A stretch of 64,000 nt of DNA from positions 157,293 to 221,292 of the IMG/VR virus record IMGVR_UViG_3300040801_004034. The stretch is one strand, 5' to 3'. Below are positions 1 through 64,000 of this stretch, piece after piece; position 1 is the first letter of the stretch; each line of letters begins with the position of its first letter. Below the pieces are notes generated by a model. That model saw nothing but the letters and a program-made list of their open reading frames with translations. It ran no database searches and was not told where the DNA came from. Position numbers and translations under genes: made by a program.

Positions 1-240
1 AATCAATTTATATGAATGAAAATGTCGGTAGTGCACTATGGGCAATGATCGGTCAAAGAGAAGAACCTGGTGGTCATGTTGTACACACATATGTATCATT
101 TGCAACACAAAATGGTGATATACTAGATGAAAATACAATTACACAAGCACGTTTAGTTGTGAGCAGAATCAAAGCAAATGCAGCAGAGTATAGACGCGTT
201 CATGGTTACTCACCATATTCAGATTAAACATAAATAATGT

Positions 241-729
241 ATGCCCTGGATATCGTCAGAAATTCATTATGAACGAGTAAATATCAAGAAGAAAACGATC
301 TTTGGTTGGAGACGTAAATTAGGATATCGTTTAACAAAAGATCTCAGATATAAAGCTGGTGATGGTGTTTTTTATGTTTTAAAACGTGGTTATATTTGGG
401 ACGGCCCATCATACCCAAATTGGCTTAGTTGGATTATAGGTGATAAAACAACGGATGGTGCATTAGCTGCATCAGCATTCCATGACATTCATAATAAGAT
501 ACCAGCTCGTTATGTTACATATAACAGTGATAAATCACAAAAAATGTATTATGTAACAATGTCTATTAAAGATGGTGCTGCATTTTATGATAAACTGCTT
601 GATGAATGGCCGGATAGTAACCAAACAGTGAAAGGATGGCAATCCAACACACAACGATTTGGTTTAATAGTTTTTCAGCCAATATATCGTCTGTTGAATG
701 ATAATGAAGATTGGCTACTGGATGAATAA
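241..729 (+). CDS. DUF1353-like protein (late gene)
   Basis: YIWDGPSYPNWLSW...AASAFHD resembles the DUF1353 DGASxP...HD pattern; TAAATA box at 231-236. Confidence 0.55.
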   Translation: MPWISSEIHYERVNIKKKTIFGWRRKLGYRLTKDLRYKAGDGVFYVLKRGYIWDGPSYPNWLSWIIGDKTTDGALAASAFHDIHNKIPARYVTYNSDKSQKMYYVTMSIKDGAAFYDKLLDEWPDSNQTVKGWQSNTQRFGLIVFQPIYRLLNDNEDWLLDE

Positions 730-737
730 ATAATTAT

Positions 738-935
738 ATGAGCATGTTAAGAAAAATAAAACGTTTTTTCAATCTTCCGATCGTTGAATGGGTTGAAAAC
801 ACACAAAAAAATACAAGTAATGAAGCTGATGAATATCTTTATATTTTTTCACCAACTGAAGGTGACCTTATGTTAACAATCGGAGATGTTAAAGCAGCTA
901 AAAAGCTCGCAAGTAAAAATAACGAGGATAAATAA
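738..935 (+). CDS. small hypothetical late protein
   Basis: ORF with TAAATA at 727-732, 5 nt before ATG. Confidence 0.55.
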   Translation: MSMLRKIKRFFNLPIVEWVENTQKNTSNEADEYLYIFSPTEGDLMLTIGDVKAAKKLASKNNEDK

Positions 936-939
936 TATT

Positions 940-1098
940 ATGCCATTACATACAACACTAGTACCACCTGCATCAGGTGGAAGCATGACAACGGGTTATC
1001 TAGAAGATTTCATGAACACCACGGTAACTGCAGCTTCAGGGACTTTGATTCAAGTACTTGACGCAAGTGGTCGTCTTCTTCTTGTATGGTCTGATTAA
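940..1098 (+). CDS. small hypothetical late protein (start revised to ATG 940)
   Basis: TAAATA at 929-934, 5 nt before ATG 940. Confidence 0.5.
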   Translation: MPLHTTLVPPASGGSMTTGYLEDFMNTTVTAASGTLIQVLDASGRLLLVWSD

Positions 1099-1102
1099 AC
1101 CT

Positions 1103-2866
1103 TTAAGCTACTGGCTCTTCTGGCACCGGTTCACCAACCGGTGTCTCCGGCTCTACTGGTATATCTTCAGTACCCCCTGCATCAGCTGGAGCTCCTCCGA
1201 AGTCAGGGATTCCGCCACCTCCTCCGCCGAGGTCCGCTCCGCCGAGATCACCTTCTGCTCCTTCAACACCTTGCTCCATATTTTCTCTCCAGTCAGGACC
1301 ACCTGCAGTAATTTGTGCAATTTCCCAATCAGTTTCAGCATCTTTACGACGTGCATGTCTATTAGCTTTAATACGGTCATCATCCCAACCAAGATAAAGC
1401 TTTTGTGCAAATGTTGGTGATATACTTTCATTACCAGCAATAGCATTAAAGTTGTCCATTCGTAGAGACAATTTCTGACTTTCACGCATTTCGTAAAAGT
1501 TAGTCGGTACATTCATTGTAATATCAATGTTATGCGCTTTGATATCAAATTTCTTATCTAGCTTTTTAAGCTTAAGATGAGCAATAAATCCGTTTTTAAG
1601 ACCGTTAGCAAACTGCTGCTGTAATCTGATAATAAAATTAGCAAATCTAAGTTCTTGTCTTAAGATTTCATTACCATCAGAAAAACCTTGTTCTGGGTTT
1701 ATACGAGTACCTGGCACTTTAAGTGCTTTGTAAAGCTTTTCGACGAAGTAAAGCAAGTCTGTAAGCTCACCGAGGTTTTGACCACCTTCAAGTTGTGTAA
1801 CGGATGTACCTTCACTACCAGTACGCTTTGCGAACCAGAAACTATCTAGCATACTTTGAGGATTGAATTTTTGTACTTGACCTTCTTGATTCGTGTCAAA
1901 CGTCTTTTTGCTCCAATACTGCTGAATTAATTTACGGAGATAAGCTTCTGCTTTTGGTGGCGGAAGGTTACCGGTATCAACATTGAATACTAGACGTTCT
2001 GGTGCACGAACTAGACGATAGATTACAATAGAATCTTCAATAAGAGACAGCTGTCTATATGCACGTCTACCGTTTTCAATATGCGGCATTCTAAACGTCT
2101 TATCGTGATTCCAAACACCAGAGTGTACATATGTAATTTGATTTTCTTCCATCGGAATCAAATCGTATCCGACAACCTTTTCAGGCTTCTGTGGATCAAA
2201 GATTGGTTTACGTAAAATATACCCTTTGATCATCATGTTTTGAATATTATCAAAAATAGGATCAATCAACTCACATGGTAATGTTACAGCACCTAAAATA
2301 CCTTCATCTATATGATTGTTATGAATGATGTGTTCAAAATAAACTTCCCCTTCAATTAACAACTGTCTGAAATACTCGAACCCTTTCTTCTCTAACTCGA
2401 AATGATCTACATATTTTTGAAATTCTTCTTTAAGTAAAGTTTCATATTCTGAATCGATTTCAGTATTTTTAATTTTAAGATAAGCTACACGACCTTCATC
2501 ATCAAGGTTAACACACTCATCGCAAATTTCATCTAGTGCTGTTGCAACTTCAGCAAAGGCAGCCATAACTCTATACTCAGATAATCTACCACCTTTATTC
2601 TCATCGATATTAGAATAAACAAGCTGCGCATAATCACCATCTCTTGAAATAGCTGCTGCTCCTTGTTCATTATACCCGTTGTTATAAAATATACTATTCT
2701 TAGCTAGTGCTTCATTGCGATCCATGCCCAATTGCTGGAAAGCTGGGTATTTTGGATTCAGGTTGCCGAACACATTATCAAAGTCTACCGGTTGATATGG
2801 TAGTTTGTTTGTTAAATTCTTGAATAGGTCAGATTTAAAGAATCCTTTTTTATCGTCTTGAGCCAT
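1103..2866 (-). CDS. gp20: T4 gp20-like portal vertex protein
   Basis: EDSIVIYRLVRAPERLVFNVDTGNLPPPKAEAYL, DSFWFAKR, TQLEGGQNLGE, LYKALKVP motifs typical of T4-like portals. Confidence 0.95.
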   Translation of the reverse strand: MAQDDKKGFFKSDLFKNLTNKLPYQPVDFDNVFGNLNPKYPAFQQLGMDRNEALAKNSIFYNNGYNEQGAAAISRDGDYAQLVYSNIDENKGGRLSEYRVMAAFAEVATALDEICDECVNLDDEGRVAYLKIKNTEIDSEYETLLKEEFQKYVDHFELEKKGFEYFRQLLIEGEVYFEHIIHNNHIDEGILGAVTLPCELIDPIFDNIQNMMIKGYILRKPIFDPQKPEKVVGYDLIPMEENQITYVHSGVWNHDKTFRMPHIENGRRAYRQLSLIEDSIVIYRLVRAPERLVFNVDTGNLPPPKAEAYLRKLIQQYWSKKTFDTNQEGQVQKFNPQSMLDSFWFAKRTGSEGTSVTQLEGGQNLGELTDLLYFVEKLYKALKVPGTRINPEQGFSDGNEILRQELRFANFIIRLQQQFANGLKNGFIAHLKLKKLDKKFDIKAHNIDITMNVPTNFYEMRESQKLSLRMDNFNAIAGNESISPTFAQKLYLGWDDDRIKANRHARRKDAETDWEIAQITAGGPDWRENMEQGVEGAEGDLGGADLGGGGGGIPDFGGAPADAGGTEDIPVEPETPVGEPVPEEPVA

Positions 2867-2908
2867 TGTAATTATTTAATTGTAACCACTGTTTTAATCA
2901 ATACTATG

Positions 2909-4084
2909 TTATAGATCGTATGATATATAGTTACCAGAGAGGTCAGTTATAACCTGATCGAGATAAGTCACAATACCGATACCACTGTCTAACATCATAA
3001 TATTCGTATCACCAGCACTGAAAGATTGTGTATTTAGCGTGTAACTACTATCTGTGTATCCAGCATCATTAATTGTAACAAACACCACATCAAATGACGA
3101 TGCTGCACTTAATGATGGCAAGTCAAACATCAAAATATTATCATTTAAAACTGTCGGTATAATCTCTTGACCTGAAACCGGTGCTTGTTGAGATGTGAAT
3201 CCTGATACCGTTTTAACACTAGAGTACACATCCGGGTTATTCGATGATAATAATACAGTTTCAACATGATTGAAACCATACCCTTCAAGAGTTATATTAC
3301 CTGTTGTACCGTATGCTAATGGTAATCTAGTGAAAAGCTGTCGTTGACCGTAGTATATGCTTGTTATTTCAGGTGCACCGCTCAATACACGACGACTAAT
3401 ATCACCAGTATCAAGATCAGCTGATGTAATTAGATTAACATCGTAAAAGTTTTGTCTTATATTATGAATTTCACCTACTGGATCAGCTGTATCTTTAAAC
3501 AACCATCCTTTAAGAGTGAAGTTCGTTTCAGAAACAACTCTATCCTTTTTTGATGAATCTCTATTTAGTTCATGCGTCGTTGATATATCACCGCTCCACA
3601 ACACCGTTGTTCGAATTTCCTGTATGTTTGGAAGTTTAAATTGTATTGGCACCGGCCAACTTATAATAACATACGGGTCACAAAAAGGTATGAAATTCGA
3701 TATAATCTGATCCATATCAGTATCATAACGCGACATAATTGCCATCGATATCTCAATATTTACCGGTACAGGGGCTTTAATATGTGAATGACTTGCTGCT
3801 TCAGTTAAATCACTAAAGTACCCGCCGTCGATCTTATTACGTTGTCTGACGCTATCACGTTTTAACCCAGTCATATTAACACTCACAACCGGTAATGTAA
3901 GTGTTTTATTCTCATTAACAATGTCGTGCATCACACGTTCTTTCGGTGCATACACGTATCTTACACTGATTCGATCTTGTTCAGAACGATTTTTGTTATA
4001 GCGACCAATAACTATATCATCGAACGCAGCACAAAACTGCGTGATAATATCTGAAATTTCAAAATAGAATGGACGGGACTTCAC
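2909..4084 (-). CDS. gp15: T4 gp15-like tail terminator / sheath stabiliser with C-terminal extension
   Basis: N-terminal FYFEISDIITQFCAAFDDI, YAPKER, TLPVVS, PVPVNIEISM, DMDQIISNFIPF match gp15; GTG start after TAAATA. Confidence 0.8.
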   Translation of the reverse strand: MKSRPFYFEISDIITQFCAAFDDIVIGRYNKNRSEQDRISVRYVYAPKERVMHDIVNENKTLTLPVVSVNMTGLKRDSVRQRNKIDGGYFSDLTEAASHSHIKAPVPVNIEISMAIMSRYDTDMDQIISNFIPFCDPYVIISWPVPIQFKLPNIQEIRTTVLWSGDISTTHELNRDSSKKDRVVSETNFTLKGWLFKDTADPVGEIHNIRQNFYDVNLITSADLDTGDISRRVLSGAPEITSIYYGQRQLFTRLPLAYGTTGNITLEGYGFNHVETVLLSSNNPDVYSSVKTVSGFTSQQAPVSGQEIIPTVLNDNILMFDLPSLSAASSFDVVFVTINDAGYTDSSYTLNTQSFSAGDTNIMMLDSGIGIVTYLDQVITDLSGNYISYDL

Positions 4085-4092
4085 ACAATTAT

Positions 4093-4557
4093 TTAATCAA
4101 CTTCCCACGGGAAGTGAATCCAACTAGTGCCTGCATTTCCGCAGTGATATGTTTTAATATCAAATGTTGTATCATCACGTCTTAACAATGAGCAATATGT
4201 TACATTTATTTGAGGGTAAAATGTGGATAAAAATACAGAAACTTTTCTGAATGTTTCTCCGGAATCATTAATATCATCCACAACAATAACATTTTTAAAC
4301 ATGTCTAATTGCGGTGTCTGTTTAATACACCCAGCACCATCTCTCAAGCTAACTGAGAAATTAACGAGTTCATTACAACCGAACTTGTATGCTAACATAG
4401 TGGCAGGAATTAAGCCGCCTCTACCTATTCCGATAACACAGTCAGTTTCAATCTCGTCAACTTTAAGTTGATTATGTAAATCAGTGATGTAATGATCTAC
4501 ATATTCCCATGGTAAAGAAAACTTATCATGCGGTTTTTCAGTTTTAAATAAATGCAT
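4093..4557 (-). CDS. purine phosphoribosyltransferase (gpt/hpt-like)
   Basis: IGIGRGGLIPA, PRPP loop VVDDINDSGETF, C-terminal WIHFPWE. Confidence 0.85.
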   Translation of the reverse strand: MHLFKTEKPHDKFSLPWEYVDHYITDLHNQLKVDEIETDCVIGIGRGGLIPATMLAYKFGCNELVNFSVSLRDGAGCIKQTPQLDMFKNVIVVDDINDSGETFRKVSVFLSTFYPQINVTYCSLLRRDDTTFDIKTYHCGNAGTSWIHFPWEVD

Positions 4558-4584
4558 ACTCTAAATTATGGAGTAAAGATACAC

Positions 4585-4959
4585 TTAATCCATGTATGCA
4601 TCATATGTATTTTTAAAGTGTTTTAATAAAGACAGCTTATCATCAACTGCATAAACACCATTATCAAGCATACGCTTAATATCTTCAACACATCTTCGCA
4701 TCAAATTTTCCAACTGTTCTAATCTCATTGAACCGTACCCTGGTACAAGAATTTCACTACTGTCGGAAATTTCTGATTCCTGCTCTACACCTGTACTTGC
4801 ACTGTATGGTGATCCTTCCACTTTACCTTTACCTTGGAGACCAGGAAAAGCACTGGATGGTCCTTGACTATGAGGTGCATATTGACTATTTTGTCTTGTT
4901 TGATTGTATGCACCAGGATAATTTTCCATGATTAATTCGTTATCGCTCTTTTCGATCAT
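4585..4959 (-). CDS. hypothetical late protein, possible internal head protein
   Basis: TAAGTA box at 4965-4970; N-terminus DNELIMENY resembles that of 35076..35438. Confidence 0.5.
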   Translation of the reverse strand: MIEKSDNELIMENYPGAYNQTRQNSQYAPHSQGPSSAFPGLQGKGKVEGSPYSASTGVEQESEISDSSEILVPGYGSMRLEQLENLMRRCVEDIKRMLDNGVYAVDDKLSLLKHFKNTYDAYMD

Positions 4960-4970
4960 ATCATTACTTA

Positions 4971-5420
4971 TTAGAAAAAGTCATCTAATCTTGATGCAAT
5001 TTTTTCCCATTCTTTACATTCATGTTCATATTTGTTATTTGCATATTTATCATGATCAATATCATCATTAGAGTCCGGAACGTAATCGACTACATCTCTT
5101 ACAGGTGCTCTATCAATGTTGCATTGTATCCAGTGTTTAAATTCATGTACAATAGTCTGTATAACGAACTGTCGCTTTGTACGGAACACTCGAGCACCAT
5201 AAAATTCGTCCCCAATCTGAATCTCGTTTGTACCCCATATATACCCAGAAACTGGTCCTGGTACGACAGAAATACTCAACGTATAAAACCAAATTTTAGT
5301 TGTTCTCTTATGATGATTAGCAAGAAATGATAGACAATTTTCTAAACGATGCTTCTTAATTCCGTATTCCTTTAGAAGTTTTCTAAACTTTGCATCATAT
5401 TCTATCGAAATAACTATCAC
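4971..5420 (-). CDS. HExxH putative metallopeptidase-like protein
   Basis: TIVHEFKHWIQ motif with downstream YEHEC. Confidence 0.5.
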   Translation of the reverse strand: MIVISIEYDAKFRKLLKEYGIKKHRLENCLSFLANHHKRTTKIWFYTLSISVVPGPVSGYIWGTNEIQIGDEFYGARVFRTKRQFVIQTIVHEFKHWIQCNIDRAPVRDVVDYVPDSNDDIDHDKYANNKYEHECKEWEKIASRLDDFF

Positions 5421-5815
5421 AGACTTTCAGTTCTATTTTCTTTTAAAACATCGATAAGTGTTCTGAATGATTTTCTTCCTGCTTCTTCAGCAGCTTCTTT
5501 ACTTTCAAACCCGAAATTGTACTTATCAGGGGGATATTGTTCTTTCTCAGATTCTGTTTCGTCTTTTACTGTATCGACTTTAAGGTATTTGAATGCCCAT
5601 TGAGCACCTGCTATAAATGCCTTGTGAGCTTCCGTGGTAAACATGTCACCATCTTCAACCTTATCCATGCCGTTTTCTTCGCTATACTCATCTATGCCAT
5701 AGCACATAGCGGTCCAATCATCAATAAAAAGATCTCCTTTTTTATAACACTCCTTACGACACTCTTCCCAGATTCGTATAAATCGTTCATCTGTAATTGG
5801 CTTCATATTTTCCAT
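5417..5815 (-). CDS. hypothetical protein
   Basis: ORF; TATAAT 6 nt upstream of ATG. Confidence 0.6.
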   Translation of the reverse strand: MENMKPITDERFIRIWEECRKECYKKGDLFIDDWTAMCYGIDEYSEENGMDKVEDGDMFTTEAHKAFIAGAQWAFKYLKVDTVKDETESEKEQYPPDKYNFGFESKEAAEEAGRKSFRTLIDVLKENRTESL

Positions 5816-5840
5816 AACTCTATTATAATATATTTTTATA

Positions 5841-6443
5841 TTATGTCCACATTTGCTTACGATTTCTGATAATCCAGCTCATGTAAAATTCTTCTTGTTT
5901 GTTTAGCTTTTCTTCAAGCTTATCATGGTGACTATAGCATTCTTCATATGAAAACTTAGATGGTTTCAATTTCTTTAATGATAGTTGATCGTCAATTTTA
6001 CATGGTTCATCTTCCCATTCAAGTGGTCCAGCTTTATTCGTTGCAGCTGTGAGTGCATCATCTATTTGTTTCTGTAATTTCGGTCGGCGAACCTTCACAA
6101 AATCATAACAATCTGTAAGTTCTTTTGCAAACTTCTTATGATCATCACAATCATCATATGCGACCCGTTCAAAACATTCTTCACCTTCTACGAAATGAAT
6201 AACACAACCGAATAAAAATTCCTCGATAAGATAATCTTTATCATGCCATTCATATTTCGGAATGTATGTTCGTACCCAACGTTGTGGTGACTTGAAGAAC
6301 TGCTTAATGTAATCAAGCCAGTTCATTCGATATCGGGGTAGAATGAATCCCCACACATCATCAACGAAGAAGTCGTAAACATCATATACGAATTTCGGAA
6401 GATTATACATCCTCCATTCCATTTTGAATTTAAAATCGTTCAT
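5841..6443 (-). CDS. hypothetical protein
   Basis: 200-aa ORF abutting neighbours; ends WIIRNRKQMWT. Confidence 0.65.
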   Translation of the reverse strand: MNDFKFKMEWRMYNLPKFVYDVYDFFVDDVWGFILPRYRMNWLDYIKQFFKSPQRWVRTYIPKYEWHDKDYLIEEFLFGCVIHFVEGEECFERVAYDDCDDHKKFAKELTDCYDFVKVRRPKLQKQIDDALTAATNKAGPLEWEDEPCKIDDQLSLKKLKPSKFSYEECYSHHDKLEEKLNKQEEFYMSWIIRNRKQMWT

Positions 6444-6706
6444 TATGTTATTGGTTCAATTTCAAAACATTCGAGCCTTTGAAACAATTCGTTTTGTGAT
6501 ACAACCGTGATACCTTTTCCAGACAAGCTGAAAACATAAACATATAATGCGTGTATACCTCTGCTTCCAACAGTACGTTTGAATTCACATGTAAAGTAGA
6601 TACAATCACCTTCTTTAATATCACAAAAACCATAAGCTGTTGTTTTCTTTTTGATTGCAGTTACCCTATACTGGCCTGATTGAAATGGTATTGTTAATTC
6701 TTCCAT
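6443..6706 (-). CDS. hypothetical protein (start revised to ATG 6706)
   Basis: first ATG after the structured 6716-6925 element. Confidence 0.5.
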   Translation of the reverse strand: MEELTIPFQSGQYRVTAIKKKTTAYGFCDIKEGDCIYFTCEFKRTVGSRGIHALYVYVFSLSGKGITVVSQNELFQRLECFEIEPIT

Positions 6707-6715
6707 ATAAAAGGT

Positions 6716-6925
6716 GAGGTTCAAGAACCGAAGTTCAACGAAAAGTTTCGCTGCTAAGTTTTTTGTTTTACGATTTTCGTTTTACAGTTTACAGAAGCTA
6801 AATTTTGTATTTTAGATGTCGATATCTGTATATATACGAAGTCCGATTGGACCAGTTCATCAAGTCTCCGAAGAGAGTATGATAAGTGCTACTTGCTTTT
6901 CATACCCGCCCGATTCTATCCCCTC
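6716..6925 (-). ncRNA. candidate structured ncRNA / 3' element with 7-nt A-rich repeats
   Basis: closing helix GAGG..GAATCGGG / TTCGGTTC..CCTC; stems GTATGA/TCATAC, TCTC-TTCG-GAGA (cUUCGg), GTCC-AATC-GGAC, CAGCGAA/TTCGTTG; heptad run in between. Confidence 0.6.
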
Positions 6926-6930
6926 ATAAA

Positions 6931-7374
6931 CTAAATTGATGTTGTTGCGTTGAAATCATCGACCTCGTCTTGAAGATCATTGATCTCTTCTTTGATCACT
7001 TGCAATCTTGCGTCAACATCATCTTGGGTAACAAAAGCTTCAAACACATCATATTCTTCAGGTGCATCGCGCGTGAATCGAGATTTACTAAACTTACCTT
7101 CTTTTGTGTCGAGGCATTCGAAAAAGCCTAGCTGTCCTTTGAGTTCAGCCATTCTGATCAGCTTAACTGCAATTGGTGCAGTTGCAACTTGAATTGCAGC
7201 CTTGAGACTAATCAGTTGAGCAAGTTTATCATCAAGTTGAACGAACGACTCACTAACTTTAGTATGATTAAACTTATCTTCAAGCTGTGAATTCTCACGG
7301 TTAATGATAGATTTAACTGTGTTGATCTCACCTACAAGGCGATTTTTAACTTTTAATGCTTTGCTTAATTTCAT
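6931..7374 (-). CDS. all-helical DIP1984/DUF6847-like protein
   Basis: MKLSKALKVKNRL...LKAAIQVAT...INDLQDEVDDFNATTSI resembles that family from memory; own GGAAC-N5-TATAAT promoter at 7381-7396. Confidence 0.5.
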   Translation of the reverse strand: MKLSKALKVKNRLVGEINTVKSIINRENSQLEDKFNHTKVSESFVQLDDKLAQLISLKAAIQVATAPIAVKLIRMAELKGQLGFFECLDTKEGKFSKSRFTRDAPEEYDVFEAFVTQDDVDARLQVIKEEINDLQDEVDDFNATTSI

Positions 7375-7793
7375 AGTTGTATTATATCGTTGTTCCTATT
7401 ATTTTTTACCCTTTTCGTAAATTTCTTTCATTGTTCTTTTACATCCCACACAGTATGTTTTACACCTGCTTAGTTCACATTTTCGAATGCACTGTTTCAT
7501 ACATGTCTATCCCAGAATATTCCACCTAACCATAGAAAGATGCATGAACGAGCTGTTTTTCTAATACGGAATTGATTTCTCGATACACGCTCGGTTGAAC
7601 TTGGCGGGAATTTATCGCGAGTTATTTCAAAATTATTCCAAAATATCAGCGGAAGAATTTCCATCCCCGCTTCGATATTACCTTTACTGGTATAGAAATT
7701 AGCAACTGCAGTATTGCGGTTCTTCCAACCATAAAACTCGAACAATTCAATCTCGATAAATCTACCAGACTTCGTTGTAATATTCCACTTCAT

Positions 7794-8243
7794 TTACTCT
7801 GCTTCTTTTACCATAGCATCAAAGTCAATTGCATTAACAGCATTAACGATGATTACAGGTTCTTTCGTCTTTACACTGATATCTCGTTCAGTAAGAAGCT
7901 TTCTCTTTACGTCTCCCATAGCGTTAGCAATGGTCTCCACTGGAATCTTCATGCCTTTACGTGTGAGATTGTGTTCAGCTGCTGCTTCTTTAATGCGTTT
8001 CACAACATCAACATGCGGAACACTTTCAGGCGTCTGAACAATATACATTGGAATTTCAGCAATGTTTTCATCTTCACTCAATGCAACAATTACGAATTGC
8101 TTCGGCTCTTTTGGGAGAGGCGGCTCTTTTGCTGCTTCTTGTTCAGCTTCTGCTTTGCTGATAATTTCTGCTCGTGTCGGCAAGTCGAGTTGCGGATAAT
8201 CTGCTAGGACGCTTTCGAATATTTCTTTGTCTATTTTTTTCAT
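7794..8243 (-). CDS. hypothetical protein
   Basis: ORF with GGAAC-N5-TACAAT at 8256-8271. Confidence 0.65.
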   Translation of the reverse strand: MKKIDKEIFESVLADYPQLDLPTRAEIISKAEAEQEAAKEPPLPKEPKQFVIVALSEDENIAEIPMYIVQTPESVPHVDVVKRIKEAAAEHNLTRKGMKIPVETIANAMGDVKRKLLTERDISVKTKEPVIIVNAVNAIDFDAMVKEAE

Positions 8244-8292
8244 AAATTCTAAATGATTGTAACACTGTTCCTTCTTGAATAAATAATAAAAT

Positions 8293-9606
8293 ATGACAAT
8301 TACAAAATTTAGTCAGCTCGTAAAGCTCGTAAATGAAGAGTTTTACAAAGATGGTGATACATTAAAGTTTACAACAGATTCAAACGATGATAATGTATTG
8401 AAATTTACTGATTCTTTAACAACAGTTAAAGGTGATAATTCAACATTTATAAGAAACAGGGGATTATCTCAAGGTAATTGGCATAGAGTGTATTATGGGT
8501 ATGATGTTGTGGACGATACCGATATGAGAAAAAGTGTTATGAGAATACCGAAGACATTTACATCGGGTTCAGCTGATCCAAAATCATACGATTCAAACAT
8601 AAATACAACACATTATGATTATGATGCATTTACTGATAAGGAATATCAAATGTTAATAGATAGAGCAATTGATGGGTTCGTATCAAAACCATACACAGCT
8701 AAGACGCATTATAATTTAATTGTGTATCCGAGTAGTAGATCACCTCATGTTATGGATATTGTACAGTCAATTCAAAATAAAATTGGTTATGAATTACCAG
8801 CTATAGAACACAAAAAAATTCCTAATACAACAACAGGTTGGAAACAAATATTTGGATTAAATGACCCAGATAACAGTAAAAATATTGTCAATACGCTGTA
8901 CAATAAAATCTTCGGAGATGCTAATCATTCCAGTAATGTAGCAGCTACTGCAAAAACAGAAATAAATGATGCTGCAAATGCGGTAATGACAAACCATAAA
9001 AGCAATGACGATAAATACATTTCAGTTGCAACTCATTTACGCGGTGCAGGTGAGCCGGTTTTAATACAACAAATAATCGATGCGTTAAACCAAAATGGGT
9101 TCTTCGAAAAATTTCCAGGTGCTAAACAACCTAAGCTAGGTGGTCATTTAGATCAATATGCAACTAATTCTGTATTCAGACAAGAAAGACTGAACAAAAA
9201 GCTTGGTGAGGATCAGCTTAATATTTTATTTGTGGATGATAATATTAATACAGGGGATACGTATAAGCAGTTACAAGCTGTAATTACAAAATCGCCTGAT
9301 CAGCATTGGGATTTCTTTTACCTTATTAAAAAGGAAAGTTATGGAAATACAGAAGGTGATATTGGTACTGGGGAAATCGAACAGCTTGAATCACAAAAAG
9401 TTAGTATTTCAAAAACGATTTCCGATCTCAACCTTAGGCTCAAAAAATTGAACGATGTTGAAAATTTCTCTTCTATGGACCTTGGTTTGAGCGATATGAG
9501 ACGAGAAAAGGAGCAAAAGGAAAAGACAAATCAGTTAGAATCACTTACAAACCAGCTTGCTGAACTTGAAAAGAAGATCAAGCAACTAAGCTGGCAGAGG
9601 GAATAG
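8293..9606 (+). CDS. late protein with phosphoribosyltransferase-like domain and C-terminal coiled coil
   Basis: LIVYPSSRS and ILFVDDNINTGDTY (PRPP-binding loop); TAAATA at 8280-8285. Confidence 0.6.
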   Translation: MTITKFSQLVKLVNEEFYKDGDTLKFTTDSNDDNVLKFTDSLTTVKGDNSTFIRNRGLSQGNWHRVYYGYDVVDDTDMRKSVMRIPKTFTSGSADPKSYDSNINTTHYDYDAFTDKEYQMLIDRAIDGFVSKPYTAKTHYNLIVYPSSRSPHVMDIVQSIQNKIGYELPAIEHKKIPNTTTGWKQIFGLNDPDNSKNIVNTLYNKIFGDANHSSNVAATAKTEINDAANAVMTNHKSNDDKYISVATHLRGAGEPVLIQQIIDALNQNGFFEKFPGAKQPKLGGHLDQYATNSVFRQERLNKKLGEDQLNILFVDDNINTGDTYKQLQAVITKSPDQHWDFFYLIKKESYGNTEGDIGTGEIEQLESQKVSISKTISDLNLRLKKLNDVENFSSMDLGLSDMRREKEQKEKTNQLESLTNQLAELEKKIKQLSWQRE

Positions 9607-9607
9607 T

Positions 9608-9994
9608 TTAATCCCAATTCCAGGTTTCATAATACAAATCATCAACCTCGAACTCATCCCAGAATTCTTTACCGCATGTAGGACAGGTACCATATAATGT
9701 CTTCCAATGACCAGGTTTATTAGGATATCCGGTCATACCACTTGTTCTAACCTTCATTTTAAGATCTTTATGTCCGCAATAATCGTTCTAGATCGTTTCA
9801 ATTTCCTGTACGACTTGTTGCTGAACCTTCTTGATTAGATCTTGTTTATCATTTGTGGTATTAATTTGTAGTTGCAAGTAAAAATGATCTTGTTTACGGT
9901 GATCTACCGTAAACTTATCTTCCATCAAAGCATTCACATTTTTGACATGCACAAACCCTGTCTCTGAGATAGTTCTCCAATCAAATTTTCTCAT
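9608..9994 (-). pseudogene. Zn-ribbon protein interrupted by in-frame TAG at 9788-9790
   Basis: ATG 9994 overlaps the thyA stop; frame continues ...EIETI*NDYCGHKD...CPTCGKEF...WD to TAA 9608. Confidence 0.55.
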
Positions 9995-10869
9995 ACTGCA
10001 ACCTCCGCCTTGATTGTACCCTGATGATTGTAATCGACGAGCTTCGAGTCTGAAAACTCCCAATCAAATACACTTGTAAAATTATCTGTCTGAAGCGTAG
10101 GCAACGCAAGCGGGCTACGTGACAGCTGTTCTCTTGCTTGTTCCACATGGTTCTCATACAGGTGTAAATCAGCTAGTGAACCACTTAGAACACCTGGTTT
10201 GAGACCTGCTTCTTTTGCTAGCAAATCTAGTAGCAAAGCATACGATGCAAGATTGAATGGTACCCCAAGGAATGTATCACAACTGCGCTGCGTCCAAACA
10301 AGGTCGAGATATTCACCACGCTTCATAACTTGCCAAGAAAAATGACACCATGCAAGTGCTGTATGATCTAGACCGAGAGGATTCCAAGCAGTACAGACCA
10401 TTCGACGACATTCAGGATTGTTATGAAGTCGATAAACAATACTTTTTAATTGGTCAACACTTTGATGACCTTCATTACCGTAATGTCTTGCAGATGGATC
10501 ATGAAAATCTCTCCAACTAGCTCCATAAATACATGGACCGAGATCGTCTTCGGCTTTCATTTTAGCTTTAGTTTCATCATCGTTACCATATAGTACTTTA
10601 TCTGGGTTACACCATTCATCCCAAATCTTACATCCACGATCTTGAAACCATTTCTTAGATGTAACACCTTTAATGAACCCCTCGAGCTCAACCGCCATTG
10701 TTTTAAATGCAAGACGTTTTGTTGTAAGTGCCGGAAATCCTAAACTCATATCATGTTGAATCATACGAGGTGGGATTTTATAAGTAGCTACACCGGTACG
10801 GTTTTGCTGAATGACATCTGTATCAAGAAGGTCTTGAAGAATTTGTAGGTATTGTGTTTCTGCGTTCAT
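9991..10869 (-). CDS. thyA: thymidylate synthase (ThyA)
   Basis: NRTG, FPALTTK, IWDEW, CRRMVCTAWNP, ALAWCH, QRSCDTFLGVPFN, DLHLYENH, C-terminal EVAV. Confidence 0.95.
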   Translation of the reverse strand: MNAETQYLQILQDLLDTDVIQQNRTGVATYKIPPRMIQHDMSLGFPALTTKRLAFKTMAVELEGFIKGVTSKKWFQDRGCKIWDEWCNPDKVLYGNDDETKAKMKAEDDLGPCIYGASWRDFHDPSARHYGNEGHQSVDQLKSIVYRLHNNPECRRMVCTAWNPLGLDHTALAWCHFSWQVMKRGEYLDLVWTQRSCDTFLGVPFNLASYALLLDLLAKEAGLKPGVLSGSLADLHLYENHVEQAREQLSRSPLALPTLQTDNFTSVFDWEFSDSKLVDYNHQGTIKAEVAV

Positions 10870-10870
10870 A

Positions 10871-11338
10871 TTAATCTTTAAAGTGTTCACGTACGGTATT
10901 TTCCATAATCTGCTTTAGCTGACTATCGATATTGAACCGTTTGCTGTTGATATCCAAACTGGTGCGGATATTACCGTTTTTATTTCGTTGCGTAGCTGCT
11001 TTCCAGTCTGCAAGCATCTCGAGCAAATCGAGGAGTGTCATGTCATTAACACCATTCTCCCAGTGTTCAGGGTGGTGCCGGTTCTTTGCATAGTGGTTGT
11101 CAATAGCAGGTTGTACCTGCTTGAGAAGCTCATCATACTCAGGAGAACCATATTCTGTCTTAGCTAGTTCAGGAGTCTTTTCAGCAAAGATTGCTAGCTC
11201 CGGATCAACAAACTTACTATCATCATGCTTTTGACCACGATCAATCAGATCATGTACAAACAAATTCAGATTCATTTGTACTTGACGGACATGTTTATGC
11301 GTCTCGTTCAGACAGTTTAATGTTTTATTATTGCTCAT
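10871..11338 (-). CDS. DUF5662-like HD-type phosphohydrolase
   Basis: HDDSKF...HYAKNRHHPEHW...EMLADW. Confidence 0.65.
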   Translation of the reverse strand: MSNNKTLNCLNETHKHVRQVQMNLNLFVHDLIDRGQKHDDSKFVDPELAIFAEKTPELAKTEYGSPEYDELLKQVQPAIDNHYAKNRHHPEHWENGVNDMTLLDLLEMLADWKAATQRNKNGNIRTSLDINSKRFNIDSQLKQIMENTVREHFKD

Positions 11339-11819
11339 ATTGTTTCATTCCTTCCGGTTTTGTATCCGACGACGGATAGCAGCTTCAATTCCGTCTTGTT
11401 CATCTGTTAACATTGCTTTAGCGTTATGTAAGATACTTTCAATATCATTTTCATCAAACCATTCTCTATCAACATCTAACCAACCAAGAATGTATTCTGC
11501 AATTTCAAATTTAGTAAATTTCATTTTGTCTTACGATACATATCTGGATGATCCTTTTTATATTGTTCGAATTCCTCCTTTGTCATGTTCCATGGATCTG
11601 TTGGATCAGGAGCAAGATGATCAAGAATTTCTTCCGGGGAGTCACCGATCATGTAATACGGAATTGTACGATCACAAAGATTGTCTTCCTTACCTCCTTC
11701 GTCTTCTTGTTTGAGTCGAGCTCGAGCATGACGGCGAAGCATCTTTTTATCGTTCATGTCATCCCGCTCAATAAGAGATCCGCGCTTGAATTTATCCATA
11801 CTGTATTATAGAAGTGTTC

Positions 11820-12935
11820 CTACAGATCTTCACGCCCAATGTCAACCATAACCGGAAAACGTGGAATACCATCTGGTGTAAGGTTCTGATATCGAATTGT
11901 AGCAAGCTTACCAATGTATTTGTCTTTGTTAACAAGCAGCTCGGTAAACAATTCATCATTACCACGACCACTAGCTCCAAATTCTTTACCATCTTTTGTT
12001 TGACAAATCAACCGACCCATCATACCTGCACGTCGCCCATTACCTGGTGTGATATCAAGCACTAAAAATTCATCATCATCGAATGCTTTATACTTCTGCA
12101 AATGTTTTGTACGTGTGAAAATATACGGCTCGCTCGGATTCTTCAACATGATACCTTCATACCCATCCTCGATATAACTTGCATGAGCTTCTTCAATTGT
12201 TTCAATTGTCGGCTCGTACATAATATTCTCAACAATCTTAATCATTGAATCAATACCTGCAACTTCCATATGAAGAAACTCTTGACGTTCAATTGTGGTC
12301 ATATCAGGTCGATCTGAATCAAACATATCGAATACATGAAACTGTAACTTGCTTGCTGCTTCAGCTAAGTCAGCTGATGTAGGTTTCTTTTTACGTGTTA
12401 AACTGATTATTTTGTTGAAATCAGTATTGTATTCATGATTATAAATTTCACCATCAAGACGTACTGTTGGAAACTTCTCAAAGAAGCTTCCGAGCGCATC
12501 AAACAAATGACCAAGTGTGAAGTATGGTTTATTATTACGACTTACTGCTTCATTTTTGTCAATGATACACCGTAACCCGTCCAGCTTTGGGGAGATAAAT
12601 ACATGCTTCTCAAGATGCTTAGGTTGATATTTCTGTGCTAGGGTAGGACTAAAGTTTGTCTGTGTATCATCTGGCACATCATCAACATTTTCAACATACC
12701 CTTTATTTACATGGTCATCCCACTGCTTTTGTGCGCGTTCCATCGCAACTGTTTGAGGAGTCTTTTCGTTTGCTTTACCAAAGTTATTTCCTTTAGCATA
12801 GGTCGGTGTACTCGTTGTCGTTTTTCCACCTACCTGACCATACTCGGTCCAGAAATGATCATCTTCCCAGAACATTGTCCAGTGCTGAATACTTCCGTTT
12901 TTATTGCGTTTAAATAGCGTTGGTAAATTTTGCAT
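11820..12935 (-). CDS. ATP-dependent DNA ligase (start revised)
   Basis: motif I SPKLDGLRC, LDGEIY, FHVFD, EGIMLK, QKYK, OB domain with PRFP; promoter at 12946-12961. Confidence 0.92.
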   Translation of the reverse strand: MQNLPTLFKRNKNGSIQHWTMFWEDDHFWTEYGQVGGKTTTSTPTYAKGNNFGKANEKTPQTVAMERAQKQWDDHVNKGYVENVDDVPDDTQTNFSPTLAQKYQPKHLEKHVFISPKLDGLRCIIDKNEAVSRNNKPYFTLGHLFDALGSFFEKFPTVRLDGEIYNHEYNTDFNKIISLTRKKKPTSADLAEAASKLQFHVFDMFDSDRPDMTTIERQEFLHMEVAGIDSMIKIVENIMYEPTIETIEEAHASYIEDGYEGIMLKNPSEPYIFTRTKHLQKYKAFDDDEFLVLDITPGNGRRAGMMGRLICQTKDGKEFGASGRGNDELFTELLVNKDKYIGKLATIRYQNLTPDGIPRFPVMVDIGREDL

Positions 12936-12951
12936 AATGATATATATTGTA

Positions 12952-13896
12952 TTACAGTTCCTTTGGTGCATGGACTTTTTCTAATCCATGACCTTTTGTC
13001 TTTTTAATTTTGTCTTTGTTTTTGTTCATCCAGTCTTGAACATACCAAAGTTGACCGCATCCACCGCCAATATCATCTTGACCGGCTGGATTGAAAACAC
13101 GGACGTTGTAACCTGCTTGTAACATCTTGGATGAAAAATCTTGTGCTAACTTCCGTTGCCGTTCATTTGCTGTGGCAATATTTTCATCGCGTTCACAAAT
13201 AACTGATATTGTTGACTGCCAGATTGACGGATCGAAATGTTTGACTAATCGATCAACATCTTCCTGTGAATCATTTTTATCATGAACACAATAATTAAAG
13301 AATGGTTTTCTACCACAAGCTTTATACCATTCAACACCGGTTTCAGAAATCTGTTTTAGCGTCATTGTAGGGCTTGGAATTAACTTCTTTCTAGCTTCAT
13401 CTGTCGATTCATGAACTGAAAACTGTAACCCGATGGTTTGGATCCATTTAGAGATTTTATTCAACTCCTCGAAAGCTTTTATTCCGCCGATTGGAGCTGA
13501 TGTTGAAATCAGAAGTGAAGCTGTAGGATACATTGCATAAAGCGTACCGAGTGCTTTTGATAACTCATTAAAATTCAACATTGGTTCACCCATTGACATA
13601 AACATGATTTGCAGCTTATCGATATCATTCGGATTACAATCGATCTCATTTTCCAACAAGTGTATTGATTGTGATGCAATCTCTTCACCTGTGAACGATC
13701 TTACGAAGTAGTCACCGGCGCCACAAAACCGACACCCTACCGGACAACCAGATTGTGTAGAACAACAGATAACTGTTCGATCTTTGTATGTCGGATACTT
13801 ATACAATACCGATTCTGCAACACCATTGTCCTGAGTGTAAACATACTTGTTTACATTTTCATCACTAGATGTTATTTTTTTAATATTATCCCACAT
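12952..13896 (-). CDS. RlmN/Cfr-family radical SAM RNA methyltransferase
   Basis: CCSTQSGCPVGCRFC, MSMGEPMLN, GQDDIGGGCGQL: cluster CxxxCxxC plus both catalytic Cys of class A RS methyltransferases. Confidence 0.88.
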   Translation of the reverse strand: MWDNIKKITSSDENVNKYVYTQDNGVAESVLYKYPTYKDRTVICCSTQSGCPVGCRFCGAGDYFVRSFTGEEIASQSIHLLENEIDCNPNDIDKLQIMFMSMGEPMLNFNELSKALGTLYAMYPTASLLISTSAPIGGIKAFEELNKISKWIQTIGLQFSVHESTDEARKKLIPSPTMTLKQISETGVEWYKACGRKPFFNYCVHDKNDSQEDVDRLVKHFDPSIWQSTISVICERDENIATANERQRKLAQDFSSKMLQAGYNVRVFNPAGQDDIGGGCGQLWYVQDWMNKNKDKIKKTKGHGLEKVHAPKEL

Positions 13897-13908
13897 ACCG
13901 GTATTATA

Positions 13909-14493
13909 TTACAGTTCCAAAATCTTTTTCGATGTCGGTACCCAATCAGGATCAGTTTTCAACTTCATTGAGACTTTACGAAACAAATCAGCTGTTGAAC
14001 CTTGCATTGTTGTTGGTACCGTATCTTGAACGGTCGAAAGACCAAAACTCTCAATCACACTAATGTAAGGTTTCTGTTCACCTTTCCAGTTCGTTGTAAC
14101 ACCAGCAACTCGTACTGCTGGAAATTCACGGCCTATCCAATCATTACGAATATGTGGCTGAACAACAATTGCTGTTCGCATGTATAGTGAGCTGCCGCAT
14201 CGACCAGGGTAGGATATAATTTGTCCTCGTTCAATCGGTTTACTGTATAAATCTGTAATATTATTAATAATTGCTTTTTTTGTTAAAAATTCTACTGCTT
14301 CTTCCATTGTTAGAACCTTTGCATTTTTACCTTTTGGTCTTTGCATTGATTCAATTTTTTCTTGTTCGTTATTATAAAGACATCCTGAGCAAGTCCAACC
14401 CCCGAACATGCCGGGAGGGCATGAACCTCTTCCCTTCGAACATTTTTCAATGTTACCCTCCCGGCAGATACCACCTTGGTGTAAATAAACCAT
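13909..14493 (-). CDS. hypothetical protein
   Basis: 194-aa ORF in a co-directional run. Confidence 0.55.
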   Translation of the reverse strand: MVYLHQGGICREGNIEKCSKGRGSCPPGMFGGWTCSGCLYNNEQEKIESMQRPKGKNAKVLTMEEAVEFLTKKAIINNITDLYSKPIERGQIISYPGRCGSSLYMRTAIVVQPHIRNDWIGREFPAVRVAGVTTNWKGEQKPYISVIESFGLSTVQDTVPTTMQGSTADLFRKVSMKLKTDPDWVPTSKKILEL

Positions 14494-14799
14494 TTACATA
14501 AACCAAGTTATAACCCAACCAAAAAGCAATGCAAAAGCAGGCTTTAATACAGCAACCACAATACTAAAAATTATCTTTTCTTCTGACGTACGAGTATCTT
14601 CCGGTTCGTTACCGGAATAACCTTTAGTTAGATAATTTATAATTATCGCAATTCCGACTGCTACCGGGATTGTTAATGATGCAATACCAAATGTAGAAAC
14701 GATAAACCATTCCCATAAGATGGTTAATGCGTATCCGCTCCAGATTATACCGAGCGGTGTAATTAGTAATGCAATTACTGCTAGTGCTATTGTTTTCAT
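14494..14799 (-). CDS. small membrane protein
   Basis: three hydrophobic segments. Confidence 0.65.
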   Translation of the reverse strand: MKTIALAVIALLITPLGIIWSGYALTILWEWFIVSTFGIASLTIPVAVGIAIIINYLTKGYSGNEPEDTRTSEEKIIFSIVVAVLKPAFALLFGWVITWFM

Positions 14800-14808
14800 A
14801 TTTTTGTT

Positions 14809-15540
14809 TTATTGCTTTGTAGTGGGCATTAACCACATGTTATTGTTTGAGAAAACTTGCTCCTTGATCATGCTGTAGTATTCAAGCCGTGACAAGGTCA
14901 ACATAGTATCAGCCTTGAAACACTTGAACAATTCCTCACGGATACGCTCTTGTGAAACGTTCTTTAGACCACTTACGAACTCCATGTAGATCATGCAGCG
15001 ATGAATATCCTGATGTAGGTTGAATCCCTTGGTGATTGAAAACCTGAAGTAGCGTAACATACGAAGGTAATCTTCCTTGATTCGATCTTCAGCATTTCCA
15101 ACTGCACGGATAAGCTTCATATTAAGGTCATCCACCCCATGAAAAGGATCGATAATAGTACCATCAGCAAGATCAATAGCAATTGCATTTACAGTTGCGT
15201 CACGACGAGCAAGGTCATCTTCGATACAATCAGCAATGTGGGTTACATCAGGCCGACGACCATCACTGTATTCACCATCCTTACGAGCAAGAGCAACATC
15301 AACTGCACCGAGTCCAGGAATGTTGCATCGTAGAGTCAAAAACCCTTCAGTTGCAAGAAAGACCTCACCACCGATATCTTCAACAGCCTTCACCATGTCA
15401 GCAAAGGTAGGAGCTACCATACACAAATCCAAGTCCTTAGGCTTGCTATTTGCGTCGATCAACTTATCACGTACCCACCCACCAACGATGTACGTTGGGA
15501 AGGGTAGCTTAATGTTAGGAATGTCTAATACTGCTTGCAT
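14809..15540 (-). CDS. class II tRNA nucleotidyltransferase (CCA-adding / poly(A) polymerase family), compact
   Basis: YIVGGWVRD..DLD, DGRRPD, DLARRDATVNAIA, DPFHG, EDYLRMLRYFRF. Confidence 0.9.
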   Translation of the reverse strand: MQAVLDIPNIKLPFPTYIVGGWVRDKLIDANSKPKDLDLCMVAPTFADMVKAVEDIGGEVFLATEGFLTLRCNIPGLGAVDVALARKDGEYSDGRRPDVTHIADCIEDDLARRDATVNAIAIDLADGTIIDPFHGVDDLNMKLIRAVGNAEDRIKEDYLRMLRYFRFSITKGFNLHQDIHRCMIYMEFVSGLKNVSQERIREELFKCFKADTMLTLSRLEYYSMIKEQVFSNNNMWLMPTTKQ

Positions 15541-15937
15541 ATGGTAATTATATGATTGTTCCTATCCGAAATACGGTTCGCTTTTTTTACTGAAAGGGTG
15601 CATTGCATCCCAATGTTTTTTATATGCTTCAGGATCTTTTTTCTTCATACGTTCTACTTCTTCAGCATATCGCTTCAACGGACGATTTGCAATCTCATTG
15701 AATTCATCCTGTGTAATGTTATTGAGATTGATTTCAATATTTCGTAACTCAGGGCATCCAGTCTGCTCACCGCCAAACCGACGCTGTTCAGCACCTTCAG
15801 GGCTGAGATCGATCCCGTATTTGCAGTCACATGTTGAAGGTTCTTTTTCGAACATCATACCGTCATAACTACATTTCGTGCGGCGAAGCAGATGGATGTA
15901 TTTTCTGAGTGTTTCTATGTCTGTTGTAAACATAATA

Positions 15938-16621
15938 TTATAGCGGATTCTGAGTATCCTTACCGTGATGATCTGGAGCACTTCCATTTTGCTTATCCAT
16001 GAACTTTCTCAGATCAGCAAAGTTGATCGGGTAATCATTCTCTTCAACGCTAACTTCGTAGCACTTCATCTTGGAATTCTTGTAAAGACGTCCGAGTTCA
16101 GACTTAACGAGAGTTCCATGAACATGACTGTAAAGCATGTAAGACCCTCCGCCTTGACCATTCCAACTCAACACTGGGTAATGACTCAAGCACACAGCTT
16201 GACCATTGACAAATGCTTCGAAGTAGTTTGGAGTAAACACAACTTGCTTACCCCCGAGATCGAGAACATTTTCATCAACACCGCTAAAGCTTTGATGCCA
16301 ACCCGCATAGTGATTACCAGCAGGTAGGTAAAGAGTCTTGAAGCTCAATCGGTTCAGCAATTCTTCGAATGCTTCCTTCCCACCTGCGCCGAACATAGTA
16401 TCACCAAGTAGGAAACCAACAGTATTCTCATTAGCTACTTCGTTCCAACGTTGGATCAAAGTCTCTCTATGATCAAGAACGGAATCAAATCCGCGCATCT
16501 TCCATAGCGGTACCTTCCACTTTGGATCATGATTAGCATGCAAGCATCCCCAGAACAGAACTTCCTTAGGATCTGCCTTAACCTTAACTGGCTTGTAAAA
16601 TAAATCTTTTAAATTCGACAT
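15938..16621 (-). CDS. calcineurin-like metallophosphoesterase (start revised)
   Basis: CLHANH, LLGD, AGNH, LSHYP, YSHVHG; promoter at 16628-16643. Confidence 0.8.
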   Translation of the reverse strand: MSNLKDLFYKPVKVKADPKEVLFWGCLHANHDPKWKVPLWKMRGFDSVLDHRETLIQRWNEVANENTVGFLLGDTMFGAGGKEAFEELLNRLSFKTLYLPAGNHYAGWHQSFSGVDENVLDLGGKQVVFTPNYFEAFVNGQAVCLSHYPVLSWNGQGGGSYMLYSHVHGTLVKSELGRLYKNSKMKCYEVSVEENDYPINFADLRKFMDKQNGSAPDHHGKDTQNPL

Positions 16622-16628
16622 ATGCGTA

Positions 16629-17069
16629 TTATAAATGTGTTCCTGTTGCAAGTTGAACATAAAATGGTACAAGAGCAATAAGCGTTACTGCGTGAATAAG
16701 CTGATCGATTCCAATTGTATTCCAAAATGCTTTATATTGATCACGTTGCCAGAATCGAGCTGTAAGTCTACTTGTACACCAATCTGTTGCAAAATGTGTT
16801 ACAAAAATATAAAAATATATTAACATATGAAACGAAAATGATCCCCAAAATCCCATATTAGGCAGCTCTGTTACAAAGCAAAGCGGCATCAAGATAAAAA
16901 GAAAAATCATCATGAATACAGTCCCTGTATAAATCGTAACGTGATCTAACATAACCCTGTTATCTGAGATTTTTTGTGTACCTATTTTTCTACTCTGAAG
17001 TAGAAAATCTCCGATATAATGCCCACTAAGTAAGACAGCTATAAAATAAATTGTAATATATTCAATCAT
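16629..17069 (-). CDS. DUF3307-like membrane protein
   Basis: HYIGDFLLQ...H...HFATD...GIDQLIH pattern. Confidence 0.7.
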   Translation of the reverse strand: MIEYITIYFIAVLLSGHYIGDFLLQSRKIGTQKISDNRVMLDHVTIYTGTVFMMIFLFILMPLCFVTELPNMGFWGSFSFHMLIYFYIFVTHFATDWCTSRLTARFWQRDQYKAFWNTIGIDQLIHAVTLIALVPFYVQLATGTHL

Positions 17070-17197
17070 AATCTTCTCCAATTCCAACTGTTCGATGTGC
17101 ATATCTCTCACCGCAAGAATATTCAGCGAGCTCTGAACTGCATAGAGATAATGTTCCGTCCTTCACTCTCTGAAAAAACAGATCGATCTCTAATTCC

Positions 17198-18034
17198 TCA
17201 ATCATGGTCTTCGAGATCGATGTAAATTTTGTCGTTGAACCATGACCAATCTTGTTTAAAGACTGGCGTCTCGTTATCAATGTACCATTTTGTTCTGACA
17301 GGTACCTCACCGATTTTAATATCTGGATGCATATCAGGAAATGCTACTGTTTCAAATTTCTTATAACAAGACGAACCATGCTGTTTGGTAACTGGTAGTT
17401 CATACCAATCAGCGTCATCATCTTCATTTGACATTAACATCTCTTTAAGCTTAGCTGTATTCTTACCTTGTAACTCTTTATGTGAGTAATAAGCTCGAGC
17501 TTGCATCTGAACACTGTTTTTTGCAGCATCTTGCATTCTCCACCACAAGCAGTTTAAAACTTCATAACGTTGTGATAGTGGAAACACACGAGCATCGAAT
17601 TGAGCTTGTTTCATTACCATTGCATCAGCTACAGCAGTTTCATCTAACTGATTACCATAATCAGGTGTTATAGCACGAACCATTCGCAACTGATTAAACT
17701 TACTTGTTGCAAGACTTGCAGCAACACTTGTGATCTTTTGGATGTTTCCGCCAAACCAGATATCAGCTTCACGGCTCATCAGGTCAGTAAACACGATTGT
17801 GATATCATCTGATTGTGTATAACCAAACTGCGCACCCTGGATATTCTCACAAAGAAACTTCATCGTCTCTTGCATATCTTCGATCATACCTTCATCGAAT
17901 GGTCGATCCAACCCTTTTGTATAGGTATGAAATGCTTTACCATCGATGCGTAGCACGTAATATTGTTTTGGTGAAAGATATGTACGAGTGATATTCTCGT
18001 AACCTTTCATGCGATCTCCTAATTCATCACTCAT
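17198..18034 (-). CDS. Thg1-like 3'-5' RNA polymerase / tRNA(His) guanylyltransferase
   Basis: RMKGYE, RIDGKAFHTYT, YTQSDDIT, FDAR, WRMQDAAKNS. Confidence 0.92.
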   Translation of the reverse strand: MSDELGDRMKGYENITRTYLSPKQYYVLRIDGKAFHTYTKGLDRPFDEGMIEDMQETMKFLCENIQGAQFGYTQSDDITIVFTDLMSREADIWFGGNIQKITSVAASLATSKFNQLRMVRAITPDYGNQLDETAVADAMVMKQAQFDARVFPLSQRYEVLNCLWWRMQDAAKNSVQMQARAYYSHKELQGKNTAKLKEMLMSNEDDDADWYELPVTKQHGSSCYKKFETVAFPDMHPDIKIGEVPVRTKWYIDNETPVFKQDWSWFNDKIYIDLEDHD

Positions 18035-18197
18035 GTTGTTATAATATCGTTGTTCCTATTTTACCAACAAAACCATCCGCCGCATTTATTACATTTAACA
18101 CCACCACGTGGTTGTGCTTGGATATCATGATCACATTCTGTATCAGCATCCCAAAGTTCATCTAATTCTGAGACGTTTTCTTTTATTTCATCACCCA

Positions 18198-18614
18198 TTA
18201 CAGCTTAATGTTATTGAGGATCTTCTCCTTTTGCTTTGCAACTACCTCAGCAGGTACCCCATGTACGTTTTCACTCCCATGCAAGTTCTGAACAACATAG
18301 CTCACAACTACATAACCATGCTTTTCAGCAAGTTCGATATACGGCTTACGTTCTTTACCTGTTGTATTGGTGTTGTCAACAATGATACATGCAGTTCTTT
18401 TCAACATATTCAGCTCGACCTGATCTTTGCACCAAGCATGAGCTTGGCCGAGTTTACTCGGATCGAAATCATAACCATCACCCCAGAATAAATCAGCACT
18501 ACATATTTCACAATCTGGGTGCAAAGTTTCGATGAACTTGCTAAAGGTAGACTTACCGCTGCCTGACGCTCCGACAGGCAGGATAAGTACTTTGTTTTGA
18601 ATTAATGGATTCAT
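18198..18614 (-). CDS. P-loop polynucleotide-kinase-like protein (AAA_33)
   Basis: GASGSGKS, CSAD, IVDNTNT, NVHGVP. Confidence 0.8.
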   Translation of the reverse strand: MNPLIQNKVLILPVGASGSGKSTFSKFIETLHPDCEICSADLFWGDGYDFDPSKLGQAHAWCKDQVELNMLKRTACIIVDNTNTTGKERKPYIELAEKHGYVVVSYVVQNLHGSENVHGVPAEVVAKQKEKILNNIKL

Positions 18615-18637
18615 ATAGCTATTATGTTAATGTTCCT

Positions 18638-18838
18638 TTACTTGCTTACTCGCTCACGAATTTCTGCAAGAGAATGCTCGATCAAAAGCTCCATAAGGTC
18701 ATCAGAACTTTGAATCCTAGCTTCAATAACCTCTGTTGGCTCGTTATGGTAAATTGCTCCGGCAGCAACATGTACCTCACCACCACTGAATACATGGCGA
18801 TTGAAATTAATATGCTTGTTTTTTTCTAGTTTAATCAT
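18638..18838 (-). pseudogene. N-terminal fragment of ribose-phosphate pyrophosphokinase (Prs)-like protein
   Basis: FSGGEVHV...ARIQSSDDLMELL matches phage Prs-like N-termini, but the ORF ends at 66 aa against the next promoter. Confidence 0.6.
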
Positions 18839-19060
18839 AATTGTTTTGTCTATTTAAATTGTGTATCCATGTTGATATTAAACGAACGGAAAACATAGTA
18901 TAGTGATCCGATGTAAAATATCACCCAAGTACTCCATGTTGCAAAAACGAAACTATTCCAAGGTAGTTCATATATCACACCTGTAGACCACAGGGTAGCA
19001 AAAAACATCAATATGGAAATGAATTTATGTTTATGTTTTAAAAATCGTCGTATCATATGT

Positions 19061-19843
19061 TTATATTACTGTTGTTCCTTTTTTACATCTACCTTTGAAC
19101 CACCCGTTTGGTATTTCAGTTTTGGTTAAATCAACTTGTTTCATTGTTACACCATTGGTAATCCAATTTGTTCCTTTCTTCGCTTCACTCATTCTTTTTC
19201 TTGTACTAGTCTTTTTTGCAATACCTTTCTGTTTTATGCTTATTTTACGTTTAACATCATCAGGACGCTGTTTACCATAATGACCATTATTCGCGCCTTT
19301 ATTTTTACCTTTCATGCTTTGTGAGATTTTTCTACAATGATCTTTAGAAAATTTCTTGCCTTTGTTAGTACCGGTTCGACCAATATTTGTTTCACTTATT
19401 CTTTTTTTATGTCTTTCAGTCATTCCTCTCACCCAACCTTCAGGTATATTTTTCAGTTTACACCATTTTTCATTATTACCATCGTTTATTAATACTAAAC
19501 CATCACGTGCATGTTTCATACTTTCTCGCCATCGAACCCTGTAATACTCAAACATTCTTGATGATGTAATACGACCTACACCGTTAATACCAGTTTTAAA
19601 AAAAGATAAAGCGGATAGAGCTCTTAACATTTTATAATACTCAACAGAGCCTTTTATTTGCATTTTTACTAGTAGTAAATGCGCAATAAAATGTTCTCTC
19701 GGAGATAATAAAACTATATTACTATGTTTATTATCTCCACCAATACTTTTTGGTATAATATGATGTCTTTCAGCATGGCATGATGTTGATGGATCTGATT
19801 TGCGTTTTTTGACAAGTGATTTGTAAACAGTATGATAATTCAT
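19061..19843 (-). mobile_element. free-standing HNH homing endonuclease with NUMOD3-like repeats
   Basis: ERHHIIPKSIGGDN..NIVLLSPREHFIAHLLL; repeated HKKRISE/HCRKISQ/KRKIS; TATAAATA late box at 19849-19856. Confidence 0.85.
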
Positions 19844-19857
19844 ACTATTATTTATAT

Positions 19858-20868
19858 TCAGCTTTCGGTATACTGGTAATTGATCGTTTTGAAGCTTAGA
19901 TCTTTGTTAAGTCGTTCACTATAAAGATGATTGCGAAGTCTCCATACAAGCCCTTCAGCAGTTGCACCATTAGCATACTTCACTTTCTTCGCTTCTTCGA
20001 CAAGATCATCAGCTGTTTCCCATTTGAATGGACCTTCATAGTAAAGATCAACCATAGGAATACCAAGCGTAGTGCAGATTTGAACTGATTCATTCCAGTC
20101 GCAAAGAATACGACGATCAAGCTTCCAAACATTGAACACCCGGGCGTCAACACCTTTAAGCTTTTCTGGATTCTTTTGAATACCTTCACCTACAAGCTCC
20201 AACTGGAGACCAATACCCACAGGTAGCTTCTCTTTAAGGTTGTACTTGAATACAGGTTGCCAATATTTGCTGTTTCCTGATTCTTTGATTTCGAGATTAC
20301 GAGAGCAAACTTTGAAACCGTCTTCGGCATGATTAACGATAGTTACAGAACTACCATCATGCTTAACAGTTGCAACAACATCTCGCCCTTTCATCATTTC
20401 GATAATATCAGGCATATTCTCAAGACGTTCTTCATCGGTCTTTGGTACAAGATGTGTCGGAAACGACCCAGCTACGTCACCACTTTCATACGATACAGGT
20501 TTTTCGTATTTCTCAACACCGAGATATTCACCCACATCAGTATCAATCAAATCATTCGGGTCGACATCATAATAGCTTGCTGGGAGATATTTCATAAGCT
20601 CACCAAGAGGCATAATTAGTCCATTGCTGTATTCACCACGAAGCTTGATAATATTAATCCTGAACTTCTTATTTTCTAGGAAGCTGAATTCTGGTTTATC
20701 TTTCGGCGCAATAGTATCGACCGGGATATAAACGACGAGATCATCCACTTTGAAATCAACTGCGCTAATTACACGCCAGCTGAGACCATACATCTTAAAG
20801 ATGGTGAGTGAATCTGCATTTGGATGCTCAATAACATCCGAGATTTTTTGTATTGTTGCTAGTTTCAT
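19858..20868 (-). CDS. RNA ligase, DRB0094/Rnl5 family
   Basis: N-terminal KLATIQKI..HPNADSL OB module; KHDGSS, EGLVWR, SFKTIN. Confidence 0.88.
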   Translation of the reverse strand: MKLATIQKISDVIEHPNADSLTIFKMYGLSWRVISAVDFKVDDLVVYIPVDTIAPKDKPEFSFLENKKFRINIIKLRGEYSNGLIMPLGELMKYLPASYYDVDPNDLIDTDVGEYLGVEKYEKPVSYESGDVAGSFPTHLVPKTDEERLENMPDIIEMMKGRDVVATVKHDGSSVTIVNHAEDGFKVCSRNLEIKESGNSKYWQPVFKYNLKEKLPVGIGLQLELVGEGIQKNPEKLKGVDARVFNVWKLDRRILCDWNESVQICTTLGIPMVDLYYEGPFKWETADDLVEEAKKVKYANGATAEGLVWRLRNHLYSERLNKDLSFKTINYQYTES

Positions 20869-21208
20869 ATTATATTTTTATTTTTGTTTCTTGTAGTTAA
20901 CAAAGTCTCTACGTAAAACATTTCCAGTTTTTTGAAAATTTCTGATGAACATTAAGTTGTAGTTTTTTAGACTCTTCTGTTTATCGTAATACCCGAATAC
21001 CTTTGCATTAAATTTTACAACATCACCTGAACGGAATTTAAAGCCAGCAGGTGCAGTGATCCAAACATGATCTGCAACATCAATATCTTTATGTATCACG
21101 TCTTTAATCAAAAGATAATGACCACCGATCTTGCGTGGATTAATTGTTTGTATAGTTGCAGTTACTTCGATCAATTGACCTTTGAACTGCTCCATTGCTT
21201 CTCTGAAT

Positions 21209-22306
21209 TTACTTTTCATCCAATACTGATTTGATTATTTTTTTGATTGTTTGGTTTGGTATTTCCATTCCTTTACGTTTCTTAAATGCAACATCTTTCC
21301 ATGGATTTCTGTACGTCATTTGCATTAAGAACGCAAAATCCTTATCCGAAAGATTTTTGTGCATTTGTGCATATTCATCGATTTTGTTGATTGAAACATC
21401 AACAGATTTTTTAACTTCATCTAGATTTTGAACAAGTTCCTCAACCATGCACCAGCATTCATAATCAAATGTGTTTTTGATATATTTTTTAAATGCTTTG
21501 AATGATGGAAAATCCTGATCAGCATAAAGATTAAGAATATTCTTTTCAGTTGCATTTGATTTAAACGAATGTAACTTGAGATACTCTGCTGATTTTACTT
21601 TCCATAAATCATTACCTTGGTATATGACACAACCTTCAATACCAGATGCTTTTTCGATCGTAGATAGAAGTTCGCTCAGGTCATTGAACTCATATTTCTT
21701 CGGACGTGGCACAAGCATCTCCATTGCAAATGAATCAAGCATTACCTGAGATTCTAGCTCGTATGTATTCTTGTTAATTGCTCCGATCAGATACAAATCG
21801 ATTTCGGGGTAGTCCAAAACAATCCGCTGATTAGGTGTTACAATTTCGAAAAGTAATGATAAATGAGTATGGTTCTGCATCCAAGGACGGATGTTATAGT
21901 ACTTGTCAAGAGCAACATCGAAATCAGCGCTATTGTCTAAAGTAACGTAGCTTTCAGTACCTCTGGTACGAACGTTGAACATGTTCTCACATGCATCGAC
22001 AATCATTAACGAGCCATCCTCTTTAGATACAATTCTCGAATCTAACAGATCAGTTGGAGGCGGAAAGTTACCAGGGTTTTCACCAAAATTAACGAACTTA
22101 GGAAAGCCGCAGCTTAAGGGCTGAAAATCTGACTTACGGTAAATAAGTGAGCGTAAAAATTTATTTTCCTGCGTCCATTCGACACTAGGCAGACCTGGAG
22201 TAATTAAACATGCCTCATCGCCAAAGAATGTAATATCTCTTTGTATAAATTCCTCGATTGGTACACTTTTGAGTGCAGCCTCTACGCGTTTTTGTGCTAA
22301 GTTCAT
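21209..22306 (-). CDS. RNA ligase, T4 Rnl1-like
   Basis: FPKFVNFGE, KEDGSL, FEIVTPNQRIVLDY, EGCVI, KVKSAEY. Confidence 0.85.
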   Translation of the reverse strand: MNLAQKRVEAALKSVPIEEFIQRDITFFGDEACLITPGLPSVEWTQENKFLRSLIYRKSDFQPLSCGFPKFVNFGENPGNFPPPTDLLDSRIVSKEDGSLMIVDACENMFNVRTRGTESYVTLDNSADFDVALDKYYNIRPWMQNHTHLSLLFEIVTPNQRIVLDYPEIDLYLIGAINKNTYELESQVMLDSFAMEMLVPRPKKYEFNDLSELLSTIEKASGIEGCVIYQGNDLWKVKSAEYLKLHSFKSNATEKNILNLYADQDFPSFKAFKKYIKNTFDYECWCMVEELVQNLDEVKKSVDVSINKIDEYAQMHKNLSDKDFAFLMQMTYRNPWKDVAFKKRKGMEIPNQTIKKIIKSVLDEK

Positions 22307-23163
22307 ACTAACTCCAAGCTATAATTTGCTCCCCGTTTATTGAATTTGAACACCCCTTTAACAACCCCGTTAACCATATGCGGTACAACCTTTTCAAACT
22401 CTGCTAATCTGAATGTGTATACAGTTCCACGAACACCAACATGTTTAAATTTGAAGTTACATGCTGATCGACCTCGATTTGCTCCCACAAATTCAAGCTC
22501 AGCTGGAAAGGGTCCAGGAATCTCAAGCATTTCATACCCGCCATAACTTTCATAGGTTAAGTATTCGTTTTTTTCTTTGTTGTATGGTACTTTCATATTA
22601 TTTTTTTCTAATTGGAATTAATGGTACTGGTGATGCTTTACAATCACATGAGAAATCTTTTGTTTTGTCAAATTCTTTTTTACAAACCGTACATTGCCAA
22701 ATGTTCCAATGTATTTTGCGTTCGTATTTTTCTTCTAATAATGCCTCTGATGGCCACTTTGGTGGATCAACTTGACTTTTTGGTGGAATATAACTACCTG
22801 TTCGAACAGGTTCATTATGACAATCGCATGGACATTTATGATTTTTACGAATCTTTACAAATATCCACAAAGCTATCGGCAATAAAGCAACAGCAATTGG
22901 ACTACAACTTGAACATGCTAAAACGATCATACTTCTTTAAATTCAATTTCAAATGTTGCAAGGCTATATTTTTCACCCGGTAAATTGCGACGAATGTTTA
23001 CTAAATCATATTCAGCTTCCTCTTTATCTGATTTGAGATGTTTAAGCGGAACGGTTGGTGAAAAATATCCTCCCATTCGATGCGAGCAATAGTAAAACCC
23101 ATCACAATCACGTTTGATGCAATACTGTTTAATAATCATACAGCAATAATAATGATGTTCCTT

Positions 23164-23973
23164 TTATTGGAATTGTGTGTCGTGACTTAAAAAATGTTGT
23201 GTAATAACACCATTTTGTATAATTGCATAGCTCATTTGCATACAGTCAATACAGTAGTTTTTTAAACCAATCCCATTTTTCTTTTCTCGTTTGATTTTAC
23301 TGTTAATTGTAGTATGACCAACAACTTGTCTTACTTCATCAAGGGGCACGAATTCATAATTCCAATCAAGCCAAACAGGGCTCCCAACATCGCTCAGACC
23401 CATCCGACATGCACCGACATCCCATATCCAATGACCAGCTTCAAACATAAAATGATGTTTTGTTTTATCCCAGTCATCACTCAAACGTTGGATATTATCC
23501 AGTTCGCTCATGAATGGTTTAAAATGTGATGTGTGAAATCCTGCATGTGAAACAACAATATCATCACCGATTTGTGTACAAAGCTTTAGCGATTCAACCC
23601 ATTTTGGATCGATATCCTTATTAAAAGTTTTTGCTTTACTTTTTGACCAACCAGAGCAAAAATAGTCTGAATTTGATTTAGTGTTGATATAGTTTTTATT
23701 ATATGATGCTAAGTATGCAACATCATGATTACCAACATGCCAAATAGCGCGATCACCAAATTCTTCAAACCGTTCTCTGATCCATTCACATGTTGCACCA
23801 ACACCATATATAATTGCTCCGTCTGGTGTTCTGAATGTATCGAAATAGTCACCGTTAAAGATTACAATCTCCCAATCACGTTCAGCTTCTAATACGAGGT
23901 CAGCAAAGCCACCAATGTTTTGGTGTATGTCCGGAATTACTAGTACTTTTGTTTCTTTTGATATTTTTCTCAT
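23164..23973 (-). CDS. calcineurin-like metallophosphoesterase
   Basis: PDIHQ, GDYFD, GNHD, SHAG, QVVGHT. Confidence 0.88.
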   Translation of the reverse strand: MRKISKETKVLVIPDIHQNIGGFADLVLEAERDWEIVIFNGDYFDTFRTPDGAIIYGVGATCEWIRERFEEFGDRAIWHVGNHDVAYLASYNKNYINTKSNSDYFCSGWSKSKAKTFNKDIDPKWVESLKLCTQIGDDIVVSHAGFHTSHFKPFMSELDNIQRLSDDWDKTKHHFMFEAGHWIWDVGACRMGLSDVGSPVWLDWNYEFVPLDEVRQVVGHTTINSKIKREKKNGIGLKNYCIDCMQMSYAIIQNGVITQHFLSHDTQFQ

Positions 23974-24330
23974 TTTCTTTTAATCTCTCAATAAGTTGTT
24001 CGTCAATTTCTGCAGTTATTGTTCTCTGCATATCTTCTCGTGCTTCATCATCATTAAAGACAATACGCAACACTTCAAGACTATTATCTTCCATTCACTT
24101 ATTATACATTAACAACCACTAATTTCCAGTAATTTTAATACTATGAAAGCTGTTCATTGATCTAGTAAACCCCTTTTCATCCCGTGCAAGAAACGCAGCA
24201 GTAGGGGCATGCCATTCAACAACACCTACAAAGATTGGATTCTTATAATCGTTACGCACTTCGCAGGTAATTTTATCACCTGCGCATACTTCTTGACCAT
24301 TATCAGCAAATATTCCAGTTTGTTTATATT

Positions 24331-24702
24331 TCATGATTGGTGCTGAAAGCTATGCAGGTAACATTCTATATTCCTTTTACCTACTGGGTTCATACTATGA
24401 CACATCCAATCTGATGTTAAATCAATATTTTTGTTCATGCAGAATTTTACTAACCACTTTGCACAATCATAACCTGTCTTCTCGAGATCTCCATTCGCAT
24501 TATCACCTGCAGCATAATGAACATCAGCTAGATCATGATCGAATGAGATAAAGTCTGGAAGTTCATTATATAAAATGAAGTGATCACTGATAGTTTTTAC
24601 AAACTCATCATAATTACGGACAATTGTCCATGTACCAACATCTGGCAATTTCACATGGGTTGTGAATTGCGGGCTTCGTATATCATCTAAAAATAAGTTC
24701 AT
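24331..24702 (-). CDS. cyclic-phosphate-processing receiver-domain protein
   Basis: LFLDDIR...ISFDHDL...TGYDCAKWL...HSMNPVG. Confidence 0.8.
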   Translation of the reverse strand: MNLFLDDIRSPQFTTHVKLPDVGTWTIVRNYDEFVKTISDHFILYNELPDFISFDHDLADVHYAAGDNANGDLEKTGYDCAKWLVKFCMNKNIDLTSDWMCHSMNPVGKRNIECYLHSFQHQS

Positions 24703-25398
24703 TGCATAACCTCAATTATATAACATGAGTTCATAGTATTCAACACAGTTTCTGTTTTATTATCTTGTGGTACAATCTTTGTAACTGGAGACGATGTAAA
24801 CAGACCAAGCGATTCAACACCATTGCGTTCTTCCCGTAGCACCCAAATAGATTTACCAACTTCAACATCCATTAATAATATACCTTTGATGGAATATTCA
24901 ACCGGTACACCATTAAATCTAGCTCCATCAACTTCTGATAAAGTGTCATTTTCGGTGTAATTTTCATCACTGATATGTTTCTTTTTATAAAGTTTAACTG
25001 TTTGTAATTTTTTCATATTTTTCTAAGTTCGTTGTTAAAACACTCCCATGCTACTGCTGAATTGATCGCAGCTCTGAGTGTAGGTCTCTTTTCCCCTTCA
25101 CCAACCGAAACACCAAACATATCACGTTGTTCAGAACCTGCTTCCTCCAAAAAATCCAAGCGTTGTGTATCATTCAACGAATATCGAGCATAGTGCTCAT
25201 CACGTAAAATAGTCGCTCGTTCTTTTGTTTCAAATGGTCCGATAACTTTGTAATTATGCGTCGGGTCCATGTAATAGAAACCAACTGTGGTGAAACCTGC
25301 ACTTATTTCAAGATCAGTGGGATCATCACAGTTTATCAATTCAAGTATTTCACTATAATTGCTGTTTATACTTCTTGTTCTATGTTGGTTAACTTCCA

Positions 25399-25899
25399 TT
25401 ACTTTGTTATTATTTCGTATTCTGTTAAGTCTGTAAACCCCATCCTACCGTAACAACGTTTAGTATATGCTTTACCACCATCCACAGATGTCTCACCACA
25501 GACACATGTTACAAAATCATGTTGATGTTTTGATTCGATTATTGTATGACATACATTACATTCAACTTTGTTATGTAAGATCTCTTTTCGGGTTGTTTCA
25601 CAATAAAGAACAATTTTGTTAATATCATCTTTTTTGACAGCTTTACGGATTTGTACACAGGTTTTATGAATAGATTTTGCTTCTTGAAATTGTTTCTTTG
25701 TAAGAAGCTTCTTTTCCGGTGCAAGAGTAGCATACTCAATAAGTGATATATGGTTGATATAGTTTATAGTATCTTCGGTAACACCATATCTGAGACTCAA
25801 ACTAAGCTGTTTAAACAAAAATATAGCATCATCAACAACTTTTGATATTGTCTCTACATATTGCTTGTCATAAAGCTGTTTAATTGAATTGCTCATCAC
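25399..25899 (-). CDS. protein with C-terminal Cys/His zinc-finger
   Basis: CNVCHTIIESKHQHDFVTCVCG..VDGG. Confidence 0.6.
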   Translation of the reverse strand: MMSNSIKQLYDKQYVETISKVVDDAIFLFKQLSLSLRYGVTEDTINYINHISLIEYATLAPEKKLLTKKQFQEAKSIHKTCVQIRKAVKKDDINKIVLYCETTRKEILHNKVECNVCHTIIESKHQHDFVTCVCGETSVDGGKAYTKRCYGRMGFTDLTEYEIITK

Positions 25900-26314
25900 T
25901 TAATTATAAACGTGTGCCTGGTCTCGACAAACTGTATGATTTTGTAATATTCATTCAAATCTTTATTCGGGTTGAGATGAATGCTCCTACCTATACCAGT
26001 TTTTAATGCACCCATCGCCATGCCTGGTGATTTATATGTAACTCTACCTTTGTATGACTGTATTAGCTCATCATTAGCTAAATTAACAATTGCATATCTA
26101 GTCTTCATGATTGAAATCAAATGATTTGTTCATCCCTGCTACATAACCATGAATGTAATCATCATTGATACCTAGAGCTTGAAAGTATGTTGCCTCAATA
26201 CCAACCTCTTGGAGTAGAAGTTGTTTACTCCTCACTTCTGAATGTATACAGAGCCATAGTGCTGACCCTAAAAATGCAATTACTGCAATTATAACTTTTG
26301 TTTCTGTATTCATA

Positions 26315-26734
26315 TTATTTTCCGTTTGTTAATTCATCAACGACATTACGTAATTTACTACGTTTTACAATGCGAGCCATGTTTAAATAGTGATCTTCCG
26401 GGCTTGGTTGCCAATTATTATACCATACATCTGGTAAACTACAAGCAGATCCTAAGATTTTTTCATATTGCTCATGATTAAGATTGTAGTTTCTGTGTAT
26501 GAGTTCATGATAAATTGTAAAATACCGTCTTGATAACCACTGTAACTTATTGTAAAAGAATTTGTTATGGCCTGTATTAAGACAATACTGCTCAGGTATG
26601 TCAACATCTTCTACTGTTTTACCTTTTTCGATAAGCTTTCTTACCGCGGTAAAGATGCGAGGCAGTTCTTTATATTCTGCCATCAAATGTTTATTTGTAA
26701 GATACCCGGGTGATATTGTATTAATCCTCGTCAT
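26315..26734 (-). CDS. denV: pyrimidine dimer DNA glycosylase (T4 endonuclease V)
   Basis: MTRIN...HLMAEYKELPRIF...GHNKFFYNKL. Confidence 0.92.
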   Translation of the reverse strand: MTRINTISPGYLTNKHLMAEYKELPRIFTAVRKLIEKGKTVEDVDIPEQYCLNTGHNKFFYNKLQWLSRRYFTIYHELIHRNYNLNHEQYEKILGSACSLPDVWYNNWQPSPEDHYLNMARIVKRSKLRNVVDELTNGK

Positions 26735-26953
26735 CTAATTTAAGCATATCTTCAGGTTTAAATGGCCAGCATGGACCATGCTGCGGGTATTGTTTTTCAT
26801 TTTCGCGCGCACAGTGCCAGCAAGGCTTCTCCCAATATCTATAAAAATCTAGTTCTCCTGAACCGAATGTCAACCCGGTCCAGTCTTCATCATTATGGAT
26901 ACCACTGCTTACTTTACAGTTGCCTGGATCAATACACTGTGTTTGCTCACCCA

Positions 26954-27217
26954 TTAAAAGAACATCATGCAGATGTTGAATAGAATAACCAGCGTACCTG
27001 CTGTAACAATAACTGCTACAAGAGCAACTGGCCATGGCATATTTGCATCTGGATTCTCTTGCATGATTTGCAACAGCTTATCGAATGAATGATCGGTCCA
27101 AACAGTAAGTGCTGGGATCAGTCCGAGAATAATTGTAAAAATTGATACGATGACCAATAATTCAATTAGTGTATAACCTTGGCAGGCTTTCAGTTACGCT
27201 TTATCCTTTAGTTTCAT
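26954..27217 (-). pseudogene. prepilin-type N-methylation motif membrane protein with in-frame TAA at 27194-27196
   Basis: MKLKDKA*LKACQGYTLIELLVIVSIF...; ATG 27217 overlaps the upstream stop. Confidence 0.55.
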
Positions 27218-28152
27218 ATTGTTTTATGTTTTTGTAGAGCATTTTTAATTTGCTCTTGTTCTTGTTTGAGTTTCTCTTGACGAGCTTTCAGTCTTGAAAT
27301 TTCTTCTTGTTGTTCACGTTCTTTACGGCGTTCATTCAGATCTAACATTTCAGATCGTGGGTCTATACGTCGACGCTCTACTGTTTCATATTCGATGATA
27401 ACAAACTCGAGCTGTTGAAGGCGGCTTCTATTAAACGCATCAGCAGCTTTGACAGCACCCGTGAGTGATTTCCATTGTTTACCGCGGTTATTGATACCAT
27501 AATCGCCGAGAAATTTTTCAGTTTTTATATCTTGAACTTTATAAATCATAACAGTATTGTATCAATGTTCCTGTTTTAGAATTATACTACCTTTACCCAA
27601 ATCTTTAAACGCCCAATCATATGGTACCGTAACTGTAAATTCTGTTACAACTTTCGGTATATCCTTACCAGAGAACATTTTATCATATAAATGCTTACGA
27701 GTAAACATTCGTTTCGTTTTAATGTTCAACAGGTTAACCCCTTTAGGTGTAGATCGAATACACAAAAATACACTATCTGGTCTACCATATAGGCAGTATA
27801 AGTGTCCGATCTTCAATTTTATGTATTTAATCCGTATCATTTTTATCTATATCTTTAGCAATAGCTTCAACAATAAAATCATACACAAATTTTGTCGCTT
27901 CTTGTTGTTCTTTATAGAATAGTAATCTTGTTATAATAACTGAAATCAGCAATGTAAAAAATGTAAATACAAAGGCAATGCAAAAAATAGTGAAACTACT
28001 GAGAACCTCTATAACAGAATAACCATATGTAATACCCAAAAAAAGTTGAAATATATATACAGGCCATATTACAAGATCAGGATTCGTTTCAATCCACTCA
28101 CCACAGAACGTATAAAATGTTCTGTCATTAATTTCTATTCTCGTACGTGCCA

Positions 28153-28386
28153 TTACTTACGAAATCTATCTAGATATTCATCAAATGTTTGATCATGCGC
28201 ATGGTTATAAACATAATCAAAAAGAAATTCATTTGCATCTTCTGCATTAGTGAACTGTTCATCGAATCCATCCTCAGATAGTTGCGCATATAATTTATCG
28301 AAATATTCAGTCCGAACCTTTTCAAGTTCACCAATGAATGTTTTTACTCAATAGATTTCGTCTTCCCATTTACCTTTAATTTCCAT
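28153..28386 (-). pseudogene. small acidic protein with in-frame TGA at 28348-28350
   Basis: MEIKGKWEDEIY*VKTFIGELEKVRTEYF...DRFRK; fills the intergenic gap exactly. Confidence 0.55.
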
Positions 28387-28545
28387 ACTATTATTCTGTT
28401 TCTTGTTCATCATAAAATGTTTCTAAGATTTTCACGCTTGAAGCTGAGAAGTTGAGTTGTTCATAGATAAACTCTTCACAAGCTTCAACCATCTCAGCTT
28501 CTGTTTCATAACCATCCATGCAAAGTTCTATTAAAAATTTAGGCA

Positions 28546-29607
28546 TTATACGTCGTCATATTCAGGGTTAACTTTCATATCTTGTTTGTACTCATCAAAT
28601 ACATCAAGAACATCTTCATGCAAACGTTCAACTGTATGATAATTAACAAATTCGAAATAACTTTTGTTATCGATAAATTCGTCCTTGTAATATTGGATGA
28701 AATTACCTAGCTCTTTACCTTCCAAGCCAGTGATTTTCGAAATATCCCCACCGCTGAACTTCTTATTGGCGCGATCTCTTACATAAACATAGTTATATGC
28801 ATCATCGACTTGCTTATAGAATGTATCAGGCTCCTTATTCAACTTACGTTCAGCATGTCGAATTGGGTCCCAAACAGGACTAGTTGCAGTATATTTCTTC
28901 TTATTGTTGATGAAATCTGCTAAGAATCTTTTAAACATAGGACGGTGTGTATCACGCTTGCGACTCTTTCGATTTTCACTATCAGCTTCAGTCACACCTT
29001 GCCAGATGTAATCGCTACTAAGTAGAAAATCCATTACTACCTCTTCAGGAAGTTCGATATTCGAAAACAGACCTTTAAGTTCATCGCTATTATAACCAAG
29101 CACAGTGAGTGCTTCAGTAAAGTCGTTTGTCAAAAGCAACTTATTACCTTCAGGTAGCTTATACCACAGACCATCATGACCAAACATGTAACCGAGACTA
29201 CGTGCAACCCGACCTAGGATCATACCAAAGTCACCAAAGCTTAGATAATTGCAATAGAACTCTTTCGTATCAGTTGTTGCGAAGATCAGATCGATTTGAA
29301 GCAAGTTATCCCAAAGCATGCTATAAACATTATGATTTGAGATGATAACACCAGCTTTCGGTTCATTGACTGAGATGTTTTTAAGCGTAGTCATCATATT
29401 GGTAACACGCTCATATTCACTACCACTTGCTGGTGGTACACAAACGATATCGATATCACCGAAGTCTTCTTTACCAGCAATATCTGCAGGAATTGTATAG
29501 TCGATATCATACTTTGCAAGCATTTCACCCACTTCTTTACAAGCAGCACGATAGTATTCTGGTGATACCCTTACTGCTCCGAATTCTTTTAATGCGTTTC
29601 CACCCAT
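28546..29607 (-). CDS. Pol-beta superfamily nucleotidyltransferase
   Basis: MGGNAL...KEDFGDIDI...QIDLI; FGHDGL. Confidence 0.7.
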   Translation of the reverse strand: MGGNALKEFGAVRVSPEYYRAACKEVGEMLAKYDIDYTIPADIAGKEDFGDIDIVCVPPASGSEYERVTNMMTTLKNISVNEPKAGVIISNHNVYSMLWDNLLQIDLIFATTDTKEFYCNYLSFGDFGMILGRVARSLGYMFGHDGLWYKLPEGNKLLLTNDFTEALTVLGYNSDELKGLFSNIELPEEVVMDFLLSSDYIWQGVTEADSENRKSRKRDTHRPMFKRFLADFINNKKKYTATSPVWDPIRHAERKLNKEPDTFYKQVDDAYNYVYVRDRANKKFSGGDISKITGLEGKELGNFIQYYKDEFIDNKSYFEFVNYHTVERLHEDVLDVFDEYKQDMKVNPEYDDV

Positions 29608-30452
29608 GATGTTTTATTTTAGTTTTTCGTAATAATTGAGAGATATGATCTCCCGACCATAACCTTCCTTTTCTAGAAGGTCATTATAATACTGTTCCTG
29701 CTCTTCAAGCTCAGCCAAGCTGTCTGATGTGATAACTAAACGACCGGTTGATGTTGTTTGTTTAAACACTTCATATTGTCGTTCTTCATACGGTCTTGAC
29801 CATTCAATACTAAGAATGTATTGCTTATTCTTGTATCTAGGTCCTGGCGGATAGTGTCGTTCCTGCTTCATCTGTATATTTGTTGGTGTATACATGTGCA
29901 ACGAATGATCCCTCATTAACGAGAACCGTCTTAAGGTATTCTGTTACCATTGTTTTACCACCATCATCTGTAGACGATTTAGGTGGAACGGCATCGCCAG
30001 TCATTACAACATGGTAGATATCCATACGGGTTTCCTTTTCGTCATCATCAACTTCATACCATACACAGATGTCAGCATACTGTGCATCAATATGCATAAA
30101 CTTTGATCCAACAGGTACTTCAAGTTCAGCGATTAAACTTACAGGGAGTGAGTATTTATATATTCGTTTCATAATTCTATTATAGTATCAGTCTGATGTC
30201 CAATCAACTGTATCATCCAAAGGGTCAAACATTAGCACCCAACCTAAAAAGTCTTCTTCAATTCGTCGTGGTGAACCATAGCTAACCCAATGCTTGGGAC
30301 CGCAGTAATTTTCAACGTAATAACCTGGTTCGAGATCACCTCGTTTGTATTTAGTCCACTTAACTGTTACAGCACAAGCAGTTAGAGATTCTTTATGAAC
30401 TGCAAGATATATACCTTCTCTTAGTAATGGATTAGTTGTTAGTTTCATAATT

Positions 30453-31307
30453 TTAGTCTGTTATAAATGTTGGAGAGAACTCTTTATATTCTCTGAGTGC
30501 AATTTCACTTACACCTTCTACAATCTTCTTCTTGTCGCATGCATAGAGACCAGAGCAGCTAAATGCACCGACTTCTAAAACATATGGTTTCATACCAGCA
30601 TCAAGACATACATCAAGAATCCATACTGAACACGGATTGTAATCAGTTGTATCAGCCAGCACACGATCAACGAATGCATTCAAATGCCCTGGAGCTTCTT
30701 TTCTATTTGGTTTACCATCCCATGAGTATTGACTACTTGCAATAATCTTGCGATCACCAATAACATAACGATACTCACCAAGAATAACTTTCGGTGTTGA
30801 TGCAACAACTAGATCAGTAGGTTGGCCACCATAACCAATTACAGCATGCCAATCCTTATGAAAGTGTTTGCGTTCAAACAACTGACCGGTAAATGTTTTA
30901 CGACCAGAAGACGGACGAATAAAAATTGTTTCATATGAACCAAGCCAATCATACAAATCATCAAGACGCCTTTCAACTTCGCCAAGAGGTAACATGATGT
31001 ACTTATCATTGAACAAATAGTCTCCGAAAAACTGATAGTAATACTTACATGAAAATTGTTCAACATTATCCCAGATAGCAGGAAGCCAATCTGTATACTT
31101 GCAAATCCGTTCAGCGCTCTGAATAGATGTTTGGGCAACAACACAACTATCTTGTTCAAAGTAATCGGTATACTCATCGCATGGGTTCGCAAGATCGGCT
31201 TCTTTAACATCATAACCGAGATCACGAGCTGCTTGAATTAACTCTTTCGTTGAATCATCATTTGCGATGTCTTCAATAAACCACTTTACAGTATTCTGTT
31301 TTGTCAT
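30453..31307 (-). CDS. ATP-grasp protein (R2K/DUF4343-like)
   Basis: FIRPSSGRKTFTGQ, EYRYVI, ILDV, VLEVGAFSCSGLY. Confidence 0.75.
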   Translation of the reverse strand: MTKQNTVKWFIEDIANDDSTKELIQAARDLGYDVKEADLANPCDEYTDYFEQDSCVVAQTSIQSAERICKYTDWLPAIWDNVEQFSCKYYYQFFGDYLFNDKYIMLPLGEVERRLDDLYDWLGSYETIFIRPSSGRKTFTGQLFERKHFHKDWHAVIGYGGQPTDLVVASTPKVILGEYRYVIGDRKIIASSQYSWDGKPNRKEAPGHLNAFVDRVLADTTDYNPCSVWILDVCLDAGMKPYVLEVGAFSCSGLYACDKKKIVEGVSEIALREYKEFSPTFITD

Positions 31308-31442
31308 TTTGCTTATTACAATTATGTTTATCTGCTTGTTGAGCAAACATACTTGGACCTGTTGATGCTATTCTATAACCGCAATATTTACAGGTATGAA
31401 TATTCAATGTACCGTTTAACGATTTAAATTTGAAATCATCTC

Positions 31443-31898
31443 TCATGATGTAACAAAATCGATCAACTTTTCCTTTACAATTGCACTGATCTTTCCAGCA
31501 TCGATACTTGCGCCAAACTCACCTTTAATAGCACCGATAACTTTACCCATATCCCTGATCGATGTTGCACCTGTAATACTAATTGTCTTATCAGCAATCA
31601 TTTCATAGTCGCTTTCATCAACCATTTCAGGTAGCAGTTCTTTACAAAGTTCAGCTTTCACTGTCATGTCAGAAGCAACTGTTGGTTGGGTTTTGCTATC
31701 TGCAAATGTAACAGCAGATTCCAAATATGCCTTTTCCTCCTTCTTAATGAGAGCATAAATCTGTTCATCATTAAGATCTTTGTTAAGACGCGCTTCGCTT
31801 TCTTGAATAGCGCTTAAAATGCCTTGATATACAGTAAGCTTTTTATAGTCGCGGTCTCTACGAGCGCTTGTGATCTTATCCTGAATTTTAGTTTTCAT
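31443..31898 (-). CDS. GatB/YqeY-domain protein
   Basis: LNDEQIYALIKKE...ELLPEM...GATSIRDMGKVIG...DAGKISAIVK. Confidence 0.85.
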   Translation of the reverse strand: MKTKIQDKITSARRDRDYKKLTVYQGILSAIQESEARLNKDLNDEQIYALIKKEEKAYLESAVTFADSKTQPTVASDMTVKAELCKELLPEMVDESDYEMIADKTISITGATSIRDMGKVIGAIKGEFGASIDAGKISAIVKEKLIDFVTS

Positions 31899-34179
31899 GT
31901 AGTTATTATATTATAGTTCCTCTAAACTAATACCAAGCCCCGCGCGCATATTAGAGCTCAATGAGCTTCTAATCCGCCTCTTAAGATTTTTGATAAGTTT
32001 TCGTATTTCATGTTTATTAGTGTGCGTATCCTCACACGCATTACAAGCCCTAAATGTGAGTTTTTCTCACTTTTTTCTGCGGGTATTTTGGCCGTTTCGG
32101 CGGCTCCTCGAACCAGACGCTTCTGGTCAATTCCGTTCGCTCGTGCCTCGCTCTCTCCATGCCAGAGCTATTTGTTCTGGAGAAAAGTTTCTTTGTATTC
32201 TCGCCACTCTTCCATCGCTTGAGAGATTAGCCGGATGACTGTGCCTACTTCACCGTCGGATTCGACCGCCTGCCAGACTCCTGGCCATGTCGGGTGGTCG
32301 ATGCGATGTATATCGAGCGTTGCCCATTCGCATGTAGAGCCTTGGCAGGTTCCACGCGATAGTTGAAATCCATTGAGTCGCAGTCCTTCTGCGATCATCT
32401 CCAGCTCACCCCACCCAGAACCAACCGGATGGATCAACCCCTTAGCCTCGGCCTTATCTTCCCAATATTGGTGTTCTTCATCACTCATGTTTTCTATATC
32501 TTCTATGTTCATTTGTCGGGGTTATCCTCCTCGGAGTTCTCAAGAATAGAAAACTCGCAGTAGTTGTTTTCTTGTCGACCTGTCTGTGTGAGCGAAAATC
32601 TAAACCCCTCCGGTTGTCGCAATCCCATTTTGTCGATCTCTACCCTAGCCAATCGAAACATCTTATTTCTCTTGCCGTTGTAACCAATTGCTGCAACTTC
32701 ATCGTCTCTAAACGATAGTCGGTATGTGGTCGTTTTTATGGTTTTTAATATCATAGTGTTGTCGGGTTTAGAACCAGCCGCCATACTCAATGCGAGGTAG
32801 GCCGCTGGATTTTCGTTAATATTTATCTACCTCTGAGCTGCTAGGCTCGCATCGAGTAGGCTCGATGATGTAATGACTTCATTATTCGATAGTATAATTG
32901 CTGCGTATTTCATATTATGAGAAGTTTATTTGGTTTTGATAGATTTCTGTATCACCTGGATCAGCTGCTAGACCTAGCGTTTCACTTTTTCCATAACATG
33001 TACCATCAATGCTGATGAATCCAGCTGATACCGGCTCTCTACGAACTCGGTGCCAATCACCATGCGTCTGGTTCTTAATAGCACCGAGCATCTCTGCCAT
33101 AGCATCATGATCAACACTTTTCGGAAATGTAAATATCTCAAGCTTATTATTATCAGGATTTTTTGTTTTGATGTATTTCATATTAAAAAACTTTAAAATT
33201 GCGAACCGCATATGCTACAAAGGCAATGCTAATACCGACTCCTACAATGAAGCCAAACCAAAAAGATCCGTTAAATATCCATTGTGATATTGTAATTTCC
33301 ATCTTATTCGTGTCCGTATAGTTCGATTAAAGATGTGCGAAGCTCATCAGCTGTTAGACCTTCTAGTGCTATTGAAATACCGGTCAGGAAACTCTTCTTA
33401 GTGAGGTCATCAATTGTCTTAGATGGTCCCATGTTATGTAATTTATGGTTTACTACATCAAGTAGCTTTTGTTGTTCATCTGTTAGCATATCTGTATTAT
33501 ATTATAGTTCCTATGACCTAGACCATTTTTGCTGACGAGTAAGCAAGCCATTGTGCTTAGCATTGCGCTTAATCATCTTGAGCTCTTGTTGCCCTTGCTC
33601 AAGTGTGATATCACCATCATGAATACGCTTCATAATTGCAGAACGTACTTCCATTGAATCAGCAATCTCACCACTACTATCAGCTTTGTTTAGTGCACTT
33701 CGCTTTCGTGATCTGGTTTCATCATTCATAATTCAGTTATTGTTATCTTATTAGTTACTATATATTTGACATTGACAGCAAACTTGCACTTACAGACGCA
33801 ATTGATTGTCATGTGATGTTCATCTGTAAACACATCACCATACTCGGTGCTATCAAAAGGTGTTAGAGCACTGTAATGATATTCGCATTGTGGACACTGA
33901 AAGTCATATTCATCTTTAACACGAGGACCGTATGTATTTGCATGCTCTTTGCTCTTGATTCCATCATACAACTTGTTCAGATTATCACTGAAGACAAACC
34001 GATCACATACAAAGAGGTTGTATTGTCGGATCTTAGATACCATCCAACCTGTATCAGGATCTTGCGGGTTGATATACCAGTCCTTGTTATCATTGAGCTC
34101 ATACACCCTGTACTTACCACGAGGTAACCATGATAGCGCACCATTACTATCCATCGGACATGCCATGAATCGTTTTAAC

Positions 34180-34473
34180 TCATTCATCTTTTAAAATATC
34201 TATGTTGTGGTGCATGATTACACTCAGTGATTTATTTGCAACTGTCCACCAACCACAGCACATCTGTTCATGAAGAGAATAATAACCAATGAACTCATCA
34301 TGAAGCATGTCATAGAACATCTTATCGAAGATTCTCTCAGCATGTTGTTCATTGCATGCATGAGGTGGTAATAAGCCCAGCTAGTTGCGCTTCTGCATCC
34401 GCTTTACAGATTTGCGTTTTACATCGATAATCGCTGGTAACCGGATAAACTCCTCATATGTCATTTCGTTCAT
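34180..34473 (-). pseudogene. hypothetical protein with in-frame TAG at 34381-34383
   Basis: 98 codons overlapping both neighbours; KRMQKRN*LGLLPPH... Confidence 0.55.
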
Positions 34474-35075
34474 AATACTTCTACATTATCATATGCATGA
34501 TAGACAATACCTGTTTCCTTTTCAGTAAATAGCAATTCAAGATTACCACAACTTAATTCCACCTTGTCCACCACAATTGTTCGTTCACCAGATTCATGTC
34601 TACTCCAGTGCCATCCCAGGTACCCACGAATAGCTTTACCTTCGAATGTGCTCTTTGCCCATGCAAGGTATGAATCACGCATTGCTTTATGCGCTGTCTC
34701 TTGTACTTGTTTAATGCTTACGTTCATGAGAAGATCTCCGTATCACCTTTCAAATCAAAGATTGTACCGCAATCAGAGCCCTGCGCGTATGATTCATGTC
34801 CATATTGAGCCCCGCCACAGTGGCGAGTCACCTTATAACCTTTCTGAGAGATACCAATAGTATATTCAGCATCATCACCACCTCTTGCGCGCTCATATTG
34901 GAGCATGGCAATAAACTCAGCCAACTCATATTTTGTCATCCGTGCACTGGTAACAGAGACGAATGGTTTAATCTTAGCTAGTCTTGGACCTGTTTTACTC
35001 ATATAACTAGTATATGGTAGTTCCTTAAACATGGAGAAACCTTCCATTTCTGAAAGGCCTTTCCGTAAAGCTAGT

Positions 35076-35438
35076 TTACATTACTGCTCTGCTTCTAATA
35101 AGAGCCTGGCTCATGAGCTTGCTCATGTGAGTTAGTGCTTTTTGAAGCTCTTCAGAGTCTATATTTCTCTCATCAATTGCCATCTCTGCTTCACCATGAA
35201 GTAGATCATAGAAGAACTGCTCTGGTTCTTCAGCAAGAGTCTTCATTAACTGAGCTGCAACAAGATCGAAATACTCTTCTTCAGGCGATATACTATCAGG
35301 CTCTGAGTAGCGCGGATCTCGAGGGTCATATTTCGGCTTACGTGCATTTTCCTGTGCTCGTAGTAAATCTGCTGGTGCATCTTCTAAACCACTGTAGGCT
35401 TCGTAAATTAGTTTGCTGTCATTGTTGATTGTGCTCAT
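35076..35438 (-). CDS. acidic late protein, possible internal head protein
   Basis: TAAATA at 35444-35449; N-terminus NDSKLIYEAY. Confidence 0.55.
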   Translation of the reverse strand: MSTINNDSKLIYEAYSGLEDAPADLLRAQENARKPKYDPRDPRYSEPDSISPEEEYFDLVAAQLMKTLAEEPEQFFYDLLHGEAEMAIDERNIDSEELQKALTHMSKLMSQALIRSRAVM

Positions 35439-35449
35439 AATATTATTTA

Positions 35450-35677
35450 ATGCGGGGTAGGGCGGGATCTGTATAATCTGCGAATAGCGGGGGTCTTAGT
35501 AATCTGCGAGGGATCTGCTCCCGGTTTTTTGTTTGGCATGCAGATATAACCCTAGTTCCAAAACGGCTCAGATAGTAAAGCGTTCCAACGGTTAACCTTC
35601 TCAGACCGGGTTCCTCTGAGCACAAAAGTTTCTCTAGTTCCAACCCACCTCTCGCTAGACCACTTTGGTTCTCTCTG
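35450..35677. other. GC-rich non-coding element with phased GTTCC and ATCTG/CAGAT motifs
   Basis: GTTCC at 35555, 35582, 35610, 35637 (27/28/27 bp); ATCTG x4 at 35467-35517 facing CAGA(T) x3. Confidence 0.5.
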
Positions 35678-35845
35678 CTACTTCCTCTTTCTATTCGCCT
35701 TACGCCTCCTTCGCTCGTTCTTATTCTTTCTTTTGTTGTTAGGCTTACCCACCTTAGGACTAAATGCATTCATCCATTTACTGTAGTCAGCATTAGCTCT
35801 AGCTAAGTCATGACCACTGAATGAAAATGTAGGCGCTCCGCTCAT
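35678..35845 (-). CDS. small protein with Arg/Lys-rich C-terminus (start revised)
   Basis: promoter at 35852-35867; ends KRKNKNERRRRKANRKRK. Confidence 0.6.
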   Translation of the reverse strand: MSGAPTFSFSGHDLARANADYSKWMNAFSPKVGKPNNKRKNKNERRRRKANRKRK

Positions 35846-38437
35846 GTTACTATTATATGTCTGTTCCATTACCTGATAGCAGCTTTGATATCACCTATAG
35901 TGTTTACACCTTGCTGTGAGTTATCAATAGCGATCACTTCTGTATCGTCTGGTAGTAAAGATGCAATTGGGTTAGTCCATCTCATTCCATTACTACGAAA
36001 AGCTACCTCTTCTACATTATCTGGATCGTTTTTAGTTGGCGCTTTGACTGCAAATGTTGTACTCATATGTATATTATATCAGAGTTCCATTACTTAGCTG
36101 GCGGCCATGTTAGGCCTGCCTCTTGTAGCTTAGGTACATCTTCGTCAGCAATATCGAACTCATCCTGAGTAGTGTAGTTAGCTTGTTGATGCTCTCCTAA
36201 TGTGTCGAAGACCATCTGCTCTGGAATGAACCACCCATAGTCATTACTACTACCTTTAAAGTACACCCTGACCATATTACGGTCATTGATATGATTGACT
36301 GATGCGCTCTTATGCTCTGTGATTTGTATTACCATAATTATCCGATCATGCTTGATGCTCTACACTCTTTGCTTCCTGGACCTGCTTCTGGCGCAGGACA
36401 AACTCTTCTACCTCGTCAGCTCTGATGCTGTACGTCGGTATGTGACGATCATGAAACTCCACTCGATAGAACTCACCTTGTGTGGTTGTTAGCGTGACTT
36501 CTTTTAGCTCGATTGTATTTGCTTTGCTCATGTCGATATTATATCAAGGTTCCATCACAGCATCGGATTGTGCGGAACGTCATTATCTTCTTCCTCACAA
36601 ATCTCGTGATAGGCACATCCTCTTAGTACGCTATTAGCTTTGTACCGAACTGTACCGGTGAATGCTTCTCGCTTTTCCTTCTTGAGTCCAGCTGCTCGAA
36701 CGTATCGTTCAGCTTGCTCCCGGGTGTTAAATGTCGCAACTATCTCTTCTTGTTCTTCAGTCTTGAACTGACCTCCGATATGTGAAAGAAAAACGTGCTC
36801 TGTTATACCTATTAGCTTTACCATGTAATTATTATATCGTGGTTCCGTGAGTGCTAATAAACCGCTACCATACGGTGGCTGAACATTGCAGAGAGCTCTC
36901 TCAGATTGAGTGGCTTCTCAGCGATCGTCAAGAACGCATAACCTTCCAGCTCTTCCTGAACCTCTTCTAAATAAACCTCATCACCTTCCCAATCACCTGA
37001 CTCATCATTGAACGTCACGCGCTCAAACGTCATCAAATTGCTATTGCGATCGAGCGTCATGTCGATGTCTTCGTTCTCGCCTAGGTGCACAAACACCATC
37101 ATATCGTTGCTGCGCATTGCTGGTAATTCATTTTTCATATTCATAACAATATTATATGATGGTTCCAATACGGCTATCCGATCAGTCCGACTGCGTTTGC
37201 AATCATCACTGCTACAAGCACGACAATACCGAACAGTACAACTTTTGCTATTGTTTTGAAGCTCCAACTATTATTTGGTCCAATCATTTTATTTCCCTTT
37301 GTTTTTGTTATTTGTTTATGCAGCAGTCTCTTCTACTAACTGCTCTCCATGAAAGCGTCGTGCCCACACCTCTTTGATATGCTCTTTCTGCTCTCTTGTA
37401 GATGAAAGGGATACGTACTGCAATCGTAGCAGGCGCTTGTAACCGCTAAGGTCTTCTACGATGTTGCCATCACCATCGTGCTGCTTTTCATGACGAACCA
37501 GACCTCGGCCCTTCTTCGAAACATACTCAGCGAGGAACTTCTCGTAACTGTTGTCGTATTTCTTCTCAATCAAGCCAGCTAGATACTTGTGATGGAATGC
37601 ATTTTCCTCACCGGTAACAGTGCACTTGACTTTGACCGTGCAGTTAAAAGCTTGCTTACCATCAGCAAACTCGTAGTTGTATAATTTTTTAGCTTTCTTT
37701 TCCATAATGTTAAACGTCAATTGCAAAGTACATCACCATCGCTGCATAGGCTGCAACTACTGTAATGACTGCTATGTGAATGATTAAATGTTTCATACTG
37801 ATATTATATCGAGGTTCCGAAAAGGTACTCATCATATGCTGCCTCATCAGAAGCTTCATATTCTGCTTTATGTAGTGCAATTTCATAATCTGCTTCATCT
37901 CGCAGAAATTGCGCTGCTTCAGCTGCTTGCCATGTATCAATATATTGATCGCGATCGTGTTCTTCTAGATGTGCCATACCAATATTATATCAGAGTTCCT
38001 AGAGGGAGTTACGTTTAATGCATCCTGCTTGGTACTGAAGACGATCTGTATCTTTCAACCAATTCGCAACGAATGTCTTGAGAGGGTACTCAGCATACAA
38101 TCCATCTTTCCTTCCGCCGATGTGATGAAAGCCATAATGAGCATTCACATCAATACCTTCGCTGGTAAGAAAGTCAAGATGGGTTCCGAGATCCCATTCC
38201 GGATGAATCAGAGTGCTTTGAGCTACCGAAACTTTTGCTAAATCGAATGTCTGTATTTGCGTTTTTATCATACCAATATTATATCAGGGTTCCGAGATGT
38301 GATTAGCACCATACTAGCTGTTCAGCATCAACATCTAGCTTACGAAGATACTCTTCACGTGCATATCGTTCCTGACGAGCCTTCACTTTACGATCGCGCT
38401 CTTCTTGAGCTAGTCGACGAGCTTCCTTCATCCTTAG

Positions 38438-38486
38438 CAACTTGCTCGTTACAAGTAACGAGCAAGTTGAACAACTTGCTCGTTAC
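38438..38486. repeat. 15-bp inverted triplication X-X'-X
   Basis: CAACTTGCTCGTTAC aa GTAACGAGCAAGTTG aa CAACTTGCTCGTTAC. Confidence 0.9.
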
Positions 38487-40161
38487 CAACAATGATCTCA
38501 GCTGCAAGTTCCTCATCGAGCGTCTTCAACCATGCTCGGAACTCCTCGCAATCTTCCTTTGATGTCTTAACGACAGCCCATGCATCGTTAAAGTCAACAC
38601 TCTTATCGAACTTTACGATATGACCAGGGCTGCAACCGCATGAACATCCAGCATTGCGTGAGTAATGAATACTCTTCACATCAGAAAGAATTTCCTTGAT
38701 TGCTGCATTAACTGCACGATTGCACTTGCGAAGAACTTTGTTCCAAGTCTTGCACTTAAAGTCTAGATTATAAATCTTCTTTTCATTGAACCAATCATCT
38801 GCGATCGTCATCACACTTTCTTCCTCTTTAGGTGTCTCAGTGTAGATGACCGCTCGGGTGCTGTGTGAAGGAGCCCAACCATTGCGGCTCTTTGACATCA
38901 TTTTGTTTCGAATTTCTGCTGTGGTGTTATTTTTCATACCAATATTATATCAGGGTTCCAATACGGCGATCAACCTGCGTCCCAACCATATGGCTTGCAA
39001 AGGAACGGCTTACCATCTACATCAACCAGATCACCTACTGATACGCTATACAGAGGACCATCATCAGCTCGGAACTTTTCTTCGAAGCGAGCTTCTTCGC
39101 TGTCCATGTCCATAAAATCACGTGGCTTGTTTGTAGCTGTGAACACCCACTCAGCAGCCTTTTCCTGCTCGACCACTCCGTCTGGAAGATCATACTCAAA
39201 TACTAAGTGGCGAGTTAGGTTATCGAGCTCCTCATCGGTTGCTCCAAATGCTTGGCGTGTGTCGGTTGGTCGGTATAATTTAATTTTCATACTGCGATTA
39301 TATCAGGGTTCCGAGATGTGGCTAGAGTCGAATCTTGATCATCTGTTCCAACCAAGCATGGACCTCTTCAATAGTGTCAGCATCTTCTGCACCTTCAACA
39401 TGATCCATAAACACATCCTCATACCATGTCTCAAAGCTTCCGCTCATCAACAGATTGTAAACGCCTTTTGCAACTTCTTCTGTGGTGTGTGTATCTTTCA
39501 TATTGATATTATATCGAGGTTCCTAGAAGTGATAGAGCGTTGAGCTCTTGTTGTCCTTATCGATGCAATTCGTATGCCAATTGTGCATGTAAGCTGGGGT
39601 ATACTTCTTGCGATGCTCATCGTATTTGTCTTTGCGGCAAATACGCACCTTACCGTAGAAAGTTCCTAGAGCGCCATACCCGCGATCCTTTTGCGTGACT
39701 TTTGTCTTGAACTGTTTGCGATTCTCTTTAAGCCAATCAGTAGCTTCCTTTCTACTCTCAAAGCCAAGATCGTACATGAGGTAGTTCGTATTGCGTCCAG
39801 TGATGCCTTCTGCATAGGCATTTGTATAAGTCATCCAAATAATATATTTCATACAATTATTATATCAGGGTTCCGTGAGGGCTACACACCTGGCAGCTCG
39901 AACTTCACATACCAGTGTGATTGATTTGCGAGCGATGCTCCTCCTCGGAACGGCTTCCATTTATCGCCGGTAGCAAGAATGATTGCTTCTGGGAAAGCTT
40001 TCCTTACTTTCTCCTCGAGCATCTCTGATGTGTACCCATTTCGGTAAAAGTAACCTTTGCGTACTGTAAAGATGCCTTTGCTCTTGCTGACGTGGTTTCC
40101 GATCTTTTCTTCGACTTGACGTGATGTAATTTTCATATGGTTATTATATCGAGGTTCCATG

Positions 40162-40671
40162 CTAGATGTTGTGGATGATCTTACCTGCAATTTTGATCTT
40201 GCGAAGTGATGATATTTTGTAATCACGTTCTGGTATTTCCTTCTCGATGCCTACTGCTTGCTGAGTAGCTGTTGGTGCTGCTTTAGGCAAGAATGGCTTT
40301 AGTTCCGCTAGAGGAATCTCAACTCCAGTCTCCTTATCGATGTAATAAGTTTTGCCGTTCAGCTGTTGAGGCTTGACGCTCAAGTATTGCTCACCTTTAT
40401 GATGAATGATGAAGCGATGTTCCTCATCACGAACACCCCAACGACGAGGCTTAGCTTTGAAAATAGCTTCCTTCCCCTCACGTTCGAGCTGACGATTAAC
40501 GCCTGCTTCGTAGTTAGTTCCGATCAAGCCGCCAACGAATGCAACCTTGATGACGCGTCCAAAGTATGGATTGTTCGTCTTGTTCATGCGAGGCTCGGTA
40601 TGAGCTTCGAATGAGATTGGTGTAGTGCCATTATTGGCATTTTCGATGATGTGGTGTACGATGTTTTTCAT
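40162..40671 (-). CDS. hypothetical early protein
   Basis: 169-aa ORF with own promoter at 40678-40693. Confidence 0.7.
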   Translation of the reverse strand: MKNIVHHIIENANNGTTPISFEAHTEPRMNKTNNPYFGRVIKVAFVGGLIGTNYEAGVNRQLEREGKEAIFKAKPRRWGVRDEEHRFIIHHKGEQYLSVKPQQLNGKTYYIDKETGVEIPLAELKPFLPKAAPTATQQAVGIEKEIPERDYKISSLRKIKIAGKIIHNI

Positions 40672-40912
40672 AATCAGATTATATCTAGGTTCCTAGACGT
40701 CCAGTCTGTATGCTGTAACTACTAGATCATCGATCTCACTCTCTTTCTGAGCAATTTGCTTCTCTAAATAAGCTAGTGCATCATCAGGTGCATCCTTATT
40801 CATCGCAAGTGTATGATAATATTCATGCAAGATGCTCAATTGTGCCTCAGCATGCTCCAATTTTTGTAGTGGTGTCTTTTCCATACCAACATTATATCTA
40901 GGTTCCAAGACA

Positions 40913-40948
40913 TGAAAGGACTCGAGCCACACCACATAACTCGAGTCC
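40913..40948 (-). terminator. probable intrinsic terminator
   Basis: GGACTCGAG-13nt-CTCGAGTCC followed by TTTCA on the minus strand. Confidence 0.5.
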
Positions 40949-42163
40949 CGACCCCCTTGGGTCAACCACCTTTTGCCAACCACGGCACATGAAAATTATT
41001 CTTCCGGTTCCTTAAAAATTTCGTCTTGCTCTCCTGGCAAAAGACCAGTCATAAGAAATTCTCGCTCAGTTGCATTGAGCATCGGAAAGGCTTCCTGAAT
41101 CATCATGCCGTCTTTCCATTTTTTGTTGCACTCGAGAAACTCTTGCGAGCTAATATTGAGATGCATCTCATTTGTTTTGCCTGTCAGTGGATTGGTTTTT
41201 GTGATCTTCATAATGTTATTATATTACTGTTCCGTTTCAGCAAGACGCTCGTTATATTTTGCAAGAATATGATCTTCAACCCTCTTGTATGAACCCCAGC
41301 AACTTGATGGCACATGATTGTAGATGAATACAATGAGCTTTCTGAGCTCATCACTCTCTTGAGGACAATTATCATATCGTCCGTAAGCACCGAAGAGATC
41401 ATTTGCAAGTACTGCATTGATAAACCCTCCTGGCTCATAACCATTCTCGATATAGTCCATCATCGTCTGAGCAAACCGTTTCGGACACTTGTTGTAATCT
41501 ATTTCAAACATATATTATTTTATCAGGGTTCCGTCACCTAAACGTTGTTCGGTCCAGTACCAACTCGATCAGATACTTTATCGAGATAGTCATAAAGGAA
41601 TTCAATTTGCGCTAATCGAGCGAGATCCATATTGTTATCGAGATTCGCTTCGCGTTCGAAACTGTTGAGTTGTTCCTCGAGAGCTTCAAACATATATGTC
41701 ATATGCATCTGACGCTCATCAGTTGACATTTGTTTGTACTTTGTAGTGTATTTAATTTTCTGTGCTTGATTCATACTACGATTATATCAGGGTTCCGAAA
41801 TTAGAACTCCTTCTTAAAGCTGATGCATGTGACTGTTTGGCCGCGCATCCATCGAGCGGAACGATTGATCTCATGATCATATACCTCGAATGTATAAAGC
41901 TCGAATGCTTTGGTGAGCATGTCTTTGATCATGCGCTTTGCTGCATCATCGTAGTTACAATTCGTTTTGATGCGAACTGTTCCGTCTTTGCGTACATCTC
42001 GGAAATAATTTCCTGGTGTAACAGTGCGTGTTGACGCGATTAATACTCGAATGTCTCTAATGGTTGGTGCTGTAATCATACTATTATTATAAGAAGGTTC
42101 CAAGAATGGAAAGCTGCCAGCTCTTTCGAACTGACAGCCCAAGTCGTTTCCGCCCTCCATTCA

Positions 42164-42676
42164 CTAACCGAAATGCGCTGTCAATACTTTGTTCATGCAT
42201 ACTCGAAGTTCCTTCAAGTCAGCAATCAGCGCATCTCGTGAGTAAAGTTCCAATACCTTCACTACATCATGCTTGTACGAATCAAGCTTGCTTACTAGCG
42301 TAGGTTTGTCTTTGATAAAATCGTAGTAGTCACCATCAGCTTTGACTGTTCCGTCTCTCTCGTTGATAGCATACTCCATGTAATTACAGACCTCTTTGTC
42401 ATAACCAAGTACTTCACAAACGGTGTAAATTCGCATGCGATGACTCAGATCGCAATCACCGGTAACAAGTTCCTTAGCAAGGTTGTAACCGGAACGTTTT
42501 GTTGGCCAAGGACCATCTTTTACATATTTAAATGCTCCTTCTTCAACTTCCAAATTGTTCCAGAACTTCCAATGATCGTATGGGTAAGTATTCTCCCATG
42601 CCCCATCGGAGAGCTGCCCGAGAATCTCATGTTCGAAAAGAGCTTTGAGCCGTTTTGGTAATGTCAATATATTCAT
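42164..42676 (-). CDS. hypothetical early protein
   Basis: 170-aa ORF; promoter at 42712-42727. Confidence 0.7.
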   Translation of the reverse strand: MNILTLPKRLKALFEHEILGQLSDGAWENTYPYDHWKFWNNLEVEEGAFKYVKDGPWPTKRSGYNLAKELVTGDCDLSHRMRIYTVCEVLGYDKEVCNYMEYAINERDGTVKADGDYYDFIKDKPTLVSKLDSYKHDVVKVLELYSRDALIADLKELRVCMNKVLTAHFG

Positions 42677-42950
42677 AATGTGTGCGGTTGTTATTGCTTA
42701 ATTGCAACTATATTATAAAAGGGTTCCGTTCTGGCTAACCCCTAAATTGATGCAAGTAGCACGATACCTAAACCGATTGCGAGGCCGATTAGCCAGCTAC
42801 CTAGCAAGGCACCTATGCAAGTTAAAAAGGCGACAAATGCGAGAGCGTTTGGATTAATATTCATAATGTGTTCCGTGTTCTAGATAATGTTTAATTGTTC
42901 CTGCTTCCTCTTCATCGATGCAGTGACTGATTAAAGGATCTATAATCATT

Positions 42951-43064
42951 TGTTCAATACAGGAACGTTCCTGTTCCAGTTCCGTGGCGGCGGCTATTAC
43001 CCTTACTGCCGCCGCCACTTGTTCTATCTGTTCCTGTTCCACTAAACGTTCCAGTTCCAGTTCC
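42951..43064. repeat. cluster of 8 GGAAC boxes flanking an 11-bp GC hairpin
   Basis: minus strand GGAACT GGAACT GGAACG..GGAACA GGAACA..GTGGCGGCGGC-13nt-GCCGCCGCCAC GGAACT GGAACA GGAACGTTCCTGT. Confidence 0.85.
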
Positions 43065-43425
43065 TACACTCGTTGTGGATCGAAAATATGGAACACTGTC
43101 ACTTGTGTGTTCCGCATAATATCACTCACATTATACTTCGGGTCATCTTTCAAGGAACTGATGCCAAACCCTCGCAGGTATTGAGAGATTGCCAATGTGT
43201 GGCCAGCTGTAACAACTGCACTGACATTCAATCGTGATAGTTCCTCTACTACCTTCTCGAGGATCGATAACGGAACAACCTTCTCGATCTTAATACGATA
43301 CCGACCATCTTGATGACGATCATTATAATGAGTAACACAAGTCAAATCGACTCCATGTTTCTCAATTGCATTGCGAACTTCTTTATATGTGATGTTTTTC
43401 ATATCGATATTATAAAAGGGTTCCA

Positions 43426-43950
43426 TTACGCTGCAATCAGCTCTCTAACAATCAGCTTGCCGAGAGTTTCATGCTTCTTTCCGATCATGTACCGATCTCT
43501 GTTGATCTTGTTGAGCTGGAACCCTTTTGGTATGCGAGCTTTTTTCGCATAGATGACTCCTGTTTCAACATTCATGATAGCATATAAGAGCTTTTTACGA
43601 CTGCGAGCAACAACATGTTCTGTAATATCTGTTTTGCCATTTGCAAGACGTGTAGGAGATGCTCCAATTTCTCTACAGATGCGCTTCCAACGATAGTCAT
43701 GCCTGCAGCATTCACCATGACGATGATAAGCAAGTGCGTGAGCGATCTCATGCAGCATCGTATCGAGAACCTCTTCCTCTTTACCAACACGGCACAATGT
43801 TTGATTGATTGCGAGAGTGCGATCGCGGTAGCGGCATTGACCGTATGTACGATAAGCACTCTTCTTTAGCAACCGCGGGCGCCATCCATGTTTGTCGAGG
43901 CCGTGCTGCTCAATTAACTTTCTGTACGTTGTTAGTGGTGTCATCATCAT
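43426..43950 (-). CDS. SprT-like zinc metalloprotease (start revised)
   Basis: YGQC, DTMLHEIAHA, HDYRWKRICREIGA; promoter at 43957-43972. Confidence 0.85.
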   Translation of the reverse strand: MMMTPLTTYRKLIEQHGLDKHGWRPRLLKKSAYRTYGQCRYRDRTLAINQTLCRVGKEEEVLDTMLHEIAHALAYHRHGECCRHDYRWKRICREIGASPTRLANGKTDITEHVVARSRKKLLYAIMNVETGVIYAKKARIPKGFQLNKINRDRYMIGKKHETLGKLIVRELIAA

Positions 43951-43996
43951 ACTACGATTATATCTGGGTTCCAAAAAGGCAAAACCATTTAAGATC

Positions 43997-44157
43997 ATCG
44001 CAAATCTCTATAGAGGCGAGCCGCTAAGCTCGGGTTTTAACCCCTCAGTATCAGTAGGTCGATGCAGTCACCTATCATCAGCTTTAATTTAAAGACGAGC
44101 TGGTTCGATTGCGTCTCCATCCGCGTTTAGGGTCTGTGATGGGTTCGACCTTGCGAT
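43997..44157 (-). ncRNA. candidate 161-nt structured ncRNA with own early promoter
   Basis: promoter 44163-44178 not followed by ATG; 5' ATCGCAA pairs with 3' TTGCGAT; internal stems AGGTCGA/TCGACCT, CCATC/GATGG, AGACG/CGTCT, GAGG/CCTC, CGAGC/GCTCG. Confidence 0.7.
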
Positions 44158-44423
44158 AAATTATTGTATCAGTGTTCCTATTCAACAACTGCTTCAATGC
44201 CATGATCAACTGCTTCACTGACCTTAACACCATTACGCATATGGTTAAGAGCAATCTGCTGCGCTTTGTTCATCTGTGTTAGTGTTAGCACAACAGCAAA
44301 GTCATTGCGTGCAACTTGTTCAATTGTCTGTAGGCTGGCGTCTCTAATTTTCATACGGTTATTATATTGTGGTTCCATGCACATATTTAATGTGAACAAC
44401 CGATTAAATATGCATCCATAATA

Positions 44424-44681
44424 TTATCGATTAGTTGCGAAGCGAGGAACAAAGCAGTTCTCAACCACTCCAGTTCGGCGGTTCATGTTTGTGACAATAC
44501 CACAAATGTCATGCATAAATTCAACTCGTGGAGCTTCATGTAAACGCTCCCAATTCATTCCCATATCATCTGCATTGAGCAGATCCATGACAAGTGTCAT
44601 GCGGTCAATTTTGATGCCCATCTCGGTGAATTCATCTTCAGCGCGATCAGCTACTTTGGTCATTATTTCTAGTGGTCTCAT
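44424..44681 (-). CDS. DUF6874-like small phage protein
   Basis: MDL...FMHDICGI...NCFVPRFA. Confidence 0.55.
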   Translation of the reverse strand: MRPLEIMTKVADRAEDEFTEMGIKIDRMTLVMDLLNADDMGMNWERLHEAPRVEFMHDICGIVTNMNRRTGVVENCFVPRFATNR

Positions 44682-45829
44682 ACTCAGATTATAAGAAGGT
44701 TCCTACCTGTGCTTGACTGCTAATGTAACACTTGCATGATAGTTACAAGGCATGACCTGTACGCTATGTACATTAACTGGCTCGGAAAGTTCCATCCATT
44801 GCTGTAATGCTGGAACTAAATCTTCATTTGGATCATCCCATGTACCTGTATTGATATCAAAGCTGATGTTCACGCTTCTAATTTCGCGATTAGGCTTAGG
44901 TAGTTCTATTTCCTTACCTTGTTCAAAGCGAAGACCATAGCATGATTGCGAAGCAAGAGCAATTGCGATGTCAGCAACATGACCTTTAAATGTTCCAAGC
45001 TGCTTAGTAGTGCGACCTTCACAGTCACCTTCTGTTGTAACCTTCCATATACCTTCTGGAGGACCGACAGTGTCTTGCATTTTGTTCCAGATATCACGCT
45101 GTCGTTCGACAGCACTATCTCGGCGTTTAAGTTCCTGAGCTAGCTGCTCAGATGTAAATTGTTTAAGGCTATCCATATTAGCCTACGATCTTATATTCGT
45201 CGCGCATGCTATCTGCTAATGACATCTTGACCGACTTAAGAGTGATGCCCGGAACTTTGCATAGTGCATATTCTTCACGTGCACGTTCGGTCACAAGCTT
45301 GTTAAATTCTTTCTGTGTGATGGTTGTTTTCATAAGTGGTATGTTAAGAGGGTTCCATTATGGCTCTTTACGAAGAGATGGATGACATGTCTCATTAAAG
45401 CCTTCAAACCATGCAGCATTTTCGAGCTCATTTTGTTCGACCTTCTTAGTCATCTCTGGTGTATCATGTCTTCTATGACCTAAACGAAATGGTCCACCTG
45501 GTGTGTAATCCCAGTTCTCAGAACCATCAAACTTAAGACCGGTCAGGCGACCATCTTTGTATGCTTTAATGTTTGATTTCATGTCGCTATGTTAAGAGGG
45601 TTCCAAGATTAATCATCACCGAATAAGTTGTCATTGTCCCATTGATCACAAGCACGAACTAGATCAGTGATGACCTGCTCACGACCAACATTGAATGCGA
45701 AGCGAATGAATGTTAAACACCCATGATCATATACACCTGGTATGTTCCGGCCGCGTGCTTCAGCGAGTGATTCGATTGCTTGTTCGTATGTGATTGTTTT
45801 CATGCCTCTAGTATAGAGAGGTTCCAATC

Positions 45830-47050
45830 CAGCTCAGAACGGAACAGTGATATAATATGTGTACAGCCAGATCGTGTCGTGAGCGAAATGCAGAGCCCGA
45901 GGGGTTGGCGAGAACTCCCTTGAGATATGGACCTGCTCCATCTCGGAAAAAAGGAACTGTGATATAATTGATGTGCTCCACCTACCTGCCTAACAAGGAT
46001 TGCCGGGATGGAAGGAGCAGAGATCTAGAGCTAGAGAGCAAACTACTCACCCTAGAGCGGAAAAGACCGGATGGGTTGCTAATGAAGAGTTTATAGGCCC
46101 CCACGCCTAGGCGGATCCAAACGGTCCAGCTATGCTTCTCTATAGAAATCCAGCTAAAAATGCTGGTAATGCGCCAGGTGCATAGGGAGTTAGAAGATTC
46201 TAACTTCAGGGTCGCCCGTCCGGATTCTCGCCCGGGTGAATTTACGCCCGTTTTGCCGCTCTGTAACTCGTTGAGAGGGTATGAGTTTACAGCCGATCCT
46301 GGCACGTAGTTCTGGAACCATGATATACTAGTGTTTTAATTTAACAGTGAGATAGCAGCCATGTAATAGATACACATAATAATATACGTAGACGTGCATA
46401 TGAAGCGCTATATATGAAGCGCTTAGGGCTCTCCGAGAGCCACGTAAGGATATATACGTGGGGTAATAATAAATGCCCGGGATAGCCAGGACGAATCTGC
46501 TATTGCAAGCGGGCTCAACTTGTGCGTATAGCTAGAAAGGAACACCTGCGCGGGAGATCGCGAGAGAAAGTGCGGGAGAGATAGCGCGCAGTGCGATAAG
46601 AGAGCGAGCGCGGGTGGGAGGGAGAAAATTTGAGCGGGAGACCTAACCAAATACCCGCTTAGATTCTATCATTTCCGTGCCCTCATATACCTCTCCTCAC
46701 ATAACCCTCTTGACTTTTCATACCTTGCTTAGCCTCTCCTCTAGGCTATTGCTCACATCAACAACAACCCTGCATCCATCATTAGTAGATATTACATTCA
46801 CACTTATATGTTCATCCTCTATCTCCACACCATGATTTTTCATCATGCTCTTTACCCTCTCTTTTATACCGCTTTTAAAATTATCATCTACCATTTTATT
46901 ACTCTTTCTATTAGTATTGTTATTGATGTTACTATTTCTAATATTACTCTTTCTATTGTTATTAGTATTGTTGTTATTAATACCCTGCGGGTGGGCTCAT
47001 TTCCTTCACTGGTGAGATATCGGGCTGTATACTAATGCCATTCCAGTTCC
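45830..47050. other. 1.2-kb non-coding region: candidate origin or genome-terminus region
   Basis: three plus-strand GGAAC promoters (45841, 45953, 46314); ATATGAAGCGCT x2; G/purine-rich GCGGGAGA repeats switching to a pyrimidine-rich tract near 46650; AT-rich ATTACTCTTTCTATT x2. Confidence 0.5.
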
Positions 47051-49628
47051 AAAAATACTTCCACACATCTTTCTCTTTTCTACACCATATCAATACCATA
47101 ATTATACTTCAGTTCCTTTTTGTATACACCATCCACACACCATCTCTTTTACTCAATGAAACACATTCAAACAACATCTTACCATTCACAATTTCATATG
47201 GTACGCCAGCTACAATAAGTATTGCACATACTTCATCCTCAGTCAAGTCACAAACATATTCCTTTTTACATGCTTGTTCACACATATTTAAAATGCTTTT
47301 AATATCATCAATCTTCATTATATTACCCAGATAATCTTTTTGTTTTAATTAAACCATTTGTATCTCTATAAACCATGAACCGGTGTGTTACAACAATACC
47401 AAATCTCACACTATTATACACTCTATATGATCCACACTTAGTCTGTGTGAAATCAAATTCAGCAATTGCATGCTTTGGTACAATAATTAGTCTCTTGTTA
47501 TCATCTCTATAATGGTATTCATCTGTGTATTCCACCACATGCTCTGATTTTGGATTACATAACCCCCAGTGACGCAAGTTACCTATGAATACATTTTGTG
47601 TTTGTATCCAGTGGTCTTGACCAATAATCTTAATCTTTACAGTCAGCTTGTGTACATCTTTACGCTGAACTTCATAGAACCTGTGTTTAAAAAATTGTTT
47701 GATCTTATTCATCCACCGGAACATAATATGTTTCAACTACTGTGCGGGTGCGCTGCTCTACCACCTTGGCACCATCCAATATTTCGCACGGCATAACACA
47801 ATCATACCAATCATTATCACCATCTGCATGTACCTGGTAAAAGCTCACGAACACATCACATAACTTAGCAACCTTTGGTGTGATTGAATACCATCTATGA
47901 TTATCTGTCTCACCATTAGTCACTGATTCAGTTTCAAACATCAGCATAGATGCTAGACCCTCATCACTACACACTTCATTTTCTAATTCAAAATGTTTCT
48001 TTATCAGTTCTCTTATATTCATAATTGTATTATACCTCTGTTCCTTTTTCCTCAATATGCTTCTTCACTATCCACAGATCATCACCTATTTGTCTTAACC
48101 ATTAACTCTTATGTGCTTACTATTATTTTCCAGTATTTCTACCATGTATCTTCATTACTTCGCGGAAGCTCCTCTGTCTAATTCTCTTGTTCTACTATAC
48201 TCTCTCATGGAACCCCTGGTGGGAACAGCTATTATTCATCAACCCATAGCAAAATATCGATGATACACATGATACACACATAAAACCAAATAATAATATA
48301 TATCCAACCTTCTACTAAATTAATAGTAGGATCATCTGAGATGAAGTCAGGTTTTGAATAACATAACAATACCATTACAGCAAGTGTATAAAGAATATTA
48401 GTTTTCATAATTAACCTAACGTACAACTTAACCCGATAAGGAACCATCCGATAATACCTAACATATACACTGTCCCAGCAGCGCTATCATCTGCATCGCT
48501 CAGTGGTTTTTTATCAAGCAATGATGATAATGAGATTGTAACATGAAATGTTAGTGCCCAAATCAGAAGGGGTATAAAATTGATTATATCCATCACTTAT
48601 TATAAGGTTGTTCCTTCTTACATTCACTTGCTGGTACTACTTTTCTGAATCTCTACATATAATATATATGCTACAATTTCGTTCATAGTGTTGGGAGCTC
48701 CCATCCATCCTCGTTCATGATGTCGGCGGCTTCTTTGGCACCGGCTTGTGAGGTGAATAATGATGTAAGATCTTGTGAAAGAATATGGGGACCAGCACAC
48801 CGGAGGCGGTGGCGGGAATCGAACCAGATGGAATACCGAGAGTAAGTTGCTTCATGCTTCGCATTCATCTCCATAGCCAGCGAGTAGTATCGCTGGTAGA
48901 AGGTGAAGAACTTGGAAGCTTGTTCGGCAGCATTTCGGGTTGGGAAGGTTCTACCAGCTCTTGGGTGATGAGGGCGGTCGCCAGCACTGTGACAGATCCA
49001 ACCATTATAGGTAACTGTATACATACCACCTTTCGGATCCCATGGTGTGACCGGATCAGGTGTTTCTTTAATAATCCTGTTAATTTGAGCTTTAACTGAA
49101 GCAATACGTTCAGTCTGACGAGCAGACTCTTTTGTAAGTTCACCTAGCTGTTCTAATAGTACTTTCATTTCATCTTTCATAATTAATAATTCCTTTCACA
49201 ACCATTAAAGATTATATTGTTACAATCTTGGTTTTCATGCTCTACTTGATTGTATGCATAGTGTTCTTCATCACCATTTTTGTATTGAGCCTCTATTGAG
49301 ACACTCATTTCTGTCCCATCATCATACTCGACCGTGAAATGATATGAATATTCATCTTCTCTATTTTTCATCTTGTGTAAAATATACAAATTCTGTTATT
49401 GGTTTATTGGTATCCTCATCAATTATTAATATCCAATCACCTAAACCTTGCTCGAAATGTTCGTTTTTAATTTCATTACGGATATATTCATCCATTGCTA
49501 CTGTATACATTATAACAGCAATAACCATAATCGGAAGCGATCCCATCTGTGTGCTTTCTGCACCAGCACATGCTAAGATAACAAAGAATATCATACTAAA
49601 AATAAAAAGAAATAACATCATAACAACA

Positions 49629-49976
49629 TTATATTAAGGTTCCTGTATGATCGCGGCGTTCATAAATGATAATACCTGCTCTTGTAGCTTCTTTCATCAT
49701 TGAAGCAGTACCCTTGCCTCCAGGAAATAAAACAACAGCATCAGCATATTGTGCCATTTCTCTATTACGAATAGGACCTGCAGCACGCCCATGCTTATCC
49801 CAATCAGCTTTGAATACTTTAATAGGTATACCCTTAGCCTGAGCGAATGCTTCACCACCACGATCTGCTCCTGTTGCACCACCACTCACAACTTCAGTTA
49901 TCAGGAGACTAGATAGGAATTTAACATCGTCATGATTAAGTTGATAATCTCTACCACCTGCAATGATTGTTTTCAT
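49629..49976 (-). CDS. YspA-like SLOG (DUF2493) protein
   Basis: IIAGGRDY, VVSGGATGAD, ADWDKHGRAAGPIRNREMA, GKGT. Confidence 0.85.
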   Translation of the reverse strand: MKTIIAGGRDYQLNHDDVKFLSSLLITEVVSGGATGADRGGEAFAQAKGIPIKVFKADWDKHGRAAGPIRNREMAQYADAVVLFPGGKGTASMMKEATRAGIIIYERRDHTGTLI

Positions 49977-50608
49977 TTTCTATTACGGAATGACTCTTTG
50001 AGATCAAAACCAGCACTTTCGATCTTATCTTTATTAGTCATCTCAGGAATGTGTGGTTCATTTGCACCTAGAACTGATCCGATATCTTGAAAGATTTCCC
50101 ATGTGGATGCAGGGCAACCAAGGTCTTTAAGCTGTGGGTTAAATTCAACATTACGTGCTTTATATTGTCGTTCCCTACCCCAGAAGATCATTATAGGAGC
50201 ATACTTCTGACATAGTGCGACTGCATTCTCGTTACGTTCCCCACTTACAAGCTTACTATAATGTCTAGCTAGGTACTTTTGTTCCTTAACGGCTTTGTCA
50301 AAATAATCATATGGTGTTTTAAAGTCATACACAAACGGTTCACCAGCCACATTTGTGAATGGGTAAGCTTTACCTCCAATTAGAAGTATATTACATTCAC
50401 CTTCATAATTAGATTTGGTTTTACTATTCCATTCCCATGTCAAAGGTCCCCATGTATATAGTTTATGAAACTTAAGTAGGTCGCTATATCTATTAGGATC
50501 ACAGCTAATATCAAGAACTTGTCTTTTACGATTATACACAACCTTCTCATCTCTGTACTGATGAGCAAAGTAGTCATAATAATCTTTAAATTTTGAATTG
50601 ATAATCAT
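49973..50608 (-). CDS. hypothetical protein
   Basis: FKDYYD...KIESAGFDLKESFR; 211-aa ORF. Confidence 0.65.
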   Translation of the reverse strand: MIINSKFKDYYDYFAHQYRDEKVVYNRKRQVLDISCDPNRYSDLLKFHKLYTWGPLTWEWNSKTKSNYEGECNILLIGGKAYPFTNVAGEPFVYDFKTPYDYFDKAVKEQKYLARHYSKLVSGERNENAVALCQKYAPIMIFWGRERQYKARNVEFNPQLKDLGCPASTWEIFQDIGSVLGANEPHIPEMTNKDKIESAGFDLKESFRNRK

Positions 50609-53007
50609 TTAGTTTGAAATACTTCTAATAATCATTGCAAGAATCTCTGGTCGTTTTGTTACGAGAGATCCTATTACTTTACGTTCTACCGCAAACTTAT
50701 CATGCTGACCGCAAGGTAGTTCATCTGGTGCTTTGCGAAACATATAGCAGTAATCAGACCCTTCACCTTTACCTTGATGACGACACCCATCATAACTATT
50801 TGTTTCATTTTTCATATAGTGATTATATCATTGTTCCACTGCTTGGCGAATAGCTTGTCTAAACACCCATTCATCACTAACTTCAGTACTATCGAGTGGT
50901 GGATAACTTATTGTACGTTGAATATAACCTTCTTCATTTACCCAACTGAGATGACCACATTTATGTATATCAATCCGCCATGTTTCAAGATTCTCAGCTA
51001 CCCATTTAATCATTTCACTATCTGTCATTACACTTATTATAATATTGTTCCTACACTGAATATTCTTCACCTGATTTCACATCTTCAACATTCACCACAT
51101 CTATTTGAACCTAGTATTACTTATATTGTTATGATAAAAGTAAACCAGCTTGATATTGGATTGCAGTTAAACTAGCAGTATCTGTATTACAATTAGCAAT
51201 TTCGTCAATGAACTTACGATATTTTTCATTATCCTCAAGTTCTCTAAGCTTGATTCGAGCAACTGTTCGATCTTTTCGTCCAGTCTGAACACCACTAAAC
51301 CAATAATCATCAGCCTTTTCAAACAGTATAATAGCACCTGTTTTAGTTGACACATCTTCATTAATTACAGCATTCAGTAAATCTTCAATATCCGCAAGTG
51401 ATTCAAATGAGAATTGATGCTTCTTAATGTATTCTTGTGCATCGAATTTAGCTCGTTGAGCTTTACCACATTCTTCTGCTGCAAGAGCAATTTCTTGTAG
51501 TGCATCGATCTCAGTATCACTATACTGCGACACATCGATCTCGATCGGTTTCTTCGTTACTGAATCAACAAGTGCTTTACAAATTAATTTACCATCTTTT
51601 ATTTCCATAATTTTACTTTCGTTTGATAGTCAGATATTTACAATCTTCATCATTAGGCATACTATATACCAGATCATAATCATCAGCTCTCATGAGTTCC
51701 CAATCATATATATGCAGAGTGTGACCATTACTAGCAACAGCAGCAACTAAAAGATTCTTTAGATGCTCTTTATCTGTTACAATTACATCTGGTATTGGTT
51801 CAATGCGTTCTTCTCCATAACGGTCTTTGAACACTTTTCGCATCCCTTTACCATCATGGTACTCAACACAGGTACAGCTAACAATTACTTGGTGTGATAC
51901 ATAAAGATGGAAATCTTTTAATACGATATCTTTAATATCTTTTTGTTTACGTTCAGGTAACAAATCAGCTGTTGTTAATATTAAATTCATAGTTGTTAGT
52001 TTATAAAAGTTCCATTATCACCCCATGTTGTAACCTGGTCTAAAAACGCTTTTGTTGCTTTACTAATACTGTCGGAATACCGCAGTTGTTTCTGCAATTC
52101 TTGAGTAACGATTTTACTAAGCTGCTCACGAATACACTTACCCATATATTCCATGACTGTTGCTTCTGTTTCTCTAGCTGCATGTGGTATATCATCTACA
52201 AATATTTCACCACTAAACACATCTTCTTTTGTTCCAAGGATAAAATTACATCTATATTTGAAAGATGGTGTGTATTTAACACTATGACCTGTATATGCAA
52301 CCCATTCACCTGATACAATTGACGATTCAAACTTGCGTGTGAACAGGATACGATCGGGTACATCCTGTTCGATCTCTCTATACAGCTTATGATATTCGTA
52401 GACGTCTTTCATTTTAATGTAAGTCATCAGGATGAATACCGAACAGCTCTGACATTGGGGCTCTGAGTGCATCTTTCAGCTCATTATATGCTGTTTTGTA
52501 ATATTCAAGTTCGATTTCAGTAGATGTTTCTTCAACTTTAACATCATTGTATACATCTTGTGCGATCCTTTCAGCAATAGCGACAACACCCGGATCAGCA
52601 TATGAAAGATCTCCGAAGCCGCTTACTGAATAGCCAATGAGCTGGGCAAATTGCATACGATCTTCTTGTGTGAAAGATTTGTATGCAATGTCGTTCATAT
52701 CTATACCACCATTTGTAAGAATGTAGTCAACTATTTCGTTCGTTTTAAACCGTACAGTACCTGATTCAGTCTTGACGATTGGTTGCATTGGTTGTTTAGT
52801 ATTCATAATTTATCTAATATTTGAAATATCACAGCATGCTCCACAAGCTGATTTAAATCGTACCCATATCTTATCTTCGATTCCTTCTTTGATCGTCGAA
52901 ACATGCCCAACTTCACAATCTGGATGACTTGCATCACCATTTGCATGATTTGGGATATAGGTCACCGGATCACCAACAGTATAGTCACTAGCTTTTTTGT
53001 TCATATT

Positions 53008-53264
53008 TTACCCTGCTCTAAAATGTTTAACAATTGCAAGAATTTCTGGATCATCAGTTTCTTCTTTTGGAAAATCAACATTAGATGAACATAAAAAACT
53101 GTCAACATCTTTTAGTTCATCACTATCAACAAAAAGTTCATTGTATTCTTCTTTGTTGAAACAGTATATCGATAATCACCCCACTCAATAACTAAACCAT
53201 TTGGTTCAACTGTAGCCCATGCCATAGGATGATTTCTTGTTTTGTTAAGTTTTTGTTTTTTCAT
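53008..53264 (-). pseudogene. small gene with apparent frameshift near 53165-53172
   Basis: MKKQKL...IEWGDYR continues plausibly in a shifted frame YCFNKEEYNELF...KHFRAG*. Confidence 0.45.
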
Positions 53265-53267
53265 AAT

Positions 53268-54047
53268 TTACAAATCCAAGTCCCAATATGTCACGACCAG
53301 GTAACCTTCACGTACCTTAGCAAGCACTATAGGATCATCTCGTCGCAGTGATTGTCGTTCAGCTTCTTGATTCAGCCAAGCACTATATGTAAGTTTTCTG
53401 CTACCTCTAGCATGAGACAGATCTTGCTTGAAAAGCTCTCGTGTACCTGCTACAAGTAATGACCGTTTCGGTTCATCAACTTCTTGTTCAAGATAATCAT
53501 CAAGATAAATTGAGCCAGGTATCAAACCTCTGAGTGCTGCTTCTGCATGAACTGATTCAAATGACCTTGCAGTATCACCTTTCAGGAACTTACCACCAAC
53601 TTTGTTAATGATGTTCTGGACGTGAGTATCCTCCATTGTAGCAATGAGATGATACACACCATCTTTTGATCTCCAGTATCGTTCAGGTGATTTTTTATCT
53701 TCAATTGATGTAGTTGTATCATCTTCAATAAGAACAATTTTGTTTTGTCCAACAGTTTCGTTCATGAACTTGATAATATCACCAGCATTCTCTTGCGGTA
53801 CAATACCGGTAAAGTTTTCAACCCCACTCCAGAACAGATCATGTTTGAAGCACAGAAACTCTACCTGCTCTTCGGTAAGGAACGACAAGCCAATACGCCG
53901 ATATGAGTCAGCAAATCGCTGCTCATTCTCAGTAAGCTCTGGTGTTACATTCTGTGTAAATCCAAAACTTGACAAATCATACTTCTTTGCATGAAGCTCT
54001 TCATGCTTATCAGATAGTGTTGTAAAGTCTTTGTGTATTGTATTCAT
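53268..54047 (-). CDS. hypothetical protein
   Basis: 259-aa ORF ending DPIVLAKVREGYLVVTYWD. Confidence 0.65.
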   Translation of the reverse strand: MNTIHKDFTTLSDKHEELHAKKYDLSSFGFTQNVTPELTENEQRFADSYRRIGLSFLTEEQVEFLCFKHDLFWSGVENFTGIVPQENAGDIIKFMNETVGQNKIVLIEDDTTTSIEDKKSPERYWRSKDGVYHLIATMEDTHVQNIINKVGGKFLKGDTARSFESVHAEAALRGLIPGSIYLDDYLEQEVDEPKRSLLVAGTRELFKQDLSHARGSRKLTYSAWLNQEAERQSLRRDDPIVLAKVREGYLVVTYWDLDL

Positions 54048-54602
54048 AAATTAGTTCTGTGTTGCAAGCTCAACATTTTTCTGAGCCTTGTAAAGATATT
54101 TTTCGAAGCCATGCTTTTCAGTACCATAAGCAGCCCATTCATACCGCTTACCATCAACGACTTTTTTGTCATCAACTTTGAGTACGTTCACAACACCAAC
54201 TTGCTTTCCGCCTCGGAACAGCTCATACTCTCGCGTGTTATGCTTCTGCCATTCGATGGTGAGCGATTTTGATTGCTGTACATCTTCTTCATAGACTTCA
54301 CCTGGCTTCAATTTACGTTTAAACGATGGTGCTGAAAGCTTACCATCGACTAATGTCATTGTTGACTTGTAATGCTTCTTAGCAAATTCTTTAAGCTGCT
54401 TGACGATTTCTTTGCGCGTCTTACCCTTAACAGCAAGTGTTAAACCTAACCCCTCACAATGCGGTTTTGCTAAAAGATTGGCATATGTTTCGGCACCTTC
54501 ATCTGTCGATGTTTTAATGATGTGTGCCATCGATACTAAATACATTGCTTCTTCTCTGGTGATGTTTTTCATACTATGATTATATCGAGGTTCCTTCACC
54601 AG

Positions 54603-54634
54603 AAAAGCCTGCTACCGATTAAAGTAGCAGGCTT
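54603..54634 (-). terminator. intrinsic terminator
   Basis: AAGCCTGCTAC-8nt-GTAGCAGGCTT then T-run on the minus strand, right after the SPFH gene. Confidence 0.8.
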
Positions 54635-54654
54635 GAAAAATTATTCTGATCAGA

Positions 54655-55647
54655 TTACTGAGTTGACTTTGAATCTAGTTGAAACAAGAATGGGTTCTGC
54701 GATCCGCCACCAACAGTGACAAACTTTGGTACTTCACCATTCCATTTTTCAGAGAAGTTAAGCAATGCTTCAGCTTTCATACGCTGTACATCAACTTCAA
54801 CTTGCTTCTTACGTGCTTCAGCTGCTTTAGCGAACTCTTCTGCTTGCTTACGTTCATTAACCGCAATACTTAGCAAACGCAAATTCTCTTGCTCTTGAGC
54901 AATCTTTTGCTGTTCCTTACGCTTAATATCCATTTCAGCAGTATATGCAAAGTTGATAGCTTCCTGAATTTCGTCATCAACATATGTCAAACCTTCTGCA
55001 AGACCAAACGATGTAATTGTAATACCGTATTCTTTAAAGTGCGATACGATATGTTGTCGTACCTTTTCAAAGATCTCATTCTTCTTAAGCTTGCACTCTT
55101 GTAGATTATATGCTCCAAAGCCTTCTGATAGTTGAGTTTGAATTACACCACGTACATTGCTGTCGATAATCTTACTAAGTGGTTGTGATCGATAGTAATA
55201 TAGAAACGTTGCTGTATCAGATTCATCTACATATGCTGAGATATTTGTCCCAACTTTAAATCCGAGGCTATCCAATGATTCAACTTCAATTGCAGCTGTT
55301 TCAGCTCCGCCTCGACTTTGTTCTGTATCACTTGTCCACTCACGTGTTACTGGAGATCGGTCAACTGTTACAACACGAATTGTAGGAATCCATTCATAAT
55401 CGTACCACATACGACCCAAGCTTCGCTTCTTGATCGGAATTGTAATACGCTTCGTAGCGACTTTCTGAGATTCCAAGAATTGGATACTCTCAAATTGCTG
55501 CTGGTTACTTGTCTTACCTTCGAGAGGGATAACAAATGCTGTTTCATTTGTATCGATCTCATCGATCGGTTCAACCGGTGCTGGTCCGAAACAACCTGTA
55601 AAGAATACAGTTGAAACGAAACCGAGGATTAGTACTAGTTTTTTCAT
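54655..55647 (-). CDS. SPFH/band-7 domain lipoprotein
   Basis: signal peptide with FFTG-C lipobox; YGITITSFGL, IQEAIN, coiled coil, EKWNGEVP. Confidence 0.8.
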   Translation of the reverse strand: MKKLVLILGFVSTVFFTGCFGPAPVEPIDEIDTNETAFVIPLEGKTSNQQQFESIQFLESQKVATKRITIPIKKRSLGRMWYDYEWIPTIRVVTVDRSPVTREWTSDTEQSRGGAETAAIEVESLDSLGFKVGTNISAYVDESDTATFLYYYRSQPLSKIIDSNVRGVIQTQLSEGFGAYNLQECKLKKNEIFEKVRQHIVSHFKEYGITITSFGLAEGLTYVDDEIQEAINFAYTAEMDIKRKEQQKIAQEQENLRLLSIAVNERKQAEEFAKAAEARKKQVEVDVQRMKAEALLNFSEKWNGEVPKFVTVGGGSQNPFLFQLDSKSTQ

Positions 55648-55655
55648 TTTTATTA

Positions 55656-55904
55656 TTATTGTGTTTTTGTTAGCTTGGTTTTAATTGTGTTAAACCAAAT
55701 TGTTAGAATCATTGCCAAGTATGCAACTGTTCCTAAGAACGGGATACTACCTTGAGAGAATTTTTCAGCTGCACTATAGACAACGATTGAATCTTCAACC
55801 TGTCGAACTGCAATTGATGCTTCTGTTGCGCTTCCAAAAGTGCTCCATGCATATAGAAATGCAATATATGCAAGTGTAATTAGTATTGTAGTTAGTTTTT
55901 TCAT
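55656..55904 (-). CDS. small two-TM membrane protein upstream of SPFH gene
   Basis: two hydrophobic segments. Confidence 0.6.
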   Translation of the reverse strand: MKKLTTILITLAYIAFLYAWSTFGSATEASIAVRQVEDSIVVYSAAEKFSQGSIPFLGTVAYLAMILTIWFNTIKTKLTKTQ

Positions 55905-57302
55905 AAATTAATATTGTCCTGTTGCTTTGAGCTCTTTCGTTGTCATCATTGAATATGGACGTTCATTCATTAATCCATCTGCATCCAATGCATTGAAACG
56001 AGCTTCATGTTCTTCTTGTAAGCATGATTTACCGAGTGGTTTGAGAATAAACTCACCATCAATTTCAATAACATCATAAATACCTGACATCGTTTTGTTA
56101 GACATTGGTATGAATATACCTGCGACTTCTTTACGTGCTATAATACGGCCTAAATGTTTCATATGTTTTTATTATACGGTAGTTCCTCGTTACATCACAT
56201 TAAGGTAACTCATAATCCAATCCTTGGACAATCTAGTCAGTGAAGGGCTTGTATCATAGATATGCTGAAGCTCATCTTTATTGAAAATTGTATCAAGAGC
56301 AACTGGTTTAACAGTACCGGTATCACCAAATACAAGCTTGTTAAACTCCGACTCTGTCAGATCAGTTATGTTTGTTGTATCCATTGTTTGATATTTCTTC
56401 GACTATATTTTGTACTTCATTACGAACCATTTGACCTACACATTCTTTGCTGTAATTTTTTGGGTTTCCAAAATCATCAGTAATGTCTAACAGCCAAACA
56501 CGAGCAGTAGCTTTTTCAATAATGTCTAACATTTGCTCGTCTATTTTCATTATATTGTGCTTGAGTCATTATCAATATCATCACCCCATGTATGAATATC
56601 GTTTGACAATGTCATAATTTTATGATAGACCGGATATAAAAACCGTGCAGTGCAATCAAACCGTAAAAATGTTCTTGCAATCAGATCACCGGTATAAAAG
56701 AGGATGTTTGAAATGAGATATTTCATTCACCCCGCTTTTCGATATTCTTCAGTGGTCATATACTTGCGACCGTTCCATAACGTTTGTGCCCTAAGTTTAC
56801 GTTGTTGATGAGCAAGATTAAATGCATCATCACTCAACATAACACATGTTGTGGCTCTAAGTGCAGCATCTCTGCTACAAATTCGTTCATACCGAATAAA
56901 CCCATCATCATTCCATTGCTTTGCAATTTCACGATCACCATCGTTCATATGTGCACTATCTACTTTACCGCTATAGTCTACTGCTCGTGTTTCAAGGTAC
57001 AGCAAAAGGCTGCGTTCATCTCGTGACATTTCTTCTAGTTTTTTCATAGTGTTTCCCATTGACTGTTAATACATTTGATAAACGTGATAGCATCTACACC
57101 TTCAGGTGGGTAAGCAACTTTATGATCAATCACACCTTCAATTGAAAACGGGTTCGTTTCAAGCAGCATAACACATGGATACTTCTTAGGGTAGCTGTGC
57201 GGTTTATGTTTGTAATCATATGTTTTTTCAAATTCTTCCTTGTTATGTATGACTTTCATAAGGATATTATAGTATTGTTCCTTTCAGGACATAAATATAA
57301 AT

Positions 57303-57659
57303 ATGACACAACGTTTTGATAAATTAGTAGAAAGTTTCTCTCTTAATGACGACAATAGCCGAGAATGAGATGAAACTGAAACACCTGATGAATATTATCA
57401 GTATGAAAATGACGATCTTGAAATTGGTGGTAAGTCACTTTGGGTGAAAGCATCTGTTAATTATGAGCTATCAAGCAACGATGATACAGGAGAAGGTTTC
57501 ATTGATGTTCATAGCGTTGAGTTGAGCTATGTTGGTGTGTTAAATGATGTACAAGATGATTTTGTACCAATCGATTTACAAACATTATCACCTGAGGATC
57601 GTGAGACTATTGAAGCTGCAATTCAGCAAGATTTTCTCGATAGAGAACATTACCGATAA
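57303..57659 (+). pseudogene. acidic late protein with in-frame TGA at 57366-57368
   Basis: TAAATA at 57292-57297; MTQRFDKLVESF...NSRE*DETETPDEY... in frame with ORF 57444..57659. Confidence 0.6.
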
Positions 57660-58108
57660 ACAATTACATTATCAGGTAGATTCTCGATGATCGGAAGCAC
57701 ATCATCATATTGTAACCTACCAGCACCAATGCCTGGAAAATTTAAATGGAATGTATAGTCGCTTAAAAGTGCTAAAAATGACAGCATTTTCATACTCTTA
57801 CGAATAATATCCAAATCTGCATCATCGCTATAATAGCGTTTCACTTGGAAGGCTCCTACAATCTGATCGGGAGAAATATTTGCAAATATGATACCATAAT
57901 CACCTTGTCTGAACTTTATCATACATTGTTTGATATACTCACCAATCTGTGCATCGACACCAGGGAATGCATCTCTCACCTGCTTAGCCGCTCCGCGACC
58001 CATGACCAACACATCACCTGATTTAAGCGTGTTGTTGCCTGTAAACATATAAACATCGGGTTTCGACCATGCTTTGGAATAGTCAAGTAATTGTTCTTTT
58101 AATATCAT
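57650..58108 (-). CDS. macrodomain (ADP-ribose-processing) protein
   Basis: FTGN..LVMGRGAAKQ...FQVK...FPGIGAGRL. Confidence 0.75.
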   Translation of the reverse strand: MILKEQLLDYSKAWSKPDVYMFTGNNTLKSGDVLVMGRGAAKQVRDAFPGVDAQIGEYIKQCMIKFRQGDYGIIFANISPDQIVGAFQVKRYYSDDADLDIIRKSMKMLSFLALLSDYTFHLNFPGIGAGRLQYDDVLPIIENLPDNVIVYR

Positions 58109-59375
58109 GCTCCTAAATAGTATCTTGTTTGTTCAGCTGAACATTCATCCCATACACCAATGTATGGATACATTCTCACACCATGGATAACTTCACTCTT
58201 TTTAAACATGCATTTAAAGTCCTCATCTGAAATATCCTCTGGTAATTGATCTTCATATTCATACTGCAGCGCACAAACATCGTAATCGTACTCACATGAT
58301 TCCATCATCTAGCATTTCTAAGTTTATCAAACAAATGACATTGCTACGATCACTCGCTACATAAAAAAGATGATCAGCTGCTTGAGTAATACTCAAATTA
58401 TCACATCTACAATAGTATCCACTTTGCGCGTATTTTTCACTGAAATATTGATTTATAATGTTTTTCAGTATTGGATCGATTTGCTTTGTCATTTCTGTTC
58501 AAACAGTTTCGTCATATTTTCTAATAGGCGGTCGAGTGTTTGTTTACACTGTTCTGTATCACCGCTCTTCAAATCATCAATACCTTTTTGTAAAGTTATG
58601 ATCATTTGAGCGTTAACAAATTCTTGGATGTTATCAGACATAGTAACAGTATTTAATCCACTCACCATAATAGTTTTGAACTGCTGTATTAAACTGACTT
58701 GAGATATTCGCTGATGTAACAGCATTCAATCTCAAAATCTTTACGTGATTTGCATACGATGCTTTGTTCGTATACAATCTCATCATTATTTTTAACAATG
58801 ATTTTTGGGTGTTCATCCGCACACTGATACGAATATTCATTCCCGTTCATCACAATGTCAAATTTTGTATTTTCCATATGTTATGTTATTTTTGTTATTA
58901 TTTACTACGGTTTGAATTGATATCTTTATCAATTTTTTGCGTAACTTTAACTCCGACATGCTCATTAAACACAAGCGGTCCATAAGACCTCCCCATTGTT
59001 TTACCAGCATTCATCACTTTTGTTCTTCCTTTTAGGGTTCGTTTTGCCATAAGTTAATTTCTTCTATTTTAGTATACGTTTTTATTTAATCAACTGGTTC
59101 ATCTGAGTACCATTCCAATTTTTTGAATTCTGATATACGCATTGAATGCTCTTTGACTATTTTACGGTTAGCGTCTAGTTCAGTGAGCAGACACCAATTT
59201 TCTTTGATATCTCGCACTATATAAAAGAAGCATTTCTCGCTTGGATCGTGTTCGAACGGGTTGTAATGATAGTTTTTTACTAACCGTGTTTGACCAACTT
59301 TAACAAGGTTTCTTTCCTCTTCTTCTTGAAGATTATATGTACACCAATTAGTAAACTTATCCCAAATCTTACCCA

Positions 59376-59819
59376 TTACATTGCCTTACGTTTCTTCTTA
59401 AGAATTTTATCAGTTACATTTCCATTACGGGTAACACCTGCTTTGTTGAAAAATGACTGATTACCACTGTGTTCAAAAACACTAAGTCGTTTCTTCTTTG
59501 ACACAATGAATGCTTTTTTAAGCATTGCTGTTGCAACACCTTTTCGACGATAACGTACTAGTGTATAGCATTGATATTCTGTATTGAAATCTGTATAAAC
59601 AATCGCCCATCCGACTAGATTTGTACCATTATGCGCAACAATCACAAACCCGTTTCTTTCAATGATCTTATCTTCAAGAGTATCGGCCATCAACCCATCA
59701 CCTCTCACTGTATTGTCAGCAACACGACCGCTGTTGAAATTATTACGCTTACAAAACATCTTAATATCGTCAGGAAGGTTTTGTGTCTTCAAATTGTATG
59801 TTTTTGTATATGTTCTCAT
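59376..59819 (-). CDS. GNAT acetyltransferase-like protein
   Basis: YRRKGVATAML acetyl-CoA motif. Confidence 0.65.
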   Translation of the reverse strand: MRTYTKTYNLKTQNLPDDIKMFCKRNNFNSGRVADNTVRGDGLMADTLEDKIIERNGFVIVAHNGTNLVGWAIVYTDFNTEYQCYTLVRYRRKGVATAMLKKAFIVSKKKRLSVFEHSGNQSFFNKAGVTRNGNVTDKILKKKRKAM

Positions 59820-61754
59820 TCGTAGTAATCTGGAATTAGTTCGATGTTTGAATTAAAGCACAATGGTGAACCCATTGAAATATATTCACCGAATATGCTC
59901 ATAAGATACCATAATTGAAACTTCGACCATCCATCTTCATCCACTTTTGGTGTACTGATTTCACTAACTCGTAGATATTTTGAATGATGCTGTATGTATT
60001 TTCCAATACCATACTCTGTGAGTTTCACTCGCACATCATGATTGATGTTGAATTCATTTTTTTCCGGCTTGTTCATGACAGCTACTCTATGCGCTTGTCG
60101 TGTAACCTTTTCGAAATCATTAATTTCAACTCGAACAGATTTATCTGTCATTGATATGATTTTACCTTCTTGTGGAAATACACTACCGTACTGTGTAGGA
60201 GATGTCATACATACAACAGTATCTCCTACATACATTTTTATTCCTTTATGATCTTTAAGATATTTTACACTCATTTGTTTGTTCTTGTTCGTATGATTCT
60301 GGCCACTTATTATAATGTTGTTCCATTTCTTCTGCTGCTGAATAGGCAGTAACGATAGCACATTCGATTCCACCAGCAACAGGTTCGAGAAAATCTTTAT
60401 GTAGATAGTTAGTCTTCGCCATCATCCGAAACTCATGACGGATATCAGACAACTGATCGCGTAGTTCATGAATACGTTCATGTTGTTTTTTGAATTTTTC
60501 TTCACTCATATTCTTTATGCACTGTTGTTTTCGTTTTATACATTTTAGTACCCATAACAGATTCTAGATAGTCGTTTACACACATCTGAGCCGTTGAGAC
60601 GTTCAAATCTCATCCCAAATTGTTCTTCTTCATTTAACATACCTCCATACTTTCGTACTTTGGTTAACCGTCGTGATAACTCATCACGCATGCTTTCAGC
60701 CTGTTCAAGTTTTTGTTTAAGTTCTTCTACTTCGCTCATATACTATTTTGGTTTGTTTGTTGTGAAGTAATATGGATCGTTTAATATCTCAAAATCATAT
60801 TTGGTTACAAGACTACCTTCTACAAATGGTTTCATAGAGTATGTACCGTCTTCATTCTTGAAAAACTCGACACCGTCTTTGACTCTATAGATAACATCTG
60901 AACCTGGGTGTAAAGTGTGCGGAAACAAAACATAATAACCATGATTCAAAAACACTCCTTGGAACCGTTTTATATCACTCTTTGTGGCAGCTTTTTCACC
61001 CATAACATGCTCAAACATCACATCATCACAAGTAAAGTGGTCAACATTGAGATCACTTTTTCTAAGTTTTAACTCATTCATATACACTACCTTTCTGTCC
61101 TGGTTCGTTACTATTTGTACAATCTAAATTATGATCACTTGCATGAGGACAACGCTTGTTACCACATTTCGGGCATAAGATCATCTGTGCTCGATTTAGC
61201 GGAATAACCCAACCATGTAAATCATATACAAGCTTATGCTCTTCGATACACTTATGACAAATACACTGTTTATTTTCTTGGACCATATGGAGTTGAATCG
61301 AGTCTCATATCCCAAAGCTCATCAGAACGCTTATAACCAAGCTTCATTGCTTCTTCAACAGAATCAATTTCGTCGAAGATTTCAGATGCTGATGTTGCTA
61401 AGCAATACTTGTTTGGATCACGACCAACACTTGCATCCATAACAGTCTCTTGCTTACGGATCGTCATGTAGAACGTTTTGTAGTCCTTACATTCCCAAAC
61501 ATTAAACTCACCTAACTTGATAAACTTCTTACGAGTTGGATCTGATGATAATTTGCTCATTAGTTGTAACGTACGTTTTGTTTTGTTGATTGAAAAAGTA
61601 ATTCAAACGTTGCTGGTTTCTTCCAATTTTGATATGGTATTGATGGAAACTTGCGTCTTTTTTCACAATACTCGATAAGGTCCTCCTTTTTAATAAAGGT
61701 TTTCCTCTTATCATCGCCGTTTGAATTCATACAGCAATGATAAGAGGGTTCCGA

Positions 61755-62756
61755 TTACGCTACCTTAGTTAGCTCGATCGCACGAGCTCCTCGCTCGATC
61801 GTTTCAGCAAACTTATCTTCTTGCGTTACAACATCCCAGAACTGAATCTTACCAGTACGGCCAATTCCGAACTCACTCGATACGAATTGGATAGCCTTAT
61901 CAGCTCCGAAACCTCGTGTAGATGAATGTGTGTAGTAATCAGTTACTGCACTGAACGCATCTGCGACTGTTTCACCGCGGTTACCAGCACCGTTCTGGAA
62001 GAGATCCATCAAATGACCGATCCGATTGGTGCTGCGTGTACTTACACCCTTTTCAAGATCCTTCATGCTCTTATGACGAAGGACAAACCCTGTGAACAAC
62101 CGTTGAGTATCACCCTCATTGATCTTCTGACTATGAAGAATGTCGAACTGCTTGCGGAAATGCTCCTGCGTTCCAAGATATGCATCAAGAGCTTTGCTCA
62201 TATCAACAATCTTTTCATCCATATTACCACGGTGAACTGCTTTTGCAACTGCGCCGGTACGGAAGTTGTATGTAAATGTGTTATCACATACAGTGCAGAC
62301 ATTTGTGTTGTTGACCCAGATCGTTGAACTTTGATCGTGTGAATTACCGAAGTTCAGAAAGTCATTAAATGTACGACCACCTGCTTGGAACGTATCATGA
62401 CCTTTGATCTTAACCGTGACGAACACTCGACCACGATTACAAACACTACCAACACTCACAACTTCAGCGCCTTTAATAGCATCTATTGCTGAACGAACCA
62501 GATCAAGAAATGTCGCATTGGTAACTGGTTTGTATGTTTTAGTCATCGGACGACCGATTGGCATACAATCATCAGTTGCGACGATCATATCAAATTCGGT
62601 AGGCTCTCCACCTGGAAGGTAAAGACCACGACGATCAATATCCCACTCTGTGAGCCAATTATTATTGACATCAATTGTATCTTCAACTTCTGTCAAGCCG
62701 TGCCATGCTTGTTTGACACCTTGTTGTTTATCTCTTGCTGTTATATTATGACTCAT
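61755..62756 (-). CDS. DUF932-family protein (start revised)
   Basis: AWHGL, YKPVTN, GSVCNRGRVFV, NSHDQS, VCDNTF, AFSAVTDYYTH. Confidence 0.8.
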   Translation of the reverse strand: MSHNITARDKQQGVKQAWHGLTEVEDTIDVNNNWLTEWDIDRRGLYLPGGEPTEFDMIVATDDCMPIGRPMTKTYKPVTNATFLDLVRSAIDAIKGAEVVSVGSVCNRGRVFVTVKIKGHDTFQAGGRTFNDFLNFGNSHDQSSTIWVNNTNVCTVCDNTFTYNFRTGAVAKAVHRGNMDEKIVDMSKALDAYLGTQEHFRKQFDILHSQKINEGDTQRLFTGFVLRHKSMKDLEKGVSTRSTNRIGHLMDLFQNGAGNRGETVADAFSAVTDYYTHSSTRGFGADKAIQFVSSEFGIGRTGKIQFWDVVTQEDKFAETIERGARAIELTKVA

Positions 62757-62889
62757 TGTATTATTTGTTTGTGTTAATTTTATTGTGCTTATCACTTCTA
62801 TTCCCCTATTATAAGAGTGTTCCTATAACCGAAACATTTAATCGATGTTCTTTTCGTAGATATATTACATTCAATTAAATAATAGTATA

Positions 62890-63828
62890 ATGTTGACCAG
62901 AATTGAAGATTTAATTAGACAAGGCATATTTGATATACCTCTTGACACTAATGACCCGACGTCCGGAATTGGTGTTTATGCAGGCAACGGTGCTTTTGGA
63001 TATGCTCCTAATGGAACGAGATGGGTGAAAGTTGGTAGCAGTAATAATGATTGGAAGCAATTTTTATTCGTATCTGATGTTACATCCGGTAACACCACAT
63101 TCAATACAATATCAGCAACAACGATACACACCACAACGATTCATGCTGTTTCCTCATTTGTTGATGTTATTGATATTAAACAGTATGAACTATCAGGTTT
63201 TGATGTAGAAGGTAATGTTACTATCGATGGTAATATAAATGTTACAGGTACTGTTGATGGTAGAGACATTGCTAGTGATGGGTCTAAGATCGATACTCTA
63301 ATATTAGACGTTTCGTATCTTTCAGCTAATATTGATTCTAATTTCAATCTTCAAACTGCAACTGATAACTATCTATCTGGTGCAATTGATAATACAGATG
63401 CTGATATAACATTCTTAAGTGGTGCAATTGATTATAATTTCAATCTTCAAACAGCAACCGACAATTATCTTTCAGCTAATATTGATTCAAATTTCAATCT
63501 TCAAACTGCAACTGATAACTATCTATCTGGTGCAATTGATTCTAATAACACATCTATTACCAATCTCAACTCAACTGTAAGTTCAAATAGTGCTGATTGG
63601 AGCGATAAAAGAATTATCAACACTGTTAATTCTGCAGTTGCAACACCATTATCCGGATTATCAGAGAATGAAGCAGCTGTAAGAAACATCGATAACATTA
63701 TTATTATGGATATAAACATCGGTAACACAGTACGATCTATTATTGTTGGAACTACGACATCAACAGAAGACATAGTAACATTTAACAATGAGCAAGTCTT
63801 CTTTAATGGTGAATTTGTAATTATATAG
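62890..63828 (+). CDS. virion structural protein, tail-fibre-like, with internal repeats
   Basis: TAAATA at 62876-62881; GTVDGRDIASDG; (YLSxxID...QTATDN) repeats. Confidence 0.6.
   Translation: MLTRIEDLIRQGIFDIPLDTNDPTSGIGVYAGNGAFGYAPNGTRWVKVGSSNNDWKQFLFVSDVTSGNTTFNTISATTIHTTTIHAVSSFVDVIDIKQYELSGFDVEGNVTIDGNINVTGTVDGRDIASDGSKIDTLILDVSYLSANIDSNFNLQTATDNYLSGAIDNTDADITFLSGAIDYNFNLQTATDNYLSANIDSNFNLQTATDNYLSGAIDSNNTSITNLNSTVSSNSADWSDKRIINTVNSAVATPLSGLSENEAAVRNIDNIIIMDINIGNTVRSIIVGTTTSTEDIVTFNNEQVFFNGEFVII
63316..63546 (+). repeat. intragenic tandem repeats encoding YLS(A/G)xIDxNFNLQTATDN
   Basis: three near-identical AATTTCAATCTTCAAAC(T/A)GCAAC units. Confidence 0.85.
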
Positions 63829-63869
63829 ATTAAAAATGGAAAATCAAAAATAGTGATTAAATAATTAAA

Positions 63870-64000
63870 ATGGCAAAGCTAGCAGATTTAATTAGAGACG
63901 GTATATTAGATATCGAACTTAATACAACCAATCCATCAACTAGTGGAGCTGGTGTGAGTGCTGGTGATGGTGCTTTTGGTAAAGCAACTGATAATACAAG
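63870..64000 (+). CDS. partial paralogue of 62890..63828
   Basis: MAKLADLIRDGILDIEL..GVSAGDGAFG resembles MLTRIEDLIRQGIFDIPL..GVYAGNGAFG; TAAATA at 63858. Confidence 0.65.
   Translation, partial: MAKLADLIRDGILDIELNTTNPSTSGAGVSAGDGAFGKATDNT

What the first reader, a model, noticed from the sequence alone, without database searches (positions are those of the whole stretch)
43997..44178. A promoter cassette that carries a structured ncRNA instead of a gene
Seen: GGAAC-ACTGA-TACAAT is followed at the usual ATG position by ATCGCAA, which pairs with TTGCGAT 161 nt later. Inside are AGGTCGA/TCGACCT enclosing the CCATC/GATGG and AGACG/CGTCT stems, and a GAGG/CCTC junction with GGTT/AACC and CGAGC/GCTCG arms. 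Inference: an early phage small RNA (decoy, anti-defence or regulatory) that I cannot assign to a known family.
Basis: partly seen in the sequence, partly recalled or inferred. Interest (0 to 1): 0.72.

Follow-up and report, generated by a model that had tools for sequence, protein, structure and literature searches.

The report
Gene-less phage promoter cassette, RNA unproven
In a T4-like phage from a microbial mat, one copy of the phage's standard promoter is followed by about 185 bases with no gene, so it should make an untranslated RNA, but the proposed fold is barely better than chance and nothing yet shows a discrete or conserved small RNA.

Summary
The window is the last 64 kb of a 221-kb T4-like phage genome assembled from a microbial-mat metagenome. 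The motif at 44178-44163 (- strand) is a true copy of the phage's promoter cassette, GGAAC-N5-TA(T/C)AAT. The window holds 50 copies against 1.6 expected. In 38 of 62 copies genome-wide an ATG lies exactly 6 nt after the -10 box, which implies leaderless mRNAs.

This is the only cassette in the dense 35.8-44.7 kb array with no ORF behind it. The stretch 44162-43973 has stops in all frames and only a 26-codon ATG frame with no ribosome-binding site. Transcription here should therefore give an untranslated RNA.

- z is -1.3 to -1.7 against shuffles.
- After correcting for GC, 40% of same-size windows in the phage fold as well.

Only the closure of the 5' end, 13 nt in two long-range helices, stands out. 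None of 300 shuffles reach it, but 3 of 46 other natural cassettes come close.

No terminator follows, so the transcript should run into the SprT-like gene. I found no Rfam family, tRNA, paralogue or homologue, and no laid metatranscriptome contig. The flanking genes are orphans as well, so covariation cannot be tested. A discrete functional small RNA remains possible, at about 0.3.

The parts
44163..44178 (-). Promoter cassette GGAAC-ACTGA-TACAAT. It has the rarer TACAAT form of the -10 box. The first G is also the last base of the upstream gene's TAG stop.
43997..44157 (-). 161-nt ORF-free stretch, the putative untranslated RNA. RNA position p corresponds to window coordinate 44158-p. GC is 0.49.
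44151..44157 (-). 5' arm of closing helix P1 (ATCGCAA), which starts at the predicted transcription start.
   Evidence: (pair probability 0.35-1.0, with the five central pairs at 0.9-1.0)
43997..44003 (-). 3' arm of closing helix P1 (TTGCGAT).
44145..44150 (-). 5' arm of P2 (GGTCGA), which pairs with 44057-44062.
   Evidence: pair probability about 0.74
44057..44062 (-). 3' arm of P2 (TCGACC).
44017..44032 (-). The most robust local hairpin, CGAGC-loop-GCTCG.
   Evidence: pair probability 0.99 for four of its pairs
44037..44120 (-). The only ATG frame inside the stretch: 26 codons plus a stop, with no Shine-Dalgarno sequence, and not at the 5' end.
43973..43996 (-). 24-nt U-rich linker between the element and the next cassette. 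It can form only a weak hairpin (-4.6 kcal/mol) and is not a terminator.
43957..43972 (-). The next cassette, GGAACCCAGATATAAT, with ATG 6 nt after it.
43426..43950 (-). SprT-like metalloprotease gene (174 aa). A transcript from 44178 would run into it.
44178..44354 (-). Upstream 58-aa orphan gene, driven by cassette 44376-44361.

Best explanation
This is an orphan, gene-less copy of the phage's standard promoter cassette.

Shown:
- The motif is a full member of a highly over-represented promoter-like cassette.
- That cassette normally sits 6 nt before the ATG of a small gene, which implies leaderless mRNAs.
- Here no gene follows for about 185 nt.
- No terminator-like site lies before the next cassette.

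Inferred:
- The cassette is read by the host RNA polymerase. Searches of the phage for a sigma-70 region 2 domain and for a MotA domain found nothing, but the MotA search was uninformative because its control also rang nowhere.
- Transcription starts at about A44157 and makes an untranslated RNA that continues into the SprT-like gene.
- That gene would then have two tandem promoters: a distal one giving a long-leader mRNA, and a proximal one giving a leaderless mRNA.
- The spacer most likely arose by loss or replacement of an ORF during the modular shuffling typical of such arrays.
- Its fold is not demonstrably selected. Only the sequestration of the first 13 nt in two long-range helices rises above shuffled controls.
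For: - The cassette is real: 50 copies in the window against 1.6 expected, and 38 of 62 genome-wide have ATG at a fixed 6-nt spacing.
- It is the only ORF-free cassette in the compact array. Every other gap holds a plausible ORF except one 96-nt gap before cassette 40906, which holds a terminator-like hairpin instead.
- Stops occur in all three frames, and the only ATG frame is 26 codons with no ribosome-binding site.
- No terminator-like site lies in 43900-44200.
- Tandem cassettes and cassettes with untranslated leaders of 10 to about 150 nt occur elsewhere in this phage and in related contigs.
- Folding energy is at background level.
- The phage shows no sigma-70 region 2 domain and no MotA hit. 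The MotA control was uninformative.
Against: - The array is so compact, with stop codons overlapping the next promoter, that a useless 185-nt spacer is unexpected.
- The first 13 nt are paired long-range more strongly than in any of 300 shuffles.
- The phage is rich in RNA genes. Cassettes stand upstream of the tRNA cluster, and three tandem cassettes stand just upstream of a GOLLD RNA, which suggests that the cassette also drives non-coding RNA genes.
- Read-through into the SprT-like gene is inferred only from the lack of a terminator motif. No transcript data exist.
Confidence: 0.45

Rival explanations
1. It is a discrete small RNA of about 160 nt. It is made from its own promoter, its 5' and 3' ends are locked in a 7-bp helix (P1) stacked on a 6-bp helix (P2), it is released by processing rather than termination, and it acts in trans as a decoy, sponge or regulator.
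For: - It is the only ORF-free cassette in a very compact array.
- P1 and P2 have pair probabilities of about 0.74-1.0 for most pairs, but 0.35-0.65 for the end pairs of P1. The 5'-end closure beats 300 of 300 shuffles.
- GC is 0.49, in the upper range of the region.
- The same phage encodes 38-39 tRNAs, a tmRNA and a GOLLD RNA, and has cassettes upstream of these RNA genes.
Against: - The overall fold is no better than background.
- Comparable 5' closure occurs in 3 of 46 other natural cassettes.
- There is no terminator.
- There is no Rfam or tRNA-like signal even at E<=10.
- No RNA contig from the same sample could be laid on it.
- There are no homologues. This is uninformative, because the neighbouring genes have none either.
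Confidence: 0.3
2. It is a structured cis-acting 5' leader that controls the SprT-like gene on transcripts from the distal promoter, for example by alternative pairing of the 3' arm of P1.
For: - There is no terminator, so the leader and the SprT-like ORF would share one transcript.
- UUGCG of the 3' arm can pair with CGCAA at either RNA position 3-7 or 45-49 (read from the sequence).
- A short conserved leader hairpin is used after another cassette in this phage group, so leaders can be functional.
Against: - No riboswitch or leader family matched.
- The SprT-like gene has its own cassette and leaderless start 24 nt after the element.
- The fold is not significant overall.
Confidence: 0.12
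3. It encodes a micro-protein, the 26-codon ATG frame at 44120-44037.
For: The frame exists, and some internal genes of the array also lack clear Shine-Dalgarno sequences.
Against: The frame is not at the 5' end and has no ribosome-binding motif. Its ATG lies inside a predicted hairpin (the GATGG arm). A frame of this length is expected by chance in 185 nt.
Confidence: 0.05
4. It is a DNA-level element, for example repeated protein-binding sites, or tRNA-derived debris on the + strand.
For: CGCAA(GG)TCGAACC occurs twice and GCATCGACC once. GGTTCGA on the + strand is the T-loop word of the phage's tRNA genes.
Against: The internal repeat is not significant, as 63 of 300 shuffles score as high. 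ARAGORN and Rfam found no tRNA-like signal on either strand. There is no paralogue in the genome.
Confidence: 0.05

Closest known systems
PeSL (promoter-early stem-loop) regulatory cassettes of T4-type phages (Arbiol et al. 2010, PMC2839356; Comeau et al. 2014, PMC4122927)
   Same: A short, highly repeated early-promoter motif flanks each small orphan gene in a variable region of a T4-like genome. Such arrays are reshuffled module by module, which can leave odd units. One unit here, at 40960-40906, has a strong hairpin plus a T-run directly before the cassette, as in a PeSL.
   Different: Most cassettes here have no stem-loop, because the stop codon overlaps the promoter. The motif is GGAAC-N5-TATAAT with the ATG fixed 6 nt downstream, implying leaderless mRNAs. 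The term 'leaderless' does not occur in the 2010 paper. Shuffling at this particular site is inferred, not shown.
Small stable RNAs C and D of phage T4 (recalled from the T4 literature, not tested here)
   Same: They are non-coding RNAs of about 120-140 nt and unknown function in a T4-type phage.
   Different: The T4 RNAs lie in the tRNA cluster and are processed from the tRNA precursor. This element lies about 58 kb from the tRNA cluster, among early-type orphan genes, and has no tRNA-like signal.
GOLLD RNA (Rfam RF02032), present in this same phage
   Same: It is a promoter-cassette-associated non-coding RNA in the same genome. It suggests that the cassette also drives RNA genes.
   Different: GOLLD is a large, ornate, widely conserved RNA that scores 179 bits here. 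The 161-nt element matches no family and has no homologue.

Membership tests
This phage's promoter cassette (GGAAC-N5-TATAAT) | Match to the motif, on the same strand as the array | tested here: met
   0 mismatches to GGAAC-N5-TACAAT at 44178-44163(-). 50 copies in the window against 1.57 expected.
This phage's promoter cassette (GGAAC-N5-TATAAT) | ATG start codon 6 nt (rarely 5) after the -10 box, followed by an ORF | tested here: not met
   AATTT-ATC-GCA follows the box, and the first ATG-started ORF of 35 aa or more begins 164 nt downstream.
PeSL cassettes of T4-type phages | Terminator stem-loop immediately upstream of the early promoter | tested here: not met
   The upstream gene's TAG overlaps GGAAC, leaving no room for a hairpin. 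A PeSL-like unit does exist at 40960-40906.
PeSL cassettes of T4-type phages | Repeated motif flanking orphan genes in a variable region of a T4-like genome | tested here: met
   T4-type portal and gp15. About 25 cassettes lie in 35.8-44.7 kb. The neighbouring genes have no homologues in related contigs.
Any Rfam family (4227 models) | Covariance-model score at or above the gathering threshold | tested here: not met
   No hit at gathering threshold in the window. At E<=10 there were only 9-16-bit snoRNA-model noise hits.
tRNA / tRNA-like element | Cloverleaf detected by ARAGORN or by the Rfam tRNA model | tested here: not met
   0 tRNAs in the window. No tRNA hit at E<=10. The same tools find 38-39 tRNAs elsewhere in the genome.
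Independently terminated bacterial/phage sRNA | Intrinsic terminator (GC-rich hairpin plus U-run) at the 3' end | tested here: not met
   No terminator-like site in 43900-44200. The best 3' hairpin is -4.6 kcal/mol.
Structured ncRNA in general | Folding energy clearly below shuffled and genomic background | tested here: not met
   z is -1.33 to -1.66. The GC-corrected residual is z -0.2.
Structured ncRNA in general | Covariation in homologues | not testable with these tools
   No homologue in 137+ loci, 36 related viral records, or the metagenome and genome scans. All other copies are the same phage at 100% identity.
RNA anti-CRISPR (solitary repeat mimic) | Near-identity of a hairpin segment to a host CRISPR repeat, seen as arrays in genomes | tested here: inconclusive
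   Two exact 20-mers were scanned against 185,579 species genomes. One gave no hit and the other gave two single chance hits, with no arrays. A single mismatch would hide a true relation.

The most novel reading that the evidence does not exclude
The element is the first member of a new class of early small RNAs in a deep-branching, RNA-rich T4-like phage lineage. It would be a ~160-nt RNA with its 5' and 3' ends closed by a 7+6-bp junction, released by processing from leaderless-type early transcripts, and acting in trans on a host or phage factor.
Probability: 0.27. Interest if true: 0.55.

Novelty: new member of a known kind. Interest (0 to 1): 0.3.

Why it matters
If the RNA proves discrete and functional, it would add a small RNA to an uncultured T4-like lineage that already carries unusually many RNA genes: 38-39 tRNAs, a tmRNA, a GOLLD RNA and a group I intron. 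It would also be a handle on what early phage RNAs do. As it stands, the value is mainly negative and contextual: hand-drawn stems in a 160-nt gap are not evidence of structure. The more notable feature is the array itself, in which dozens of promoters are fused to start codons at a fixed 6-nt spacing. That implies leaderless early mRNAs in a T4-like phage.

Tried and rejected
- **Rfam.** Gathering threshold and E<=10 gave nothing meaningful.
- **ARAGORN.** No tRNA or tmRNA in the window.
- **Similarity to isolated phages.** DNA similarity: none. The portal is only about 31% identical to cyanophage and vibriophage portals.
- **Paralogues in the phage's own genome.** blastn-short and tblastx found none.
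- **Synteny through the SprT-like protein.** The nearest relatives are 40% identical and sit in unrelated contexts.
- **Synteny through the 157-aa upstream protein.** Homologues of about 45% identity lie in phages that do not use this cassette, and the covariance model found nothing there.
- **Other contigs carrying the flanking genes.** They are the same phage from the same study, 100% identical across the element wherever they reach it (four of five loci), so there are no variants to analyse.
- **Relatives found through the portal and the cassette motif.** I searched 36 viral records with the single-sequence covariance model R1, which scores 214.6 bits on itself, and with nhmmer. There were no hits.
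- **Exact-word and motif-pair scans.** An 18-mer gave three chance hits in coding DNA of unrelated viral contigs. The metagenome scans gave none. The species-genome scans gave none, then two single chance hits.
- **RNA evidence.** Three metatranscriptome runs from the same sample exist, but none of their Logan contigs lies on 41500-47400. Raw reads were not available, so this is not evidence of absence.
- **Pseudogene reading.** Rejected as a recent event. The frame starting at ATC has three stops in 54 codons, about the random expectation (read from the sequence).
- **Internal direct repeat as iterons.** Not significant.
- **Cassettes with long leaders in relatives (L031, L042, L059, L113).** They show no similarity to this element.

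Full report
**Context.** The window is bases 157,293-221,292 of a 221,292-bp viral record. It encodes a T4-type portal (gp20 family, E 4e-97), a gp15-like tail protein, and DNA and RNA ligases. The DNA comes from a microbial-mat metagenome. The portal is only about 31% identical to those of isolated cyanophages and vibriophages, so this is a deep-branching, uncultured T4-like phage.

**The cassette.** GGAAC-N5-TATAAT, allowing one mismatch, occurs 50 times in the window against 1.57 expected, almost always on the - strand. Genome-wide, 38 of 62 copies have ATG exactly 6 nt after the -10 box. That is where transcription would start, so these look like leaderless mRNAs. In the dense array between 35.8 and 44.7 kb, the stop codon of one small gene typically overlaps or abuts the next cassette, at distances of -15 to +10 nt. 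Searches of the phage for a sigma-70 region 2 domain and for a MotA domain found nothing. The MotA control was uninformative. I infer that the host polymerase reads the cassette.

**The observation.** The cassette at 44178-44163(-) is a perfect match with the rarer TACAAT -10 box. What follows is AATTT-ATCGCAA. ATC sits one base earlier than the usual ATG position. No ORF follows. All three frames carry stops. The only ATG frame is 26 codons (44120-44037), has no ribosome-binding motif, and starts inside a predicted hairpin. The next cassette (43972-43957) drives a 174-aa SprT-like gene. The other gaps of the array contain plausible ORFs of 40-129 aa, apart from one 96-nt gap before cassette 40906 that holds a terminator-like hairpin. 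This is therefore the only gene-less cassette there. That part of the finding is real and unusual.

**The stems.** All the listed complementary words are present, with three caveats:
- A7 is used twice.
- GGTT/AACC would enclose a 2-nt loop.

In the ensemble, P1 (RNA 1-7 with 155-161) has pair probabilities of 0.35-1.0, with its five central pairs at 0.9-1.0. P2 (8-13 with 96-101) has about 0.74, and the CGAGC hairpin 0.99. CCATC/GATGG has 0.49, AGACG/CGTCT 0.13 and GAGG/CCTC 0.07.

**Is the fold more than chance?**
- Against dinucleotide shuffles, z is -1.66 for 171 nt and -1.33 for 161 nt. The two sub-domains give -1.08 and -0.59.
- I folded 1596 windows of 161 nt along the - strand, which is mostly coding. 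After regressing on GC, the element's residual is z -0.2, and 40% of windows fold as well.
- A perfect 7-mer reverse complement 40-260 nt downstream exists at 2.3% of random genome positions. Two hits arose in 244 cassette-by-offset tests.
- One feature is above the shuffles. The first 13 nt are paired with mean probability 0.91, and 0.86 with partners more than 60 nt away. One and none of 300 shuffles reach these values.
- Among the 47 natural cassettes of the window, three others score 0.70-0.89. The empirical p is therefore about 0.05-0.08, and the feature was chosen after the fact.

**Known families.** No Rfam family reaches its gathering score. At E<=10 only 9-16-bit snoRNA-model noise appears. 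ARAGORN finds nothing in the window. The same tools find 38-39 tRNAs, a tmRNA, a GOLLD RNA (179 bits; gathering score 150) and a group I intron elsewhere in the genome. The tools work on this phage, and the phage is rich in RNA genes. Cassettes stand upstream of the tRNA cluster, and three tandem cassettes stand just upstream of the GOLLD RNA. This suggests the cassette can drive non-coding genes.

**Homologues.** None were found.
- The element has no paralogue in the genome.
- The SprT-like and 157-aa neighbours have only distant homologues (40-45% identity) in unrelated contexts.
- Other contigs with the same genes are the same phage, identical across the element wherever they reach it.
- Relatives that share the portal (62-64% identity) or the cassette architecture were collected from IMG/VR.
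- Neither nhmmer nor a single-sequence covariance model (214.6 bits on itself) found anything in 36 such records or in about 160 loci.
- Exact-word scans of the viral, metagenome and species-genome collections gave nothing or single chance hits.
- The neighbouring protein genes are equally without homologues in these relatives. Absence here therefore says nothing about function. It only means that covariation cannot be tested.

**Expression.** Three metatranscriptomic runs from the same sample exist. None of their assembled contigs lies on 41500-47400, while the DNA run covers the stretch at word depth 45. Contigs drop rare transcripts, so this is not evidence of absence.

**3' end.** No terminator-like site lies between the cassette and the SprT-like gene. 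The best hairpin in the 24-nt linker is -4.6 kcal/mol. A transcript from 44178 should therefore run through the next cassette into the SprT-like gene. Tandem cassettes and cassettes with leaders of 10 to about 150 nt occur elsewhere in this phage and in relatives.

**Interpretation.** Shown: a real promoter cassette, no gene behind it, no known RNA family, no terminator, and no exceptional folding energy. Inferred: an untranslated transcript that starts at about 44157 and reads into the SprT-like gene.
- I put 0.45 on the reading that this is an orphan cassette. Its spacer is a leftover of module shuffling of the kind described for PeSL arrays in T4-type phages (PMC2839356, PMC4122927), and it now acts at most as a distal promoter with a long leader.
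- I put 0.30 on a discrete, processed, trans-acting small RNA.
- I put 0.12 on a structured cis-regulatory leader.
- I put about 0.05 each on a micro-protein and on a DNA-level element.

The compactness of the array, the 5'-end closure and the RNA-rich genome keep the small-RNA reading alive. The background-level fold and the missing terminator keep it from being the favourite.

**Verdict.** The feature is a new member of a known kind, the regulatory promoter cassettes of T4-type variable regions. It carries an unproven claim to be a small RNA gene. Interest is 0.3.

Noticed in passing
window-wide, e.g. 35852-44703 (- strand); genome-wide in G000: Leaderless architecture. In 38 of 62 cassettes the ATG lies exactly 6 nt after the TATAAT box, and stop codons often overlap the next GGAAC. 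The same GGAAC-N5-TATAAT-N6-ATG unit recurs several times per contig in many IMG/VR contigs. This would be an unusual early-gene design for a T4-like phage. One literature search found no description of it.
   Followed up: partly
G000:C1:143025-143472 (+), outside the window (L161:19025-19472): A GOLLD RNA (RF02032, 179 bits, gathering score 150) with a tRNA nested in it. It lies just downstream of three tandem cassettes at 142401, 142455 and 142597.
   Followed up: partly
G000:C1:125549-143167 (+), outside the window: A cluster of 38-39 tRNA genes plus a tmRNA with tag GENQLMAA. One tRNA has anticodon CUA, an amber-suppressor type, at 138150-138226. Many early ORFs nevertheless end in TAG. 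From memory, tags starting with GE- are typical of Bacteroidota, which is a possible host clue. This was not tested.
   Followed up: no
G000:C1:73701-73910 (-), outside the window (L165:13701-13910): A group I catalytic intron (RF00028, 112 bits).
   Followed up: no
window 45841-46700 (+ strand): Two cassettes point the other way (45841 and 45953, + strand), into a GC-rich stretch of about 850 nt with no convincing ORF. The segment 45863-46310(+) folds with z -2.33, and 0 of 100 shuffles fold as well. Its first 95 nt or so share a conserved block (ACTCCCTTGAG, then GGACCT) with the equivalent divergent cassette at the end of related contig L128. It has no Rfam match. This is a better candidate for a novel structured RNA than the assigned element.
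   Followed up: partly
window 42711-42677 (-); L128:13918-13893 (-); L038 near 5719 (-): A 17-nt leader, ATAGTTGCAATTAAGCA (hairpin UUGC-AAUUAA-GCAA), follows the cassette directly in three related phages, in at least two of them before ORFs that show no similarity to each other. This suggests a conserved RNA operator or processing site.
   Followed up: partly
window 40960-40891 (-): A 9-bp GC-rich hairpin (GGACTCGAG ... CTCGAGTCC) and a T-run lie directly before cassette 40906. This terminator-plus-promoter unit is built like a PeSL.
   Followed up: no
window 46897-46979: An AT-rich imperfect direct repeat of about 38 nt has two best copies 45 nt apart (84% identity), next to the divergent-promoter region. 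It may be a coding low-complexity repeat or iteron-like.
   Followed up: no
window 43998 and the N-termini of several listed ORFs: Automatic ORF calls run through the cassettes and give false N-terminal extensions of the form (M)EPxYN, which is the translation of GGAACC..TATAAT. An example is the 190-aa call for the SprT-like gene, whose real start is 43950.
   Followed up: yes
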